Shown: in pieces, positions 1 through 64,000 of the stretch | How the letters are laid out: each line of letters opens with the position of its first letter | Position numbering within the stretch: position 1 is the first letter of the stretch | IMG/VR virus record: IMGVR_UViG_3300011832_000025 | DNA from: a virus | Taxonomy: Duplodnaviria; Caudoviricetes | Length of the DNA stretch: 64,000 nt | Direction: 5' to 3' (one strand) | Position numbers and translations under genes: made by a program | Notes under the pieces: model-generated | Told to the model about the DNA's origin: nothing | What the model saw: the letters and a program-made list of their open reading frames with translations, nothing else | Databases searched by the model: none

Positions 1-675
1 AGTGTCTCGGTATTGCACAAGTACGGTTTGGACGCGCACGCAATGGAACACGTTTTGGCTCACCACGAAGCGCAAGATGTGGTGTTTTTGGACGGCTGGG
101 TCTCGCAAGGGCGGATCACGCGCGCGGTTGAAGAAAGCGCCCCGCGGTGGAACGTTTCCCCTATGCTGTATTGTGTGTCCGATCCCAGTGGATTCCAAAA
201 CGCAGTGGCCACCCGCGAGGACATTCTTTTGCCTTCCGCGGTGCTTAACGCTAATGTCTCGGGGCTTTTGAGCCGCACCGTGTACAACCCCGATGGCTTC
301 CATTTTTCGGAAACCTATCAGGATTTTGAAGACATCGACCGCACCCAGGCGTTCATTACGGACATGGTAAACGCCTGCAACGCTCAAACCGTCATTGCCC
401 CCCGAATGGTGCGCCCCTCCAGTGAGCAGCGGGTGGTCGCGCGCGCGCAAGTGGAAGAATTTTGCCGCGTTCACGCCACCGACGACAGCAATATTAAAGT
501 CGGGATTGGGGAGGTCTCCCGCAGTCTGTTGCGTCGTATTCCCACCTTGGTGGTGGTTGACCCTTCCGCGGTGGATGAAGCCCAGCACCTGCTGTGGCTG
601 GCCAACCAACGCAATATTGAGCTTCGTGTCCAGCCGCTGAATGGGCCGTTCCGCGCCTTTTCCATTTTGTCCTGA
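1..675 (+). CDS. StiP-like cysteine-protease family protein with C-terminal PELOTA-type RNA-binding domain (ter-associated stress cluster), 5' truncated by window edge
   Basis: Frame open from base 1; motifs VFLDGWVSQGRI, LLPSAVLNANVSGLLSRT and IKVGIGEVSRSLLRRIP match remembered family motifs; adjacent to HpcH-like gene as in ter clusters. Confidence 0.75.
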   Translation, partial: SVSVLHKYGLDAHAMEHVLAHHEAQDVVFLDGWVSQGRITRAVEESAPRWNVSPMLYCVSDPSGFQNAVATREDILLPSAVLNANVSGLLSRTVYNPDGFHFSETYQDFEDIDRTQAFITDMVNACNAQTVIAPRMVRPSSEQRVVARAQVEEFCRVHATDDSNIKVGIGEVSRSLLRRIPTLVVVDPSAVDEAQHLLWLANQRNIELRVQPLNGPFRAFSILS

Positions 676-740
676 TTGTCTTGTAGTCGCCTGTTTTTCC
701 CGATATGATAAACCGTTGTTTCTTTTCTTGAGGACTTTTC

Positions 741-1625
741 ATGACCGTACACCGTTTGGATCCGTGGGCGTTGGGCGCAACGTTGTATATGCCCGCCACG
801 AAACAGGATCTCTCATCCATTTACGCCGGGTATAAGCTTACCGACGCGCGTTCCACCGTGGTGTGTTTTGAAGACGCCATTCACGAGGATGAAATCGACG
901 CGGGATTGGAAAACCTCCATCACGCGTTTTTGAGCGCCAGCCGCTGCGACCAGTTGCGGTTTGTCCGTCCCCGCAACCCTCAGGTGTTGGAACGTATTTT
1001 GGCGGTGCCGGGAATTGAACACAATGTTCACGGTTTTGTGCTGCCCAAGGTCACAGCTCAAAACATTGGGGAATACCTCACACGCTTGGAGGGCACGCCT
1101 TTTGTCATTATGCCCACCATGGAAACGGCGGAGATGTTCCACGGCGAACACCTCAAAGATTTGCGCCACGCCTTGACTGAGGTGCGGGAGCGCGTGCTGT
1201 CGTTGCGCATTGGGGGCAATGATTTGCTCAACCAACTGGGTATGCGCCGCCCCAAGCACGGCACCTTGTACCAAACCCCCCTGCAGCCCACTATTTGCAA
1301 AATGGTCCATGTGTTTAAGCCACACGGTTTTCATTTGTCCGCGCCCGTGTTTGAGTACACCGACCGCATGGACAATTTGGAAGCGGAAGTGGAACAGGAT
1401 TTGATGCACGGGTTGACCTGCAAAACCGCTATTCACCCAGACCAGATCAAGGTCATTGAGAGCCACTACCGGGTGTTGGAAAACGATTTGGAAACCGCCC
1501 AAAAGTTGCTGGACAAAAACAGTCCGGCGGTGTTTAAAATGAACGGCGCCATGTGTGAGCAAACCACTCATGGCCGCTGGGCGGAACAGGTGGTGGCCCG
1601 CGCCGCGGTGTACGGAACAGTGTAA
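741..1625 (+). CDS. HpcH/HpaI aldolase / citrate lyase beta-like protein (ter-cluster type)
   Basis: ALGATLYMPAT, CFEDAI, FVRPRN, FVLPK, LRIGGNDL, KTAIHPDQI; RBS gagga. Confidence 0.85.
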   Translation: MTVHRLDPWALGATLYMPATKQDLSSIYAGYKLTDARSTVVCFEDAIHEDEIDAGLENLHHAFLSASRCDQLRFVRPRNPQVLERILAVPGIEHNVHGFVLPKVTAQNIGEYLTRLEGTPFVIMPTMETAEMFHGEHLKDLRHALTEVRERVLSLRIGGNDLLNQLGMRRPKHGTLYQTPLQPTICKMVHVFKPHGFHLSAPVFEYTDRMDNLEAEVEQDLMHGLTCKTAIHPDQIKVIESHYRVLENDLETAQKLLDKNSPAVFKMNGAMCEQTTHGRWAEQVVARAAVYGTV

Positions 1626-1684
1626 TTCACCTTGTGTTGCCCGATTTTTTGTGTATCCTGTGGCAAATTTTCAGGAGCTGGTGC

Positions 1685-2965
1685 ATGAAAAAACGGGCAA
1701 CAACCACCGAGACAATCTCTCCCCCATTGGTGTGGGAAACGGAAGACGCGTATTTGTCCGCCGAGGACCAACGGGAAGAAAAGATTAAAGCTATTCAAGC
1801 TCGGGTGGAAAGCAACAACCGTTTGGTGGTGGTGGCCGATTCGACCGCCGCTTTTCCCGAGTTTTTCTCCGGAAAAGGCTCAACCGGCGTCTCCCTCCCG
1901 CGCGTCTCGGTGGACCAGCAGTTGATGGTCTTTAATCATTTTGATTTGCCTTTTGGTTGCCAACAGCCCACTTTTGCCCACGCCCACGTGTTGGCCACGT
2001 TAATCAAATCCTCGTTCCTTCCCGACAGTGATTTGGACACAGTGGTGTTGTTTTTACGGCACATGTACCACCAATACAGCAATGAAGTGACGCCAAAGAT
2101 GTTTCGCCTGTCGGAAAGCGATCAATATACCTTTGTGGAAGAGTGGCTTAAACGCATGCCCTGGCTGCAAGAATACGATCGCGACAGTTGGTGGTGTGTT
2201 TCTGAAAAATTGGCTCAAGAAGGATATCACAATGAAGCTGTACTGGCGCATTATCAAGCAATGCCCACAGTCAAAGATTTTGAGAAAACCCTAAAAGAGT
2301 GTCAGAATTTTGAAGACACCAACGATGGACGGTGGTTGTCCCGAGATCTGCAAGACGCGGCGCAAAAAGTCTCCAGCACAGGCTTGGGGGTATATGGAAG
2401 CTTAATTAACGCCCGTCCCACCGTGCAAATTATGCCCACCAATTGCTGGTTGGAGCTGGACGGCAAACATTCGGTGCTGCACAAAACCAAAACCGTGGAG
2501 CGTTTTTTGTGCGCCATGCTGATGGTGTATCGCGCCACCTCATCTTTTGATGTGGTAAAACATTTGCAAAACTTAGAACAGCAACTGTATCAAGGCAATC
2601 CCGACTTTGATATCGTGCAACCTTCCCGTCTGGAAGCGGTTCGTCACCACCATGAGGCGCAATGCACCGCGCCGCCTTACACGGTGGTGTGGGATAAAAT
2701 GCACGGCCCGTTGTCGTCCCCCTTAGTGCAACAGACGTGGCCGGTGTTGGCCTGGAGCAGTTTAACCTCCAATGTGGGCGTGGTAACGGGAGAAACCACG
2801 GCGCTGGATGAATTTCACCAGTGGTTAACGACCAGTTCAACGCCCGCACACAGTTGGTTGTGTTTTGGCGCCACGGCGGAGATCGGTTGGATAAATCCGG
2901 TATCTTTGGGCGAAAAGAGTTTTGTTTCCATCAAAGATATTGTGGCTTCGTTTACCAAACTGTAA
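1685..2965 (+). CDS. hypothetical protein
   Basis: Long ORF; ATG at 1685 preceded by aggag. Confidence 0.7.
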   Translation: MKKRATTTETISPPLVWETEDAYLSAEDQREEKIKAIQARVESNNRLVVVADSTAAFPEFFSGKGSTGVSLPRVSVDQQLMVFNHFDLPFGCQQPTFAHAHVLATLIKSSFLPDSDLDTVVLFLRHMYHQYSNEVTPKMFRLSESDQYTFVEEWLKRMPWLQEYDRDSWWCVSEKLAQEGYHNEAVLAHYQAMPTVKDFEKTLKECQNFEDTNDGRWLSRDLQDAAQKVSSTGLGVYGSLINARPTVQIMPTNCWLELDGKHSVLHKTKTVERFLCAMLMVYRATSSFDVVKHLQNLEQQLYQGNPDFDIVQPSRLEAVRHHHEAQCTAPPYTVVWDKMHGPLSSPLVQQTWPVLAWSSLTSNVGVVTGETTALDEFHQWLTTSSTPAHSWLCFGATAEIGWINPVSLGEKSFVSIKDIVASFTKL

Positions 2966-3058
2966 CGGCGCCGAACTCCAACACAGTCCTTAATGGCCAC
3001 ACGATTGCCACGCAAAGGGAAACTGCTAAAATACACACATACAACAGCAAGGGTTTCT

Positions 3059-3790
3059 ATGAATTACGACACAAGCAAAGCTCAAGCTTACGCGTTCCGT
3101 TTGAGTGTAAGAGCCACCAAGGCCTTGGAACAGGTGCACCAATTGTACGACGCCCCCCATATCTTACCCATCACCCGCGCTCTTCTGTTGCAAAAAATTC
3201 ACGCCTATTTAATGGCCGACAACGCTTTGGATTTGGATTTAAAAAAAGAAGTGTTGGAGTTTTACATCGAGGACTTTGAAGAACGCCGCTCATCCCAGTA
3301 CGTGTTTGAAGTGGAAACCGTCGATTGCGATGAAACCCCGGGCGTATTAAAACTGGCGGACCAATTTGCGGAATTGGTTAAAAAGCGACTGCCCAAAGAC
3401 CCATCCATCAAATCCATCAGTCAGGGCGTGGCGCAGTGCTTAAGCGACATGCGAAAAGAAGACGTCGACACATTTGCCGTTTTGTTCCAATTTTTCTACG
3501 CCCATCCCCCAGAAAGTATTGATTCAGATCACCCCACCAGCTTGTTGGACGACTACAATTTGCCGCACGATGTCGATATTGATGACGTGGACGCGTTGTT
3601 TCGGGAAGTGGCTTACAGTGTATTGCCTCAATTTTCGTGTTTATGGGAAGACCCACACCACCCGCTTGCCCCCATACGGAAAAATTTGGAAGAAATGATT
3701 AACAACAGTTGCACCATGTTTTTAAACTTGGAAGAGGGGTTAAAACACGTCGTTAAAGAATCCGCCTCCAATAAAAAACACACTCCATGA
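3059..3790 (+). CDS. hypothetical protein
   Basis: Long ORF co-oriented with neighbours; start uncertain (2993 or 3059). Confidence 0.65.
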   Translation: MNYDTSKAQAYAFRLSVRATKALEQVHQLYDAPHILPITRALLLQKIHAYLMADNALDLDLKKEVLEFYIEDFEERRSSQYVFEVETVDCDETPGVLKLADQFAELVKKRLPKDPSIKSISQGVAQCLSDMRKEDVDTFAVLFQFFYAHPPESIDSDHPTSLLDDYNLPHDVDIDDVDALFREVAYSVLPQFSCLWEDPHHPLAPIRKNLEEMINNSCTMFLNLEEGLKHVVKESASNKKHTP

Positions 3791-3939
3791 GAGAGTTTTG
3801 TCTGCGGCAACTGTTCCCACACGCTGGTCAAACAGATGACCCCCACAGCTGAATTGAAGCAAAAGGGATATTTCCTAAACTGTTGCGTTTAGAAATTTGT
3901 GGTGTATTGTAGTTAAACGCTATCACCAAGGAGGTGGTT

Positions 3940-4449
3940 ATGAAAAAGTTCATTTTTTCACTGATCGCAATGTGCGCTCTGCTGGTTAGTGCCAGCGCTT
4001 TTGCGCAGTATGATTCCCGTTACGAGCGCTCGGGGCATTACAATCAACGCTCCCATGTCTACTACGATAATCATTACAACAACCGCGCCGACCGTTATGT
4101 GCAACGCAGCGCCCGGGATTGGGGGTATTACAATGGCGCGGGCCGCTACGCCCCACCACCTCGTTATGTGGTCCAACCCAATTACAACCGTGGGTATTAT
4201 TACCCCAATGAGCGTTATGACCGCCGATACAACCGTTACGATTCCCGCTACGGGCGGTGCGCGCCGAACCGCGACCGTGTTCGCGACCGCAACCAAGCTG
4301 CTATTGCCGGCGCCGTGATCGGCGGATTGGTGGGAAGTCAGACTGGGGGTTACAACGACGACCAAGCCGCGCGCGCGGCGGCCGGAGCATTGGCCGGGGC
4401 AGCGTTAGGCTATGGGGTGGGCAATTCTTCCCGGTACGATTGTTGGTAA
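3940..4449 (+). CDS. secreted Tyr/Arg-rich protein with C-terminal glycine-zipper 2TM motif
   Basis: Signal peptide MKKFIFSLIAMCALLVSASAFA; GAVIGGLVG...GALAGAALGYGVG; RBS aaggaggt. Confidence 0.8.
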   Translation: MKKFIFSLIAMCALLVSASAFAQYDSRYERSGHYNQRSHVYYDNHYNNRADRYVQRSARDWGYYNGAGRYAPPPRYVVQPNYNRGYYYPNERYDRRYNRYDSRYGRCAPNRDRVRDRNQAAIAGAVIGGLVGSQTGGYNDDQAARAAAGALAGAALGYGVGNSSRYDCW

Positions 4450-4465
4450 TTATAAAAAGCAACAC

Positions 4466-4490
4466 AAAAAGGGACCTATGGTCCCTTTTT
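4466..4490 (+). terminator. rho-independent terminator
   Basis: aaaaaGGGACC-tat-GGTCCCttttt. Confidence 0.75.
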
Positions 4491-4557
4491 ATTGGGTGGA
4501 GTTTGTGATTACTCAAATTTCCGCTACAATAATACAAAATCAAAAAGGATCTGTTAG

Positions 4558-5154
4558 ATGAGTATGCAAGACATTCAAGAACAGCAACAAAAGTTGCAAA
4601 AAACCGAAAAATGGGAAGGTTGGGTTGGAAAGTCAATGGTGGCGTCCATTTTGGTTGGATACGCGTCATCGGGAACTGTGTCAGATATTGCCGGCGCCAT
4701 TGCTTCAATCAGCGTGGTTGGGTACTTGTCCTTGAGTTTTGCGTCTTCTCAGCAGAAAAAAGAGATTGAAAAGCGAAAAAAAGAGTTTGTCCACATGCAA
4801 GGAGCGGATAAAAATATTCGCCAATATGATGATTTGGATAAGCGTGAGAAAAAAATTCGGCGCACGCGCGCGGTGATTTTTGCAGCGGGGGTGGCCACGG
4901 GCGTGGCGGGGACCGTCGCCACCAAATATTTAGGCCACCCAGAAATGGATTCGGCGGCGTTATTTATCGGAATTGTTGTAGGGACTTTGGCCAGCGCATT
5001 GACGTCGTTAAAAGAGTTAACCAGCATAAAGGAACAAAAAACCAGTTCGGTAACCGCATTGGAAGCCCGCCGCGCCCAAATGAGAGCAGAAGCCCGAGTG
5101 GAATCCGATTTAAAATGGAAAGACATAAAATCAAAAATTGGTAAAAATGGTTAA
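4558..5154 (+). CDS. hypothetical membrane protein (two pairs of hydrophobic helices)
   Basis: ORF with four hydrophobic segments; architecture like 20486 and 49369. Confidence 0.7.
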   Translation: MSMQDIQEQQQKLQKTEKWEGWVGKSMVASILVGYASSGTVSDIAGAIASISVVGYLSLSFASSQQKKEIEKRKKEFVHMQGADKNIRQYDDLDKREKKIRRTRAVIFAAGVATGVAGTVATKYLGHPEMDSAALFIGIVVGTLASALTSLKELTSIKEQKTSSVTALEARRAQMRAEARVESDLKWKDIKSKIGKNG

Positions 5155-5416
5155 CAGTATAAACCTTGGCCACCACAGCCCCACAATGGGGCTGTGTTTT
5201 TTTGTGTTGCCGATAATGAGCGCGCTGAACCGCAAATAACGACAGGCCTAAGTCCACCAAAGAACACTTGTCAAACACAAAAAAAGAAGCTACAGTGGTT
5301 CTATGAGCACTTTATTTCTCCTCCGTTGCCGTTGTTGTTGATCCCCGTTGCCGGGGCCATATGTGTTGGGCTTGAAAAATTAACACATGTATTCAACAAC
5401 AATATGAGGAGTTTTT

Positions 5417-6766
5417 ATGAGCATTGTGTTTCAAGATTCGTTGTCGCGCCAACTTCTGGCCGTTCCCCACGACACCACCACCCCCATTTCGTTTTACGCG
5501 TGCGGCATCACGCCCTATTCTGATGCCCACATTGGCCACGCCCGTTCGTTTGTGGTGTTCGACTTAATGCGCCGCGTACTGGAGACCGATGGCTACACTG
5601 TTAATTTGGTGCGCAATATCACCGACGTGGATGATAAAATTATTGCCCAGGCGGCCGCGCAAAATCGTCATTGGAAAGAGTTGGCGCATTCGTTTGCCGC
5701 CCAAAACCGCCAGTTGATGAGCGAAATGAATGTGGGACACTACGAAGAACCCGCCGCAAGCGAACACATTCCCGACATTATTGATTTGGTGGAACGTTTG
5801 ATTGCAAAGGGTCACGCTTATGTGGGCGAGAATGGGGATGTGTTGTATTCGGTCAAAAGTTTCCAAGGCGCCCCTCTCATGCCGCACGACTTGGACGATT
5901 TGGGCCACAACGGAGCACGAGTGCAACACGATGGCAAGCGCGACAACCATGATTTTGTGTTGTGGAAAGGCGCAAAACCCAACGAACCCTCGTGGCCTTC
6001 GCCGTGGGGCAATGGCCGACCAGGCTGGCATATCGAATGCTCAGCCATGATTGAAAAACGGTTTGGCGCAACCATTGATTATCATGGCGGTGGCACGGAT
6101 TTGCGTTTTCCCCACCACCAAGCGGAAATTCAACAAAGCGAGGCGGCGTACGACCGCCCCTTAGCTCACCGTTGGGTGCACCACGGGTCGGTGCGCGATG
6201 GACGGGGTCAAAAAATGTCCAAATCGTTGGGGAACGTGGTGTTGCTCAAAGACGCGTTGGCCAGCGCCGAATCCCTGGCGCCGGGCGCGGGGGGCGCGGT
6301 GTTGCGCCACGCCTTGCTCAGCGCGTTGTGGACCAAACCATTGGATTATTGGCCCGCCACAACGCTAAAAACTTCTGTGTCCCATCTCACCCAATGGAGC
6401 AAGGCCGCGCAAAAGGGTACTGTGTCCGCGCAGATGAACGAGCGTTTGACGGCCCCCTTGCGCGAAAATCTCAACACACCAAAGTTCTTTGCGCTGTTGC
6501 ATGAATTGAGTTCCGAAGCAAAACGTGGTTCTCAAGACGCCGCCGCGGCGGTATACGAAGGCCTTATTCGTTTGGGCGTGGCTGAAACCGCCATCGCCGC
6601 CCTCAAACACGAAGACGTGGTTGAAACTCCGCAACACATTCAAGATTTGCTCAATCAACGCGAGCAGCACCGACACAACCGTGATTTTGCCCAAGCGGAT
6701 GCGGTGCGTGATCAACTAAAGAAACTTGGATGGGGGGTGCAAGATAAACCACTGAAAATCAAATAA
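5417..6766 (+). CDS. cysS: cysteinyl-tRNA synthetase
   Basis: YACGITPY..HIGH, RNITDVDDKII, DFVLWK, GRPGWHIECSAM, GGGTDLRFPHH, KMSKSLGN. Confidence 0.95.
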   Translation: MSIVFQDSLSRQLLAVPHDTTTPISFYACGITPYSDAHIGHARSFVVFDLMRRVLETDGYTVNLVRNITDVDDKIIAQAAAQNRHWKELAHSFAAQNRQLMSEMNVGHYEEPAASEHIPDIIDLVERLIAKGHAYVGENGDVLYSVKSFQGAPLMPHDLDDLGHNGARVQHDGKRDNHDFVLWKGAKPNEPSWPSPWGNGRPGWHIECSAMIEKRFGATIDYHGGGTDLRFPHHQAEIQQSEAAYDRPLAHRWVHHGSVRDGRGQKMSKSLGNVVLLKDALASAESLAPGAGGAVLRHALLSALWTKPLDYWPATTLKTSVSHLTQWSKAAQKGTVSAQMNERLTAPLRENLNTPKFFALLHELSSEAKRGSQDAAAAVYEGLIRLGVAETAIAALKHEDVVETPQHIQDLLNQREQHRHNRDFAQADAVRDQLKKLGWGVQDKPLKIK

Positions 6767-6767
6767 T

Positions 6768-6790
6768 AAACGGCCTTCGGGCCGTTTTTT
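6768..6790 (+). terminator. rho-independent terminator after cysS
   Basis: aaaCGGCC-ttcg-GGCCGtttttt. Confidence 0.8.
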
Positions 6791-6864
6791 GTTGAATGTT
6801 GCCCACAAAGGTATACAATAAATCAATAAATATTGTCTGTCGCAGACAACCCCAAGGACAAAAG

Positions 6865-7710
6865 ATGAATTACTCTGATACGTTGCCCCGAGTGTACGAA
6901 ATGGAAAATGGATACAATTACAGTGTCCACGCGGTTCCTTTTATTTCCGTACCTGATGCGCAGAAAATTGCGCAAGAAATGCCAAAATTTTCAGCCCAAT
7001 TAAGACCCAAAGCTAAAAAATTGGTGGATCTTCTGACACAGTTTCCCACAATGTCGGTAAATCTTTACGCGCACAATTACTCAATTCCCTCGGAGTACGT
7101 TGATCACTATTGTGTGGTGCAAGCCCGCCCAGAAGGGCGCGAACCGCTTAGCCACAAAAAAACGGACTTGGCTTTTTTGGCGGATCCCACCCAATGGAAG
7201 CTGGAATGCTTAAAACAACTGTGGGATTTGCGCTCCGCCGTCGAAAAGATTAACGACAAATGCAAAATTAAAATCAATATGGCCTGCGTTCAATACGCCA
7301 TGGAATTGTATGAGAAAATAGAAAGCGGTGCGTTGTGTGTTGAAGCGGTGGATATGGGCTCAATGCTTTCCCAGACGGGGTACGCCATATTCAATATCAC
7401 CAATGGGGGGTATGTGAACAGCCAACTAAAGTACGCCTGCGAAACATTGAACAGCGCGGAATTGTTTCCCACAGAAGTGGCCGCGCGCAATTATATCAAC
7501 TCCAAAGCTGATTACGGCTGTCATTACACAATCATTCCGATTGCCATGCAAGCCGGTCCTCATTTGGGGGTGGTGTCCCGAGGCGTGCGCCACGGATCGA
7601 TGGAGCAACGGGACCAAGAGCAGTTGGCGCTTTTGGAAAAAGAGATTTTGGTGGTGAATTTGCCCACTGACAATACGTCGGCGCAAAAAACCAAAAAATC
7701 CAAAATCTAA
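6865..7710 (+). CDS. hypothetical protein, basic C-terminal tail (KKSKI)
   Basis: ORF with RBS aagga before ATG 6865. Confidence 0.7.
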   Translation: MNYSDTLPRVYEMENGYNYSVHAVPFISVPDAQKIAQEMPKFSAQLRPKAKKLVDLLTQFPTMSVNLYAHNYSIPSEYVDHYCVVQARPEGREPLSHKKTDLAFLADPTQWKLECLKQLWDLRSAVEKINDKCKIKINMACVQYAMELYEKIESGALCVEAVDMGSMLSQTGYAIFNITNGGYVNSQLKYACETLNSAELFPTEVAARNYINSKADYGCHYTIIPIAMQAGPHLGVVSRGVRHGSMEQRDQEQLALLEKEILVVNLPTDNTSAQKTKKSKI

Positions 7711-7727
7711 CACACCCCGAGAATTGT

Positions 7728-8936
7728 ATGAGCCAGCGGTTTGAAGACAATATTATCCAAGCGATCACCACTTCCAACGTGGAGTTGTTAAAAGCAACTT
7801 TGGAAAAATCGGACCGAAAGATTGCTTGGAACCAAACGTATGATGGGTTGTCGGTGTTGGCCTTGTGCGTCAAGTTTTTTCATCCAGAGATTGTTAAAAC
7901 CCTGTATCCGTCTTCACAGCAGATCCTTCCCGATGAGGTGTTCACCTATATCATTGAACACGCGCCTCAGGCGGTTGTTGAGGCGTTTGCTGATAATGTC
8001 ATTGCAACACTCAATGAGGAGTTGGATGAAAATAATCTGTGGAACGACGACAATCTTGCCGAACAGGTTCTCAAAACATTGGAGAGATCCACCCCACATA
8101 TTATTCCTCTTATAAACCACTCTTCTTGCAAGGTGATCAAAGAATTACTTGAAAACAAAATTGGGTCACATTTTTTATCGGTGTTGTTGATCAAAGCGGT
8201 TGAGTGGGGCAACGCAAAACTGTTGCACCACGCGCTGGAACAAATTCAACAACAAGATTTAAATCTGTGGCCCCCCTTGGCCTATAAAGATTGGACCACA
8301 GCACATATTCACTGCGTTTACCAAATGTACGCCGCGCAATCCCACCCCGCTCTGAACACATTTCTCGACCAAATGGGAGAGAAGACATGGGGAAACCTTC
8401 AAAAAGCGCACCACACTGTGGCGTTGTACAGTATTCAGGCGTTAAAGCACGTGCTGAACAATGACAACGCCGCCAACACAAATGTGTTTGTTCAAAACGC
8501 GTCCCAAGACGGGTTGCGATTCTTCAGCGATACTGATGTGTTAACCCAGTTGAACGCAAAAGAGTTGAAGCGATTGTTGAGGGCGGGCCAGGGCCGGGTG
8601 ATTGACCACTATAGGTTTTTGTCGACTTCCGTATTGAATTTTGAAATTCCCATTGTTTTGGAACAATACCGACGAATGTGTTTCAGCCCCAACCCAGATC
8701 AAGAGCGACAAATTTTTCAGGAGATGTGCGCGTCGCTGGTGCCCAGCATACCGTACGCATTTCAAGAAAAGCGGATGGATTTGGAAAAATTTTACGGGTC
8801 CATTTATGGAGCACCGCCCAACCAGAGCGTTTCGGTTCTGGATTGTTTAAGTCCCCCCGATCGGGCTTGGGTCGAAAAACGCCTATTGATGGAACACCTT
8901 CCCTGCTCGGTCTCCTCCAAAAAGTCAAAGATTTAA
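7728..8936 (+). CDS. hypothetical helical protein, possibly degenerate ankyrin-like; tail KKSKI
   Basis: 402 aa ORF; LIKAVEWGNAKLL resembles an ankyrin-type helix pair. Confidence 0.65.
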   Translation: MSQRFEDNIIQAITTSNVELLKATLEKSDRKIAWNQTYDGLSVLALCVKFFHPEIVKTLYPSSQQILPDEVFTYIIEHAPQAVVEAFADNVIATLNEELDENNLWNDDNLAEQVLKTLERSTPHIIPLINHSSCKVIKELLENKIGSHFLSVLLIKAVEWGNAKLLHHALEQIQQQDLNLWPPLAYKDWTTAHIHCVYQMYAAQSHPALNTFLDQMGEKTWGNLQKAHHTVALYSIQALKHVLNNDNAANTNVFVQNASQDGLRFFSDTDVLTQLNAKELKRLLRAGQGRVIDHYRFLSTSVLNFEIPIVLEQYRRMCFSPNPDQERQIFQEMCASLVPSIPYAFQEKRMDLEKFYGSIYGAPPNQSVSVLDCLSPPDRAWVEKRLLMEHLPCSVSSKKSKI

Positions 8937-9019
8937 CTTGCAGACAGAATGGCGGCGATTTTTCTTTGCACCCCAAGAAAAACACTGCTATACTACACCC
9001 ATCACTATTGGATTATTTT

Positions 9020-10057
9020 ATGTCTGACCCTAAAACCCTAACCGACTTGCTGGCCCAGTTGCAGCAAACCATTGGTGAAATTCAAGAGCATCACGAATGG
9101 AACGAGATTGACGGCCCCTCGAAGGTGTTTGACGTCGTGTCCGGGCCCATTTTGCCTCTGTTGCACAATTACAAGTGGCGCGAAAAAATTTTGACCGAGA
9201 AAGCTAATCAGGTGTTGGGGAAATCCCCTGGCGTTCATGGATCGGATGGGAAAACGCAACCACAGATGGAATCCAAATCCGCCAAGTTAAAGAGCCGGCT
9301 CATCAACATCGCCGCGGCTATTGGTATGTACGACAAAATTGAATCAAAAGTGGATTCCAATGAAGCGCTGGACACCTCTCCTTTGTTGGATCATTTCAAC
9401 ACCGGTGCGGTGCGGGAAGAGGCCGCCTTAGCACTCATTCAAGCCACCCCGTTGCAAGGAAAGGAGGGGAAAACAGTTATGTTTTCGTCACCCCGCCGTG
9501 CCGCCCGTTTGTTGAAAATTTTGGAAGAGAAATCGGTGTTGGCCCGCGACAAAATGGGGGATCTGGTGTTGGGGGTTAACCCGTGGGTTGCGGTTGAGTG
9601 GCCCCCGACCTTGCTAACTATTGGCGTGGCGCGCTACGAACACAGTGTGTTTGGATTGTTTGGGGCGCAAGAAAAAGCTCTACTGACTGTTTTGTGCGAC
9701 AGCAAAGACATTGAAGAGGTGCTGGGCGATCATTTTGAAAAACGCTTTGGAGAGTACAGAGAACAGATGGATGTCAGGGGCAGCAACCCCAACCATGGCG
9801 CGGCCCCATCCGCCCATGATTCGGTTAAAATTTCGTTAGAGCAGGTGTTGTCTCTGCCCTCCAGTCGGGTTATTCATTTGGATACGGGGGCGCTGTGGAG
9901 CGAAAAAATCAAACTTGATCCCTTGTTGGTTGACAAAATCCAAAAAATGCCCGATCGTCGCACCCAAAAGGGCGTTATTAAACAGCAAATTTCGCGGTAC
10001 GTAACGCAATTTGAGGCCCATGAGCAATCGTTGAAAAACGCTAAAATCAAACCCTAA
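9020..10057 (+). CDS. hypothetical protein, possible PD-(D/E)xK restriction-endonuclease-like fold
   Basis: RE...GSDG..QMESKS resembles D...ExK catalytic spacing; near a DNA MTase. Confidence 0.45.
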   Translation: MSDPKTLTDLLAQLQQTIGEIQEHHEWNEIDGPSKVFDVVSGPILPLLHNYKWREKILTEKANQVLGKSPGVHGSDGKTQPQMESKSAKLKSRLINIAAAIGMYDKIESKVDSNEALDTSPLLDHFNTGAVREEAALALIQATPLQGKEGKTVMFSSPRRAARLLKILEEKSVLARDKMGDLVLGVNPWVAVEWPPTLLTIGVARYEHSVFGLFGAQEKALLTVLCDSKDIEEVLGDHFEKRFGEYREQMDVRGSNPNHGAAPSAHDSVKISLEQVLSLPSSRVIHLDTGALWSEKIKLDPLLVDKIQKMPDRRTQKGVIKQQISRYVTQFEAHEQSLKNAKIKP

Positions 10058-10185
10058 GTCCAACGAAAAAGGACACGAAGCCAAACGTGAAATTCAGACC
10101 GCAGTCAAATATTCAATCAAGAAACGCCATACGTAAAATAAGTTTTACAGGAAAATCATAAGAAACACGTTAAGTCAATCTTCGC

Positions 10186-10211
10186 AAAAAAGGGCCCACT
10201 GGGCCCTTTTT
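10186..10211. terminator. bidirectional terminator between convergent genes
   Basis: aaaaaaGGGCCC-act-GGGCCCttttt. Confidence 0.7.
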
Positions 10212-10765
10212 TATGCAAATTGTCGGTCAAATCGTTGCGCGTCGCGCTCATATCTTGCGTTTTCTTTGCGCTTTTTTGCAATTGTGTGCAAGCGCTCCGC
10301 TAATTCTCTCCCCCACCGCTCGTCAGCTTGAGCAAGCCGCGCACAAATAGGGGCGACAATACTTTTGTAGCTTTCATTCTCCGCCACCAACCGCCCCAAT
10401 ACACTTTTGATCCGGTTTTGGGTAAACGCCGTTAAAGGTTGATGCTTACTGCGAAGGGAAGCGTTTTGAGCCCAACACAACCCCACAAAAACAGCCAACC
10501 CCACGTTCCCCCACACGAACGCCTTTACACTAAACTCCCCCATTTGGATCATATAAATAAAGCTGTACAAAGACACCAAACCGCTGCCCAAAATGGGCAA
10601 GAGCGTGAGCATCACCACTAAATCAGCCAAAGCGGTTTCTTCCGATGTTAAACTCGCCGCCCATGGTGCACCAAGCCAATCCCGAATATCCCATTGGGCA
10701 GAGGTGTCAAATTGCTGCATATGTGAAGAAATAAGCATAATCAAAGCCTGGCTAAGGGGAAGCAA
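10211..10765 (-). CDS. hypothetical 2-TM membrane protein (start may be 10720)
   Basis: ORF with two hydrophobic segments; loosely similar to the LPxxWW array family. Confidence 0.6.
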   Translation of the reverse strand: MLPLSQALIMLISSHMQQFDTSAQWDIRDWLGAPWAASLTSEETALADLVVMLTLLPILGSGLVSLYSFIYMIQMGEFSVKAFVWGNVGLAVFVGLCWAQNASLRSKHQPLTAFTQNRIKSVLGRLVAENESYKSIVAPICARLAQADERWGRELAERLHTIAKKRKENARYERDAQRFDRQFA

Positions 10766-10871
10766 ATCTTAGCACAGGCGTGTTCTTTTTTGCAAGATTT
10801 TGGGCTGGAGACTCTGGAATTCTGCCCCCAACTGTGCTATTCTGTGGCTTCAAATCACGTCCGGAACTGCA

Positions 10872-12644
10872 ATGGCCACCGCAAAATCACAATCACACAA
10901 GAAAAATTGGGGCGATCAAGTGGCCCATGGGGTTGAACGCAAACAAGAGTTGGGAAACACCAACACCCCTTTGGACGTGGCCGCTCATATTGTGAAGACG
11001 GTGGTCAACGCAGATCCCAACACCCCCGGGCGGTGGTTGGAGCCCGCCGTCGGCGCGGGAAATTTTTATATTGCGGTGTTGCAACATTTCCAGTCCCAAG
11101 GCGCAGATCCTTACACTGTGGCGCAAAATTTCGACGCCCTGGATATTGACGCTGACGCCATTGTGGTGTTCAAACGCCGCTTAAAGGAGCTTTTTAATTG
11201 GACCGACGCGCAAATTGACGCGTTGCCCATTCACCACACCAGTTTGGTGGATTTTACCCCCAGAGCCCCTTACGACTGGATTGTCACCAACCCTCCCTAC
11301 TTGTCCCCCCGCAATTGGGCCAAAAGCGAAACCGAGCGGGCAGAGATGCTTGCCAAATGGCAAAACGTGGTGGCCGGGGTTGATGTTCGCGCCGATTTGT
11401 TTATTTATTTCTTCCATTGGTGCCACCGTCATTTGGCGGACAACGGCAAAAGCGTTTTTTTGTGCTCTGATGGATGGTTGGACGCCGGCTACGGTCAGAC
11501 TTTGCGCGACGAAGTTGTCTCCAATCACTACAATTTGGAGCAAATTATTGTTTGGCCCTGGAAAGCATTGTTCCGCGACGACACTTGCCCCATTGTGACG
11601 GTGGTTCAGAAAACCCCCAACACGGGCACTGAACTCGTTGTGGACGATCGCAATCCTCTGGACAACAACAGCGCCTGTTACACGGGCGGCGAAAACGCGG
11701 TGTGGTCGGTGAAGTTGACCCATCAGCAAATGCTTCAATGGTTTGACCCCCAAACCCTCAACCGCCGCCAGCGGTTGGTGACAGCTCCCCCTCTTTACGA
11801 CAAATTGACGAACGTACTGGAAGAGTTGGACGTTCTCAGTGTTCCGTTGTCGCAAGTGGCTGAGGTCTCTGGTTTTGGGTGGTCGGCGCAGGATTTGCAA
11901 AAAAACCAGATTATGAAAGAGGCGGGAACATCTGCTCCTCAAACCACTCAAGTGGTGCACCCCATCTTTTTCCAAACCCAAGCTCGAGTGGGCAAACCCG
12001 TCAATTACCAACAGTTTCGCACCACTGCCTCCTTGTCTCATGAAGCGGTGTTGGACCCCACCCAAAAATTGGACGAAAAAGTTTTGCGTTTGGGCTTGCG
12101 CACGGGGGGCGTGTGGATCAGTCAAGCGATCGACCGTTTCCCATTGGTCTTTGTCCAAGACCCCAATGATTCGCCCCAAGCGTGGGTGGGAGTGTCAAAA
12201 TATTTGCACGCCCAACCCAAAGGGGTGTTAAGCGCCCGCTCCGATGTGTTGGCCGCGGTGTTGACCTCAACCCCTGTGTTGTTGATGTTGGACCGGGTGT
12301 TAAAAGAAGGCACCCGCAAAACATTGCGCACCAACGAAAACGGCTTTGCCAAGGAGATCCGCAAAAGTGATGTGGAAAACCTTTTAATTCCCAATATTGT
12401 GTTGTGGCCCTCCGCGGTGTTGGATCAAATCAGTGCGCTGCAAGCCCAACGCGGACAAGTCTCCTTACACCGTTTTGACACCGCTGTGTTAGACCCCCAC
12501 TGGCAAAAAATTGATCAGTTGATTATGCAGACAATGGGGTTTGATGCATCTGAGCAGCAGAATATGCAAAATTTGGCCGCCGCTTTATACTGGCGCCGCA
12601 TGCGCAATATTTTGCTTTACGGCCAAGCGCACAGCAACACATAA
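10872..12644 (+). CDS. N6-adenine DNA methyltransferase (Eco57I/TaqI-like, motif I before motif IV)
   Basis: WLEPAVGAGNF (SAM binding), DWIVTNPPY (catalytic), ADLFIYFF, GWLDAGYGQTLR. Confidence 0.9.
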   Translation: MATAKSQSHKKNWGDQVAHGVERKQELGNTNTPLDVAAHIVKTVVNADPNTPGRWLEPAVGAGNFYIAVLQHFQSQGADPYTVAQNFDALDIDADAIVVFKRRLKELFNWTDAQIDALPIHHTSLVDFTPRAPYDWIVTNPPYLSPRNWAKSETERAEMLAKWQNVVAGVDVRADLFIYFFHWCHRHLADNGKSVFLCSDGWLDAGYGQTLRDEVVSNHYNLEQIIVWPWKALFRDDTCPIVTVVQKTPNTGTELVVDDRNPLDNNSACYTGGENAVWSVKLTHQQMLQWFDPQTLNRRQRLVTAPPLYDKLTNVLEELDVLSVPLSQVAEVSGFGWSAQDLQKNQIMKEAGTSAPQTTQVVHPIFFQTQARVGKPVNYQQFRTTASLSHEAVLDPTQKLDEKVLRLGLRTGGVWISQAIDRFPLVFVQDPNDSPQAWVGVSKYLHAQPKGVLSARSDVLAAVLTSTPVLLMLDRVLKEGTRKTLRTNENGFAKEIRKSDVENLLIPNIVLWPSAVLDQISALQAQRGQVSLHRFDTAVLDPHWQKIDQLIMQTMGFDASEQQNMQNLAAALYWRRMRNILLYGQAHSNT

Positions 12645-12702
12645 ATTTTGACATTCTCGGCTGTTCTTTTATCATAAAGACATCTCTCTTTGTGGTATTT
12701 GT

Positions 12703-13977
12703 ATGTCCTTTCAAGAAAAAATTGACAATTTAGCGCACCTGTTGAGCACCCGCAATGTCGGGGCCATTCTCAAAACGGCCTCGGTGGATTTTGGAGTGGA
12801 CTTGCGAAAAATGGAAACCTTGGAGAATTTAAACGATTCCCAAGCTCGACAGTTTTTGCAAACCCTGTCCCCCATGTTGGATTTTAAACAACACAACCGC
12901 AGCGTATTCAACACCTGCGCGTTGTTAGGGTACAAAGAGTGCGTGGAGTTCATCATCCCCCGCACAAATGAAGAAGGCATTGCTGAAGCGCAAACGTTTG
13001 CTTTAGCGTATAACCAAACAGAGATCTTTGACCGTTTGTGGAAAGAAAAATCCGATTTGAATTTTAACAAACAGGACGTATTGAAAAAGCTCTTGGATCG
13101 CGGGGATGTCTCGCGCTTCTTTGAAGGGATATCCAAGGTGGGCGTAGCGCCCCAAAGTTTAAAGGGGTATTTTTTCCGCGCTATGTTGGCTAATAAGCCC
13201 GATATTTACGAACCGTTATACACCGCAATCAAAAAATTGCGGGTAGACGATTTCAATCCGCTGTTGGCCGCAGCCCGCTTTAGCCGTTTGGAGCCCTTTA
13301 AAAAATATTTGCCGTCGGATTACACCCCTTCGTTGGAAATGTTGGAAGACATCAAAAACAAGCCTCAATTTTTAGAAGAAGCATATCCTTACACCAGCGA
13401 CGCTGAAAAGATTTTCTTGCTGCCGTACGTGGTGAAAAACGATTGGACCGATCGCGCCAATGATATTATCACCACCTTATTGCCCAAATGGAACAGTAAG
13501 AAATACACCGCCCAAGAAAAAGAGCTCTACAAATTTAAAAATGTTGTGCATAAAACCTTTGTGCAAGCGTTGAAAAGCAACAATCTTTCCGTGGCGGAGA
13601 CAATGTTGGGGATGTTGAACAACAAAAAAGCTGTTGCCAACGAAGCATACGCAAACGCCATTGGCCACCAACAGGCCGCCAGCGCCCAGATGTTACTGCC
13701 GTACACGTCTGAAACAGGCCGTATTGCGTACGCTTGGAAATTTATCAAAGAAAACAACCAGACCGCCGCCAAATCCATGCTGGAAAACATTTCCTTAAAT
13801 AAAATGGAAAGCGCCTTGTACCAAGAGTTGGGTTTGAAGAAAAAAGACGTGGGGGGCTTGCTTGCCCACCCCTCGTTCAACGAGACGGCCGCGGCCATCT
13901 TCAGTGTCATTCAACGCGACGCCATTAAAAAGCAGGTAAAAGCCAAACCCACCGAAGAAAAACTTCGCTTAATCTAA
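12703..13977 (+). CDS. hypothetical helical-repeat protein, tail KLRLI
   Basis: 424 aa ORF; CALLGYKECVEFIIP resembles the ankyrin repeat of the 52-58 kb array. Confidence 0.65.
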   Translation: MSFQEKIDNLAHLLSTRNVGAILKTASVDFGVDLRKMETLENLNDSQARQFLQTLSPMLDFKQHNRSVFNTCALLGYKECVEFIIPRTNEEGIAEAQTFALAYNQTEIFDRLWKEKSDLNFNKQDVLKKLLDRGDVSRFFEGISKVGVAPQSLKGYFFRAMLANKPDIYEPLYTAIKKLRVDDFNPLLAAARFSRLEPFKKYLPSDYTPSLEMLEDIKNKPQFLEEAYPYTSDAEKIFLLPYVVKNDWTDRANDIITTLLPKWNSKKYTAQEKELYKFKNVVHKTFVQALKSNNLSVAETMLGMLNNKKAVANEAYANAIGHQQAASAQMLLPYTSETGRIAYAWKFIKENNQTAAKSMLENISLNKMESALYQELGLKKKDVGGLLAHPSFNETAAAIFSVIQRDAIKKQVKAKPTEEKLRLI

Positions 13978-14084
13978 TTCGTTCAGCTAAGGGGGCGGAA
14001 AACGCCCCCCACAAAAATATTCAAGGGTTGCCTCTCGGACCATTTTGCGGTAAAAAGGACATCCCTCTTGATTGTCCCCGTCCT

Positions 14085-14636
14085 ATGAAGATCTGTTTGC
14101 TTCCCTTATTGTTGTTCACCGCCCAGGCCTGGGCGTTGGACGTGCGGCCTCTAAAGGACGGGGCCCCCGCGGTTGTGGAGCAATTGCCCCCATCCACGCC
14201 CGCCCCTTCTGAGAAAAAGTCGTTGTTGGACCATCTTTCCACCTCATCAAGTCCGCCGGATTTAGCCACCCCGCCCACCACCTTACCTCCTTCTTCGGGG
14301 AAGTTGCCTCCTTTGCCCCCCTCCTTATCGGCCCCCAGTGGGAAATGGGCGGATTTGCCCCCCTTGCCCGATGGCACGCAGTTGTCCGCCCCCGACGAAT
14401 CCCGTCCGTTGCGCACCACCGGCTCTAAGGCCAAATCTCCTGCGCGTGTAGCTCCAGCGAAGCCGGATTACGCCAAAGAGTTTCCTCAGTGTGTAGCGGA
14501 AGCCCAACAGTACGCCAGCCGTTTTCCCGCCCGCTTGATGCGCAACGACAAACAAGTGTACAGCGTGGCGGTGATTGAAAACAATCAACGCAAAACCATT
14601 ACTTGTTCCGTTACCAAAGGGAAAACAATTGAATAG
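14085..14636 (+). CDS. secreted Pro-rich protein
   Basis: Signal peptide MKICLLPLLLFTAQAWA; Pro/Ser-rich linker; C-terminal Cys pair similar to 23817 protein. Confidence 0.65.
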   Translation: MKICLLPLLLFTAQAWALDVRPLKDGAPAVVEQLPPSTPAPSEKKSLLDHLSTSSSPPDLATPPTTLPPSSGKLPPLPPSLSAPSGKWADLPPLPDGTQLSAPDESRPLRTTGSKAKSPARVAPAKPDYAKEFPQCVAEAQQYASRFPARLMRNDKQVYSVAVIENNQRKTITCSVTKGKTIE

Positions 14637-14692
14637 ATGGTTTTTAAAAGAAAATCGGTTAAAATAAGCTGTCTTTCTAAAAAATAGTAAAA

Positions 14693-16396
14693 ATGAACAA
14701 TCTGTTTGTTGAAAATTTGGTGTCGTATTGGTTGAAAGTCGAACAACAAATTTTAGAGCGGCCCAGCACCAACCGCAATAAAGCGTTGTTGGATATTTGG
14801 CGTTCAATATCTTTGCCCGTCACCTTAAATCCTCCTGCGTTAGGGCTGGCAAATCAGTATTTAAATCCAAATAACAATGCTGAAGAATTTGAAGCGAAAT
14901 TAAAACAGTATGTGGAAAAGTCTTTACAAATTTTTGGAGACATACTGTTGGGTGAATTTAAAAGCGGAACCCATTTATACGCAACACTGAGCGGCGGAAG
15001 AAACCATGGGGGCGGATATATATTGTCGCCGTTTCGTGCGGAAGCGCAAAATGTTTTTGGTGTGACCCCAGATAAATTCAATACAAGTTGCGCAATTGAA
15101 GAGGCGTACTCTCAAATTGTTAAATTATCTTTGGGGGAGAAGTGGGGAGATTTGTGTTGGCAAATGTTTGAACAACTCCAGCCAACGCAACCAAGCCATA
15201 TTGAACAAGAAATTGAAAGCAATGCGGGGAACTGGAAAAGTTTGTACGAGGGAACAATACAAAATTATCCATGGAAGAAATGGAAAGAGTTGCACTCAAA
15301 ATATGGTTTTTCAGCCATAAAAATTGGGATGGACACAAATTTACAGGATGTTTCACAAGCCACCCAGAAGGTTGTGGATCTGTGCGAAAAAATGTTAAAT
15401 CTTTTCCCAACGGCGCCACATGTGGTGTCAGCCAACGGTTGTTCTTTAGAGTTCTCTGCTCTTACGGATTATTTCGGCCTTGACCACGTTGTTGGTCTTT
15501 ACCACGTTGTGTCCCACCACATCGAAATTGCAATTGACAAAAGTGGTAATGAAATGGAGAGCGCTTATATTCATGAATGGATGCACGCGGTGGATTATAA
15601 GTCACGAGGTTTTTATTACAACAACGAATATTTTGATCCAAGAGACAAAGAAATCAAACCTGTCATTGAAAAAATTTCAGCGCAGTTACAAAACTTACAG
15701 GCCGATCCAAATATCTACAAGCAGTGGCTGGAAGATGGGTATTTCACAGACGACGAGATATCTTGGAAAAACACCTTAAAACAATGGCTAAAAACATATG
15801 GGACAACCGAAACTCAAAACGATATAGAAAAGGTGGCTGTTTCTGTTGGAAAAAGTTTTATAAAGGCCTTGCACAAATTTGGAGACGACAGTGATAAAAG
15901 ACGCGCTGTTGAAAGTGTATTGCAGCCGTTTTTGGCGGTGAATGTGCCACGCAACACAATTTCAGAACTTATTTCTGAGGTTCTCAAATACAAAAATCTA
16001 CGTCTCTTTGCTGAAAAAGAGTTTAAAAAACCCCAAAGTTGCTTTATGTCCGGATCTAAGTTTGGTGATTATGTGCGCAAACAAAATCTTGTTAACAACG
16101 CAAATCCCACGGTCATTCCAATCAAACATACATACTATACTTTACCGGAAGAAATGTTGGCCCGTGCAGCAGAGATGATTATCCCCGAACTGACAGATAT
16201 GGGGTATAATCCCGAAAAAATTCACGCTAAAAGGATCACATACATTAGTGGCCAAGAGAAAAGTCAAGTCCGTCCGCTGTTCGAAGAATTGGTGAACACG
16301 TTAAACACAGTATTCACCGTCAAAACCTCATTGTCGGACAAAATTAAAGAGAAGCGTCAAGAACTGACTACCTCCGAAACAATATTTAAAATATAA
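14693..16396 (+). CDS. LPD1-like (polyvalent-protein-associated) zincin metallopeptidase domain protein
   Basis: HEWMHAVD and YYTLPEEMLARAAE; AT-richer than flanks. Confidence 0.65.
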   Translation: MNNLFVENLVSYWLKVEQQILERPSTNRNKALLDIWRSISLPVTLNPPALGLANQYLNPNNNAEEFEAKLKQYVEKSLQIFGDILLGEFKSGTHLYATLSGGRNHGGGYILSPFRAEAQNVFGVTPDKFNTSCAIEEAYSQIVKLSLGEKWGDLCWQMFEQLQPTQPSHIEQEIESNAGNWKSLYEGTIQNYPWKKWKELHSKYGFSAIKIGMDTNLQDVSQATQKVVDLCEKMLNLFPTAPHVVSANGCSLEFSALTDYFGLDHVVGLYHVVSHHIEIAIDKSGNEMESAYIHEWMHAVDYKSRGFYYNNEYFDPRDKEIKPVIEKISAQLQNLQADPNIYKQWLEDGYFTDDEISWKNTLKQWLKTYGTTETQNDIEKVAVSVGKSFIKALHKFGDDSDKRRAVESVLQPFLAVNVPRNTISELISEVLKYKNLRLFAEKEFKKPQSCFMSGSKFGDYVRKQNLVNNANPTVIPIKHTYYTLPEEMLARAAEMIIPELTDMGYNPEKIHAKRITYISGQEKSQVRPLFEELVNTLNTVFTVKTSLSDKIKEKRQELTTSETIFKI

Positions 16397-16409
16397 AACT
16401 GCGGGGCCC

Positions 16410-17114
16410 TTATGGGCCCCACAGTGCATCAAACTTGCCTTTCATCACATCACTCATGCGCGCGCGTTTTCCCGTTTCGTGATCGCTCACCATATCCTCT
16501 TGGGCGCGGTAGGTGCGGCGTTTGTCGCCCCGCATTCCCGACCCCATCTGCTGAGTCCGCACACTATTGGCGTGATCCCATTGCGCCCGATTGTCCGCCG
16601 CGTCCAAATCTTGGATCAAAGCTTCCATCGCCAAGCGCACACTGTTGTCCCGTGATCGGGTTTGAGCTGTGCGCACCAAACCGGTGGGAAGGTGAACAAT
16701 CCGGGCGCTGGCTTGAACTTTGTTGCGGTTTTGCCCACCCGGGCCGGTTCCAGAGAAAAACGAAATGGAAAAATCATCCGCTTGGCGCTTGAGGTATTTT
16801 GGATCACTTTTGCTTTCGCCCAACACCGCAACGGTCACCGTTGAACTGTGCACCCGCCCCCGTTTTTCATTTGGAGGAATGCGTTGCACACGGTGACCTC
16901 CTCCTTCTGTACGGAAAACGTCCAAATTGGAGGACGAACCTTCAATGGTAATGGTCAAAAAAGAATGGCCCGCGCTCAAATCCAACGCAGGAGTGCAATG
17001 GGTCAGTCAACCTTTGTGGGTGGCCGCCAAAATATACGCCCGGCCCAACTGAGCCGCAAACAATCGAGCGTCTGCTCCGCCTTCTGCTGCGCGGAGTTCC
17101 AGTGTGAGTTTCAT
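16410..17114 (-). CDS. short RF1-like peptide chain release factor lacking domain 1, with in-frame UGA at codon 36 (17007-17009)
   Basis: RBS aaggag; MKLTLELRAAEGGADARLFA...HKG*LTHC... continues in the same frame to GHRVQRIPPNEKRGRVHSSTVTVAVL and GPGGQNRNK; 705 nt total. Confidence 0.85.
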
Positions 17115-17235
17115 AACTGTCTCCTTTACTCTGGCAAAAGCGCCAGTTGTTCCAGTATGACAAAAAGTTTCCCCAAAAACAAGTTGACAGAAAATTGTTT
17201 TTTGAAATACTTTCTTTTTGTTCAGGGAGGTGGAT

Positions 17236-18051
17236 ATGACAGCGTTGTTGGACCAGCCTCTCTCGCGATGGGAACACTTTCGCGCCTTGTATTTGGGCGC
17301 TCAAACCACCTTCAGCACCCCCCGCCCCAAACGGTCCCGCAAAAATTGGCGCGGTGTGTTTCTTGCTCCCGTGTGTGTTCCCTTTTTGCCCACACTTGGA
17401 GTTCTGTTGGGTTCCTTTTTAGGGTGGTTTCCCGCCTTCCACACTGAAGGTGTTGCGGTGGTGATCGGCCTTGATACTCTGGCTTTGATTATCGGAAGTG
17501 TGGCCGGGCCCACGTTAAACGCACTGGGATTACTGGGTGTCGGAGCTCTCGTGGGGATGGGGATCCTATATGAAGGGGTCTCGTCCGCAGACAACCTTTA
17601 TCAAAATATATGTCAAAAGATGTTCAATAAAAATTATAGTTCTTATCCCTTAAAAAAAATGATTGAAAACCGAGAGGCGCAACTGCGCCGCCGCCACGCG
17701 TTGAGGTTGGACGAATATTCTTTAACGGAATTGCATTTTTGCCTCACCGAATGCGCTTTCCCTCTGCGCCAAAAAGTAAAAGACTGGCAAACCCACAACC
17801 CCGTTTTTCAACACCGTCATTTGGAGGAACTGCGGGCGCGCGTCGTCAACCAATTCACAACCTTTGAAGCGTACGCAGAAAAATTGCACGATTTCCGTTG
17901 CAGCAAAAACACCGGAATCACCAAAAAAGAAAAACTCTCTTGGCGAACACAGAACGACATCAATAGGCTCTTAATGCCCCAGTCCACCAATCTGCAAATT
18001 CATTTGGATAAATTCCATGAAACAAAACCAGGGCAAAAACTTCGACTGTAA
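17236..18051 (+). CDS. hypothetical membrane protein, tail KLRL
   Basis: RBS ggaggt; hydrophobic segments. Confidence 0.65.
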   Translation: MTALLDQPLSRWEHFRALYLGAQTTFSTPRPKRSRKNWRGVFLAPVCVPFLPTLGVLLGSFLGWFPAFHTEGVAVVIGLDTLALIIGSVAGPTLNALGLLGVGALVGMGILYEGVSSADNLYQNICQKMFNKNYSSYPLKKMIENREAQLRRRHALRLDEYSLTELHFCLTECAFPLRQKVKDWQTHNPVFQHRHLEELRARVVNQFTTFEAYAEKLHDFRCSKNTGITKKEKLSWRTQNDINRLLMPQSTNLQIHLDKFHETKPGQKLRL

Positions 18052-18102
18052 CCCTGGCGTTTTTCAAAAATCCATGTACAACATCCCAAACAGGAGAATT
18101 TT

Positions 18103-18513
18103 ATGAACATATTCAAATCCGCATTGCTCTGCGCCGCCTTGGTTTTGCCCTTATCAGCTTTTGCGCAGTCCACCCTGACCGCCGAAGACAACAAAGACAT
18201 TGAAAAAATGTGCACGGGCTTTGCCCTGATTTCCAAAGGAATTATGCAAGCTCGCCAAGAAGGCGAAACCAAAGAAAATGTCCGCGCCCAATTGCAGGAC
18301 GTGATCAGCCAAAAAGCCTCGGGGGGAATGTCCTCGTTCCTCACCACCAGCACCCAAGTGCTGCTGGACGAGGCCTACACTGTCCCCGTGTCAAACGACC
18401 CCGAACGCGCCAAAAATCTGAGTTTGGCGTTTGGTGTGGCCACCTACACCAAGTGCATGGACCGTTTTCCCACTATTATTGAAGAACATCGCGCCAAAAA
18501 GGCCGCAAAATAA
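18103..18513 (+). CDS. secreted hypothetical protein
   Basis: Signal peptide ending SAFA; RBS aggag; Cys pair. Confidence 0.75.
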   Translation: MNIFKSALLCAALVLPLSAFAQSTLTAEDNKDIEKMCTGFALISKGIMQARQEGETKENVRAQLQDVISQKASGGMSSFLTTSTQVLLDEAYTVPVSNDPERAKNLSLAFGVATYTKCMDRFPTIIEEHRAKKAAK

Positions 18514-18669
18514 GACCAATCCAAAATAAGATGGGCTAATCAATAAATTGATTTGAGCGTCTTAAGGTTTGTGGTTACCCTCCCCGGTTTCTGATGAACC
18601 GGGGAGATTTCGTTTGGGGGGCAGAAAAAATGTAAATAACTGATGGGTTTTTTGTATTCGGGGTGGTTT

Positions 18670-18972
18670 TTATTGGGACACAGGATCCAAAATCCACGGC
18701 GCGCTCCACACCACCCCTGAGGGGCCGCAAACGATCAACACGCCCTTTCCTGTGCGGAAAATGGCGTCCCAGGCAGAAGTGTTGAGCCCCACAATACAGC
18801 GGTGGGCGTCTTTAAAACCCAATCCATTGCGGTCGGGGAAGCTTTGGGCGCGCAAAGGGCCTTCCGGCGCCAAGCCATCAACACCGGGCAAAAATTCCAC
18901 CCACAGTTCAACCCCAACGGAAGGATCCTCTTCCGTTCTTTCCACCACCACATAATCCTGAATATCCAGCAT
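18670..18972 (-). CDS. hypothetical protein
   Basis: ORF from MLDIQDY. Confidence 0.5.
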   Translation of the reverse strand: MLDIQDYVVVERTEEDPSVGVELWVEFLPGVDGLAPEGPLRAQSFPDRNGLGFKDAHRCIVGLNTSAWDAIFRTGKGVLIVCGPSGVVWSAPWILDPVSQ

Positions 18973-19073
18973 GAATTTTTTCCGAAAAGAGAAGCATAAT
19001 ATTTGCCACACTCTTGTCAACCTTGCGCAATCGCCCCACACGCATACAATGAAAGAAGACAAGAGGGGAACCC

Positions 19074-20489
19074 ATGAAAAAATCAAAAAATTCTCTACAA
19101 CCGGTCATTGATCTTTTGCAAGAGCGCTTTGCTCAAGTTGATGTGCACGGATCCCCAACTTTTGCGCTGAAGTCTTTTGTAGCTCAGGCGCGCGACAAGT
19201 ACAACAGTCCCTCAGGGTTAAGCATACGGGAATTGGCCGATTTGGCCAGTCAAACCTACCAAGCGGGGCAATGGTGGACCCCCAATAGCGGCCACCAAGA
19301 ACTTGAGCACATTGACAATCAAATTTTGGCGTGGGCCACGGAAGAAGGGTACTTGGACGCGTCTCCTGTGGTGCGCGCGCGCACGAAAACCAACCTCCTG
19401 GGTTTGCCGCGCATTCCCGCGTTTTATTTTCCCTCTTTGACCCCAGAGAAAGGGGAAATCATGTTGGCGTCTCATGAAAACGGAGTGTTGGACGTCAACA
19501 AAAACGGCAAACCGTTGTTTGAGAAAACCCCCTTGGAAGAGCGCTTGTTTGTGCTGTTTCACGAAGCGGCCCACAGCGTGTTTGAAGACATTGCCGCGCC
19601 GTTTGTTTTGCCAGAGAATTTGTATGGGAATGTGTTTGGCCCCGCCGACGCCCAAATGATCAACCAAGTGTACTTCACCTTGCGTGTTGGTGTGCCCGCT
19701 ATTACGGTGTTTAATGAAATGTTTGCCGACACATACGGCGGCATGATGTTGTTGAAAGCCTGCGATTTTAGCGACCAGTCTCAAGAATTTTTGCGCAACA
19801 CCATGTTAATGCGGGCGGAAGAACAGGAAAAAAACGAAGAAGAACGTATTATTGCCGGAGCGCGCTCTGTGAAGCGCTTTGCCCCTCACAACACAGCGAC
19901 CTCGTTGCGGGACGTGTTGAACAATGTCGAACAGTTGCGCCATAAAACACCCCAACAGTTGCGCGCAATTGCCTGCCAGATCGCTTCCGTCAATTGGGTC
20001 AAATGGTTAAGCCCCGCGCGCACTATTCCCAGCCGCGGCGGGGAGCGTGTCCCTCAAGAAGATTTGGCGTTGCAGCGCTTGTTTGGGGTTTCTTTGGCGG
20101 ACAACGCCCTGTTTGTGGCCGCCGCCCAGTGGATGCAGGGGTTTGATCCCCAACAACACCTTTTTGCCTCAGCCCACAAAACTCTGCGCCCCCATCTTGC
20201 CGTGTTATGGTCCCATTTTGCGCCTGAGGTGGAAAAAGTGATTGCCCCCGCCGACCGCAAAAAGTGGGAAATTGGCAGTTTGTCCAAAGGCTTAACCGCG
20301 CGCATGTGGGCGTTTGTCAAAATTTATGACGTTCTTAAAAAGATGGAAAACAGCGAACAGTTCACCACCGATCGGGCGGCGTTTGAAAAATATTTGGACA
20401 AAACCCACAAAACCGCGCGCCAGAAACTCATAGATCTTCACGAAAGTTTCCCCACACCCTCTCCTTCCCGCTTTGGAAAAAAGAAATGA
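19074..20489 (+). CDS. zincin-like metallopeptidase domain protein
   Basis: LFHEAAHS...NEMFADTYG. Confidence 0.6.
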   Translation: MKKSKNSLQPVIDLLQERFAQVDVHGSPTFALKSFVAQARDKYNSPSGLSIRELADLASQTYQAGQWWTPNSGHQELEHIDNQILAWATEEGYLDASPVVRARTKTNLLGLPRIPAFYFPSLTPEKGEIMLASHENGVLDVNKNGKPLFEKTPLEERLFVLFHEAAHSVFEDIAAPFVLPENLYGNVFGPADAQMINQVYFTLRVGVPAITVFNEMFADTYGGMMLLKACDFSDQSQEFLRNTMLMRAEEQEKNEEERIIAGARSVKRFAPHNTATSLRDVLNNVEQLRHKTPQQLRAIACQIASVNWVKWLSPARTIPSRGGERVPQEDLALQRLFGVSLADNALFVAAAQWMQGFDPQQHLFASAHKTLRPHLAVLWSHFAPEVEKVIAPADRKKWEIGSLSKGLTARMWAFVKIYDVLKKMENSEQFTTDRAAFEKYLDKTHKTARQKLIDLHESFPTPSPSRFGKKK

Positions 20490-21067
20490 ACACCGAAAAC
20501 ACTTACGCCAATATTACCACTTTGCGGACCCAACAAGAAAGAAACCTCAATTATGGCGTGATAGCCAATTTGGGGACAATGGCGCTGATCCTCAGTGGGT
20601 CGTTCATTTCTCTTCCCATAATAATGGGAACAGCCACTACAGTGGGTGTGGCGGCAATCTTTGATTCGCAATGGCGTCGGGCGCAGTTCAATAAAAAGGT
20701 GCGGCAAGCCGAAACCCAATTTGTCCAAATTCACGGAAATTCACAAGAACGCGAAACGGTTCAACATATAAGTGACGAAGAAAAAAAACGTGTAAAAATA
20801 TACACGTTGAAAAGCGGTTTAGCTTTGGGCGGGGTTCTCGCGGGGTTTTTGGCCGCCCACAATTTGTTGCCCGACGCCTCTTCTGTGATGATGACCGTCA
20901 CCGCGATTGTCGCCAGCGCAGTGGTGTTAAATGTGCCGGGCGTCAAAAAAGAAGAAAAAATAATCGACCGCTTGCGCAAACAACGCGCCGAAGTGGCCGA
21001 CCGTTTAAGCGCGCGTCAGCCTTCCGCCTCGCCAGAGCCCCCGCGCTCCCCCGGTTGTAAGATATGA
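20486..21067 (+). CDS. hypothetical membrane protein (two pairs of hydrophobic helices)
   Basis: ATGA overlap with upstream gene; hydrophobic pairs. Confidence 0.65.
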   Translation: MNTENTYANITTLRTQQERNLNYGVIANLGTMALILSGSFISLPIIMGTATTVGVAAIFDSQWRRAQFNKKVRQAETQFVQIHGNSQERETVQHISDEEKKRVKIYTLKSGLALGGVLAGFLAAHNLLPDASSVMMTVTAIVASAVVLNVPGVKKEEKIIDRLRKQRAEVADRLSARQPSASPEPPRSPGCKI

Positions 21068-21127
21068 CGGTTGAATTTGTCCTGCGTCTGCGGTACACTG
21101 CGCCTCTTTAATGAGGCGTTCGTGTTT

Positions 21128-21736
21128 ATGAGTGTATTGTTGCAATTGTCCGCCGGTCAAGGCCCCAAAGAGTGTGGGGAAGCCGTCGCGCGCGCGGTGA
21201 AAAAGATTATGAAAGACGCTGCCGCCGCCAAAATTGCTCTTGAAATTGTCGAACACAATCAGACCTCGGAAGGAACCCGCTCGGTGGTGTTCGCGTTGGA
21301 GGACAGCGCGGAGGCGTGGGCCCGGAAGTGGGAAGGGAGTATGTTGTGGATCTGCCCCCTGCGTTCAGGGTCCGCCCGCAAAAATTGGTACTTCAGTGGC
21401 AGTGTGTTTGCCCCCCAGTCGTTGCCGTCCTTCAATCCAACGGAGGTGGTGTTTCAAACCTGCCGCTCTTCAGGCGCCGGAGGCCAGCACGTCAACACCA
21501 CCAATTCCGCCGTACAGGCGGTGCACACCCCCAGCGGTTTGAGCGTACGGGTGGAGAACGAGCGCAGCCAACACGCCAACAAAAAGCGCGCGGTGGAACT
21601 GTTGCAAATGAAAATGGCTCAACACAACGCCGCGTTGGGCGCCAACGAAAAATCACAACAACGCTTGCAGCACCATCTTCTGGAACGCGGCAACCCGGTG
21701 CGGATTTTTCACGGAACCGACTTTATTGAAAAATAA
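21128..21736 (+). CDS. prfH: peptide chain release factor H
   Basis: LLQLSAGQGPKEC, WEGSMLWIC, RKNWY, RSSGAGGQHVNTTNSAV, ERSQHANK, ERGNPVRIF. Confidence 0.92.
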   Translation: MSVLLQLSAGQGPKECGEAVARAVKKIMKDAAAAKIALEIVEHNQTSEGTRSVVFALEDSAEAWARKWEGSMLWICPLRSGSARKNWYFSGSVFAPQSLPSFNPTEVVFQTCRSSGAGGQHVNTTNSAVQAVHTPSGLSVRVENERSQHANKKRAVELLQMKMAQHNAALGANEKSQQRLQHHLLERGNPVRIFHGTDFIEK

Positions 21737-21748
21737 TAATTAACCAGA

Positions 21749-22273
21749 TCAGTTGGTGTTTTTGGGCCGAGCGCCGTGATCGTCCCAATTGTCTTGCACC
21801 GCTTTGGCCAATTGAGGGGCAATGCTGCGCAAGCGGCTTAGGGGCACGTCTGATCCATAAGGATCATAACAACCGGTGGTGCGTTTCCATTCCTGCTCAC
21901 TGCAGTATTGCGCGCACCACATAATAGTGTCCGGATCAGCCAAGGCACAAGCGGCCAGCAACGGAGTGACTTTATCCACATTGGAGTGATTGAATTGGGC
22001 GCCCCGCTCCAGCATTTGTTCCACCAAAGAAAATTGCTGAGTCAACAAAGCGGCCATCAATGGAGAAACGGTGACCATTGGAGAGTGCGGCGCCAAGGAG
22101 TCCAAACTAAACCGCTTCACCCCCGCGCACAATCGACCGTCCAAATCAGCCGGAGACAAACTCACCACGGTGGTGTAAAAATCTCCATCCTGAGAAGGCA
22201 AGGTCGCGCAATGACGGTCCAGAATTTTCAGGACACACAACGCAACGCGGGGGAATTCATTCAAATCAAGCAT
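21749..22273 (-). CDS. hypothetical protein with ankyrin-like repeats
   Basis: SPLMAALL...LLERGA...TPLLAAC. Confidence 0.6.
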   Translation of the reverse strand: MLDLNEFPRVALCVLKILDRHCATLPSQDGDFYTTVVSLSPADLDGRLCAGVKRFSLDSLAPHSPMVTVSPLMAALLTQQFSLVEQMLERGAQFNHSNVDKVTPLLAACALADPDTIMWCAQYCSEQEWKRTTGCYDPYGSDVPLSRLRSIAPQLAKAVQDNWDDHGARPKNTN

Positions 22274-22422
22274 AGCACCACCACCGTACAATAACACCAG
22301 AATAACAAAAAAAACCGCGCTCGGCCACCCTTGTTCGCGTTTTTGCGGAAAAAGAAGACATTGCGGATGCTGAAAAACATTTTTTTTGGTACAATAAAGA
22401 AAAACAGCCGTAGAGATCTTTC

Positions 22423-23475
22423 ATGAAAAACCACATTATTGTTACCCACGCCGGATCGTTCCACGCCGACGAAGCTATGGCCATTGCGCTGCTGGAAAAA
22501 TACTACTTGCCCGCCCCAACTCACATGGCCATTGGAGTGGAAAGCGAGACAATTGCTCAATGGTTGACCAACCAATCCCAGCCTTCTGCTCCGCGCTTGT
22601 TTTACCCCGACGGTGTGGAAGAGTGCCGCACGCCGAGCTTCGTGGTGCGCACCCGCGACACGTCGCTGCTGAAAGCTGCCCGCGCCAATTCTGAGGTGTT
22701 TGTGGTGGACGTGGGTGGCGAATACGACGCAAAAGCCTTGAATTTTGACCACCACCAAAGCCACATGAACCAAACCTGGGACGACGGCACCCCGTTGTCC
22801 AGCACGGGTTTGATTTGGAAATGGCTGGAATCGCAAAACCTGTTGAAAGAGGTTCACGCCGACGTGCGCGCAGAATTGGTGGACAAGCTGATTAAACCGT
22901 TGGATTCCCACGACAACGGCTTGGTGAATTTCCCTCCCGCCAGCCAATTGGCGGGCTACAACCGCTCAAGCGACAATCCTGATGAACAAAACCGTCAGTT
23001 TGCAAAAGCCAAGCAAGTGATGAGCGATGTTTTGGAAAACACAATTTTCACCGCGGAACTGAAATTGGAAGCAAAACAGGTCTTGAGCAAAGGCTGGGCC
23101 AAGGCCCAAAGTTTTGGCGACACCCACGTGTTGCTGCGCGACCATATTTCGTACCACGATTGCCCCATGCTGCTGAAAGAAATTTCTCAAGGCAAAGCCG
23201 ATATGGTTGTGATTCCCGGTCAAGGCAACCGTTTCAGTTTGATCAGCACCCCTAAAGACACCGGTTTTTCCATTAAAACCCCTGTGCCCGAACAATGGCG
23301 AGGAAAAATGGACCAAACCGTGAACATCAATGGTAAAAATATTATGATTCGCTTTGCGCACAAAAGCGGCTTTATGTGTGTGGTGGAAGGAACACACAAA
23401 GACGCCCAAACGGTGGCCCGCTATGTGATTGCGCAAAACACCACCCCTCAAAACAAACGCGGAGCAAAAATGTGA
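22423..23475 (+). CDS. MYG1 family (DHH-like) exonuclease
   Basis: THAGSFHADE, VVRTRD, DVGGEYD, FDHHQ, LSSTGLIW, FAHKSGF. Confidence 0.9.
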   Translation: MKNHIIVTHAGSFHADEAMAIALLEKYYLPAPTHMAIGVESETIAQWLTNQSQPSAPRLFYPDGVEECRTPSFVVRTRDTSLLKAARANSEVFVVDVGGEYDAKALNFDHHQSHMNQTWDDGTPLSSTGLIWKWLESQNLLKEVHADVRAELVDKLIKPLDSHDNGLVNFPPASQLAGYNRSSDNPDEQNRQFAKAKQVMSDVLENTIFTAELKLEAKQVLSKGWAKAQSFGDTHVLLRDHISYHDCPMLLKEISQGKADMVVIPGQGNRFSLISTPKDTGFSIKTPVPEQWRGKMDQTVNINGKNIMIRFAHKSGFMCVVEGTHKDAQTVARYVIAQNTTPQNKRGAKM

Positions 23476-23807
23476 ACACTTTTTTGGAAAACGCCTACAA
23501 CACTTTTGTGGATTACTGCCAACAATTGGAAAACACAGCCAAACCGGGTTTTGGAGGAATGTGGACCGCCGAAAACAATAAGGGCGATGAGACGGTTGTG
23601 CATCAAACCTACGATGGGGGCTATACCGGCGTCGTGCGTTCCCCCAAATATGGCTTTGCGATCTCTTTTGCTTACACTTACGCCCAAGGAAACAGTTACA
23701 CATTACAAACGGGCACTGAAAAAAGTGTGCTGGAATGTTTGTCCCACTGCCAAGATATGTTGCGCACCGCGCCTCAGGTGTCCGTTGGGGTTAAACCCAA
23801 AAGGTAA
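23472..23807 (+). CDS. hypothetical protein
   Basis: GTG start overlapping the MYG1 stop; RBS ggag. Confidence 0.55.
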   Translation: MNTFLENAYNTFVDYCQQLENTAKPGFGGMWTAENNKGDETVVHQTYDGGYTGVVRSPKYGFAISFAYTYAQGNSYTLQTGTEKSVLECLSHCQDMLRTAPQVSVGVKPKR

Positions 23808-23816
23808 ATTCCGGTT

Positions 23817-24179
23817 TTAAAATTCTTCAACAATTTTGCGATGGGTGGTCAAACACGTCACTGTTTGGCCCCCTTTGTCCCTCACAAACCGCACGCGGTA
23901 CATTTCTTGCGTGTTGGCAAGCACTTCCGCTGGGTACACCGCGGCCAAATCTTGAACGTGCTGCGCGCAGCGGGAGAAGTCTTCCGCTACACTGGAGGCT
24001 TGAGGGGTGGAAGAAGCCCGGGGAACGGACGAAGCGGGAAGGGAACGCGTTCCACTGTGGCAATGGTATCCACCGTTTTTACGGTCGTTGTGGCAGCCTT
24101 GCGCGTTGGTGCGTCCACTGTGCGCTCCCGCCGAAAAAGACACCACCACAATCATTCCCAAAACGATTTGTCTCCACAT
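23817..24179 (-). CDS. YHYH-domain secreted protein
   Basis: Signal peptide then AHSGRTNAQGCHNDRKNGGYHCH. Confidence 0.8.
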   Translation of the reverse strand: MWRQIVLGMIVVVSFSAGAHSGRTNAQGCHNDRKNGGYHCHSGTRSLPASSVPRASSTPQASSVAEDFSRCAQHVQDLAAVYPAEVLANTQEMYRVRFVRDKGGQTVTCLTTHRKIVEEF

Positions 24180-24281
24180 GGTCTCCACCTGTCTGAATTG
24201 AATGTTAACCGTTGTATAAGACAGTATAGCTTTTGGCAAGGAATTTTGTAATCTTTAAACACATCATCAATGGAGCGTGTT

Positions 24282-24419
24282 ATGAAAAAAGTATTTTTAT
24301 TGGCGTTATTGGGTGCTGTTGTGGCGTTAACCGGTTGCAACACGATCGCAGGGGCGGGAAAAGACGTTCAACGCGCCGGCGAAGGTATTGAAGACGCAGC
24401 TCACGACGCCCGCAACTAA
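24282..24419 (+). CDS. entericidin A/B family lipoprotein (45 aa, below ORF-track cutoff)
   Basis: MKKVFLLALLGAVVALTGCNTIAGAGKDVQRAGEGIEDAAHDARN; lipobox LTGC; RBS ggag. Confidence 0.9.
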   Translation: MKKVFLLALLGAVVALTGCNTIAGAGKDVQRAGEGIEDAAHDARN

Positions 24420-24537
24420 CAGACTGACGGGAAACTCACGGAGTGATGGGCAGGTATTGAAAAGTCCTATCTTACAAGCCCGCGTTTTAAAGAGACACAA
24501 TCAAAAGGAGCCCTTGGCTCCTTTTGATTGTGTAACA

Positions 24538-25764
24538 CTACATTTTTCGAACACTCGTTGGACGGCGCGTGGATTGCGGCTGTACACTCTGAGTTAAAAA
24601 GAATTTGCTCACTTGCGCTTGAATGGACGCGGGCAAGTAATCAAAAACAGTTTTGTTTTGGTCTCCGTTGGGATACGGAGTGTGGAAACCGTCTGCGTTG
24701 ATCCGCAAAAGCACACCCACCAACTTTTTCATTTCCGCGGTGTTAACATTGTAATGTTGATACTCCGGATCCCGAGTGAAACCAAAGGCTTGCGCTAAAA
24801 CCTGAATAATATTTCGCCCCTCTTGAGAGGTCCAATTTGAATAAACAGATTTGAGGCGCAACACATTATAGGCTTGCGTGGAATGAGACGGATAGGGGCT
24901 AAGAATGGTGGTGTGCAGAAAGTCTTCCGCGATTTTGGGTGTGCTCAATTGGCTTTCCACGTGCGAACACCCCGCCGGGCTTTTAAGGATGCTTTCCAAA
25001 TGCTGAGGGGCGTGATGAATAACCGCGGAAATCCAGGGTTCGGGTGTGTGGGAAAACGCCGCCACGCCCAAAAAGGCTTCCATACGATTTCTCAAATTGG
25101 ATGGGAGTTGGCACACTGTTTTTTGCAAAGACAGAACGTTTTCCAAATTCATTGCAAAACACATCCGAATGTCGGTCGCGTTTTCGTTTGCCAAATGATC
25201 AATCACGCACTGGGCGGTTTTACACATTAAGTTTACCGACCCCATCCGCCCCGCAAAACCGGCAAAAACCGTAAGAGTGGCGTTCAAAATAGTGGGAATG
25301 TTTTTGTAAGCGGAATTGGCCCGCGCGTTGTCCAACAATACATCAAAATAGGCACTCAACCATTGAACAAAATGAGGATTTTTGGTGCGTTCAATGGCGT
25401 ACCGGCAAGAATAATGAAACACATCGAAATCTTTGATCAGAAGCGGAGAAAAATAATCCAAACATTCCGCTGATCCATTTTCCAAAAGATAAAGCAAATT
25501 TTTCTGCGGCAGAGACTTGGCGGACGAGTATAAAGTGTTCAATATGCCAAAGTTGAAGTTTTCCAAACACGCCGCGAATAGGTCTTGACCATCCACAACT
25601 CCCCGAACACGCGCCCCATTTTTAACAGCGGTTTGAACCAAAGAGAGGTCTTGGGTTTGGATGCCTTCCAACAACATGGCTTGAGCGTCGGCTTTGGCCA
25701 TTTTTTCGGAAGGATTTCGCCGCCGTTGTTCTTTGTCTGAAAGAATTTGTTCCAAAATGGTCAT
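24538..25764 (-). CDS. hypothetical protein, tail VRKM
   Basis: Long ORF from MTILEQ. Confidence 0.7.
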   Translation of the reverse strand: MTILEQILSDKEQRRRNPSEKMAKADAQAMLLEGIQTQDLSLVQTAVKNGARVRGVVDGQDLFAACLENFNFGILNTLYSSAKSLPQKNLLYLLENGSAECLDYFSPLLIKDFDVFHYSCRYAIERTKNPHFVQWLSAYFDVLLDNARANSAYKNIPTILNATLTVFAGFAGRMGSVNLMCKTAQCVIDHLANENATDIRMCFAMNLENVLSLQKTVCQLPSNLRNRMEAFLGVAAFSHTPEPWISAVIHHAPQHLESILKSPAGCSHVESQLSTPKIAEDFLHTTILSPYPSHSTQAYNVLRLKSVYSNWTSQEGRNIIQVLAQAFGFTRDPEYQHYNVNTAEMKKLVGVLLRINADGFHTPYPNGDQNKTVFDYLPASIQAQVSKFFLTQSVQPQSTRRPTSVRKM

Positions 25765-25938
25765 ACACACCACACAAATAAAAAGAGTGTTTTCAGTATA
25801 CCAAAATATTTTCCTCACAACAGCTGCCCCAATTGGCAAACTGTTTCACTTTCCGCTTTGGGGCAATGACGAAGCGTTACCCGCAGACAACTAAAGGGAC
25901 CCAAAAGGTCCCTGTAGTTGTTTGGGTGGATCCATCGA

Positions 25939-26844
25939 TCAGAACGACAAGCGTACACCCGCCGCTGGCCCATGAACCCGCAACCGTCCCGTCACATCGG
26001 CGCGTCCGGTGTAATCAACACCATCCACTGTGCGGCTGATGTTGTAGTCGTCTTTCAGCTTCAGTTCAAACCAGTCGTATCCAACAAACGCGCTCCAGTT
26101 GGGCGAAAAAGCATAGCCCACTTGAACATTGGCGTGAATGAAGTGCCCATCCTGATCAAAATCACCCCATTCTGTTTTAAAGCCCTTCACCCCAGCGCGC
26201 ACGTCCCACGGACTGTTTTGCGGACGCCATTTGGCTTGCAATCCAATACCCGGGGCGTACGCGGTTTTGCTAAACGAGGCGCTGTCGTCATAAGCGTAAA
26301 AGTCCCCATCAACCAATCCTTCCGCGGTCACGCGTCCGGCCATGCGAATGCGCGCGCCGTAGGCTCCAATCAACCCCGTCACACTCGTGGTGTCGTTGCG
26401 GTAGAAATCATACCCATAGTTGATGTTATACAATTCAAATTTGGTTTTCAGTTTGGCCCGCCCCGCCACGTTGTAATCCACAAACGGAGGCAAAGTGGGA
26501 TCTTCCGCGGGAGATGTGTCAATTGTGCCCGCATCGGCGCCATCCCACGATTGATCGCCTTTCACGCGATACCAACTGCCATTAACGGTGTGGCGGGTTG
26601 CTGGGCGCCAGGTGAAATCAAGCATTCCGCCTTTAAATCGGTCGTCAAAGCGTTCGCTGCCCGAACCCACTTCCGTTTGGGTGCCGTCCGTAACCGAGCC
26701 ACTTCCGCTGCCCTTAATTTCCATTTTGGGTCGGTAATACGACCCGCTGATTTCGAATTTGGACTCCGGAGCTTGCTCCGCGTGCGCCGTGGCCACAGTG
26801 CTCAACCCCAAAACGGCGGCGGTCAACACAGAAATTTTCAACAT
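25939..26844 (-). CDS. outer-membrane beta-barrel protein
   Basis: Signal peptide, alternating aromatic/Gly strands, C-terminal ...GVRLSF. Confidence 0.85.
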   Translation of the reverse strand: MLKISVLTAAVLGLSTVATAHAEQAPESKFEISGSYYRPKMEIKGSGSGSVTDGTQTEVGSGSERFDDRFKGGMLDFTWRPATRHTVNGSWYRVKGDQSWDGADAGTIDTSPAEDPTLPPFVDYNVAGRAKLKTKFELYNINYGYDFYRNDTTSVTGLIGAYGARIRMAGRVTAEGLVDGDFYAYDDSASFSKTAYAPGIGLQAKWRPQNSPWDVRAGVKGFKTEWGDFDQDGHFIHANVQVGYAFSPNWSAFVGYDWFELKLKDDYNISRTVDGVDYTGRADVTGRLRVHGPAAGVRLSF

Positions 26845-27329
26845 ACATAATCCTTTTAATAAACGGTGTTCGCAAAAGAATATAAAAAGCCCTATGGTTG
26901 CGCAAGATTTGTGTAATAAAAAAGTTAAAGTGTGTTCAGTTGTGCCAAAAAAGTGTGAAGCGGTAGTTTCCTCCACCTCAAAAGTTTTTCAAAAAACGAA
27001 ATAAGGAAAGCGGCTTTGATTGTAAATATTAAAACATCCATTCACACCATGACGTCCATGTACGCCCCATCCCGCAACAATTTATTGACTAACGCTTTGG
27101 CGTATATGGTGCGGGCGCTTTACACGTTGGTGGTAAACGCCACCGTCAAACCGGAAATAAGAAAAGGAGAGTGTTTCATAAAGAATCTTGAAGTGTATCG
27201 GAAGTAAATAGATCTATAACGGTGTATTGATTTTCCTATCTGTTTATATAAAAACTCTATTTTTAAATTGTTGAATCAAATTCATGCGTATTTGTGCACT
27301 CTGTGAACACAACAAGGGAAAAGTGAAGG

Positions 27330-28007
27330 ATGATCGGATTTAAACATCAGCGGTTCGTTTGGGTTGCTTTATGGGTTTTCTTTTGTGTTTGCGCGAGCGC
27401 CTGCGCGCAAAAACCCCCCGCCACTCGCTTACTCAACGCGCAAACCCCAACCCCTATATTGGTGTTTGGCGACAGTTTGTCCGCTGGATTTAATATTCCC
27501 GCGGAGCAAAAATGGTCGCAACATTTGGAAAGCCGTCTGCGCGCTGAAGGGGTTTTGCGACCCGATCAACATATTGCCAACGCTTCCGTAAGTGGAGAAA
27601 CCACCAGCGGGGGATTGCGCCGCTTGCCAGACGAATTAGCAAAATCCCAACCGGTTGTCGTGATCTTACAACTGGGCGCCAACGACGCCTTACGTCGGCA
27701 ATCCCTGTCCACCATGAAAAGCAATTTGGAGCAAATGATTTCTTTAGCGCGCCAGAACAACGCCACCGTTATTTTGGTGGGGGTCAAACCAATGGGGTTG
27801 TTGTCGTTGGTCAATTCAGCGCGCTTTACGGACGTTTACGCTCAGGTGGCCCAGGAGCAATCGGTAATTTTCGTGCCCAATTTGTTTGACGATCTGTCCT
27901 CGTCCCAGCTTCAAGACGACCACTTGCACCCCACCGCGCAAGCACAACCCCATATGGCTGAAACCTTGTACCCCGCCATACTGGAAGCTTCCCGCTCCAC
28001 TCCTTAA
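27330..28007 (+). CDS. SGNH/GDSL arylesterase (TesA-like)
   Basis: FGDSLSAG, NASVSGETT, LGANDA, DHLHP. Confidence 0.92.
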   Translation: MIGFKHQRFVWVALWVFFCVCASACAQKPPATRLLNAQTPTPILVFGDSLSAGFNIPAEQKWSQHLESRLRAEGVLRPDQHIANASVSGETTSGGLRRLPDELAKSQPVVVILQLGANDALRRQSLSTMKSNLEQMISLARQNNATVILVGVKPMGLLSLVNSARFTDVYAQVAQEQSVIFVPNLFDDLSSSQLQDDHLHPTAQAQPHMAETLYPAILEASRSTP

Positions 28008-28018
28008 GAAATGAAAAT

Positions 28019-28672
28019 CTACAAAGATAAGTGCGAGGGCGGCACGGGTTGCGAAGTGTGGGTTTCCACAACAACATCAACCGTCAACGGTTCGCTTAAG
28101 CTCTGCAGCAATTCTTGATTGGATTGGAGGGTGCGCTGCCGCCGCCGATCGTGTTCCAACACTTCAATGAGATGTTCAGCGCGCTGGGTTAAAGAACGCA
28201 CCACCCATTGGGGCAGCAAGCCTTGCTCACACAACTGAACCACATCCCGCAAAACGTCTGCGCAATGAACCGATCCGCGCAACGGTTGCAGCGTGGTGAG
28301 AAGAGAGGAAATGTCGTCTTCAGACCCCATCACTTGTTTTTGCAGACGGTGTTTGCGCACCACCCAGTACCCCACCGCAAGCCCCACAGTGGCCGCTGAG
28401 GCCAATATGGTCTCCACACCGGCGTGCCAATACATTTCCCCCCACCCGTACGCCAACGCCCCTCCGGTGAGGGCGCCCACCAATAGGGTGTGATCAGAGG
28501 GGCGGTTGCGTTCCACCTCCGCCACAAAACGCAAGCGGTTGCTCAAGCGTTGTTGTTTCCAATGTTCCGCCGCCGTGTCCGGAACCACTTCCACCCGCGC
28601 GTCGCGCACCAATTGATGGAATACACGCAAGGATTGCTTGAAGGTTTCGGACATAACGTGATCGGAACTCAT
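28019..28672 (-). CDS. 2-TM membrane protein, dispersed member of LPxxWW family
   Basis: Two TM segments; LLPQWVV; tail HLSL. Confidence 0.6.
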   Translation of the reverse strand: MSSDHVMSETFKQSLRVFHQLVRDARVEVVPDTAAEHWKQQRLSNRLRFVAEVERNRPSDHTLLVGALTGGALAYGWGEMYWHAGVETILASAATVGLAVGYWVVRKHRLQKQVMGSEDDISSLLTTLQPLRGSVHCADVLRDVVQLCEQGLLPQWVVRSLTQRAEHLIEVLEHDRRRQRTLQSNQELLQSLSEPLTVDVVVETHTSQPVPPSHLSL

Positions 28673-28801
28673 AACACTCTCAATAAAAAAAACAGTTCTG
28701 TTGGTAGCCCAGAAGATCGTGTTCGTCAAGACACGCTGTTCATCAACCGTCGGGTTTTGGTGAACAAAAAGATGTGGTACAATAAGGAAAAAGAGGTCCG
28801 T

Positions 28802-29311
28802 ATGAGCCAGTACGATATTAAAGACGCGTATGTCCACGCCGTGAACGCCGCCAATCGCTTATGCGATGAAATCGGCCGCACCCATTTTCAATCCTCTGAT
28901 CCGGACAGTGAATTAAATTGGGAAACAGTAAAAGACCCCAACAAGCGCGCGAAGGTGTACACCCATTTTACCCAATGGTTGATCACCGACGCGGAAACCG
29001 CTCCCACCTTGGACGACAAAGTGTTGGCGTTAAACACCGTTGTGAACGCACTCGTGGCGGACTTGGCGCGGTTGGCTCCGTTCAACGCGCCTGTTGTGGT
29101 CGCCCAGAGCATGGAAGACTCACTGCGAATTTGCACCAAAAACGGGTCCTTCAGCAACTTGCAAGGCTTGCGCTATCACGTGGAGCAAGAAGAGCTCGAC
29201 GCGCGCTTAAACATAGAGGCTGTGGTGTACGCCGCTCAACAATATCTGATTGCCAACGAGCAAACGTTCAACGCTTTGATGTTGACAAATCCGCCCCGCT
29301 TGAAAATGTGA
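28802..29311 (+). CDS. hypothetical protein, tail RLKM
   Basis: RBS gagg; upstream tgtggtacaat promoter-like motif. Confidence 0.7.
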   Translation: MSQYDIKDAYVHAVNAANRLCDEIGRTHFQSSDPDSELNWETVKDPNKRAKVYTHFTQWLITDAETAPTLDDKVLALNTVVNALVADLARLAPFNAPVVVAQSMEDSLRICTKNGSFSNLQGLRYHVEQEELDARLNIEAVVYAAQQYLIANEQTFNALMLTNPPRLKM

Positions 29312-29374
29312 CCGTTTTAGCATGTGTTGAAAAGCCCCCATGTTTGGGGGCTTTTCAATTGTGTTTTTGTCCAT

Positions 29375-31390
29375 TCACATTTTGCGTTGCACACGGGTTT
29401 TGGGTTGAAGAGATTGGGTGCTGATTTCCAACAAAAGTTTTTCCCCCAAATTGCGGTCCAACGGTTCACTGGATAGGATCTGAGGATTTTTCGACCAGCA
29501 CCCATAATCGGAAAAGTATTGTTGCAAAACGCCGTCTTCCAGCCAATGACTGTTCATGGAAAACACCCGTTCCCGCACGATATCATAATAGTCTTCTTTT
29601 AACGTGTTAATCAACAATCGCGCTCCATCGTCCAACAATTGGCTGTCCGTGGCGTGGGTTAAAATTTGCCGAATGAATTCGCGCCGCGGTGAAAATTGTC
29701 TTAACGGCAAACCGCGCCCAAACTCTATTAACAAGTTTTCCATTTTCCAGTAATCCTCCCCCCACCACCGCGGATCATACACATTGTTGTCAAACGCCAC
29801 ATACAACACGCGTCGAACCACATGTGGTGTGTCCCAATGGGGGGAGCCTGTGTGTAAGGCCTCAACCAATTGATTGATTTTATCCATTTTCACTTCATCG
29901 GGATAAGTTTTAAACAGATCAACCGTGCTATCCGTAAAAGACGAATTCAAGAAAAACATTTGGCTCTTGTCGCGCAAAACAGCATCGCTGCGCAGTTTGT
30001 TAAGAAACCAATCGAAGAAGTCGTGTTGTTCTTGAATCGATTCCGTGCGCAAGGAATCGTTAAGACATTCCAAGCCTTTCAGATGCAGGTATGCATTTGT
30101 AAGCCGCTCTAGATTTTGGGGGTATTTCATCACGTCCTCAAACGCATCGGCCTTGAATTTGTAGTGTTGCACCGCCAAGCGCTGTTCAAAGGGCAGTGTG
30201 TTGTACTGATGGACCACGCGGGCCACGGATTGCGCGCTTTTGCCCGCGCGCTGTTCAAAAAAGAACAACGCCGCCAACCGCTCGGGCATTTTCATCTGTG
30301 TGTACGCCAAAGGATTGTTGTGGAAGGCTATATGAAGGTGGTTAAGCCGCTCCACGGGAGTCAAGCGCTCGGTGTCAAAAGACTTTTGTATATGCGCCCA
30401 TTGCTGTTCGGTGCGGCTGTGGCGATGGGCCGCAATCTCAAACAATTGGGGGAAGTTGGCCACAAAAGCATAATTGACGAACATTTGGCTCTCCGAACTT
30501 CCCGCTGATTGAACAATCAAATGGTTCAACACAGTGAAACACTCAACCGAAGGCCTATTGGAGACATCAAAGCGGAAAAGGCCAGTGTGATTGGGGGAGG
30601 GGATGAGGGCGGGCAAGTGCGCCGCGTAAGTTTGGGCCAGTTGCTTGTATTTTTGCCCCACATCCAAAACAATTTCGTAAGGGTGTTCCAACAAACTTTG
30701 GTCGGTCTCCGCCAATTGCAAGTAGGTGCACAAAATATCTGCTTGCGCCTTAAAATCACACACCGCGCCCACAATCTCTCCGCTGTAAAATTTTTTAGCT
30801 AATCGAATGAGAGTGTGGGTGGGGGTGTTGCAAGTGGTGGCTTTAATTTCTCGCGTGTTAAGGAACTCCAAGAAATGGTCAGAAACCACCACAGTGCCGC
30901 TGTCCAAATTGATTCCCACTTGAACCAAATTCAAATCAAACCCGTTGACAATGTCTTGAGAGGCTTGCACGGTGTGCTCGTCTCCCGTTGTTTCACCGTG
31001 CCGCACCAAAGTGAAGTTGCGCAACCCATCGGTGTACGAACGGTGAATAAGAACATTGGAGCGCGCGCACATGAATTTTATCTGCGAATAATCGTCGGTT
31101 TCTTCGGTGAATGTTTGACCGGTGGCCGAGGTCTTGTTCTTGCGGTTGATATACGGGGCGTCCTCCGGTCTGTACCGATGCACCACACCACGGTGAGAGG
31201 GGTCAAGCTTGTGGGAAACAAAAAAATCCACGTCATTGATTGGGCCCCGCACATCAAGCCCCAGTTCTTCAAAAAACACACTGGCCACGGCTTGACCCGC
31301 CACCGTTCCTTTGGGGGGGAACACAACCAGTTCTTGAAGCCGTTGAAGCACCCGAGGGGCAATTTGTTGCAAATCGTTTTGTGTAATCAT
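29375..31390 (-). CDS. nucleotidyltransferase-like protein (CCA/poly(A) polymerase head-like N-terminus), paralog 1
   Basis: VAGQAVAS...GPINDVDFF (DxD) and GFDLNLVQVG; tail QRKM. Confidence 0.6.
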   Translation of the reverse strand: MITQNDLQQIAPRVLQRLQELVVFPPKGTVAGQAVASVFFEELGLDVRGPINDVDFFVSHKLDPSHRGVVHRYRPEDAPYINRKNKTSATGQTFTEETDDYSQIKFMCARSNVLIHRSYTDGLRNFTLVRHGETTGDEHTVQASQDIVNGFDLNLVQVGINLDSGTVVVSDHFLEFLNTREIKATTCNTPTHTLIRLAKKFYSGEIVGAVCDFKAQADILCTYLQLAETDQSLLEHPYEIVLDVGQKYKQLAQTYAAHLPALIPSPNHTGLFRFDVSNRPSVECFTVLNHLIVQSAGSSESQMFVNYAFVANFPQLFEIAAHRHSRTEQQWAHIQKSFDTERLTPVERLNHLHIAFHNNPLAYTQMKMPERLAALFFFEQRAGKSAQSVARVVHQYNTLPFEQRLAVQHYKFKADAFEDVMKYPQNLERLTNAYLHLKGLECLNDSLRTESIQEQHDFFDWFLNKLRSDAVLRDKSQMFFLNSSFTDSTVDLFKTYPDEVKMDKINQLVEALHTGSPHWDTPHVVRRVLYVAFDNNVYDPRWWGEDYWKMENLLIEFGRGLPLRQFSPRREFIRQILTHATDSQLLDDGARLLINTLKEDYYDIVRERVFSMNSHWLEDGVLQQYFSDYGCWSKNPQILSSEPLDRNLGEKLLLEISTQSLQPKTRVQRKM

Positions 31391-31413
31391 GTCAATCCTA
31401 TCAATAAAAAGTG

Positions 31414-33336
31414 TTACATTTTGCGCCGCGTGGCGCCCAAAGAAGGGGAAATGGGGTCCACCGCTTTGCGCAACATCAAGTGTTCAAGCGCCATTTTGGA
31501 ATTTTTAAACGTGTCGCTGACTCTCACGCCCACCAGATGAGGCGCTTCCAACAAACGGTCCAGTTTTTTGCGCACAGGGTTGGTGTCTATTTGATCCAGT
31601 AAGTGGTGCGTTCTGCCCCAAACCGCGTCCAAAAATTCCGGCCGCAACAGCCCAACGAACAAACCGTTGTCCAGGTCCAATAGTGTTTCGTCGCTGATCA
31701 ACCCCAACGCGGCGCACATATTGCCCATATGAATCTCTTGATCGCTGTTAATGCTGCGCCACACAAAACCCGCCAGGGATTGTTCGCTTAAATGAGGCAG
31801 AAGGTGTGCAACGGAAATATGCGCGTCGTGGGCGATGGAAAGCAAAACGCCCTGACTGGACACCGACACCGTTTTAAGGTGTTCGTTGTTCACACCCAAT
31901 GTGTCCAGCAACGCAAAGAACACCTTCTCTCGTGCCGCGCCCGCTAAGTCTTTCAGAAGGGATTCCAGTTTCCAGTGGTGAACCAGGGGGGCTCCCACCA
32001 CATCCCCGCGCAAAGAAGTCAGGGCGGTTGGATCCTGGGCCACCCGTTGCAAAAGAGCGCAGAAATACTCCACATCGGCGTCACTGCTCATATGGCCGCC
32101 CAAGTGGCTGAAAAATTTACCACCCAAACGGTGGATATGTGGTAAAGCCGCCCCCACTGGGTCTTGGGCAAAAGCGCGTAAGCCATTGGGGTCCCCGTCC
32201 AAGCCAAACACTACCTGCTCAGCCCCACACAACTGGTTGTATTGATCGATCAACGCGTTGACGGCCACAGGGTCTTCCCGTTGCGCAAAGCGCATCACAA
32301 ACACCGCGCAATCGTTTTCCGTCATTCCAATGTCGTACAACAAGGGAACGCCGGTAACCAATTGGTGAGCGCAACTGAGCAAAAATCCGTCGCTGCGTTT
32401 GGCCTCCAGTTCCTGCGCGAACAACCACCAAGAACTGTTTTCCATAGAGGATTGTGAAAATTCAATCAAACGGTCAAAATGATGCAACATCAAAAACGAA
32501 ACCACGGCCGGCGGGGTGTGCCGCACCACCCATTCCACGAATTCTTTTAAGTTGGCGCGTTCTGTGGTGGGCGGAATATGAAAACGAAACACATTCCCCT
32601 GCTCGGTGTCCAAACCATAAGAGGGAAGGTGGGCTTGGAATGTGTCCACGTGTTTTTGGTACCGTTCTCCGAAACAAACAGCTGTGGTGACGTGTTTATT
32701 CCATTTGGCGTCCTGGATGGCGTACAAAAAGTTTTCGCACAACGCGCGTTGTTGGGCATAGTCGCACGCAACGCCGTGCAGTTGTCCGCGATGCGTTTTG
32801 CGCGCCAACCGCACCAAAGTATGGGCGGGGGTGTTCAGTGAAGTGATTTTTAAAGTGGGTTCGCGCAAAAAGCGCAAAAAGTCTTCGGTGCACACCACTT
32901 GCTGAGTGCTCAAGTTAATCCCCACCCCCACAATATTCAAATCAAACCCCTCCACCAGATCTTGGGAGACGGTCACCGAATGCGCCCCCGTGCTGAGTGC
33001 GTCGCAATGCGTGATCAAAGTGGTGTTGAGCAACCCTGCGCTGGAAGTGGAGACCACCGACAAGTTTGTGTTGTGGGCAATAAAAGTGAGTTGACTGTAC
33101 TGTGTGCTTTCGGAGGTGTATTTTTGTTGGTCCAGTCCGTGACTGATCCCCGGCGCCACCGAAACAAACACATCCACATCGTTGATCGGACCGCGTACAT
33201 CCAGGCCCAGTTCTTCAAAAAACACACTGGCCACCGCTTGACCCGCCACGGTCCCGTGAGACGGCAGTGGGGTCAACGCGTTCAAGCGTTGAAGGACATG
33301 GGGCACAAGATGTTGCAAATCAGAGCGCGCGATCAT
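31414..33336 (-). CDS. nucleotidyltransferase-like protein, paralog 2
   Basis: Shares GTVAGQAVASVFFEELGLDVRGPINDVD and GFDLN with paralog 1; tail RRKM. Confidence 0.6.
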   Translation of the reverse strand: MIARSDLQHLVPHVLQRLNALTPLPSHGTVAGQAVASVFFEELGLDVRGPINDVDVFVSVAPGISHGLDQQKYTSESTQYSQLTFIAHNTNLSVVSTSSAGLLNTTLITHCDALSTGAHSVTVSQDLVEGFDLNIVGVGINLSTQQVVCTEDFLRFLREPTLKITSLNTPAHTLVRLARKTHRGQLHGVACDYAQQRALCENFLYAIQDAKWNKHVTTAVCFGERYQKHVDTFQAHLPSYGLDTEQGNVFRFHIPPTTERANLKEFVEWVVRHTPPAVVSFLMLHHFDRLIEFSQSSMENSSWWLFAQELEAKRSDGFLLSCAHQLVTGVPLLYDIGMTENDCAVFVMRFAQREDPVAVNALIDQYNQLCGAEQVVFGLDGDPNGLRAFAQDPVGAALPHIHRLGGKFFSHLGGHMSSDADVEYFCALLQRVAQDPTALTSLRGDVVGAPLVHHWKLESLLKDLAGAAREKVFFALLDTLGVNNEHLKTVSVSSQGVLLSIAHDAHISVAHLLPHLSEQSLAGFVWRSINSDQEIHMGNMCAALGLISDETLLDLDNGLFVGLLRPEFLDAVWGRTHHLLDQIDTNPVRKKLDRLLEAPHLVGVRVSDTFKNSKMALEHLMLRKAVDPISPSLGATRRKM

Positions 33337-33401
33337 AGACACACAACGGCCAAAAGGTGTAGTTCAGTATAACACAGTTGTGCGCCCCGCGCATCAAAAA
33401 G

Positions 33402-34046
33402 CTACAGCGCGCTGGCCGAACGGTTGTCCTCAAGCGGGCTTGCTGTTGCGGGGTGAACCAATTCGACCAAGACCTCCTCCAGGCGCTCCACCTCAACCTC
33501 ATTCAAGCGCCATTGCGCGCGGCTGTTGAGAGCGTTGTTGTACTCCTCCATACTCACGCACACGCTGGCCCACCATTGTTCGGGCCGCTCCCGACGCAAT
33601 TGTTTGCTGTACGCCAACAAAACGGGTCGAACGCTTTTGTCTTTCTGGGCCAATTCCACCGCCAAACGCAAAAAGCGCTGGCGGGTGCGCTCACTCAACG
33701 GTTCAATCATGGTTTGCATGGAGTACCCCACAATCATGGCCACCAAACACCACGCAACCACACTGAACATAAACACCACCGCGGACACAGAGATAAAGGT
33801 CTGCGGCGCGGCGACCAGCATTCCGATTACCGTTCCCATCAACCCCAAAGCGCCCCCGCCCATTGATCCAACAAACGTCCGCCACAAACCTTTGCGGTGT
33901 TTTTGCACCCACGGGTGAGCGGTGTACCGCAGCAACCGCCCCCCAGTGCTGTGCTTGCGCATGGCTTGAATAAAAGTTTCCTGGATCGAAGTGGTGCCCA
34001 TCACCGTGGGAAGACAAAATCCAGACAGATTGGAAAACGCGTGCAT
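33402..34046 (-). CDS. 2-TM membrane protein, LPxxWW family (divergently transcribed)
   Basis: Two TM segments; RPEQWW; LEEVLVE. Confidence 0.65.
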   Translation of the reverse strand: MHAFSNLSGFCLPTVMGTTSIQETFIQAMRKHSTGGRLLRYTAHPWVQKHRKGLWRTFVGSMGGGALGLMGTVIGMLVAAPQTFISVSAVVFMFSVVAWCLVAMIVGYSMQTMIEPLSERTRQRFLRLAVELAQKDKSVRPVLLAYSKQLRRERPEQWWASVCVSMEEYNNALNSRAQWRLNEVEVERLEEVLVELVHPATASPLEDNRSASAL

Positions 34047-34210
34047 GCTGTGCTCCACAAAAGGACGAAGGGATTGTATCCCGTGCGTTTCCCCCCTGTC
34101 AAACCAACCCATGGTTTGATAAACGAGAAACAACTGTATTTTTAACAAAATTTTAACATTTTAAACGCACTTTTTGTGTACGATAAAAGAAATAACCGAG
34201 GATCTTGGCA

Positions 34211-34840
34211 ATGACCCATTTGGAAAAAATATTGGCCTATTGTGCGCTGGCCCCCAACATTGAAAAATATTGTGCGCGCAAGAAGACATTTAAAGAGAAG
34301 CACCCGACTGTGGCTGAGGCGGCGCCCGTTTTCCCCATGCTTGCCCTCAGTGCCATTACAGTGTCTTTGCTCGTTTGGGGGGATTGGAATCCCCTGGTCC
34401 TATTGGGGTGGTTGATGATTGGTCTTGTGGGGCAATTGGGGGGATTGTGTGTGTGGAATGCTCTTACGCGGCGCACAACCCGTAAAAAAGTGGGCTACTC
34501 TTGGGGTATATGGGAAAGAAGCGAGACTTCAGAAGAAGAAACTCAGCAGATATTGGAAAAGCTGTTGCGCTTGCCCGCCACGCCCCAAACCCAAGAGCTA
34601 AAAAACCAATTGTGGGAACTGGCCTCCGGAAATTTGTTGCCCTTGCCCTGGTGGAAAGACGTGGAAAAAGAAATTGACGCGTGGGTGGCTTCGCATGAAC
34701 GGGAAGTCCTTCGCGCCAAGTTGCTCGAGACGGGAAGCGTAGAAACAATGACTGCAGCGGAAGTGGAAACGGAAACGGAAACGGAAACGCCATCCCCCTC
34801 CCAATCTTCAACGCCGTCCGCTCACCGGGTTGTTTTATAA
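34211..34840 (+). CDS. 2-TM membrane protein, LPxxWW family
   Basis: LLPLPWW; two TM segments. Confidence 0.75.
   Translation: MTHLEKILAYCALAPNIEKYCARKKTFKEKHPTVAEAAPVFPMLALSAITVSLLVWGDWNPLVLLGWLMIGLVGQLGGLCVWNALTRRTTRKKVGYSWGIWERSETSEEETQQILEKLLRLPATPQTQELKNQLWELASGNLLPLPWWKDVEKEIDAWVASHEREVLRAKLLETGSVETMTAAEVETETETETPSPSQSSTPSAHRVVL
34765..34788 (+). repeat. (GGAAAC)x4 in-frame microsatellite encoding ETETETET
   Basis: Direct reading. Confidence 0.85.
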
Positions 34841-34933
34841 GCAGAGGGCAAAACGGCGTTTTATTGAGAATGTCCCCTACCGATCTTACAACGCGGAACC
34901 GTCCCTTGGTTGCTGCACCTCAGGAAAACACGC

Positions 34934-35566
34934 ATGAGTGAAAAGCCCCTCAACAAAATGAAAACGCTGCTGAAAAACGCCGGAGCCAGCGCGCGCTGGT
35001 GGGAAACCAACCGTGAGGCGGCACAGAAATATGACATGGGGGTTTTTGCCCTGTTAATGCTGGTGGGAACAATCATCTTTGCCGTTCCCCTAACCGGAGC
35101 GTGGTGGGTAATGTCTTCTTCCAGTTTTTTAGAGGGTGGTCTCAAAATGTTAGCTGTGGCTGCTGGAGAGTTTGGTCTAATGACCGCGGCGGGATGGTTG
35201 TTTAAAAAAATGCACGCTTCTTTGCGTCAAAAATTCAAAGACGGGTGGGAATTGTTTGGGTTTGACTGCAAAATAGAATTTACGAGTTTCACCGCAGCCG
35301 AAATAAGTGAGAGAGTTTTGCGAGCTGCGCGTTCCATCCCTTTGCCCGAAGTTCAACATCTGCGGTCCAGTTTGGAAAAATTGCAGTCCGCCCCCTTGCC
35401 AAAATCCTGGTGGGCGCAAATGGAAACCGTCTTGAAAGAGATTGAAGACACATTGGACACGGTCCCTTTGCCCGTTTCTCCCCAATCGTTGGACGAAGTG
35501 TATGTGGAAATTGCCGAACATCTGGATCCCTCTCAAGTTGTTTCCAAAAACATGTTGAAATTGTAG
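34934..35566 (+). CDS. 2-TM membrane protein, LPxxWW family
   Basis: ARWW...LPKSWW...LDEVYVE; tail MLKL. Confidence 0.75.
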   Translation: MSEKPLNKMKTLLKNAGASARWWETNREAAQKYDMGVFALLMLVGTIIFAVPLTGAWWVMSSSSFLEGGLKMLAVAAGEFGLMTAAGWLFKKMHASLRQKFKDGWELFGFDCKIEFTSFTAAEISERVLRAARSIPLPEVQHLRSSLEKLQSAPLPKSWWAQMETVLKEIEDTLDTVPLPVSPQSLDEVYVEIAEHLDPSQVVSKNMLKL

Positions 35567-35599
35567 GGCAACTCCAAGAGCAACCGTAAGGAACAAGCT

Positions 35600-36226
35600 A
35601 TGTCGCATCAAATGGTAAAACACATGATTGAAAACGCCGACCGCGCCGCAAATCTTGTCGCGTCATCGCGTTGGATGAAAGCTCTCCGCTGGTTTTTGAG
35701 AAGTTGGGAATACAATATTCCCGCAATCGGGTTTGCCACGGGATTTGTATTGGCAGCTCTTCACGCGTTTCCGGATGTGTCCCAGTTAATCCGCCAGGGA
35801 GTTGACAGTTGGGTGCTTTCTCTTTTCGGGTACTTTTTTATTACGCCTTTTGTCGGCCTTGTTCTTTTTGGAGTGGGGCACCTTATTTGCTTAATCATGG
35901 CGACGTTTGAATGGTTGAAGATCGGTGAAACGGTGTACAGTGGTCCCGATATTGTGCAATTGGCGTCGGTGGAAGATAAAACCCAAGCTTTGAAAAATTT
36001 CAACCGAACCCAAGGAAAAGAGTGGGATGAATTGGCGCCGGCGTTGTACGCGTGCGCCACCCGCCACGACTTATCCATCGCGTGGTGGAAAGAGGTAAAC
36101 GACCAAATTCTGAACGTAGTCCCCGAAGAACCACCCTCTGTGGTGGAAGTGGTTGAAAAAACATTGGAAGAAGAGTTGGAAAACCGAATGCACGTCACGC
36201 CCACCCCCAAGAAAATGATTTTATAA
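35600..36226 (+). CDS. 2-TM membrane protein, LPxxWW family
   Basis: DLSIAWW; tail KKMIL. Confidence 0.75.
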   Translation: MSHQMVKHMIENADRAANLVASSRWMKALRWFLRSWEYNIPAIGFATGFVLAALHAFPDVSQLIRQGVDSWVLSLFGYFFITPFVGLVLFGVGHLICLIMATFEWLKIGETVYSGPDIVQLASVEDKTQALKNFNRTQGKEWDELAPALYACATRHDLSIAWWKEVNDQILNVVPEEPPSVVEVVEKTLEEELENRMHVTPTPKKMIL

Positions 36227-36235
36227 AGGACAGAT

Positions 36236-36889
36236 ATGCAAGAGCGTGTTTTTGAAAAAATGAAAACATTTTTCACCACAGACCCCGTTTTTCGTGCCTT
36301 AAGAAAAACCGAAAAATTGGCGGGTTGGACGCTGGGGTTGGGCACCCTAGCGGTTTTTGTGGTGTGGATCACCGGTGCGCATCATGGCGCTCTGTCCCCC
36401 GCAATCCCGTGGAATTTGAGTGGGGAGAGTTTGGAAACCGCAAGAACAACGGTTCACACCGTTGCGTCCATGCGTTTGTTCGGATTGTGGGTCTTGTGTG
36501 CATTTGTGGGAATGGGAGTTGTGGGCTTTATGGGAAATCGAGCTTATCGCCGCTTTCAACAAACCGTTTCCACCGCCCATACCCAGTTTTCGGTGGTGTT
36601 CGGCGATATTCCTGGTGAAGAGCTGGACGCAATAAAAAAGGAGATCGCAGGCTTTCTCACCGATTTGCAGGGCGAGGAATGGAATGAAGTTGCCGCTCTG
36701 GTGCGCCGCTCCTTAGACGAAAAAAATATTCCCCGCCAGTGGTGGAAACTGGTGCACAAAGAATTGTCCACTGCTGTGGTCCAACAAAAAGAAAACCCCC
36801 ACCGCCCCGCTGTGTATGCGGAATTTGACCACGCGTTGGAACAAGTGTATCGGCGCGGTCAAAACCACCTTCCAACGGTTAAAATTTAG
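36236..36889 (+). CDS. 2-TM membrane protein, LPxxWW family
   Basis: IPRQWW; LEQVY; tail TVKI. Confidence 0.75.
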   Translation: MQERVFEKMKTFFTTDPVFRALRKTEKLAGWTLGLGTLAVFVVWITGAHHGALSPAIPWNLSGESLETARTTVHTVASMRLFGLWVLCAFVGMGVVGFMGNRAYRRFQQTVSTAHTQFSVVFGDIPGEELDAIKKEIAGFLTDLQGEEWNEVAALVRRSLDEKNIPRQWWKLVHKELSTAVVQQKENPHRPAVYAEFDHALEQVYRRGQNHLPTVKI

Positions 36890-36956
36890 CTAATTTGAAC
36901 CCCGCAACAACACAACACTGCGCGCATTGCGCAAATAAATTCACCGGAGAACATGT

Positions 36957-37649
36957 ATGAGCAAAATGGACAACCCTTTAGCGGCCGCCACCCATCTGCT
37001 TGCGCAGCGCGAAGCTTTTCAACAGTGGAGCGATGGAGCAACCGCCCGTTGGCACAAGAAGTGGTTGGCCTCGCCCCGCACCAAGTTTGTGATGATGGGG
37101 GTGTTTGCCGCCGGGGTTTGTGGCGTGGCGCAAGGAATTAAGATAGCGGACATCGGGGGAACGGTTGGATTGGTGGGAGGGCTTGCCGTCATAATGTTGT
37201 CCTTAATCGTTCTCGGATGTGTAGTGGCCGACGATGCCAATGTGAAGATGTGGCTCAACCCTTGGCTCAACCGCCAGAGCAAAACATATGGGGTGACCTT
37301 CAACACCCATCACCCGCGCACCTTGTGGGGGGAGTATTCCCAAGACCAAAAGACCCACTTGCTGTCGCAAATGGCGCGATTGGATGAAAAGTGGGCGGCG
37401 GTTAAAGCCGAGGTGCTGTCTTTGGTCAACACTTCGGATCTGCCGTACGTATGGTGGCAGCAAATGGAGCAGGTGATTGAACAGGGATGGGAGCAACAAT
37501 ACGCCCGCAATTACCACCTCAACAAACACAATGAATTTCTTCGCGCGCAAAACAAAGTTGAAGCACAGATTCAACCGTCAGTGGATGTGGAAACAGGCGC
37601 CACGCCCCCAGTCGACCTCCCTGAAAAATCCACCAATATTTCTTTATAA
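36957..37649 (+). CDS. 2-TM membrane protein, LPxxWW family
   Basis: DLPYVWWQQME; close paralog of 37823. Confidence 0.75.
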   Translation: MSKMDNPLAAATHLLAQREAFQQWSDGATARWHKKWLASPRTKFVMMGVFAAGVCGVAQGIKIADIGGTVGLVGGLAVIMLSLIVLGCVVADDANVKMWLNPWLNRQSKTYGVTFNTHHPRTLWGEYSQDQKTHLLSQMARLDEKWAAVKAEVLSLVNTSDLPYVWWQQMEQVIEQGWEQQYARNYHLNKHNEFLRAQNKVEAQIQPSVDVETGATPPVDLPEKSTNISL

Positions 37650-37822
37650 ACCCACTGTAAAGCAGACATTTTCAAATCCAAAGGTGATCTTATTGATCTT
37701 TTGGCGTGTCAAGGGTGAGGTGCTGGTAAATCTCAAAAAAATGGGGCTTGAAAACGGCAAAGCGGACATGGTAAACTCCCCTGTCTGTTATTGCACGACT
37801 TTTCCCATTTTGAGGACCCATC

Positions 37823-38521
37823 ATGAGCAAAATCGCCGATCCGTTGACCGCCGCCACCCATCTGCTTGCGCAGCGCGAAGCGTTCCAAAAGTGGAGCCAA
37901 GGGCGGTTGGCCCGCTGGCACCAAAGCTGGTTGGGGGGCCTGACTCTCAACACAATCGGTGCTTTGTTTTCGGGGCTTTTGTCGTTAAGCGGCATTGCTC
38001 TAATGGCCATGGGTCTCTCCACGCACAATAAGGAGTGGGCCAGCCTAGGTATGGCCTTCGGCAGCGTCTTTGGGGGCGTGTGTATGGGAATGATGATTGA
38101 CAAGTGGTATTCAAGCTCCTGGTGCAACCCCCTCATTAACCACCAAAGCAAGAAATACCACGTGCGGTTCCACCACTTGCCCACGAAAACACTGTGGGGA
38201 GAGTACCCCCAGGAAAAGAAAACACAACTGCTGTCCCAAATGGCCCAGTTGGATGAACAGTGGGACACAGTTAAATCCACTGCGCTGGCGTTAATCGACA
38301 GCGCAGATTTGCCTTATGTGTGGTGGCAGCAAATGGAAGGGATCGTGGCCGCGGGGTTAACCCAACAGCAGCAGCAACAGATCCAAACCCACCAAAAAGA
38401 GGCGTTTCTCCGCGCCCAACAAAACGTGCAATTGCAAGTTCACTCCCCCAGCGTCGAAGTCCAGTCGGAGAGAAGTGTCGAAGCCCAAACCGATTATACG
38501 CCCAAAGGTTTGCGACTGTGA
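37823..38521 (+). CDS. 2-TM membrane protein, LPxxWW family
   Basis: AATHLLAQREAFQ shared with 36957; tail GLRL. Confidence 0.75.
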   Translation: MSKIADPLTAATHLLAQREAFQKWSQGRLARWHQSWLGGLTLNTIGALFSGLLSLSGIALMAMGLSTHNKEWASLGMAFGSVFGGVCMGMMIDKWYSSSWCNPLINHQSKKYHVRFHHLPTKTLWGEYPQEKKTQLLSQMAQLDEQWDTVKSTALALIDSADLPYVWWQQMEGIVAAGLTQQQQQQIQTHQKEAFLRAQQNVQLQVHSPSVEVQSERSVEAQTDYTPKGLRL

Positions 38522-38530
38522 GGAAAAACA

Positions 38531-39163
38531 ATGACAATTGAAACGATTCAGAAAATGCTTGCCGCCGCGCCCAACGTTGAACAATGGTGGAGCGCAAACA
38601 AAAAATCCATTAAACGCACCTTAACGCTGAGTGATTTGTGGGTCAATATATGTCTAATGGGGGGTCTTTTGTCTGTGTTCTCTACAGTGGGTTTCTTTAT
38701 GGCCAATTTTACCGTTGTTAAAAATCCACCGATTCCTATAGTGAGCTTTGCGGTTTCTACGGCTGGCGCGGTTGGATCTTTAGTGTTGATCGTGAGTGGG
38801 GGGTGGGTAATGCGTCGGATTTTACAACGGAAATACAAACAAGCTTCCGAGCAATGGGGTTTGGATCCGTTCACCAATCAAAAACTATCAGACGAACAGC
38901 GCGCGGGAATTGTTTCTGAGTTGAACGAGCTGATTTTCGATTGGGCAAAGACAGACGATTCAATGAAAATGACAACCCACCAGATTGAAAACATCCAACA
39001 TTTGGATCTTCCCACCCCCTGGTGGCGCAAATTGGAGAAAAATATCGCCTCCGCAAAAGAACAGTTGCGGCGCCAATTGGAAATCCCTCCTCCGTCTTTG
39101 GAGGATGTGTTTGTGTCCACAACCCATAAAGACGGCACCACGTCCAACGTCATGCGTTTGTAA
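38531..39163 (+). CDS. 2-TM membrane protein, LPxxWW family
   Basis: APNVEQWW...DLPTPWW...LEDVFV; tail VMRL. Confidence 0.75.
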   Translation: MTIETIQKMLAAAPNVEQWWSANKKSIKRTLTLSDLWVNICLMGGLLSVFSTVGFFMANFTVVKNPPIPIVSFAVSTAGAVGSLVLIVSGGWVMRRILQRKYKQASEQWGLDPFTNQKLSDEQRAGIVSELNELIFDWAKTDDSMKMTTHQIENIQHLDLPTPWWRKLEKNIASAKEQLRRQLEIPPPSLEDVFVSTTHKDGTTSNVMRL

Positions 39164-39237
39164 CCGTCTATCAATTATCACTTAGCTCTATTAAATAGGA
39201 TGTTTCATTCTCTAAAACACTAAGGCAAAGGATCTTT

Positions 39238-39834
39238 ATGTCGTACGAAAAAATCAACGAACTAATAGAACAAGCCCCCGAGGTGTCGCAATGGTGGGCC
39301 TCCAACAAGCGAGCATTAAACTGGTGGTGTGTTGGCAGCATAGCCGTAATTTTTCCAATATTTTTGATGACATTTTTAAGCGTGGCGGCCACTGTCGTGT
39401 GGTCTGGAATGTGGTTGGCCGGACAGGTTCCCGCCGACAAATACTGGATGTTAATTTCTGCACCGTTGGTGTCCTTGTGTGGTATAGGTGTAATAAAATT
39501 TGGTCGCAAATTTCGGCCAAAACGCTTCACATACAAAGGTTTTACCTTAGCAAGATTTGCTGAATCTGAGAGTGTGTCGCTCGCGTTTACCCACAATGTT
39601 TTAAGCAAAGCTGTCAATCTCGGGGATCCCCAGATCAAGCCCATTTTGGCAAAATTGCACGCCCTCAAAAACACCGATTTGCCCAAATGTTGGTGGCAAT
39701 CCCTGGGTAAAGAATTAGACAAACACGCCCGTCCCCCGGTGAACACAAGCGCGCAAGAACAGTTGGAAGCGGTGTATGTCCAAATGGAAGACCTGTCCGT
39801 TGACCAACCCACCCCCAAAGTGTTCCGTCTGTAA
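39238..39834 (+). CDS. 2-TM membrane protein, LPxxWW family
   Basis: APEVSQWW...DLPKCWW; tail VFRL. Confidence 0.75.
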   Translation: MSYEKINELIEQAPEVSQWWASNKRALNWWCVGSIAVIFPIFLMTFLSVAATVVWSGMWLAGQVPADKYWMLISAPLVSLCGIGVIKFGRKFRPKRFTYKGFTLARFAESESVSLAFTHNVLSKAVNLGDPQIKPILAKLHALKNTDLPKCWWQSLGKELDKHARPPVNTSAQEQLEAVYVQMEDLSVDQPTPKVFRL

Positions 39835-39846
39835 GGGAAAATAAGT

Positions 39847-40467
39847 ATGGAAAATCTCGAGAAAATGTTGGCCAACGCTCCCCAAGTGGCTCAGTGGTGG
39901 GAAACACATCGAAAAACAATTGAAGTTTACTTGAAACGCACAGTAAAAAGAGAACGGCGTATAAACACATGGATGGTGTGTTTGGCGTCGGTTGGGTCGG
40001 TGGCATATCTGCCGTACATAGCTGGGGTGTTCTCCCCCGGCCTCATCAATGACTTCGCTCTAACAATGTTGGAGTTGTGTGTGGTGATTGGCTTGGGTGG
40101 GTTTTTTGGCGCATGGGGCGCAGCAACAGTCATTGAACGTCGCAGCCAAGCTTCCCTCGCCCACCACTACAAACAAGCTGACCCATGTTGGCGGCTTGTT
40201 CCCAGCCGTGAGCGGCAAGAATTTTCTCAAGACGACCGTGCAAAAATGGTCAAGGAACTGAGTGATTTGGGGGTAAACCCTCACCACATTGTTGCGCTGC
40301 GCGATTTGGATCTCCCCAATTCCTGGTGGCACGCGATCAACGAAGAAGTGGGCCGCGCCAAACAGGAACAAAAACAGACAGCCCAATCCGCTCCGACTTT
40401 AGAAGAGGTGTTTGTTCAAGTAGAGAACCACGCCAAAATCCCCACAACACATGTATTGCGTCTTTAA
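39847..40467 (+). CDS. 2-TM membrane protein, LPxxWW family
   Basis: APQVAQWW...DLPNSWW; tail VLRL. Confidence 0.75.
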   Translation: MENLEKMLANAPQVAQWWETHRKTIEVYLKRTVKRERRINTWMVCLASVGSVAYLPYIAGVFSPGLINDFALTMLELCVVIGLGGFFGAWGAATVIERRSQASLAHHYKQADPCWRLVPSRERQEFSQDDRAKMVKELSDLGVNPHHIVALRDLDLPNSWWHAINEEVGRAKQEQKQTAQSAPTLEEVFVQVENHAKIPTTHVLRL

Positions 40468-40485
40468 TTTTAAAAGGAAAAACCC

Positions 40486-41076
40486 ATGACAATTGAAACC
40501 ATTCAAAAAATGATCAGCGACGCGCCCGCGGCGTCCAAATGGTGGGGTCAACACCACTTCAAAATCGTGCGCAGTAAAAAAATACGCGCGTGGGTCTCTT
40601 GTGTGTTCGCAGTGGGGACGGTGGGCTCCATCCTGGGGTTTTTGTTTGAAGACGATCCCCTTCTCTCAATGCTGTATTTGGTGGGGGTGATTGGGTTGAT
40701 GGTGGCGGGAATAGTGTGCGAAGAGTTCATTTCCAAGGAATACCGCCGCGGTTTAAACATGTTGCATTTGTTCTACCTGAGAAATTTGGAAATTCCGGCC
40801 ACCAGCGAGCACCAAGAGCCGGTGTTTCGTGTGCTGTTGAAAACCCAAAGCAAAACCCTTCAACAGTGCGGCAAAGATCTGCTGGCGTTACGCAACGCTC
40901 CATTGCCCGCTGTGTGGTGGGTGGCGCTGCACGAACACATTGAAGCGGTGATCGCTCAAGACAAGCAAGAAGCGATGTGGGCGGGTTTGTCTCAGCAAAT
41001 TGAGCAAGCGGGCTCTTCCCTCTCCCAAAGCGAAAAAGGCGGAGAAAATTATGAATGGGTCAGCGATCAGCCATGA
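40486..41076 (+). CDS. 2-TM membrane protein, LPxxWW family
   Basis: MTIETIQKM (as in 38531)...LPAVWW. Confidence 0.75.
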   Translation: MTIETIQKMISDAPAASKWWGQHHFKIVRSKKIRAWVSCVFAVGTVGSILGFLFEDDPLLSMLYLVGVIGLMVAGIVCEEFISKEYRRGLNMLHLFYLRNLEIPATSEHQEPVFRVLLKTQSKTLQQCGKDLLALRNAPLPAVWWVALHEHIEAVIAQDKQEAMWAGLSQQIEQAGSSLSQSEKGGENYEWVSDQP

Positions 41077-41639
41077 ACAAATCCCTTGAAAGAATGAGAG
41101 AACTGTTGCAAAGCGCCCACGCCACCTCAGTGTGGTGGCAAAAAAACAAAAAATCCGCCCAACGGTTTGCGTTGTGGCGGAGCACTTTGGGAGCCGCTTG
41201 GCACTTCATAACGTTTGTTCTGGCCATGAGCGGGTATCTCTGGCTCAGCGTGTCCTCCTCAGGTGTTTTGGTGGATGGCGTGAAAATAGCGGCGTTTTCC
41301 CTCGTCGTCGCGCTGTGGGTGATTGTATGCATTAAAGCTTCTCATCGGTTTGACCGGTATATGTTCCAACGGTTTGAGGAAGGGTGCGCGTTGTGCGGTT
41401 TCGATTATATGTTGGAAGGCACCGTGTTTTTATCGGAGAACAAATTTACCCCGCAAAAACAAGAGGACGATGTGGTCAACAATGTCTTGCGCGCTGTAAA
41501 CACTATGGAGCTTGCAGAGGTTCAACATCTGCGGCCCCATCTGGAACAGTTGCGCACCACAGATTTGCCTCGATCGTGGTGGTATCATATGCAAACGGCG
41601 GTGAAAGATGTACAGAACTCCGCTAAAACAAATCGATGA
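41073..41639 (+). CDS. 2-TM membrane protein, LPxxWW family
   Basis: EVQHLR...DLPRSWW; closest to 34934. Confidence 0.75.
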   Translation: MNKSLERMRELLQSAHATSVWWQKNKKSAQRFALWRSTLGAAWHFITFVLAMSGYLWLSVSSSGVLVDGVKIAAFSLVVALWVIVCIKASHRFDRYMFQRFEEGCALCGFDYMLEGTVFLSENKFTPQKQEDDVVNNVLRAVNTMELAEVQHLRPHLEQLRTTDLPRSWWYHMQTAVKDVQNSAKTNR

Positions 41640-41732
41640 ATTCCCATGCGCGGTGGGGGAAACCGGATCACCCCAAAAAATCCCGCGGTTTAAATTTGTA
41701 GAGAAAAACGCGCTCAGAGCACAGGAAAAATT

Positions 41733-42323
41733 ATGGACACCCCAACCGATCAACGCAACCCCCTTCAACCCTTTTTGTCCCAGCATCTGGCCGCCGGTCA
41801 GCGTCGGAGCTTTTGGTTGGGTGTGTTTCAAAAATGCCGGATGGTAGCGGGATTTTTTCCATTTTGGGTGGTGATACTGACAAGCATGGTTTGCACGGTG
41901 TTGAATAAGAGCTGGGGAATGGGTGTTATGCCAGCCGCGGGGGTGGCTTTCTTTTTTGTGCTTGTTCCAAGCGTCGTGATGAAATTGAAGTACATTGATT
42001 TTTGGAAAAAGTGGAGCGAAAAACACGGGTATGTTTTTAACGAAGACGCCGGTCAGTTTAAGCCAATCCTGGAACCGGTGGACGCCAATCATATTAACAC
42101 CGTGTACCAATTGTTTGGCCAATTGCCCAGCACGGTGGAAAACATGGTGCTGGAAAAACAATTGCGCAAACTCAAAAAAGCCAACCGCCTGCCCCAGCGC
42201 TGGTGGGACGAGTTGGCCGCGCGTTTGCGCACGCATCTTGCCCCCCAAGAGGAAGTGGAGGTGGAACACATTGAAGAGGCACCGCCCCCAGCGGAAAATT
42301 CGTCTTCTTTGTTGCGCTTGTAA
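41733..42323 (+). CDS. 2-TM membrane protein, LPxxWW family
   Basis: RLPQRWW; tail LLRL. Confidence 0.75.
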   Translation: MDTPTDQRNPLQPFLSQHLAAGQRRSFWLGVFQKCRMVAGFFPFWVVILTSMVCTVLNKSWGMGVMPAAGVAFFFVLVPSVVMKLKYIDFWKKWSEKHGYVFNEDAGQFKPILEPVDANHINTVYQLFGQLPSTVENMVLEKQLRKLKKANRLPQRWWDELAARLRTHLAPQEEVEVEHIEEAPPPAENSSSLLRL

Positions 42324-42374
42324 GCTTTGTGAAGATTGTGTTCTGTGCTACAATACTTAAAACAGAGGACAAAC

Positions 42375-42815
42375 ATGAACACCATTGATTTTGACGCCAC
42401 CGTAGAATTTGTGTGGGATTGGGTGGCCCAATTCAACAGTTATTTGGCGCAAAACGGATGGAAAAACCGTTCCAACCTTTCCGCCCCACGCGGTCTGCCG
42501 GACGACACTCTAAACGAGATAGCTGATCACCTGTTTCAAATGGTGTTGCATGCGGAACATCCCCACCGCGTGATGCGGGGGTTGGACATCCATCTGCAAT
42601 CATTGATTACCACCAACCGCCACCCCGCGCTTCCGGAAGTGTATACGGATACCAAACTGGATCAAGATGGGCTAAAAAGATATCTGTGGAACAAAAATAA
42701 GTTCCGCGCCACTTTAGAAGAAGAAGTGAACCGCATTGTGTCAAAATTTGAGACGTTTCAGGCGTTGGGCGAGCACCATTTTGCCACCGCCGCCCAGCAC
42801 AAACCAACCTTGTGA
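42375..42815 (+). CDS. hypothetical protein, paralog of 42824
   Basis: MNTIDFDATVEFVWDWVAQFNSYL vs MNNTLDFDQAVNFVSKWVAQLQSYL. Confidence 0.7.
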   Translation: MNTIDFDATVEFVWDWVAQFNSYLAQNGWKNRSNLSAPRGLPDDTLNEIADHLFQMVLHAEHPHRVMRGLDIHLQSLITTNRHPALPEVYTDTKLDQDGLKRYLWNKNKFRATLEEEVNRIVSKFETFQALGEHHFATAAQHKPTL

Positions 42816-42823
42816 GAAAAGAA

Positions 42824-43255
42824 ATGAACAACACTCTTGATTTTGACCAAGCGGTGAACTTTGTGTCAAAGTGGGTAGCTCAATTGCAATCGTATCTGAG
42901 CGTCAACAGGTGGGCGTACACCAGCGATGGGACGCACCATTGGGGAATTAGCAAGAGCGAGCGCGCAGAACTGGTTGAACATCTTTTTGCAAAAATATGG
43001 CACAGCGATCGCCCTCAAATCCTGATGGAAGCCCTATCGGTGCACCTTTCGTCGCTAACCAACATTTCCAACAAGTACAATCTTCCCAAAACATATGTAA
43101 GTGAGAGTAAAGATACAAACCACGCCACATGGGACACAAAGATTTTTTGTGAAGCTTTGGACTACGATGTGTCGCAGTTGATGAGCATATGGGCCTGTTG
43201 CAACGAAGTGGGCGCGAAATATATGTCCGCGGAAGTCAAAAAGAACAAAATGTGA
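42824..43255 (+). CDS. hypothetical protein, paralog of 42375, tail KNKM
   Basis: Shared N-terminus and HL.SL...LP..Y motifs. Confidence 0.7.
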   Translation: MNNTLDFDQAVNFVSKWVAQLQSYLSVNRWAYTSDGTHHWGISKSERAELVEHLFAKIWHSDRPQILMEALSVHLSSLTNISNKYNLPKTYVSESKDTNHATWDTKIFCEALDYDVSQLMSIWACCNEVGAKYMSAEVKKNKM

Positions 43256-43374
43256 CATGAGCCGCACTTTTCATCGACCAACACGGATACATTCCCATCG
43301 GTCCCCGTCAACAGCGAAGTGGATGAACGCCACCTGAGTAAAATCAGCGCTTTAAAAAATTTTTCAAAAACCTG

Positions 43375-43403
43375 TTGACAAAGAATTTTAAACCCGATAG
43401 CAT
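43375..43403 (+). promoter_or_regulatory. sigma70-type promoter upstream of leader ORF and tRNA array
   Basis: TTGACA-17 nt-TAGCAT. Confidence 0.7.
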
Positions 43404-43487
43404 TACTCACATGGCGGATGTTTCTTCCGCCCTACACCCTGGCGACTTTGAAGTCGCTTTTAACTTAACGAATAAAGGATCTTACTC

Positions 43488-43664
43488 ATGTTCACCGTTT
43501 CCGCCACCGCTACTTCTGCAAGCCGCTCGGCTTCGGGCGTGGCTGCGCGCGCTTCGGGTGCCTTGGTTAAGACCAACGCCTTCGCTGGTGCTGGCTTCGG
43601 CTGGAACCATAATATTCATAATATTTGGGCCTTCGGGACCCTGCGAACAGGTGCGTGTGTGTAA
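43488..43664 (+). CDS. 58-aa leader peptide ORF (not in ORF track)
   Basis: RBS aaagga; MFTVSATATSASRSASGVAARASGALVKTNAFAGAGFGWNHNIHNIWAFGTLRTGACV*. Confidence 0.65.
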   Translation: MFTVSATATSASRSASGVAARASGALVKTNAFAGAGFGWNHNIHNIWAFGTLRTGACV

Positions 43665-43722
43665 GGCTTAGCCAAACCATACAAATGTTCAAAGGGTCCC
43701 AGAAATGGGACCCTTTTGTTTT
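43632..43722 (+). promoter_or_regulatory. attenuator: antiterminator strand (43632-43649) and intrinsic terminator (43691-43722)
   Basis: TTCGGGACCCTGCGAACA pairs with TGTTCAAAGGGTCCCAGAA, mutually exclusive with AAAGGGTCCC-agaaat-GGGACCCTTT-tgtttt. Confidence 0.7.
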
Positions 43723-43786
43723 GTGTTGAAAAATCAAAATTAAGAAAAACGTAATAAATAAGTGGTAAGAAATACTGTTTTAATCA

Positions 43787-44090
43787 GGACGCGGTGCAAC
43801 CAACACCAAATCCAGAACAACCGCCAGAAATGGCCTGTGGCGACGCTAACCACAAGTATTATGGGTCGTATTGAAATCGCAGGAGTTGAGCGTTCAACGC
43901 TTAATCAAATGAAAGGGCAGCATTCAGAACAGCGAATATGTCTCTCCCCGAACAATACGACGCAACCCCATTCAAGAGGTAGCAATCTTGGGTGGCCAGG
44001 TATGGGAGACGATGGATCCATCATTGAACCGCAAGGTTTTACGAAAGTAAAACTGCAGCTAGTGAAATGATCAAAGTGTGATCCGCCCCC
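43787..44090 (+). ncRNA. candidate structured non-coding RNA, family unknown
   Basis: Helices 43865-73/43953-61, 43886-92/43898-904, 44035-42/44047-54 (GAAA loop); several GNRA-like loops; lies at head of tRNA array. Confidence 0.45.
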
Positions 44091-44152
44091 GTAAAAAAAC
44101 AGATAGGTTGTTCGTGCGCGCATTGTTGTTAAACGCACGCATCGCAATATGT

Positions 44153-44229
44153 GGACCCGATAGTTTAATTGGCAAAACGTTCCCACTTTATAGGGAAAGA
44201 CATTGGTTCGAAACCATTTTGGGTCCCCA
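44153..44229 (+). tRNA. atypical tRNA: G-1/C73 (His-like), 8-nt anticodon loop ACTTTATA (possible UUA anticodon)
   Basis: GACCCGA/TTGGGTC acceptor, TTCCC/GGGAA stem, TTCGAAA T-loop, encoded CCA. Confidence 0.7.
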
Positions 44230-44288
44230 AAGATAAAAAAGTTAATCGGTGAGATAATAAAAAGTTTATCGTTGAAAGGTAATAATTT

Positions 44289-44363
44289 GATCGCATAGCT
44301 CAGAGGCAGAGCAACTCCCTGTTAAGGAGTGGGTCGTAGGTTCAATCCCTACTGTGATCGCCA
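44289..44363 (+). tRNA. tRNA-Asn(GTT)
   Basis: Canonical cloverleaf, loop CT-GTT-AA, CCA. Confidence 0.92.
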
Positions 44364-44386
44364 AATTGTAAGCAAAAAAAGTTTAT

Positions 44387-44467
44387 GGACGGTTGGCTGA
44401 GTGGTTTAAGCAACGGACTGTTAATCCGTGGAGAAATCCAACGTAGGTTCGATACCTACACCGTCCG
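44387..44467 (+). tRNA. tRNA with GTT (Asn) anticodon on a class II body (long variable arm); no encoded CCA
   Basis: GGACGGT/ACCGTCC, ACGGA-CT-GTT-AA-TCCGT, V-arm GGAGAAATCCAAC. Confidence 0.85.
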
Positions 44468-44547
44468 AAATTTTCTCAAGTTATTGAAATTGTTGATTTT
44501 TTGTATTGATTTTGTTATACTCCGGAAACAAAATTTTGGGATATATT

Positions 44548-45666
44548 ATGTACAAGAAAATCAAAGAAATTGATATTGAAGAAATCAAAATTGCTATAAG
44601 TAAAACTGTTTCAAAAAGACAAGCAATTGAATTATTAAATTGTAATACGCAGCGTGTAGCCAACTTTCATGCTTTAAATTTTTTAATTGTTAAACATAAG
44701 ATCAATATTGAACATTATGATCCAATGTATAAATACAACAAAATTCCAGATTTCATTAAAATGTCTTACAGCTTGGTTGATGTGGCAAAAAATGTCTGTT
44801 TGGTAAATGACGATGTTTCTAAAATTAGTGCCCGACTTTGCAAAAATATCAAAAAGTACATCAATGAAAACAATTTGGACACATCACATTTTCGTCATTC
44901 TTCTAAAGTCGGGTATAATGTTACACGAACAAACGAAGAAGTTTTTGCTAAAAACAGTGATGTTTCACAATCTACTGTGAAGAAGCGTTTTATAGCAAAG
45001 GTTAAATATGAGTGTGCAGTTTGTGGTGTAGCAAGTTGGAATAACGCTCACTTATCGCTTCAGTTGGATCATATTGATGGTGATAATCAAAACAATCTGA
45101 TAACTAATTTGCGACTTTTATGCCCCAATTGCCATTCCCAAACGGAAAATTTTGGTAGTAAAAATAAAACATTCAAGTTACACAAAAAATCAAATGTAAA
45201 CGATAAAGTTGATTTTACGAGTAAGGCTGTAAAAAAAGACCGTACAAAAAAAGTTAAAGATTTGTTTATTTCAGATAAAGATTTGTTTATTTCAGATAAA
45301 GAAAGGCGTCAATCGCGAGCAGATAAAATTTTGAAAACTTTGAAATCGTCTTCAATCGATTTTTCAAAACACGGTTGGGCAACTCCAGCAAGCAAAATTA
45401 TTGGAGTAGGTCATCAACATGTGGCGCGTTGGATGCGAATGTATGCGGCTGATTTTTATAAGGAGAAGTGTTTTATAAGGAAACCAATGGTTGATTTGGT
45501 TAAAAATTGGAAGGAAGATAAATGTAAAATTAAAAAATGTGAATTTAAAACTATCCTGGCAATGAAAGATAGAGGTTATTCGATAAATAAAATAGCGAAG
45601 AAATACGGAGTGCATCATTCTAGCGTACAAAAAATTTTAAAAACAATTGACACACAAAATAAATAA
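44548..45666 (+). CDS. HNH homing-type endonuclease with C-terminal HTH
   Basis: CAVCG...LQLDHIDGDNQNNLITNLRLLCPNCHSQT; low GC; internal 21-nt tandem duplication (KDLFISD x2). Confidence 0.9.
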   Translation: MYKKIKEIDIEEIKIAISKTVSKRQAIELLNCNTQRVANFHALNFLIVKHKINIEHYDPMYKYNKIPDFIKMSYSLVDVAKNVCLVNDDVSKISARLCKNIKKYINENNLDTSHFRHSSKVGYNVTRTNEEVFAKNSDVSQSTVKKRFIAKVKYECAVCGVASWNNAHLSLQLDHIDGDNQNNLITNLRLLCPNCHSQTENFGSKNKTFKLHKKSNVNDKVDFTSKAVKKDRTKKVKDLFISDKDLFISDKERRQSRADKILKTLKSSSIDFSKHGWATPASKIIGVGHQHVARWMRMYAADFYKEKCFIRKPMVDLVKNWKEDKCKIKKCEFKTILAMKDRGYSINKIAKKYGVHHSSVQKILKTIDTQNK

Positions 45667-45687
45667 TGTAACGTACAAAAATTAAAT

Positions 45688-45763
45688 GCGGGAGTAGCTC
45701 AATTGGTAGAGCGTCGCCTTGCCAAGGCGAAGGTTGCGGAATCGTCCTCCGTCTCCCGCTCCA
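45688..45763 (+). tRNA. tRNA-Gly(GCC), non-canonical T-loop ATCGTCC
   Basis: GCGGGAG/CTCCCGC, loop TT-GCC-AA, T73-CCA. Confidence 0.9.
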
Positions 45764-45771
45764 TTTAAAAT

Positions 45772-45848
45772 GCTTCCTTAGTTCAGTTGGTTAGAACATC
45801 TGATTGTTAATCAGAGGGTCCCCCGTTCGAGTCGGGGAGGAAGCGCCA
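45772..45848 (+). tRNA. tRNA-Asn(GTT)
   Basis: GCTTCCT/AGGAAGC, TCTGA-TT-GTT-AA-TCAGA, CCA. Confidence 0.92.
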
Positions 45849-45991
45849 TCTTCGGGCTGCAAGCGTGTAAGTCGGTGACAACACTGCGTTGAAAACGTAC
45901 TTAGTGAAAGGCTAAGAGGCCAACCAATTTTTCATCCAGACGCTTTCCACAGCGTCTTTCTTTTTTCAAACAGTAGGTCGGTTTTGTAGCT

Positions 45992-46105
45992 TGTGTTGAC
46001 GCGCTGTACTGGCTGAAAGATGTTGGCGCATGTTACGACGAAGTCGTGGCATAAGCCACAACATCGCCACATGCTCAATGCTAACCCATTGTCAACGCAC
46101 ACCAC
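45992..46105 (+). repeat. structured hairpin element, long form, free-standing copy
   Basis: TGTGTTGACGCG...CATTGTCAACGCACACCAC; nearly identical to 49151-49263. Confidence 0.85.
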
Positions 46106-46264
46106 TTTTAGAGGTCTAACAAGTAGCACCGGCTTTGGTCACCGCGATGCACCTCTCGACGTTATTCGGTGTTGTAATGTAAGACCACCACCCGCAAAAA
46201 GAGCGGGCTCTTCCTTTTGCCGCTTGAAGGTGGTATTATCCGCTCGGTCTCAAAGGGGTTGCTT

Positions 46265-46855
46265 ATGAATATTATTGCAAAATTGAACGAGAAGTTGTCA
46301 AAATACACGTCTCCCAAGGTCAATTGGTTGACGAAAAGACCGTGGTTGCTCCAAGTGGTGGGAACAACCTTGTCTTTACTGACTTTGGGGGTGTCCTTGG
46401 CGCTTTTCACGCCCTTTCTCATGTCATCGTATACGTTTTTCGTGTCGACGTTAATTGTAATATTTGGCTTTATCATGGTGCCCCTTCCATCAGCGGTTGT
46501 ATTTTGGCTGTTTGGAAAACACCAAACGCCTCAACGGGAAAAGGTTGTTGAAAAATACACCAATCTTATTCTTAAGAATTTTGCGGAAAGTGAATATTAT
46601 GATATGAAAATTGGGTTGCTAAAAATTCTCAACAATGAACCGTACACGCCTGTGTATTTCTTGGACGAAATGGTTCGATTGAAGGAAATTGCTGATCAGC
46701 AAAGACAAAGAAAAAAAGATGAAAACTCCGTAGCTGTCAATGACTCGTCAACATTGACCGTTTTAATTGAACAAATGGAACAAGATCAAACCGCCAGCCA
46801 GGCTGCAAAAAACGAGATGCGCGAACAGAAATTGAAAAATGTGTTCAAGTTATAA
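46265..46855 (+). CDS. 2-TM membrane protein, possible distant LPxxWW-family member; tail VFKL
   Basis: Two TM segments, similar length and tail. Confidence 0.65.
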   Translation: MNIIAKLNEKLSKYTSPKVNWLTKRPWLLQVVGTTLSLLTLGVSLALFTPFLMSSYTFFVSTLIVIFGFIMVPLPSAVVFWLFGKHQTPQREKVVEKYTNLILKNFAESEYYDMKIGLLKILNNEPYTPVYFLDEMVRLKEIADQQRQRKKDENSVAVNDSSTLTVLIEQMEQDQTASQAAKNEMREQKLKNVFKL

Positions 46856-46891
46856 AAAAAAAGAGGGGTAAACCCCTCTTTTTTGTTGAAC

Positions 46892-47248
46892 TCAACCAAG
46901 TGCTTCAAGTTCTTCCAGTGTGATTTTGCTGGCGGTCATATCGCGTGCAACGGGCGCAATTTTGTGGGTGGCCACAGCGTTGGCGAACGCCTGATAATTT
47001 CCCAAGTAATCGCAGGATTCATAGTCGGGGTCTGCATCCTCCATGACATAGTAGAAATTTTCGTACACACTGTAACGCAGATCCTCCACATTCACGCCCG
47101 CCAGATTGGCTATTTCCTTGCGCTGGACAGTGTGGAACACAACATCGGTGTAATCGGCGTGGTGGGTGGTGTCATAATACTGACCGTCCACAAAAATCGA
47201 CCAGTAGTTTTCATCACTGATCATTACAAGTTCAACGTGACCTTTCAT
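46892..47248 (-). CDS. hypothetical acidic protein
   Basis: RBS gggag; convergent terminator at about 46861-46884. Confidence 0.65.
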   Translation of the reverse strand: MKGHVELVMISDENYWSIFVDGQYYDTTHHADYTDVVFHTVQRKEIANLAGVNVEDLRYSVYENFYYVMEDADPDYESCDYLGNYQAFANAVATHKIAPVARDMTASKITLEELEALG

Positions 47249-47347
47249 GCAGTTCTCCCAAGTTGTGAATGGGGGAAGTATACCACAGGAATTGGGGGAA
47301 AGTGTTAAAAGGATGAAAGTTTTGGAAGGCGTTTAAGTAACAGATAT

Positions 47348-47423
47348 ACTTCGGTAGCTCAATTGGTGGAGCAAAACTCTGATAAAGTTTAGGTTACGGG
47401 TTCGAGTCCCGTCTGAAGTACCA
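47348..47423 (+). tRNA. tRNA-Ile(GAT)
   Basis: ACTTCGG/CTGAAGT, AAACT-CT-GAT-AA-AGTTT, CCA. Confidence 0.9.
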
Positions 47424-47437
47424 AATTGTAATTCTAT

Positions 47438-47573
47438 GGTGATCGTGGCGGGAGTGTGTTGACGCGGTGTATTGGCTTATGCCAATACGAGTATTGTCAA
47501 CGCACACCACGATGTAAACGCACCTGATTGTGAGTCAGGTTTTTTGAGGGTTCAAGTCCCTTCGACCACCCCA
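47438..47573 (+). tRNA. tRNA-His(GTG) with about 60-nt hairpin insert in the D-loop (about 47454-47512)
   Basis: G-1/C73, CCTGA-TT-GTG-AG-TCAGG, T-arm, CCA; one acceptor mismatch. Confidence 0.8.
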
Positions 47574-47582
47574 TTTTTTTAT

Positions 47583-47658
47583 ACCACGGTAGCTCAATTG
47601 GTAGAGCTCTCGGTCGATAACCGAGTGGTCATAGATTCAAATCCTATCCGTGGTACCA
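47583..47658 (+). tRNA. tRNA-Ile(GAT) with C33
   Basis: CTCGG-TC-GAT-AA-CCGAG, CCA. Confidence 0.88.
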
Positions 47659-47663
47659 AATAT

Positions 47664-47740
47664 ACGTCGGTAGCTCAATCGGCAGAGCACTCCCGCAAAT
47701 AAGGGAAAGGTTGTAGGTTCAACTCCTACCTGGCGTGCCA
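47664..47740 (+). tRNA. atypical tRNA with 8-nt anticodon loop GCAAATAA, isotype undetermined
   Basis: ACGTCGG/CTGGCGT-G-CCA; intact D and T arms; TCCC/GGGA stem. Confidence 0.7.
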
Positions 47741-47754
47741 AATTGTAATTCTAT

Positions 47755-47892
47755 GGTGGTCGTGGCGGGAGTGTGTTGACGCGGTGTATTGGCTTATGCC
47801 AATGCTAACGCATTGTCAACGCACACCACGATGTAAACGCACCTGATTGTGAGTCAGGCTTTTTGAGGGTTCAAGTCCCTTCGACCACCCCA
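47755..47892 (+). tRNA. tRNA-His(GTG) with about 60-nt hairpin insert in the D-loop (about 47771-47831)
   Basis: Duplicate of 47438 with perfect acceptor stem. Confidence 0.8.
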
Positions 47893-47902
47893 TTGTTTTT
47901 AT

Positions 47903-47978
47903 ACCACGGTAGCTCAGTTGGTAGAGCTCTCGGTCGATAACCGAGTGGTCATAGGTTCAAATCCTATCCGTGGTACCA
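47903..47978 (+). tRNA. tRNA-Ile(GAT) with C33
   Basis: Duplicate of 47583. Confidence 0.88.
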
Positions 47979-48042
47979 ATATATTGATTTGTAAGTGTAT
48001 TTTATGCTATTATGCGTAATCTTTTACGAGGTGCATAAAATT

Positions 48043-48973
48043 ATGAAGGTTAATCAAGAGCGTGTTAATCAAGCTATTGAATTACGTCGTCAAGGAAAAA
48101 CGTTTGACGAAATAAAGTCTATAATGGGAGCAGATAAAGGGACTTTAAGGAAATGGTTTTCATCTGTAGTTTTTACTCCGGAAGAAACTCTCTTGATAAA
48201 TCAAAATATAGTGTCTCGACGTACAAATCGTTTAAACAAACCTTTGCCACCTGAAAATAAAAAAATAAAAGGCCTGGCTCCAACCGCAAAAAACTATACC
48301 AAATATCTGCAGGCTATTGAATTTCGAAAAAACGGTTGCGGATTAGACGATATAGCGAAGCGCTTGGGTGTTGCTAAGAGTTCGGTTTCACTTTGGGTGC
48401 GGCATATTCAATTAAATGAATATCAAAAAAGGTGTTTAATCGGTTGTGAGCCTGGAAAGATTTCACCTGCCCGGCAAAAAGCCGTTGAGGCGAACCGAAA
48501 AAAATATGCGGATCTGCGTAATACCGCGCGCCAACAAGGTTATGATGAGGCGTTGGGCGATCCAGTGCATGTTGCAGGGTGTATGTTGTATTGGGCTGAA
48601 GGTACTAAATCAATAAATAAGGTTGAATTTTCAAACACCGACGCATCTATGCAGAAAAAATTCAAAAAGTTTCTTGAACATCTCGGAGTTCCTTCTGAAA
48701 AAATAAAATTTTATACGCGTGTCCATAACACAGAAGAAAATGGAACCCACGAAGAATGCAAAAACTTTTGGGCGGAAAAACTAAATATATCCAAGAGTCA
48801 AATCAAAGTGTATGACGCAAAAGATGAAAGATGCTCGTGGAGATAGCAAGACCAAGTCACGCTACCCGTTTGGTGTCGGCCGTCTTGAGGTCCATGACTA
48901 CACAATCATTCAACGCATCTATGGTGGTATCGAGCGCTACATTGGTGAAGAAATTCCATATGGTCGGAAATAA
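48043..48973 (+). pseudogene. HTH plus LAGLIDADG-like homing endonuclease gene, frameshifted by a 7-nt duplication
   Basis: HTH (IAKRLGVAKSSVSLW), LYWAEG, FSNTD; AAAGATG x2 at 48820-48833; removing one copy restores frame to ...YPFGVGRLEV...GRK*. Confidence 0.7.
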
Positions 48974-48997
48974 AGTAAATGTTTTTAAATGTTCTAT

Positions 48998-49083
48998 GGT
49001 GAGCGTGGCGAAATTGGTAGACGTACCGGATTGTGATTCCGGTGCCGCAAGGCGTGAGGGTTCAAGTCCCTTCGTTCACCCCA
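48998..49083 (+). tRNA. tRNA with GTG (His) anticodon and G-1/C73 on a Leu-like class II body
   Basis: D region GGCGAAATTGGTAGACG, V-arm TGCCGCAAGGCGT, CCA. Confidence 0.85.
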
Positions 49084-49124
49084 TATTGTTTGAATTTGAA
49101 TGCGTCAGATGTGGTTGTGTTTTA

Positions 49125-49311
49125 CGGACGTTAGCTCAGTTGGTAGAGCATGTGTTGACGCGATGTATTGGCTTAAAAGATGTTGGCGCATGTTATGACG
49201 AAGTCGTGGCATAAGCCACAACATCGCAACATGCTCAATGCACGCATTGTCAACGCACATCGCGTTCTCTTAACCAGTAGGTCGAAGGTTCGAACCCTTC
49301 ACGTCCCACCA
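49125..49311 (+). tRNA. tRNA-Lys(CTT) interrupted by long-form hairpin element (about 49151-49263) in the 5' anticodon stem; may be non-functional
   Basis: GGACGT/ACGTCC, GCTCAGTTGGTAGAGC, CT-CTT-AA-CCAGT, T-arm, CCA. Confidence 0.7.
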
Positions 49312-49368
49312 AAAGTTTGACTTCCTTGGTGTTTGACCTAAAATAAGACAAACACCATAAGGATTTTT

Positions 49369-49971
49369 ATGACCGAAGATATTCTCAAAAACGTTAATGA
49401 CGCAAAAAGTAAAAAAGAAAAATTGCAGCGTGTTGCGGCACGGACAGGTTTGGGTGCAGCATGTGTTTGGCTGGCGGGGGCATTCATGTCGGTCTCAGCT
49501 GTAACGACAGTGGGGGTCGTGACATTGTGCGCGGCGCAACTGGCAAAAGAATTTTTCGAGCAGAAAGGCCGACGTGATGTGATGCTCAAGCAACGGAACA
49601 TTGCCCAACAATTCGGAACTCCCAACGATGTTGATACCATCAATCAAGCGTTGGACAGTGACGCAAAACAAAACGCGCTGGGCAACAAAATGGCAACCGC
49701 CACTGTATTGATTGCCAGCGCCATTGGCTTGTCTCCGTTTTTGGTTGCATCAAACCCCCCTTCAGGTGTTTTCGTCGGAACCATCATTGTTGGAGCGTTT
49801 GCCGGACTGCGCGCCGCACGCGCTATTGAGAAAAAAGAGCAATCCGACATTCGTTTTTATGGGGTTCAACCCATTGTTGCCGAAAATGTCGTGTCGTCCA
49901 TTTTAAAAGAGCGCGGCATACAAGAAGGTGGAAAAATCGATCTCAAACCATCGCGCATCAAAATGAAGTAA
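49369..49971 (+). CDS. hypothetical membrane protein (two pairs of hydrophobic helices)
   Basis: RBS aagga; architecture like 4558 and 20486; tail RIKMK. Confidence 0.7.
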   Translation: MTEDILKNVNDAKSKKEKLQRVAARTGLGAACVWLAGAFMSVSAVTTVGVVTLCAAQLAKEFFEQKGRRDVMLKQRNIAQQFGTPNDVDTINQALDSDAKQNALGNKMATATVLIASAIGLSPFLVASNPPSGVFVGTIIVGAFAGLRAARAIEKKEQSDIRFYGVQPIVAENVVSSILKERGIQEGGKIDLKPSRIKMK

Positions 49972-50097
49972 TCAGGCAACACATCAGATACAAAAAAAAA
50001 GGCCATTCGTTGAGTGGCTTTTTTGTGTGTGAAATTTAATATTTTAACCCCTTATGTTCTACCATTTTTTATGTGTCCAGTTGTGTTGTAAATATAC

Positions 50098-50175
50098 GCG
50101 TCAATAGCTCAATTCAGGCAGAGCAAAATTCTCCAAAAATTTAGGTTGGGGGTTCGAGTCCCTCTTGGCGCGCCA
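50098..50175 (+). tRNA. tRNA-Trp(CCA) with all-AU anticodon stem
   Basis: AAATT-CT-CCA-AA-AATTT, G73-CCA. Confidence 0.88.
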
Positions 50176-50204
50176 AGTCATTGTTTTTGTTATATTTTTT
50201 TAAT

Positions 50205-50275
50205 ACGTCGTTCGTCCAAGGGTAGGACCCCTGACTCCAAATCAGGTAATGAGAGTTCGAATCTTTCACGGCGTG
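50205..50275 (+). tRNA. tRNA-Trp(CCA) with Glu/Gln-type D-arm; no encoded CCA
   Basis: ACGTCGT/ACGGCGT, GTCC/GGAC D-stem, CCTGA-CT-CCA-AA-TCAGG. Confidence 0.85.
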
Positions 50276-50340
50276 AAATTTTTTAAGTGTTGATATTGTC
50301 CTTCAAAAATGCTATAAAATAGCAAAAATGGAGGCGCAGT

Positions 50341-51738
50341 ATGGATGCTTTTGAAAAAGCTTGTTTATTGGTGCGGCAAGGACATTCCATTATTCAATCT
50401 GCAAAAAAATGCGGCGTGAACGAAGGAACACTTCGTCGCTACATGAAGAAAAACGGTGTGGTATCAGAAGGCCAAAAAATTTTGAAGAAAAACGCGGAAC
50501 AAAAAACTCGAGTTATTGAACTGCGCAAATTGGGCTTATCTTATTCCCAAATTTCTGAAAAGACTAAGTTGTGCATAACGAGTGTTGCAAATTGGTGTTC
50601 GCATATTGTTCTTCAAGAAGAGCAAAAAAAGAAAAACGCACGGGCCCTCGTTGACAAGCAAAAGCAGGCAGTGAAGCTCCGCAAAGAGGGAATGTATATT
50701 ACAGAGATCGCCAAAAAATTGAATTGCTCCAAGGTATCCGTGCATTTGTGGTTGAAAAACCACATTAAGAAATATGGTGATAATCTTGGTTCTGCTTGCC
50801 AAAAAAGAAAAGATTTGAAAAGGGAACTTCAAATTTCCACATTGCACCCTCTAACCGATATTGTGGTCGAAAAACGTAAGATGGGAATGAGCTATTCTGA
50901 AATTTCCGTTGAACTAAAAATAAGTAGTAAACGTGCTCATGATATTATAAAGAAAGCCAATTTATCCGAAACAGAATTATTGGAAGCTAAACGCAATCTC
51001 AAAAAACGCCAACGGTATCTCCTGGACAATGGGTTAATTAAACCTCGTGGCGGCGACCGACTCAACTCCGGCTGGTCCAAGACCGGCTACTACAAGGGTA
51101 TTTATTGCGGCTCCACATATGAATTGTGCTGGGTCATCCATGCGATAGATCATGGTGTGCAATTCAAACGCTTTGAGGGTGTCTTGAAAAAAGATGGTGT
51201 AACCTATATTCCCGACTTTCTGCTCGATGATGGGATCACCATTATTGAACTCAAAGGATACGATGTGCGTGAGAATGTGAACAAAAAAACCAAACTGGCC
51301 GAAAGTCTCGGTTATAAAGTTAATGTGTTGCGCGAACAAGAGTTGCAACCCATATTTGATTATGTGAAGAAACACTACGGTGTGTCGTGGCAAAAATCAT
51401 ACACTCTGTTCGATGGGTTTAAACCAACCTATACATACGAGTGCACCACTTGCTGCAAAACGTTTTCCACGGAGAACAAGCGGCCCATGAAAAACGGCAC
51501 GGTGTTTTGTTCGGGCTCATGTTCGGCCACTCACCGCAATGCTCAAAATAAAACAAACTCCCAAAGTAAAGCGCCAACAACGCAATTCAAATCAAAGTTA
51601 TCGCAAGAGGGTATCGTTAAAGTTTTTTACGCTTCGGGTACATACGCTTCAATTGCCGAACAATACAATATCTCTCAATCCAGTGTGTGTTTCATCAAAA
51701 ACAAGAGAATCCACAAATCCATCACCGAACACCTTTAA
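50341..51738 (+). CDS. multi-HTH PD-(D/E)xK homing-type endonuclease
   Basis: Repeated HTHs (G.SY..IS), GYYKGIYCGSTYEL, YIPDFLL...IIELKG, Cys-rich zinc motif. Confidence 0.8.
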   Translation: MDAFEKACLLVRQGHSIIQSAKKCGVNEGTLRRYMKKNGVVSEGQKILKKNAEQKTRVIELRKLGLSYSQISEKTKLCITSVANWCSHIVLQEEQKKKNARALVDKQKQAVKLRKEGMYITEIAKKLNCSKVSVHLWLKNHIKKYGDNLGSACQKRKDLKRELQISTLHPLTDIVVEKRKMGMSYSEISVELKISSKRAHDIIKKANLSETELLEAKRNLKKRQRYLLDNGLIKPRGGDRLNSGWSKTGYYKGIYCGSTYELCWVIHAIDHGVQFKRFEGVLKKDGVTYIPDFLLDDGITIIELKGYDVRENVNKKTKLAESLGYKVNVLREQELQPIFDYVKKHYGVSWQKSYTLFDGFKPTYTYECTTCCKTFSTENKRPMKNGTVFCSGSCSATHRNAQNKTNSQSKAPTTQFKSKLSQEGIVKVFYASGTYASIAEQYNISQSSVCFIKNKRIHKSITEHL

Positions 51739-51845
51739 TCCCCGCCCACCGTTTGGTGGGCGGCTTTCCGCTGTCTTTTTTTTTAAACCCACCCAATCAA
51801 TGAAAAATGTGCTACCCTTCTTTTTTGGAGTAATAAGGTGCTGCT

Positions 51846-52424
51846 GTGTGCATTGAAGAAAACACCAATTTGCTAATTGAGGCGGCCCGAAAGGGTGACA
51901 CCCCAGAGGTGCAACGTCTTATTCCCTTATCCGATCCAACATGTAATGACAGTCAAGCTTTGGTTTGCGTTGCATCAGGAGGGCACACCCAATGCGTGAG
52001 ACTGCTGATCCCAGTCTCTGTTCTCAAAAGTCCTGCTTTGAATCTGGCCGCTGGAAAGGGGTACACCCAATGCGTAAAGTTGTTACTCCCCGCATATGAT
52101 CTCAAAGCTAAAAGTAGCGCTCTGTTTTGGGCCACAGCCAACGGACACACGGATTGCGTCAAACTGTTGATCCTGGCATCAGACCCCAAGGTTGACAACA
52201 GTTTTGCATTACAAAAAGCTGTTGCAAACGCTCATCAATCCTGCATTGATCTGTTGTATTCCGTCAGTGATCCACACGCAGCACTGCATCAACTGCAACA
52301 GGATTACCCCGATGATGTGAGTATATGGGGTGAATTGGAACAGCGGATTGCCCACGAACAAAACCAAAAGTTGGTCGGCGAAATTGGTGAGACTGTGCGC
52401 GCAAAAATCGACCGCAAAATGTGA
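51846..52424 (+). CDS. ankyrin-repeat protein (array member 1)
   Basis: AL..AA..GHT.CV.LLIP repeats; tail DRKM. Confidence 0.85.
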   Translation: MCIEENTNLLIEAARKGDTPEVQRLIPLSDPTCNDSQALVCVASGGHTQCVRLLIPVSVLKSPALNLAAGKGYTQCVKLLLPAYDLKAKSSALFWATANGHTDCVKLLILASDPKVDNSFALQKAVANAHQSCIDLLYSVSDPHAALHQLQQDYPDDVSIWGELEQRIAHEQNQKLVGEIGETVRAKIDRKM

Positions 52425-52459
52425 TACACTGATCCATTATCAATTGGAATTTTCGTTCA

Positions 52460-53050
52460 ATGTCCATTAAAAAAAACACAAAATTGCTAATTGAAGCAGC
52501 TCAGGCGGGTAACACCACAGAAGTGCAACGTCTTATTTCGATCTCCGACCCCCAATTTGAAGACAGTAAAGCGTTAATTTGTGCCGCCGCCGCCGGCCAC
52601 GCAGAATGCGTAAAGCTATTGATTCCCGTTTCTGATCCGAACTCCAGAAACAGTGAAGCGTTAATTTTTGCTGCCGCCGCAGGCCATACAGAATGTGTCA
52701 AATTGTTAATTCCTGTCTCAAATCCAAAAGCCAACGGCAGTCAAGCTTTACGCGCTGCTGCGGGATATGGGCATACGGAAGAATGCGTCAAACTTCTTAT
52801 TCCCGTCTGCGATCCAAAAAGCCACAACAGTTTTGCGTTGCAACGATCTTACCACAATAATAATACAACCTGCATTGATCTGTTATACCCTGTGAGTGAT
52901 CCACACGCAGCACTGTATCAACTGCAACAGGATTATCCCGATAATGAAAATGTATGGGGTGAATTGGAACGCCGCATTGCGCACGAACAAAACCAAAAGT
53001 TAAGCGTAGAGATTGATTGTGGCCGTCCAAAAATCGACCGCAAAATGTGA
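52460..53050 (+). CDS. ankyrin-repeat protein (array member 2)
   Basis: Same repeats; tail DRKM. Confidence 0.88.
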   Translation: MSIKKNTKLLIEAAQAGNTTEVQRLISISDPQFEDSKALICAAAAGHAECVKLLIPVSDPNSRNSEALIFAAAAGHTECVKLLIPVSNPKANGSQALRAAAGYGHTEECVKLLIPVCDPKSHNSFALQRSYHNNNTTCIDLLYPVSDPHAALYQLQQDYPDNENVWGELERRIAHEQNQKLSVEIDCGRPKIDRKM

Positions 53051-53083
53051 TACACTGATTCACCATCAATTGAAATTTTCGTT

Positions 53084-53936
53084 ATGTCCATTGAACAAAA
53101 TGCACAATGGTTAATGTACGCGGCGCGGGTGGGAGATGCCGACGAAGTTCAGCGTCTCAATTCCCTTGTGTAATCCCAAATCCGAAGCCAGTTATGCACT
53201 GCGAACGGCTTCCAACAATGGGCACACAGAATGCGTCAAGCTGCTCATCCCAGTATCGGATCCTCACGCCGACAAAAGTGGGGCTTTGCGCTGGGCGGTG
53301 GGCAATAACCATATTGAATGTCTCACATTGTTAATTCCCGTGTCAGACCCCAAAGCCGACGAAAGTTTTGCGTTACGTATTGCCGCTCAAAAAGGTCAGA
53401 CAGAGTGTGTCAGATTATTGATTCCCGTCTCCAATCCGAAGGCCATGAACAGCGAGGAATTGCGTGAGGCGGCTAAAAATGGTCATACAGAATGTGTCAA
53501 ACTCTTAATTCCCGTCTCCGACGTGAAAGACAAAGACAGCGCAGCTCTTTGTGAGGCCGCTAAGAACGGTCATACAGAATGTGTCAAACTCTTAATTCCT
53601 GTGTCGGATCCCACATCCGACAACAGCGCAGCACTGTTTTGGGCGACCGCAAAACGTCAGACAGAGTGTGTGAAATTGTTGCTTCCCATCTCAGATCCGA
53701 AGGCAATGGACAGCGCAGCACTGCGTGTGGCGGTATACAAAGGCTATAAAGATTGTATTAAATTGTTGTATCCACTAAGTGATCTACACGCAGCGCTGTA
53801 TGTCTTGCAATACCAAAATCCTGGTAATGTCAAAATGTGGGGGTGGTTGGAACAACAAATTGCGCACGAGCAAAATCAAATATTGGGCAAAGAGATTGTT
53901 ACGGCAGAAAAGAGCAATGTCTCACGCAAAATATGA
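53084..53936 (+). pseudogene. ankyrin-repeat gene (member 3) with +1 frameshift near 53160
   Basis: MSIEQNAQWLMYAARVGDADEVQRL, then an extra A (ctc-a-att-ccc) before IPLCNPK in another frame; tail SRKI. Confidence 0.8.
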
Positions 53937-53975
53937 TACAATGGTGGAATGCATCGCCATCAAATCTTAATGTTC

Positions 53976-54827
53976 ATGTCCATCTCAAAAAACGACCAAT
54001 TGCTAATTGAAGCGGCCAAACTGGGCAACGTGTCGCAAGTGAGGCAGCTCATTCCATTATCCAATCCACAAGCCAAAGACAGTGAAGCGTTGAGGGTGGC
54101 GGCAAAAAACGGCCACACAGAATGTGTGGAATTGTTGATCCCGGTTTCTAACCCACATATTAAAGACAATGAAGCCTTACGTTGGGCGGCCAAATATGGG
54201 TACACAGAATGCGTACGTTTGCTTATTCCTGTATCGGATCCAAAACATAATAACAGTTCCGCGTTAATTGCGGCGGCGAGTTATGGCCACACTCAATGTG
54301 TGGAATTGTTGATCCCTATATCCGACGCAAAAGAACAAGACAGTGCAGCTTTGCGCTGCGCTGCTTACAATGGTCATACCGACTGCGTCAAGTTGCTCAT
54401 CCCCGTATCGGACCCTTATGCTGATTGCAGTGCAGCTTTGCGTTCCGCTGCATCCAAGGGGCACGCCAACTGTGTTCAATTGCTCATCCCCGTATCGGAC
54501 CCTTATACTGATGGCAGTGCAGCTTTGCGTTACGCTGCTTACAATGGTCAGACAGAATGCGTAAAGTTGTTGATCCCTGTTTCCGACCCGAAAGATTACA
54601 ATAGCTGCGCTCTGCAGTTTGCGGTGATATACAATTATTTTTCCTGCATTGATCTGTTGTATCCGATGAGTGATCCCCACGATGCACTTCATGAACTGCA
54701 ACACGATTACCCCGATGATGTGAGTATATGGGGTGAATTGGAACGCCGCATTTTCCAAGATCAACGCGACAAGTTAAACGATCGGGTCGGTGAAGTTGCA
54801 CGCGCAAAAAATGTTCGCAAAATGTAA
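53976..54827 (+). CDS. ankyrin-repeat protein (member 4)
   Basis: About 7 repeats; tail VRKM. Confidence 0.88.
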   Translation: MSISKNDQLLIEAAKLGNVSQVRQLIPLSNPQAKDSEALRVAAKNGHTECVELLIPVSNPHIKDNEALRWAAKYGYTECVRLLIPVSDPKHNNSSALIAAASYGHTQCVELLIPISDAKEQDSAALRCAAYNGHTDCVKLLIPVSDPYADCSAALRSAASKGHANCVQLLIPVSDPYTDGSAALRYAAYNGQTECVKLLIPVSDPKDYNSCALQFAVIYNYFSCIDLLYPMSDPHDALHELQHDYPDDVSIWGELERRIFQDQRDKLNDRVGEVARAKNVRKM

Positions 54828-54909
54828 CGTCATTTTCCTGAACCAATCGCTTTATGCTTGCCCCAACTATACCAGACTTGGTTGACCGACCTTTGGCTTG
54901 CAAGCTACA

Positions 54910-55899
54910 ATGGCTTCTCCTGTCCAACCCCCTTTTCCTGTGGCCGATGAATACATCGAACCCCTGAGCGACCGTATAGAGATGGCGCTGGTGGACACAA
55001 TCGCCTGGTTGTGGAGAACGGCAGCTTGGGCGGTGATTGCTCTGGGTATCATTCCCTTTCCACCATTTCAGTGGTGGGCGCTGTACACCGCCGTCAGCCA
55101 CGGGCGCACCCGCACGGTCAAGCTCCTGGGGCGGCGTTGGGTGTTTGCGTGGATGCCTGCATCGGTGAACGCGACAATTATGTTGAGGGCGGGGTACCGC
55201 GCCAGCAAATCCCACAGCACAATTGCCAACAAACAGATTTTCACATGGCTGCTCACCCATGGCGGGGTCATCAGTCAAAAAAGTTTTGATCAAGGGTGGT
55301 TGTACACGTACTTTAGTTTCAGCTCGTTTGCCTGCTTGGAAAATTGGGCGGAACGGGCCATTGAACACAACGCAATTGCCGACGACACAAAATACGATTT
55401 GCTCTTGAATTGCATTGAACACAGTTATTATGGCAACCCATACATTGACCACAACCCCAGATACATGGCTTTGTGCATGTCAATGCTTGAAAAGTGGGGG
55501 GCGTTTTTTCACACAGTGCAAGAAGATGAAGAATTGCGTGTCAACTTGTGGAATGCCGTGGTCAAAGGTGGAAGCCCAGAAACAATGAACACATTGTTGC
55601 GTCATACGTCTGCGTCTCATGTTTTAAATATCATGGAGCGTGTTGGAAACTCTAAAAAATGCACAGTGGAAACGCTTAACGCCGTGGCCACCCATATGGA
55701 TGTGCATGACATGCTCCACCAATTGCACAAAAATGCCAGCACTCAATTTTACCGCAATCCACCCGATTTTGAAACATGGCTATCCAACAATTTTCGTTTG
55801 AGTGAAGCGTATAGTGCGTATTGCAACCAACAGCAAAACGCACGCTTGCGCCAGCATATTGAAGAGTTCAAACCACCCGCTTCCAAACGCAAAATGTGA
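54910..55899 (+). CDS. hypothetical protein inside the ankyrin array, tail KRKM
   Basis: Long ORF with N-terminal hydrophobic segment. Confidence 0.7.
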   Translation: MASPVQPPFPVADEYIEPLSDRIEMALVDTIAWLWRTAAWAVIALGIIPFPPFQWWALYTAVSHGRTRTVKLLGRRWVFAWMPASVNATIMLRAGYRASKSHSTIANKQIFTWLLTHGGVISQKSFDQGWLYTYFSFSSFACLENWAERAIEHNAIADDTKYDLLLNCIEHSYYGNPYIDHNPRYMALCMSMLEKWGAFFHTVQEDEELRVNLWNAVVKGGSPETMNTLLRHTSASHVLNIMERVGNSKKCTVETLNAVATHMDVHDMLHQLHKNASTQFYRNPPDFETWLSNNFRLSEAYSAYCNQQQNARLRQHIEEFKPPASKRKM

Positions 55900-55936
55900 T
55901 ACAATGGTCAAATCCATTGTGATTAAGAGTTTCCTT

Positions 55937-56614
55937 ATGTCCTTTGAAGAAAACAGGGTATTGTTAATTAAAGCGATCCAAAACGGAAACGTACAAGAAG
56001 TGATCCGCTTAATTCCTTTCTCAGACCCAAAATTCAACGGAAGTGAAGCCTTGAGTGTTGCTGCCGAATGTGGCCAGGTAGAATGTGTCAAGTGTTTAAT
56101 TCCGGTTTCTGATCCGAAAGCCAATAATAGCAGCGCACTCCAGTGCGCGGCAACGCAGGGCTATGCAGAATGCGTCAAACTCCTTATTCCCCTCTCCGAT
56201 GCGAAAGGAGAGGGCAGCCTGGCACTGCGTTATGCCACCCTAAATGGTCACGCAGAATGTGTCAGGTTGTTAATCCCTGTCTCTGATCCGGGTGTCCATA
56301 ACAGCATTATGTTGCAACAGGCGGCAAATGGTGGTCATACAGAATGCGTAAAGTTGTTAATCCCTGTTTCTGATCCAAAAGCCAACAACAGTGCTGCTTT
56401 ACGAGCTGCTGTTTGGCGTAATCACACAACTTGCATTGATCTGTTGTACCCTGTCAGTGACCCACATGCTGCTCTTCATCAATTGCAACTGAACCATCCT
56501 GGTAATGTCAATGTGTGGGGGAACTTTGAACAACGGATTGCACAAGAGCAAAATAAAAAATTAAACAACGAAATTCGTCAACCAGAAAATCCCACGATTG
56601 TTCGCAAAATGTGA
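55937..56614 (+). CDS. ankyrin-repeat protein (member 5)
   Basis: Same repeats; tail VRKM. Confidence 0.88.
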   Translation: MSFEENRVLLIKAIQNGNVQEVIRLIPFSDPKFNGSEALSVAAECGQVECVKCLIPVSDPKANNSSALQCAATQGYAECVKLLIPLSDAKGEGSLALRYATLNGHAECVRLLIPVSDPGVHNSIMLQQAANGGHTECVKLLIPVSDPKANNSAALRAAVWRNHTTCIDLLYPVSDPHAALHQLQLNHPGNVNVWGNFEQRIAQEQNKKLNNEIRQPENPTIVRKM

Positions 56615-56647
56615 TACCCTGGTGTACACTTTATTAAAATTTTTCTC

Positions 56648-57152
56648 ATGTCTATTGAAGAAAACACAAAATTGTTAATTGAAGCGGCTGAAAAAGGTGA
56701 CGCGGCAGCCGTTCAACGTCTCATTCCAATCTCTAATCCCAAAGCAAAGAACAGTAAAGCTCTGGTTTCATCCGTGTCCCAGGGGCACACCGAGTGCGTA
56801 AAGTTGTTAATCCCCGTCTCCAATCCCAAAAGCAGCCGGCAGCCAAGCGTTGTCTTACGCCGCTCAACAGGGCCACATTAAATGCGTAAAATTGTTAACT
56901 CCTGTGTCTAATCCCAAAGCCCATAAAAGTGCTGCTCTGTGCCGCGCAATTCAATCGGGTCACACACAAGTTGCTGAACTGTTGTATCCCGTCAGTGATC
57001 TCCACGCAGCCCTTCATCAATTGCAACGCGATTACCCCACCCGAAGAGAAATCTGGGAAGGGTTGGAACTGCGCATTGCCCAAGAGCAAAAGCAAAAATT
57101 GAACAAAGAGATTGGCACAAGGCAAACCCCCACGGGTGTACGCAAAATATGA
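56648..57152 (+). pseudogene. ankyrin-repeat gene (member 6) with +1 frameshift in A-run at 56828-56831
   Basis: NPK, then an extra A, then AAGSQALSYAAQQGH in the next frame; tail VRKI. Confidence 0.8.
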
Positions 57153-57188
57153 TACAATCGGAGAATACATTATAATCAAAATCCCATC

Positions 57189-57866
57189 ATGGCGATTAAA
57201 GAAAACACCCAGTTATTGCTTCAGGCGGCGCGGGAAGGCAACGCCGCGGAAGTTCAACGTCTGATTCCTGTGTCTTATCCGAAATTCAGCGAAAATGCGG
57301 CGTTGTGTTATGCCGCAAGATACGGCCACACCGAATGCGTCCGGCTATTGATTCCCGTATCGAACCCCTCTGCGAATGGAAGGGCGGCTTTGCGGGACGC
57401 CGCAGAACACGGCCACACCGAATGCGTTCGACTGCTCATTCCCGTCTCCAACCCCAAGGCGGAAAACAGCATGGCTTTGCGTTTGGCGGCGGAGCATGGG
57501 CACACGGAATGCGCGCGGTTGCTCATTCCCGTGTCCGAGCCCACCGCCGCTGAAAGCGTGGCCCTGTATTATGCGGTATACGGTGGCCACATCGAATGCG
57601 TCCGGCTGCTCATTCCTGTATCAAATCCAAAAGACAATACCAGTGTTGCTTTACGACAAGCTTGTCATAATAATGACGCAATCTGCATCGATCTGTTGTA
57701 TCCCGTCAGCGACCCGCATGAAGCTCTTCATCACATGCAAACGTATTACCCCGATGACGTGAATGCGTGGGAAGAGTTGGAACAACGTATTGCCCAAGAA
57801 CAAAGGCAAAAATTGAACAGCGAAATGGGTGAGGCCAAACCAACAGAAATAAAACGCAAAATGTGA
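57189..57866 (+). CDS. ankyrin-repeat protein (member 7)
   Basis: Same repeats; tail KRKM. Confidence 0.88.
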   Translation: MAIKENTQLLLQAAREGNAAEVQRLIPVSYPKFSENAALCYAARYGHTECVRLLIPVSNPSANGRAALRDAAEHGHTECVRLLIPVSNPKAENSMALRLAAEHGHTECARLLIPVSEPTAAESVALYYAVYGGHIECVRLLIPVSNPKDNTSVALRQACHNNDAICIDLLYPVSDPHEALHHMQTYYPDDVNAWEELEQRIAQEQRQKLNSEMGEAKPTEIKRKM

Positions 57867-57905
57867 TACAATCGGGAAACGCATTTTGCTCCCGAGACTT
57901 CTGGT

Positions 57906-58580
57906 ATGTCCATCGAAAAAAACACCCAATTGCTGGTCGACGCTGCGCGAAAAGGCCACAGCGCGGAAGTGTTGCGGCTTATCCCCATGTCCAATCCAAG
58001 CTACAATTACAACAGCGCTTTAAAAGAGGCGGCCCTGAAAGGCAAAACGGAATGTGTCAAATTGCTCATTCCCTTCTCCAATGTTAAAGACAACAACAAT
58101 GCTTTGTATTGGGCGGCAAGCAGAGGCCACACCGAATGTGTTCGCTTGCTCATTCCGGTGTCCGATCCCTGCGCCGATCAAAGTCACGCCTTAAGAATTG
58201 CTTCCGCAAACGGCCACACCCAATGTGTGAAGTTGCTCATTCCGGTAAGCGGGTCCAAAGCGCGACAAAATTTTGCCTTGCGCCTGGCGGCCACCAAAGG
58301 TCAAACGGCCTGTGTTGAATTGCTTATTCCTGTGTCCGACCCCAAAGTATTCGACAGTCAAGCTCTGCAAGAGGCTATTAAACACGACCACCCCGCCTGC
58401 GCGACTTTGCTTTATCCGGTCAGCGATCTTGCGCGCGCTTTGTGGGCTTTGCAACGCGATTACCCCAACCGAAGGGAAATCTGGGAAGATCTGGAACAAC
58501 GCATTGCCCAAGAGCAAAAGCAAAAATTGAACGAAGAGATTGGCGACGCGGGCGGGGGGAAAATCTCACGGAGAATGTGA
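57906..58580 (+). CDS. ankyrin-repeat protein (member 8)
   Basis: Same repeats; tail SRRM. Confidence 0.88.
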   Translation: MSIEKNTQLLVDAARKGHSAEVLRLIPMSNPSYNYNSALKEAALKGKTECVKLLIPFSNVKDNNNALYWAASRGHTECVRLLIPVSDPCADQSHALRIASANGHTQCVKLLIPVSGSKARQNFALRLAATKGQTACVELLIPVSDPKVFDSQALQEAIKHDHPACATLLYPVSDLARALWALQRDYPNRREIWEDLEQRIAQEQKQKLNEEIGDAGGGKISRRM

Positions 58581-58665
58581 TATACTGGACAAATTGACGT
58601 ACTGAAACCCACGAAAACTATAAATGCTGGTTGTCTTAACCCCCATCTATCGACAGGAACCCCGT

Positions 58666-59205
58666 ATGGCAAAAAGCGCCGCAAAAAACTACCAGTTGAA
58701 AGACGTGGTGGAATTCGCCCAAAACACATCTTCCACAAGTGTGCTGTCTTGGATGTTGGCTCGTGAACGGGACACGATCGAAAAAATAAACGAGTGGGAC
58801 GACATCACCCCCCCTGTTGAGGAAGTGTTGTTGGAAGCGTTGTGCATAGCGGTGAAGAAAAACGACCACCCAACCATGATTGTGTTGTATTCGCACAAAC
58901 GCGCCAAGCAAGTGTTAAAACACCCCATTCTCAAATCCCCGGTGCACCACGCCGGGCGCGAATTTTTCAAGGTGTTGGCCAGTTTGGTCAGCGCTCATCC
59001 CCCGCTCGCCCACCACATTGCGTCCTTATACGCTCCTTCTGTTGAGTTCAGTTACGACTGGCAAACACTCAGTCCCGCTATCGATAAAGTGCACACCGCC
59101 GTCCAAGATCTTTTCCCCTCCCACCAACAAAAGATGGCGTTGGTGCGCGCGGTCGTTCATCAAGCCCCCTCCTGTCCCCCGCCACCGCTTAAACGCAAAA
59201 TGTAA
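58666..59205 (+). CDS. hypothetical protein, tail KRKM
   Basis: RBS agga; ALCIAVKKND resembles the 59290 protein. Confidence 0.7.
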   Translation: MAKSAAKNYQLKDVVEFAQNTSSTSVLSWMLARERDTIEKINEWDDITPPVEEVLLEALCIAVKKNDHPTMIVLYSHKRAKQVLKHPILKSPVHHAGREFFKVLASLVSAHPPLAHHIASLYAPSVEFSYDWQTLSPAIDKVHTAVQDLFPSHQQKMALVRAVVHQAPSCPPPPLKRKM

Positions 59206-59289
59206 TGGGGATTTTCTGAATACCCCCAAACGTCACCACCCAAAGGCGCTTGGTCTGTGGTACACTGTTGCATCCAACCAGGAGGTGGT

Positions 59290-59787
59290 ATGTCCAATTT
59301 GTTGCAAACCATCACCAACAGTGTGTTTCCGCCCAGCGACCCCATTGTATTGTGCGCCGCGCTGGTTGGGGTGTACAAAAGTGCCGGCGCTCACCGCGCG
59401 GTGTTCGACAACCCCACCGAAGTGCCCGGGTTGGAGCTCACCCGCGCGTTGCAAATGGCGGTGCACCGCAATGACATTCCCTGCATTATTTTGCTGTTTT
59501 CCCAATCCCGCGCTGAGTATATTCTGCAAACCGAACAAGCTACCAGCCCCCGCCACAAAAAAGGCTTGAGGTTGTTGGCGCGCCTGCTGGAATTGCCCCC
59601 CACGGTTGTCTCCAACCTGTTCGCCGCCTTGTTGGACCCTGTTGGAAATCCCCCGCCCACGTTCGAGGAGCGGCAAGAGGGGTTTGTGCAAAGCGTGCGC
59701 ACCGCTTTGGCCACGCATGCGCAACACAAAAAACTCACCCGCGCGGTCACGCCCGTGGCCGGACACGAACGAATCAAAAAAATCTGA
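59290..59787 (+). CDS. hypothetical protein, tail IKKI
   Basis: RBS aggaggt; ALQMAVHRND. Confidence 0.7.
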   Translation: MSNLLQTITNSVFPPSDPIVLCAALVGVYKSAGAHRAVFDNPTEVPGLELTRALQMAVHRNDIPCIILLFSQSRAEYILQTEQATSPRHKKGLRLLARLLELPPTVVSNLFAALLDPVGNPPPTFEERQEGFVQSVRTALATHAQHKKLTRAVTPVAGHERIKKI

Positions 59788-59905
59788 GGAAAAAACAGAT
59801 TTTGGCGCCGTTGAGCGCAACTGAATGGGCTCCAACAGTGCCTCCCAAAGGACGGTAATGGGCGAAGACATGTGTTACACTTTACCTCCCTTTGAGGAGA
59901 TTGTG

Positions 59906-60310
59906 ATGAACGATTTCAATATTGATGAACCCAACACAGCCTCCCACAACACTCCGCCCGCCCTTGTGTTTAATTTGGTGGTTCTGTCCGAATTGGGCGG
60001 CGAAAAATACCTGTTTTTGGTGCCCAAATCGTTCAGCGACTGGGCGTTCGCCGCGCGCAGCCATTTCCCGGGCAATCAGCTCAGTTGTACGCTGACGCTG
60101 CCCCCCAATGTGGCCAACGATTTTGCGCCGCTGTTGATTGCGCCGTTGTCGCCCATTGAACTGAGCATTGGGTCGGCGGAAAACGGCGCCTATCTGGCTG
60201 TTAAGCGCTGCGTGAAGGTTTTTGAATATTACGGTGATGTGATGCAGTACGCGGCCCAAAACGGTTGGACGGTGGATGAGCGCAACGGGTATGATGGCCT
60301 AATTTTTTAA
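59906..60310 (+). CDS. hypothetical protein
   Basis: RBS gaggag. Confidence 0.65.
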   Translation: MNDFNIDEPNTASHNTPPALVFNLVVLSELGGEKYLFLVPKSFSDWAFAARSHFPGNQLSCTLTLPPNVANDFAPLLIAPLSPIELSIGSAENGAYLAVKRCVKVFEYYGDVMQYAAQNGWTVDERNGYDGLIF

Positions 60311-60322
60311 CAAGAGGTGAAT

Positions 60323-60571
60323 ATGAGTGATCAATACATTATCGTGTACCCAGGGGGCAATCGCCAGCGTCTGAGTATTGTGCGCGTGGAACAGAGCAGG
60401 ATGCACGAATTGGACGAATACGATCGCGCCTCCCGCCACCTGTTCCATGAAGCTCAAGAAGTGGTGTCTTACGCGCAATCGTTGGCGCTCAAACACAATC
60501 TGCCCTTGTCCAGCCGCGACGAGGAAATTCAAGAACTGTTGGGCAAAGAGGACGACGGTTTTTTGGATTAA
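60323..60571 (+). CDS. hypothetical protein
   Basis: RBS gaggtg. Confidence 0.65.
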   Translation: MSDQYIIVYPGGNRQRLSIVRVEQSRMHELDEYDRASRHLFHEAQEVVSYAQSLALKHNLPLSSRDEEIQELLGKEDDGFLD

Positions 60572-60633
60572 AACGCGGTTTGACACCCCAAAACGCTGCG
60601 TGGTAAAATTGCTCATCAAAAAATGAGGCGGAT

Positions 60634-60987
60634 ATGAAGTTCACAAGCAATTCGGTGAGTGTGGTGCAAATGGGGTTAGTGGGGTTGGCAATTTTGTCCC
60701 TGGTGTTGTCCACGCTGTGGTTTGCCCAACGTCAATCTGTTTTGCGAACATACGAAAAAGGCGCCGCCAGTGTGGCCGTGGTGTCTTCTCCCGATCCCGC
60801 TGTCCAACAGCTTGAAGAGCGGGTGACCCTGTGTGTGCAAAAAACCGCTTTTGCGTACGTCAGTGGACTGTCGCTGATGCGGGCCACCACTCAAAACACA
60901 CTGGAACACGGGCAACAAGCTTACAAAGACTGTTACAACCAACAAATTGATTGGGCGCAAACCGCCACCCAATTGCCGCGCTTGTAA
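60634..60987 (+). CDS. hypothetical protein with N-terminal TM segment
   Basis: RBS gagg; hydrophobic N-terminus. Confidence 0.65.
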   Translation: MKFTSNSVSVVQMGLVGLAILSLVLSTLWFAQRQSVLRTYEKGAASVAVVSSPDPAVQQLEERVTLCVQKTAFAYVSGLSLMRATTQNTLEHGQQAYKDCYNQQIDWAQTATQLPRL

Positions 60988-61034
60988 TCCCACCCCCCTC
61001 GTGATAAAATTCATTATTTGTTAAAGCGCCAACA

Positions 61035-61808
61035 ATGCCCTCCATTGCCCGCGAAATTGTACAAGCTGTCGCCACCGGAGACGAAGAGCTATTTGCCCAA
61101 CGTCTTTCTTTGGTGATCAACCAACACAGTTTTTTAGCCCACTGCGCATTGGACCATAACACCCCCGCGCACCACCGGATATTGGAGAAATTGGTTCCCC
61201 ATCTGTCTTCTAGGCACATCAGTGAATGCCTGCTGCGCGCGATTGAAACAGACAATCTGGGCGCGTTTGTGGTGTTGCTTCCTTCCTACGCCTCCACACA
61301 ACACAACAGCGAAGCGCTGCGCCACGCGGTTCAACACGTCCGCCCCCAAATGGTTGCAAATTTGCTGCCTGTGTCGGATTGTTCTGTGTACAATTTCTCC
61401 GCCGTGTGCGAAGCTGCCGCGGAGGGCCATTGGGGGATTGTGGAGTTATTGTTGGGCGTATGTTTGGCGGATCTGCCGCCACCAGTTACCAGGGAAATAT
61501 TGGAATACGCGGCCATTGATGGGCAGGCTCAATTGGTGCAGACATTCTTACCCACGGCGCCAACCCCACTGGACCCTCTGATCATGGTGAAGACCGCCCA
61601 ACAGGGGCATTGGGAAGTCGTTGCGGACTTGTACCCCCACAGTGATCTGCGGCACTTTAACACGCTATTGGAGAGTTTGCGCGCCCACCAGGAGTTGTCC
61701 GAAGCGGATTTTTTGGCGCTGAAATACCATCAGGAAAACCGAACCCAAAAACTTTTGCGCAAAGAAATTGCCAACAATGGGGTCCCGACCGCGCAACGAA
61801 AAATGTAA
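61035..61808 (+). CDS. divergent ankyrin-repeat protein, tail QRKM
   Basis: SEALRHAV, LLPVSD, AAAEGHWGIVELLL, LYPHSD. Confidence 0.75.
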   Translation: MPSIAREIVQAVATGDEELFAQRLSLVINQHSFLAHCALDHNTPAHHRILEKLVPHLSSRHISECLLRAIETDNLGAFVVLLPSYASTQHNSEALRHAVQHVRPQMVANLLPVSDCSVYNFSAVCEAAAEGHWGIVELLLGVCLADLPPPVTREILEYAAIDGQAQLVQTFLPTAPTPLDPLIMVKTAQQGHWEVVADLYPHSDLRHFNTLLESLRAHQELSEADFLALKYHQENRTQKLLRKEIANNGVPTAQRKM

Positions 61809-61851
61809 AGGAAGTCAAAAACAACACAGCCCCATCTGGGGCTGTGTTGCG

Positions 61852-62316
61852 TTACGCCATATAACTCACCACCTGCAGCGCTGGAGGGTCTGTGACTCCG
61901 ATGGCTTGAAGCAGCGGCAGACAGTTGGTGTTGTATGTGGCAATCTCTTGCGCCGTCGGCCCACTGTTGAGTTTGTTCTGAAAATCTTGAGGGGTGCTGA
62001 GCCCACCGTACCCCTTCGTCGCCAACAACACACCAAAACCATGGGTGTAGCCTGGCTCAAAGGTTGTGTTTTCACAGCGGCTGTCGGTGTCTTCCGCAAT
62101 CAGAATTCCTTGAGAAAGATTGTAGGAATCAAGCTGGAAGTGCGCCAGCAAGTCGTCAAACTCCTCCTCATCGAAGTCCTCCGCTTCAAAATCGTCCATG
62201 TCCACGTCCGCTTTATTTCGGGTAAACTCCCGTTGCATGTGTTCCATTAACTCCTGGCTTTGCTGGGGGGTCAACAGATGCCCGTAAATGACGTTGTTGG
62301 AAATGCCGTAGCCCAT
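61852..62316 (-). CDS. hypothetical acidic protein
   Basis: RBS gaggg; convergent hairpin at about 61823-61848. Confidence 0.65.
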   Translation of the reverse strand: MGYGISNNVIYGHLLTPQQSQELMEHMQREFTRNKADVDMDDFEAEDFDEEEFDDLLAHFQLDSYNLSQGILIAEDTDSRCENTTFEPGYTHGFGVLLATKGYGGLSTPQDFQNKLNSGPTAQEIATYNTNCLPLLQAIGVTDPPALQVVSYMA

Positions 62317-62530
62317 GATCTACCCTCTGTTGTTGGTGTGGTGCTATAATAGCACCACAGATCCCGCTGTGGGTGAAATTTTAAGCGCTGTTGGGGTGTG
62401 TTCATCTAAAGAGGGGCGTGGAGAAATCTCAAAAAGAAAGAAATTTTCAAATGAAAAATGTAAAGGATGGTTTCTTTGCAAACATCAGATTTGCGGTTAA
62501 AATCAAACGAGATCACCTAAAGAGACGTTA

Positions 62531-63664
62531 ATGAAAAAGTGGAAAACCCTACGGGGATCAGAGTTGAGCGAATTTGCCGCTACAGCGCGCGCCCAAGCCT
62601 TGGGTGCGGATTTTGCGCTGCATGTGGCCAAATACGGAACACAACAAGATTATCACACCTTCCTTAACACCTCAACCACACCACTTGACACCTGCACCGA
62701 ATATTTTTTGGCCTGGCCATCGGCTTCAAGCGCCTGGCTGATCTCCCATCTTAAAACCTCAAAAGATCCGTATTCACATTTAAACGCAGCACACCATATT
62801 CTTGCCAATGTGGAAACGCTGGCCGAAGAAAACTGCGATCCTTACGAAATATTGGCGTGTGTGGATTTTGCCAATATTCCCGAAGATGAAAATATAGGAA
62901 TGTTTCACGCCTTGGTGTATGCGGCCGCGTTTGACGTGATCAGAGACCATTGGGGCGTGTACGAGAAAGCCATACAAAATAATGTGGCAGAGAATGTTAT
63001 ATTTGCTGCTCAATGGGGCTTGGATATCCGCACGCGCGTGAATTGGGCGCCCGCCACTCCAGGTGAAACCCACGCGTATTTTACCGCCTGCTGCCGCGGC
63101 GGTTTGCTCTCGCGGGTCAAAGAATTGTCAATTGGTCCCCAAGAGCGACAACTGTTGCGCAAAAGTTTTGTGTTGTCCACCCCCAATCCTTACGCCCACG
63201 AAGTGTTGGAGCATTTGTGGGAGGCGTACCCCGATACGTATTGGCACCAAGAAGAGTTAATTTTGCGCTCAGCGTGCAAAATTGCCCAACCTTTGCGCCA
63301 AAAAGTCATCGAGCATTTTGTAAAACAGTCGCCTGCTCTTGCTCAACAGATATTAACCGAATTGGCGTGCGGTGCTGTTTCCAGTCGCAATAAAGATATA
63401 TACAAATCTGTATTTTCCTACATTCCAGTCGAAAATTATTCGCAACTGCTGCGCACCGCAATCGACCACCGCAGTAAAACGGTGTTAAAGCAATTGTTGC
63501 AACACTCTAAAACCTCAAAATTGTTTAATAAAGTATTGGGTGAGACCGAGCCGACCAATCATTGTTGGGCGTTAGAGGTGTTGGCCCAAGTTCAAAACAA
63601 AACGCTCACCCAATCCGTTGGCATGAAAAAAGGCACCTCCCCAGTTTCTCGCCGCAAAATCTAA
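62531..63664 (+). CDS. hypothetical helical protein, tail RRKI
   Basis: 377 aa ORF. Confidence 0.7.
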   Translation: MKKWKTLRGSELSEFAATARAQALGADFALHVAKYGTQQDYHTFLNTSTTPLDTCTEYFLAWPSASSAWLISHLKTSKDPYSHLNAAHHILANVETLAEENCDPYEILACVDFANIPEDENIGMFHALVYAAAFDVIRDHWGVYEKAIQNNVAENVIFAAQWGLDIRTRVNWAPATPGETHAYFTACCRGGLLSRVKELSIGPQERQLLRKSFVLSTPNPYAHEVLEHLWEAYPDTYWHQEELILRSACKIAQPLRQKVIEHFVKQSPALAQQILTELACGAVSSRNKDIYKSVFSYIPVENYSQLLRTAIDHRSKTVLKQLLQHSKTSKLFNKVLGETEPTNHCWALEVLAQVQNKTLTQSVGMKKGTSPVSRRKI

Positions 63665-63816
63665 ATATCACCCTATTTTTTGTGCCGAAAAATATAATAT
63701 TGGACAGGAAATTCGGCGAATTTGTCTTTATCCAACCGAAAAGGTCTTAGGAAATTAAGTTGACACCAATTTGACCGATGTGATACTCTGTGACCCTCTT
63801 AAAAAGTGGAGGCGGC

Positions 63817-64000
63817 ATGAAATTCTTTCTAGCTCTTGCGGTGGCAATTCTGGCGTCCGTGGCCAGCGCACAACCTCAGGACATCGAGACCCGTTCGTCG
63901 GCAGGCGATCCCGTTCATGTGCAATTTGTGTTGACCAAAACCATCAATGGGGAATCGACGGTGCTCGCCAGTCAACTGGTGGAAGTCAATGACCTCAATC
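63817..64000 (+). CDS. secreted protein, 3' truncated by window edge
   Basis: RBS ggagg; MKFFLALAVAILASVASAQPQ...; upstream TTGACA and TGTGATACTCT promoter-like motifs. Confidence 0.65.
   Translation, partial: MKFFLALAVAILASVASAQPQDIETRSSAGDPVHVQFVLTKTINGESTVLASQLVEVNDLN

What the first reader, a model, noticed from the sequence alone, without database searches (positions are those of the whole stretch)
45992..49263. Unrecognised 60-115 nt structured element inserted inside tRNA genes and into itself
Seen: four copies, all in the tRNA array, bounded by (G)TGTGTTGACGCG...ATTGTCAACGCACA(C/T)C(A/G)C. Short forms sit in the D-loops of both tRNA-His genes (about 47454-47512 and 47771-47831). Long forms sit in the anticodon stem of tRNA-Lys (49151-49263) and free at 45992-46105. 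The layout is a-b-hairpin-hairpin-a'-b'. In the Lys copy GTGTTGAC pairs with GTCAACGC and GCGATGT with ACATCGC; the His copies show a compensating change (GCGGTGT/ACACCAC). The extra part of the long form (49179-49236) has the same layout and reads on the minus strand as a diverged copy (GCATGTT-GCGATGT-tgt-GGCTTATGCC) sitting in the outer GGCTT/ATGCC hairpin. Established: bacterial tRNA introns are group I/II and much larger; short D-loop introns are archaeal and BHB-spliced. Inference: a new tiny tRNA intron or processing module, or a miniature mobile element that prefers tRNA genes, possibly a switch that holds the tRNA misfolded (the His-copy stem can extend through TCGTGG/CCACGA into the tRNA body).
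Basis: partly seen in the sequence, partly recalled or inferred. Interest (0 to 1): 0.88.

Follow-up and report, generated by a model that had tools for sequence, protein, structure and literature searches.

The report
Tiny nested hairpin insertions disrupting tRNA genes
A roughly 61-base hairpin-forming piece of selfish DNA has inserted itself into several tRNA genes, and into earlier copies of itself, in the tRNA cluster of a large phage-like genome; it breaks those genes and is not a new kind of tRNA intron.

Summary
Four copies lie in the tRNA array. The inner part of the long form is a diverged copy in the opposite orientation.

Eighteen related contigs from other metagenomes supply empty sites for every insertion:
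- tRNA-Lys is intact in a 98%-identical relative.
- The tRNA-His D-loop is intact in eight relatives. Elsewhere it carries a 59-61, 118 or 173 nt insert (one, two or three nested units).
- Two further tRNA D-loops, a site just 3' of a tRNA and a site in the array leader are also polymorphic.
- The "free" copy is the product of recombination between two copies, which deleted a tRNA 3' half.

No insertion has a target duplication. At the tRNA sites 2-6 target bases are lost, including the conserved D-loop A14/G18/G19 region or the whole 5' strand of the Lys anticodon stem. No splice could therefore restore a canonical tRNA. All outer copies share the tRNA orientation.

There is no match in Rfam, phage, plasmid, IMG/VR or GTDB collections.

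Best reading: a new family of miniature palindromic mobile DNA (REP/RPE/MITE-like) that is confined to, and pseudogenises, redundant tRNA genes. What moves it is unknown. RNA-level excision that leaves a split tRNA is not excluded but is unlikely.

The parts
45992..46108 (+). Long (two-level) copy at 'site A'. Its left flank is the 5' part of a degenerate tRNA (8-nt-loop 'tRNA-X'); its right flank is the sequence that lies 3' of that tRNA in relatives.
   Evidence: State series across relatives: L062 empty, L066 one copy in the D-loop, L056 two copies, L055 and the window a single recombinant copy.
46017..46076 (-). Inner unit nested in the apical loop of the site-A copy, in the opposite orientation.
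   Evidence: Model R1 hit at 18.8 bits, E 0.006. L055/L056 have the short form at the same site.
47428..47573 (+). Class-I tRNA-His(GUG) gene 1 (G-1, C73, encoded CCA), interrupted in the D-loop.
   Evidence: The empty allele GGCGGAATTGGTAAACGC is present in L062, L065, L066, L067/68, L069, L071 and L072.
47455..47513 (+). Short copy (59 nt) in the D-loop of His gene 1.
   Evidence: R1 hit at 78.9 bits; hairpin fold -29 kcal/mol, z -5.0.
47755..47892 (+). Class-I tRNA-His(GUG) gene 2, from a tandem duplication, interrupted in the D-loop.
47772..47832 (+). Short copy (61 nt) in the D-loop of His gene 2.
   Evidence: R1 hit at 90.3 bits; fold z -5.6.
49126..49311 (+). tRNA-Lys(CUU) pseudogene. 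G1 is lost, and the 5' strand of the anticodon stem (GCTGG) is replaced by the element plus GTT.
   Evidence: Compared with intact Lys in L031 (about 98% identical genome), L021, L055, L062 and L072.
49151..49266 (+). Long (two-level) copy in tRNA-Lys; present only in the window.
49177..49236 (-). Inner unit nested in the apical loop of the Lys copy.
   Evidence: R1 hit at 24.6 bits, E 1.6e-4, on the minus strand; inverted similarity.
43854..43862 (+). Empty 'site B' in the array leader (..CCACAAGTAT^TATGGG..). Relatives carry a 62-nt diverged copy or decayed remnants here.
47664..47740 (+). tRNA with an 8-nt anticodon loop ('tRNA-q'); an empty D-loop site in the window, filled in L062/63, L064 and L072.
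48998..49083 (+). Intact class-II-shaped tRNA-His(GUG). This redundant isoacceptor is kept in every relative that covers the site.

Best explanation
The element is non-coding, hairpin-forming selfish DNA with a unit of about 61 nt. It is specific to the tRNA arrays of a clade of large phage-like replicons.

Shown:
- Units have inserted into the D-loops of three different tRNA genes, at the 26/27 junction of tRNA-Lys, about 10 nt 3' of a tRNA, and in the array leader.
- Units have also inserted into the apical loops of earlier copies, up to three levels deep.
- All outer copies lie in the tRNA-sense orientation.
- No insertion has a target-site duplication. At the tRNA sites 2-6 target bases are lost.
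- Each site is polymorphic among relatives.
- Two copies recombined and deleted a tRNA 3' half, which produced the 'free' copy.

Inferred:
- The interrupted tRNAs are inactivated. This is tolerated because the array is redundant (an intact class-II-type tRNA-His is always kept) and the host supplies tRNAs.
- Movement depends on the single-stranded hairpin and/or on repair of breaks made by the LAGLIDADG and HNH homing endonucleases encoded in the array.
- Copies then spread between co-infecting relatives by gene conversion.

The enzyme that moves the element is not identified.
For: - Copies and boundaries.
- Lys: filled only in the window; intact in L031 (97.7-98% identical over 10 kb), L021, L055, L062 and L072.
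- His D-loop: empty in 8 relatives; filled with 59-61, 118 or 173 nt in others, at one identical junction.
- Site A: the states empty, one copy, two copies and recombinant are all found among relatives.
- tRNA-q D-loop: filled in L062/63, L064 and L072; empty in the window, L055 and L066.
- Site B: clean insertion; empty in L069 and the window.
- Lost target bases, read from empty/filled pairs: TTG (His), CAATGG (tRNA-X), AATC (tRNA-q), GCTGG (Lys).
- Extra damage: G1 deleted in the window Lys; C7.C66 and A10.C25 in L064 His and a T-stem mismatch in L064 tRNA-q.
- Census: model R1 with filters off finds nothing significant in the other roughly 58 kb of the window, nor outside the arrays in about 134 kb of relatives.
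- Arrays with no copy exist (L069, 11 tRNAs; L057, 15 tRNAs).
- Logan contigs break inside the element, as expected of a repeat.
- An 8-nt hairpin loop is inverted in L064, a DNA-level hairpin signature.
- Homing endonuclease genes in the array: HNH; LAGLIDADG motifs read directly.
- An engineered D-loop insertion made an E. coli tRNA undetectable (PMC5397188).
Against: - No transposase was found. Ten ORFs of Y1-transposase size have no such domain, and the whole genome is not held.
- The left flanks share no target motif. Loss of target bases is not typical of transposase-made insertions.
- Interrupted His genes are kept in five lineages. Apart from L064, their stems are no more damaged than those of empty alleles.
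- Orthologous copies are 92-95% identical between genomes whose neighbouring gene is 81-90% identical. This could mean constraint rather than recent exchange.
- The b-b' complementarity shows two compensatory changes. This hints at selection, or templated correction, acting on a single-stranded fold.
- All six independent sites have one orientation, which also fits an RNA-level role.
Confidence: 0.7

Rival explanations
1. Intervening sequence at the RNA level. The hairpin is transcribed within the tRNA and cut out by RNase III or a similar enzyme without ligation, as in 23S rRNA intervening sequences. This would leave a two-piece but working tRNA-His held together by the acceptor and D stems.
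For: - The element forms a long hairpin that replaces native loop bases and is sporadic among strains, like rRNA intervening sequences (PMC4990558; folds).
- The cloverleaf arms still form in the predicted fold of His gene 2.
- All copies are in the sense orientation.
- The b-b' and a-a' pairings are kept through changes.
- Filled His genes are kept in five lineages.
Against: - The G18-G19 elbow and A14 are lost or displaced, so a normal L-shape is unlikely.
- The Lys and site-A copies destroy their genes outright.
- L064 filled genes have extra stem mismatches.
- A D-loop fusion was unstable in E. coli.
- The short form has only about 18-20 imperfect base pairs.
Confidence: 0.1
2. A true tRNA intron: the element is removed and the exons are ligated to give a mature tRNA.
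For: Position inside tRNA genes; sense orientation; structured RNA.
Against: - No excision can give back the empty-site sequence at any of the four tRNA sites.
- No bulge-helix-bulge motif in the predicted folds.
- No Rfam intron or self-cleaving ribozyme match at E up to 1.
- Copies also lie outside tRNAs (site B and the site 3' of tRNA-X).
- The a-a'/b-b' pair has zero-length linkers and cannot form a normal pseudoknot (inference from geometry).
Confidence: 0.03
3. Selected at the DNA level. The insertion destroys the recognition site of an array-encoded homing endonuclease that cuts conserved tRNA D-arm DNA. Filled alleles would then be immune and favoured in co-infection.
For: - HNH and two kinds of LAGLIDADG endonuclease genes occupy the array and turn over between relatives.
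- T4 SegB is a precedent for an endonuclease acting in a tRNA cluster (PMC2330249).
- Three of the sites are the conserved D-loop.
- Loss of target bases fits break repair.
- Copies group by site, not by genome.
Against: - No cleavage site is known for any of these enzymes.
- No correlation was seen between endonuclease content and filled sites. L031 has the intact 307-aa gene and an empty Lys; in the window that gene is frameshifted and Lys is filled.
- Nested copies and site B are not explained.
Confidence: 0.1
4. Not a mobile element. The nested palindromes grew in place by template switching during replication, and spread only by gene conversion between similar tRNA genes.
For: - The inner unit is an inverted relative of the outer one.
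- An 8-nt loop is inverted in L064.
- The tRNA-X and tRNA-q D-arm flanks are alike, so conversion between them is possible.
Against: - The flanks of the His, Lys, 3'-of-tRNA-X and site-B copies are unrelated to each other.
- The same inner unit occurs inside outer copies at three different sites.
- The inner unit is too diverged from the outer one to be a fresh fold-back copy.
Confidence: 0.07

Closest known systems
REP / Rickettsia palindromic elements (RPE) and other short palindromic repeats (PMC3733652)
   Same: Short, non-coding, hairpin-forming repeats. They vary between strains and are able to sit inside functional genes. The CGTC-type families have no dedicated transposase.
   Different: No GTAG or CGTC tag at an end (a CGTC lies 6 nt inside the minus-strand 3' end). 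Few copies, all clustered in one tRNA array. The targets are tRNA genes and the element's own loop. Target bases are lost. The host is a phage-like replicon.
MITEs and IS200/IS605-derived palindrome-associated elements
   Same: Miniature and non-autonomous. There is terminal or subterminal complementarity. As with IS200/IS605, there is no target duplication and there is a strand bias.
   Different: No conserved target tetranucleotide on the left flank. The element is one long hairpin rather than two end hairpins. No parent IS or Y1 transposase was seen in the DNA held. The 5' and 3' complementary blocks are in crossing order (a b ... a' b').
23S rRNA intervening sequences, e.g. Coxiella, Salmonella, Campylobacter (PMC4990558, PMC2801512)
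   Same: A stem-loop that replaces a native loop of a stable-RNA gene. Sporadic among strains and gene copies, and regarded as selfish.
   Different: Those are excised by RNase III and leave a working fragmented rRNA. Here function after insertion is unshown and unlikely, and the host RNA is a tRNA.
Archaeal bulge-helix-bulge tRNA introns at non-canonical positions (PMC3241643)
   Same: A short insert inside a tRNA gene, including D-loop positions.
   Different: No BHB motif. The exons are not conserved at the junctions. The context is bacterial-type (intrinsic terminators, encoded G-1). Copies also lie outside tRNAs.
Small dispersed repeats of cyanobacteria that nest in each other (recalled from memory; not checked here)
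   Same: Very small repeats that insert into copies of themselves.
   Different: Different sequence, host and target.

Membership tests
MITE (classical) | Target-site duplication flanking the insert | tested here: not met
   Empty/filled pairs at six sites show no duplication. Two to six target bases are lost at the tRNA sites, and site B is a clean insertion.
MITE (classical) | Terminal inverted repeats shared with a parent IS that encodes a transposase | tested here: inconclusive
   The 9-10 bp a/a' repeat is present, but the 3' end runs 6-9 nt past it. No parent IS was found in the window or loci. The whole genome is not held.
REP / RPE | GTAG or CGTC tetranucleotide at one end of the palindrome | tested here: not met
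   The ends read TGTG... and ...CACCRC(T). The only CGTC is internal, on the minus strand (criterion from PMC3733652).
REP / RPE | Associated RAYT (Y1/HUH) transposase gene | tested here: inconclusive
   None among the ten ORFs of suitable size in the window. The rest of the replicon could not be searched.
IS200/IS605-derived element | Insertion 3' of a fixed tetra- or pentanucleotide; no duplication; strand bias | tested here: not met
   The left flanks GGAG, AGCT, TCGG, AGCA, CTGT and GTAT share no motif. The absence of duplication and the single orientation are met.
Group I / group II tRNA intron or self-cleaving ribozyme | Match to the conserved catalytic core | tested here: not met
   An Rfam scan at E up to 1 over 43000-52000 gives only tRNAs and three weak sRNA matches elsewhere. 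The unit is 61 nt.
Archaeal-type BHB intron | Bulge-helix-bulge at the exon-intron junctions | tested here: not met
   The predicted folds show a 5-nt/1-nt internal loop (His 1) or 1-nt bulges (His 2), not 3-nt bulges 4 bp apart.
Any tRNA intron | Removal of the insert restores a canonical tRNA | tested here: not met
   D-loop bases (TTG, CAATGG, AATC) or the strand GCTGG of the anticodon stem are missing from the filled genes.
rRNA-type intervening sequence | Stem-loop replacing a native loop; sporadic among strains | tested here: met
rRNA-type intervening sequence | Excision by RNase III that leaves a functional fragmented RNA | not testable with these tools
Integron attC site | RYYYAAC ... 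GTTRRRY core sites at the ends | tested here: not met
   Read directly from the sequence: GTTGACG and TGTCAAC do not fit either core.

The most novel reading that the evidence does not exclude
One of two novel readings could hold.

(a) The D-loop hairpin is cut out of the tRNA-His transcript, leaving a working two-piece tRNA. That would be the first intervening sequence of a bacterial-type tRNA.

(b) The element moves by an undescribed protein-light mechanism in which its crossing end complementarities (a with a', b with b') align the ends on single-stranded DNA and direct insertion into exposed loops. That would explain both the D-loop preference and the self-nesting.
Probability: 0.12. Interest if true: 0.85.

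Novelty: new variant of a known kind. Interest (0 to 1): 0.55.

Why it matters
- It is a very small selfish element in a phage-like genome, and the history of its insertions can be followed through empty and filled alleles in related genomes.
- It nests inside itself three levels deep and hits tRNA D-loops repeatedly.
- It explains why tRNA finders miss genes in such arrays, and why the tRNA counts of huge phages can be misjudged.
- It shows a route by which phage tRNA genes are lost: insertion, a second insertion, then recombination between the two copies.
- Its lack of target duplication, its strict orientation and its unusual end complementarity point to an insertion mechanism worth testing.
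- If the interrupted tRNA-His genes proved functional, it would be a new type of tRNA processing.

Tried and rejected
- Rfam at a permissive threshold: no family.
- Megablast and blastn against phage and plasmid collections: no match.
- Exact-pattern scans:
  - IMG/VR, three patterns: chance hits only.
  - GTDB genomes: 19 chance hits in coding DNA.
  - JGI metagenomes: one true relative, L021, among 18 hits.
- Whole-genome search: no genome is held for this window, and L031's record is not held.
- Earlier-findings look-up by sequence: nothing.
- Promoter/terminator scan: nothing attributable to the element.
- HDV-like, pistol, twister and hammerhead layouts were considered. They were rejected on the order of the paired blocks and the lack of any Rfam match.
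- A true H-type pseudoknot was rejected because both connecting loops would have zero length (inference).
- attC was rejected on the core-site consensus.
- Selection on the interrupted His genes, judged from acceptor pair 4:69 (A.C, A-U, G-C, G.U): dropped, because empty alleles show the same variants.
- PDB sequence search for the HTH proteins: no hit. Their LAGLIDADG motifs were instead read from the alignment.
- A common target motif or a simple junction rule was sought by hand and not found.
Full report
**1. The observation**

The two terminal motifs each occur exactly four times in the window, only at the reported places. The copies run 45992-46108 and 49151-49266 (long) and 47455-47513 and 47772-47832 (short).

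ARAGORN and Rfam find 12 tRNAs between 44154 and 50276. They miss the three interrupted genes.

The short form folds into one long imperfect hairpin:
- an outer stem TGTGTTGAC/GTCAACGCA;
- an apical stem ATTGGC/GCCAAT with loop TTAT;
- energy -29 to -32 kcal/mol, z about -5.

The extra roughly 58 nt of the long form sits in that apical loop. A covariance model built from nine short copies (R1) matches it on the minus strand at 24.6 and 18.8 bits. The repeat finder reports 21 nt at 86% inverted similarity.

**2. Setting**

- The window matches no phage record, and no whole genome is held for it.
- The window encodes CysRS, a DNA methylase and many proteins with no known family.
- Relatives lie on contigs of 46 to 236 kb, and homologues of one array protein lie on contigs up to 367 kb.
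- The array carries an HNH endonuclease gene.
- It also carries two kinds of LAGLIDADG genes with HTH domains. Their motifs (LAGLIEGDG, LAGVLEAEG, VAGCMLYWAEG) can be read.
- I call it a large phage-like replicon. Its exact nature was not settled.

**3. Relatives and empty sites**

Relatives came from three sources:
- One metagenome scan gave L021.
- Look-ups through the 118-aa array protein, its homologues and a 154-aa neighbour gave L031-L034 and L055-L068.
- Look-ups through the 196-aa array protein gave L069-L072.

L031 is about 98% identical to the window over 10 kb, but it is another genome.

(a) tRNA-Lys
- L031, L021, L055, L062 and L072 have an intact gene (...GAGCA GCTGG CTCTTAA CCAGT...).
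- In the window, GCTGG is replaced by the 113-nt element plus GTT, and G1 is deleted.

(b) Class-I tRNA-His
- L062/63, L065, L066, L067/68, L069, L071 and L072 have the normal D-loop (GCG GAATTGGTAAA CGC).
- The window (twice), L031 (twice), L021, L055/56 and L064 have GG(A/G)AG-element-GATGTAAA at one identical junction.
- The insert is 59-61 nt in the window, L031 and L064. It is 118 nt in L021 and 173 nt in L055/56. In the 173-nt form a third, AT-rich hairpin unit sits in a hairpin of the inner unit.

(c) tRNA-q, the atypical tRNA at 47664-47740
- Empty in the window, L055 and L066.
- Filled in its D-loop in L062/63, L064 and L072.

(d) Site A, where all four states are seen
- L062 has an intact tRNA ('tRNA-X', 8-nt loop).
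- L066 has one copy in its D-loop.
- L056 has that copy plus a second copy about 10 nt 3' of the tRNA.
- L055 and the window have a single copy. Its left flank is that of the first copy and its right flank that of the second.
- That single copy is the product of recombination between the two, which removed the tRNA 3' part. The 'free' copy is this recombinant. It is short in L055 and long in the window.

(e) Site B, about 290 nt upstream of the first tRNA
- A 62-nt diverged copy is cleanly inserted at GTAT^TAYGGG in L032 and L071.
- L031 and L055 hold decayed remnants.
- L069 and the window are empty.

Arrays without any copy also exist (L069, L057/58).

**4. Distribution**

- With filters off, R1 finds nothing significant in the other roughly 58 kb of the window. 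The best score is 15 bits, E 0.06.
- It finds nothing outside the arrays in about 134 kb of relatives.
- Pattern and BLAST searches of IMG/VR, GTDB genomes, phage and plasmid collections give only chance hits or nothing.
- The family is so far known only from this clade and only from its tRNA array.
- Much of the rest of these genomes is coding, so part of the bias may be survivorship.

**5. Why it is not an intron**

Comparison of empty and filled alleles shows no target duplication. At the tRNA sites target bases are missing:
- TTG of AATTGG in His;
- CAATGG in tRNA-X;
- AATC in tRNA-q;
- the strand GCTGG of the anticodon stem in Lys.

No excision can therefore give back A14/G18/G19 or the anticodon stem.

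Further points:
- There is no bulge-helix-bulge and no ribozyme or intron family match.
- Two sites are outside tRNAs.
- The window Lys has also lost G1.
- L064 His carries C7.C66 and A10.C25, and L064 tRNA-q has a T-stem mismatch.
- In E. coli an aptamer placed in a tRNA D-loop gave no detectable tRNA, whereas variable-loop fusions worked (PMC5397188).
- Every genome that covers the site keeps an intact second tRNA-His, so the loss is affordable.

**6. What still points to a single-stranded fold**

- All outer copies at six independent sites have the tRNA orientation. By chance that is about 1 in 32.
- The outer stem stays paired through U.G to C-G and A-U to G.U changes.
- The crossing b-b' helix shows two double-sided changes: C-G to U-A in L064 His, and G-C to A-U in the window Lys.
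- It also has several uncompensated mismatches. 14 of 500 shuffles reach the observed value.
- The nested alternative GCG/CGC shows no such change.
- Because a and b, and a' and b', abut with no linker, both helices cannot form together as a normal pseudoknot (inference).
- They may be alternative states. They may instead reflect templated correction in hairpin DNA, which the inverted 8-nt loop in L064 also suggests.
- The site-B copy has an extra 5' block (AGTGGT) that pairs with the 3' end in the ordinary nested way. The crossing layout may therefore be a derived, 5'-shortened form.

**7. Age and spread**

- Copies group by site, not by genome. His copies are 90-92% alike across genomes, tRNA-q copies 95%, and site-A copies 93-95%.
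- Copies at different sites are 80-93% alike.
- The neighbouring 118-aa gene is only 81-90% identical between the same genomes.
- So either the array is exchanged among relatives or the element is constrained. Exchange by endonuclease-driven co-conversion would fit the mosaic spacers seen.
- The Lys copy is only 90-92% like the other long copies, so its donor was not sampled.

**8. Mechanism**

Shown:
- discrete units with defined ends;
- repeated gain at unrelated flanks;
- nesting;
- recombination between copies.

Inferred:
- insertion into exposed or broken DNA in the array;
- dependence on the hairpin;
- spread by gene conversion.

No transposase was found. This is weak negative evidence, because most of the replicon was not available. 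Earlier notes report TnpB elements elsewhere in this genome. That is a lead I did not test.

**9. Comparison with known kinds**

- The closest kinds are REP/RPE-type palindromic repeats and MITEs (PMC3733652). At the RNA level the closest analogue is the rRNA intervening sequence (PMC4990558).
- The element fails the defining features of classical MITEs (duplication) and REPs (end tag). It also fails those of IS200/IS605 derivatives (fixed target) and of introns.
- I file it as a new variant of miniature palindromic mobile DNA.

**10. Verdict**

- A real, non-chance feature.
- Mobile selfish DNA that disrupts tRNA genes: about 0.7.
- RNA-level excision leaving a split tRNA: about 0.1.
- True intron: about 0.03.
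- Interest is moderate. The neatest points are the three-level nesting, the repeated D-loop hits, the set of intermediate states at site A, and the unknown mechanism.

Noticed in passing
window 48998-49083; also L021, L055, L062, L066, L068, L069, L072: A tRNA-His(GUG) with G-1, C73 and encoded CCA, but with a Leu/Tyr-like class-II body (13-nt variable arm, 85 nt). It is conserved, and in some relatives identical. Relatives also have class-II-like Asn, Lys, Cys and Ile tRNAs (83-90 nt).
   Followed up: partly
window 44154-44229 and 47664-47740; tRNA-X in L062 2910-2982(-): Three tRNA-like genes with 8-nt anticodon loops (ACTTTATA, GCAAATAA, GCCATTAA). ARAGORN cannot assign them. They are possible quadruplet or frameshift decoders, or decoys.
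   Followed up: no
window 48043-48972: A gene for a 307-aa HTH plus single-LAGLIDADG-motif protein is frameshifted in the window by a 7-nt duplication (AAAGATG, near 48820). It is intact in L031 8283-9206(-).
   Followed up: yes
window 49312-50097: Compared with L031, the window has about 780 bp more between tRNA-Lys and tRNA-Trp. The extra DNA carries a 200-aa ORF (49369-49971) of the window's multi-copy ~196-aa protein family. It starts right after the Lys CCA, so the interrupted Lys allele may have arrived by recombination.
   Followed up: partly
L055 9813-9902(-); L062, L064, L066, L067, L069, L072: tRNA-Ile(GAU) is 90 nt long in these relatives, with a 14-nt hairpin in the variable region. 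It is 76 nt in the window (47348-47423). This is a second, tolerated kind of hairpin insert in the array.
   Followed up: no
window 47522-47546 and 47842-47864: In the class-I tRNA-His genes, the anticodon stem followed by a TTTTTT/CTTTTT variable loop scores as an intrinsic terminator.
   Followed up: no
L064 1050-1110(-): The 8-nt segment GCTAACGC between CAAT and ATTG is inverted to GCGTTAGC in this copy, a small hairpin-loop inversion.
   Followed up: partly
window 44506-45666 versus L055 11429-12424(-), L062 3296-4336(-), L069 8425-9447: At the same position between the Asn and Gly tRNAs, the window has an HNH endonuclease gene. The relatives have a double-motif LAGLIDADG gene. This is endonuclease gene turnover at one site.
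   Followed up: partly
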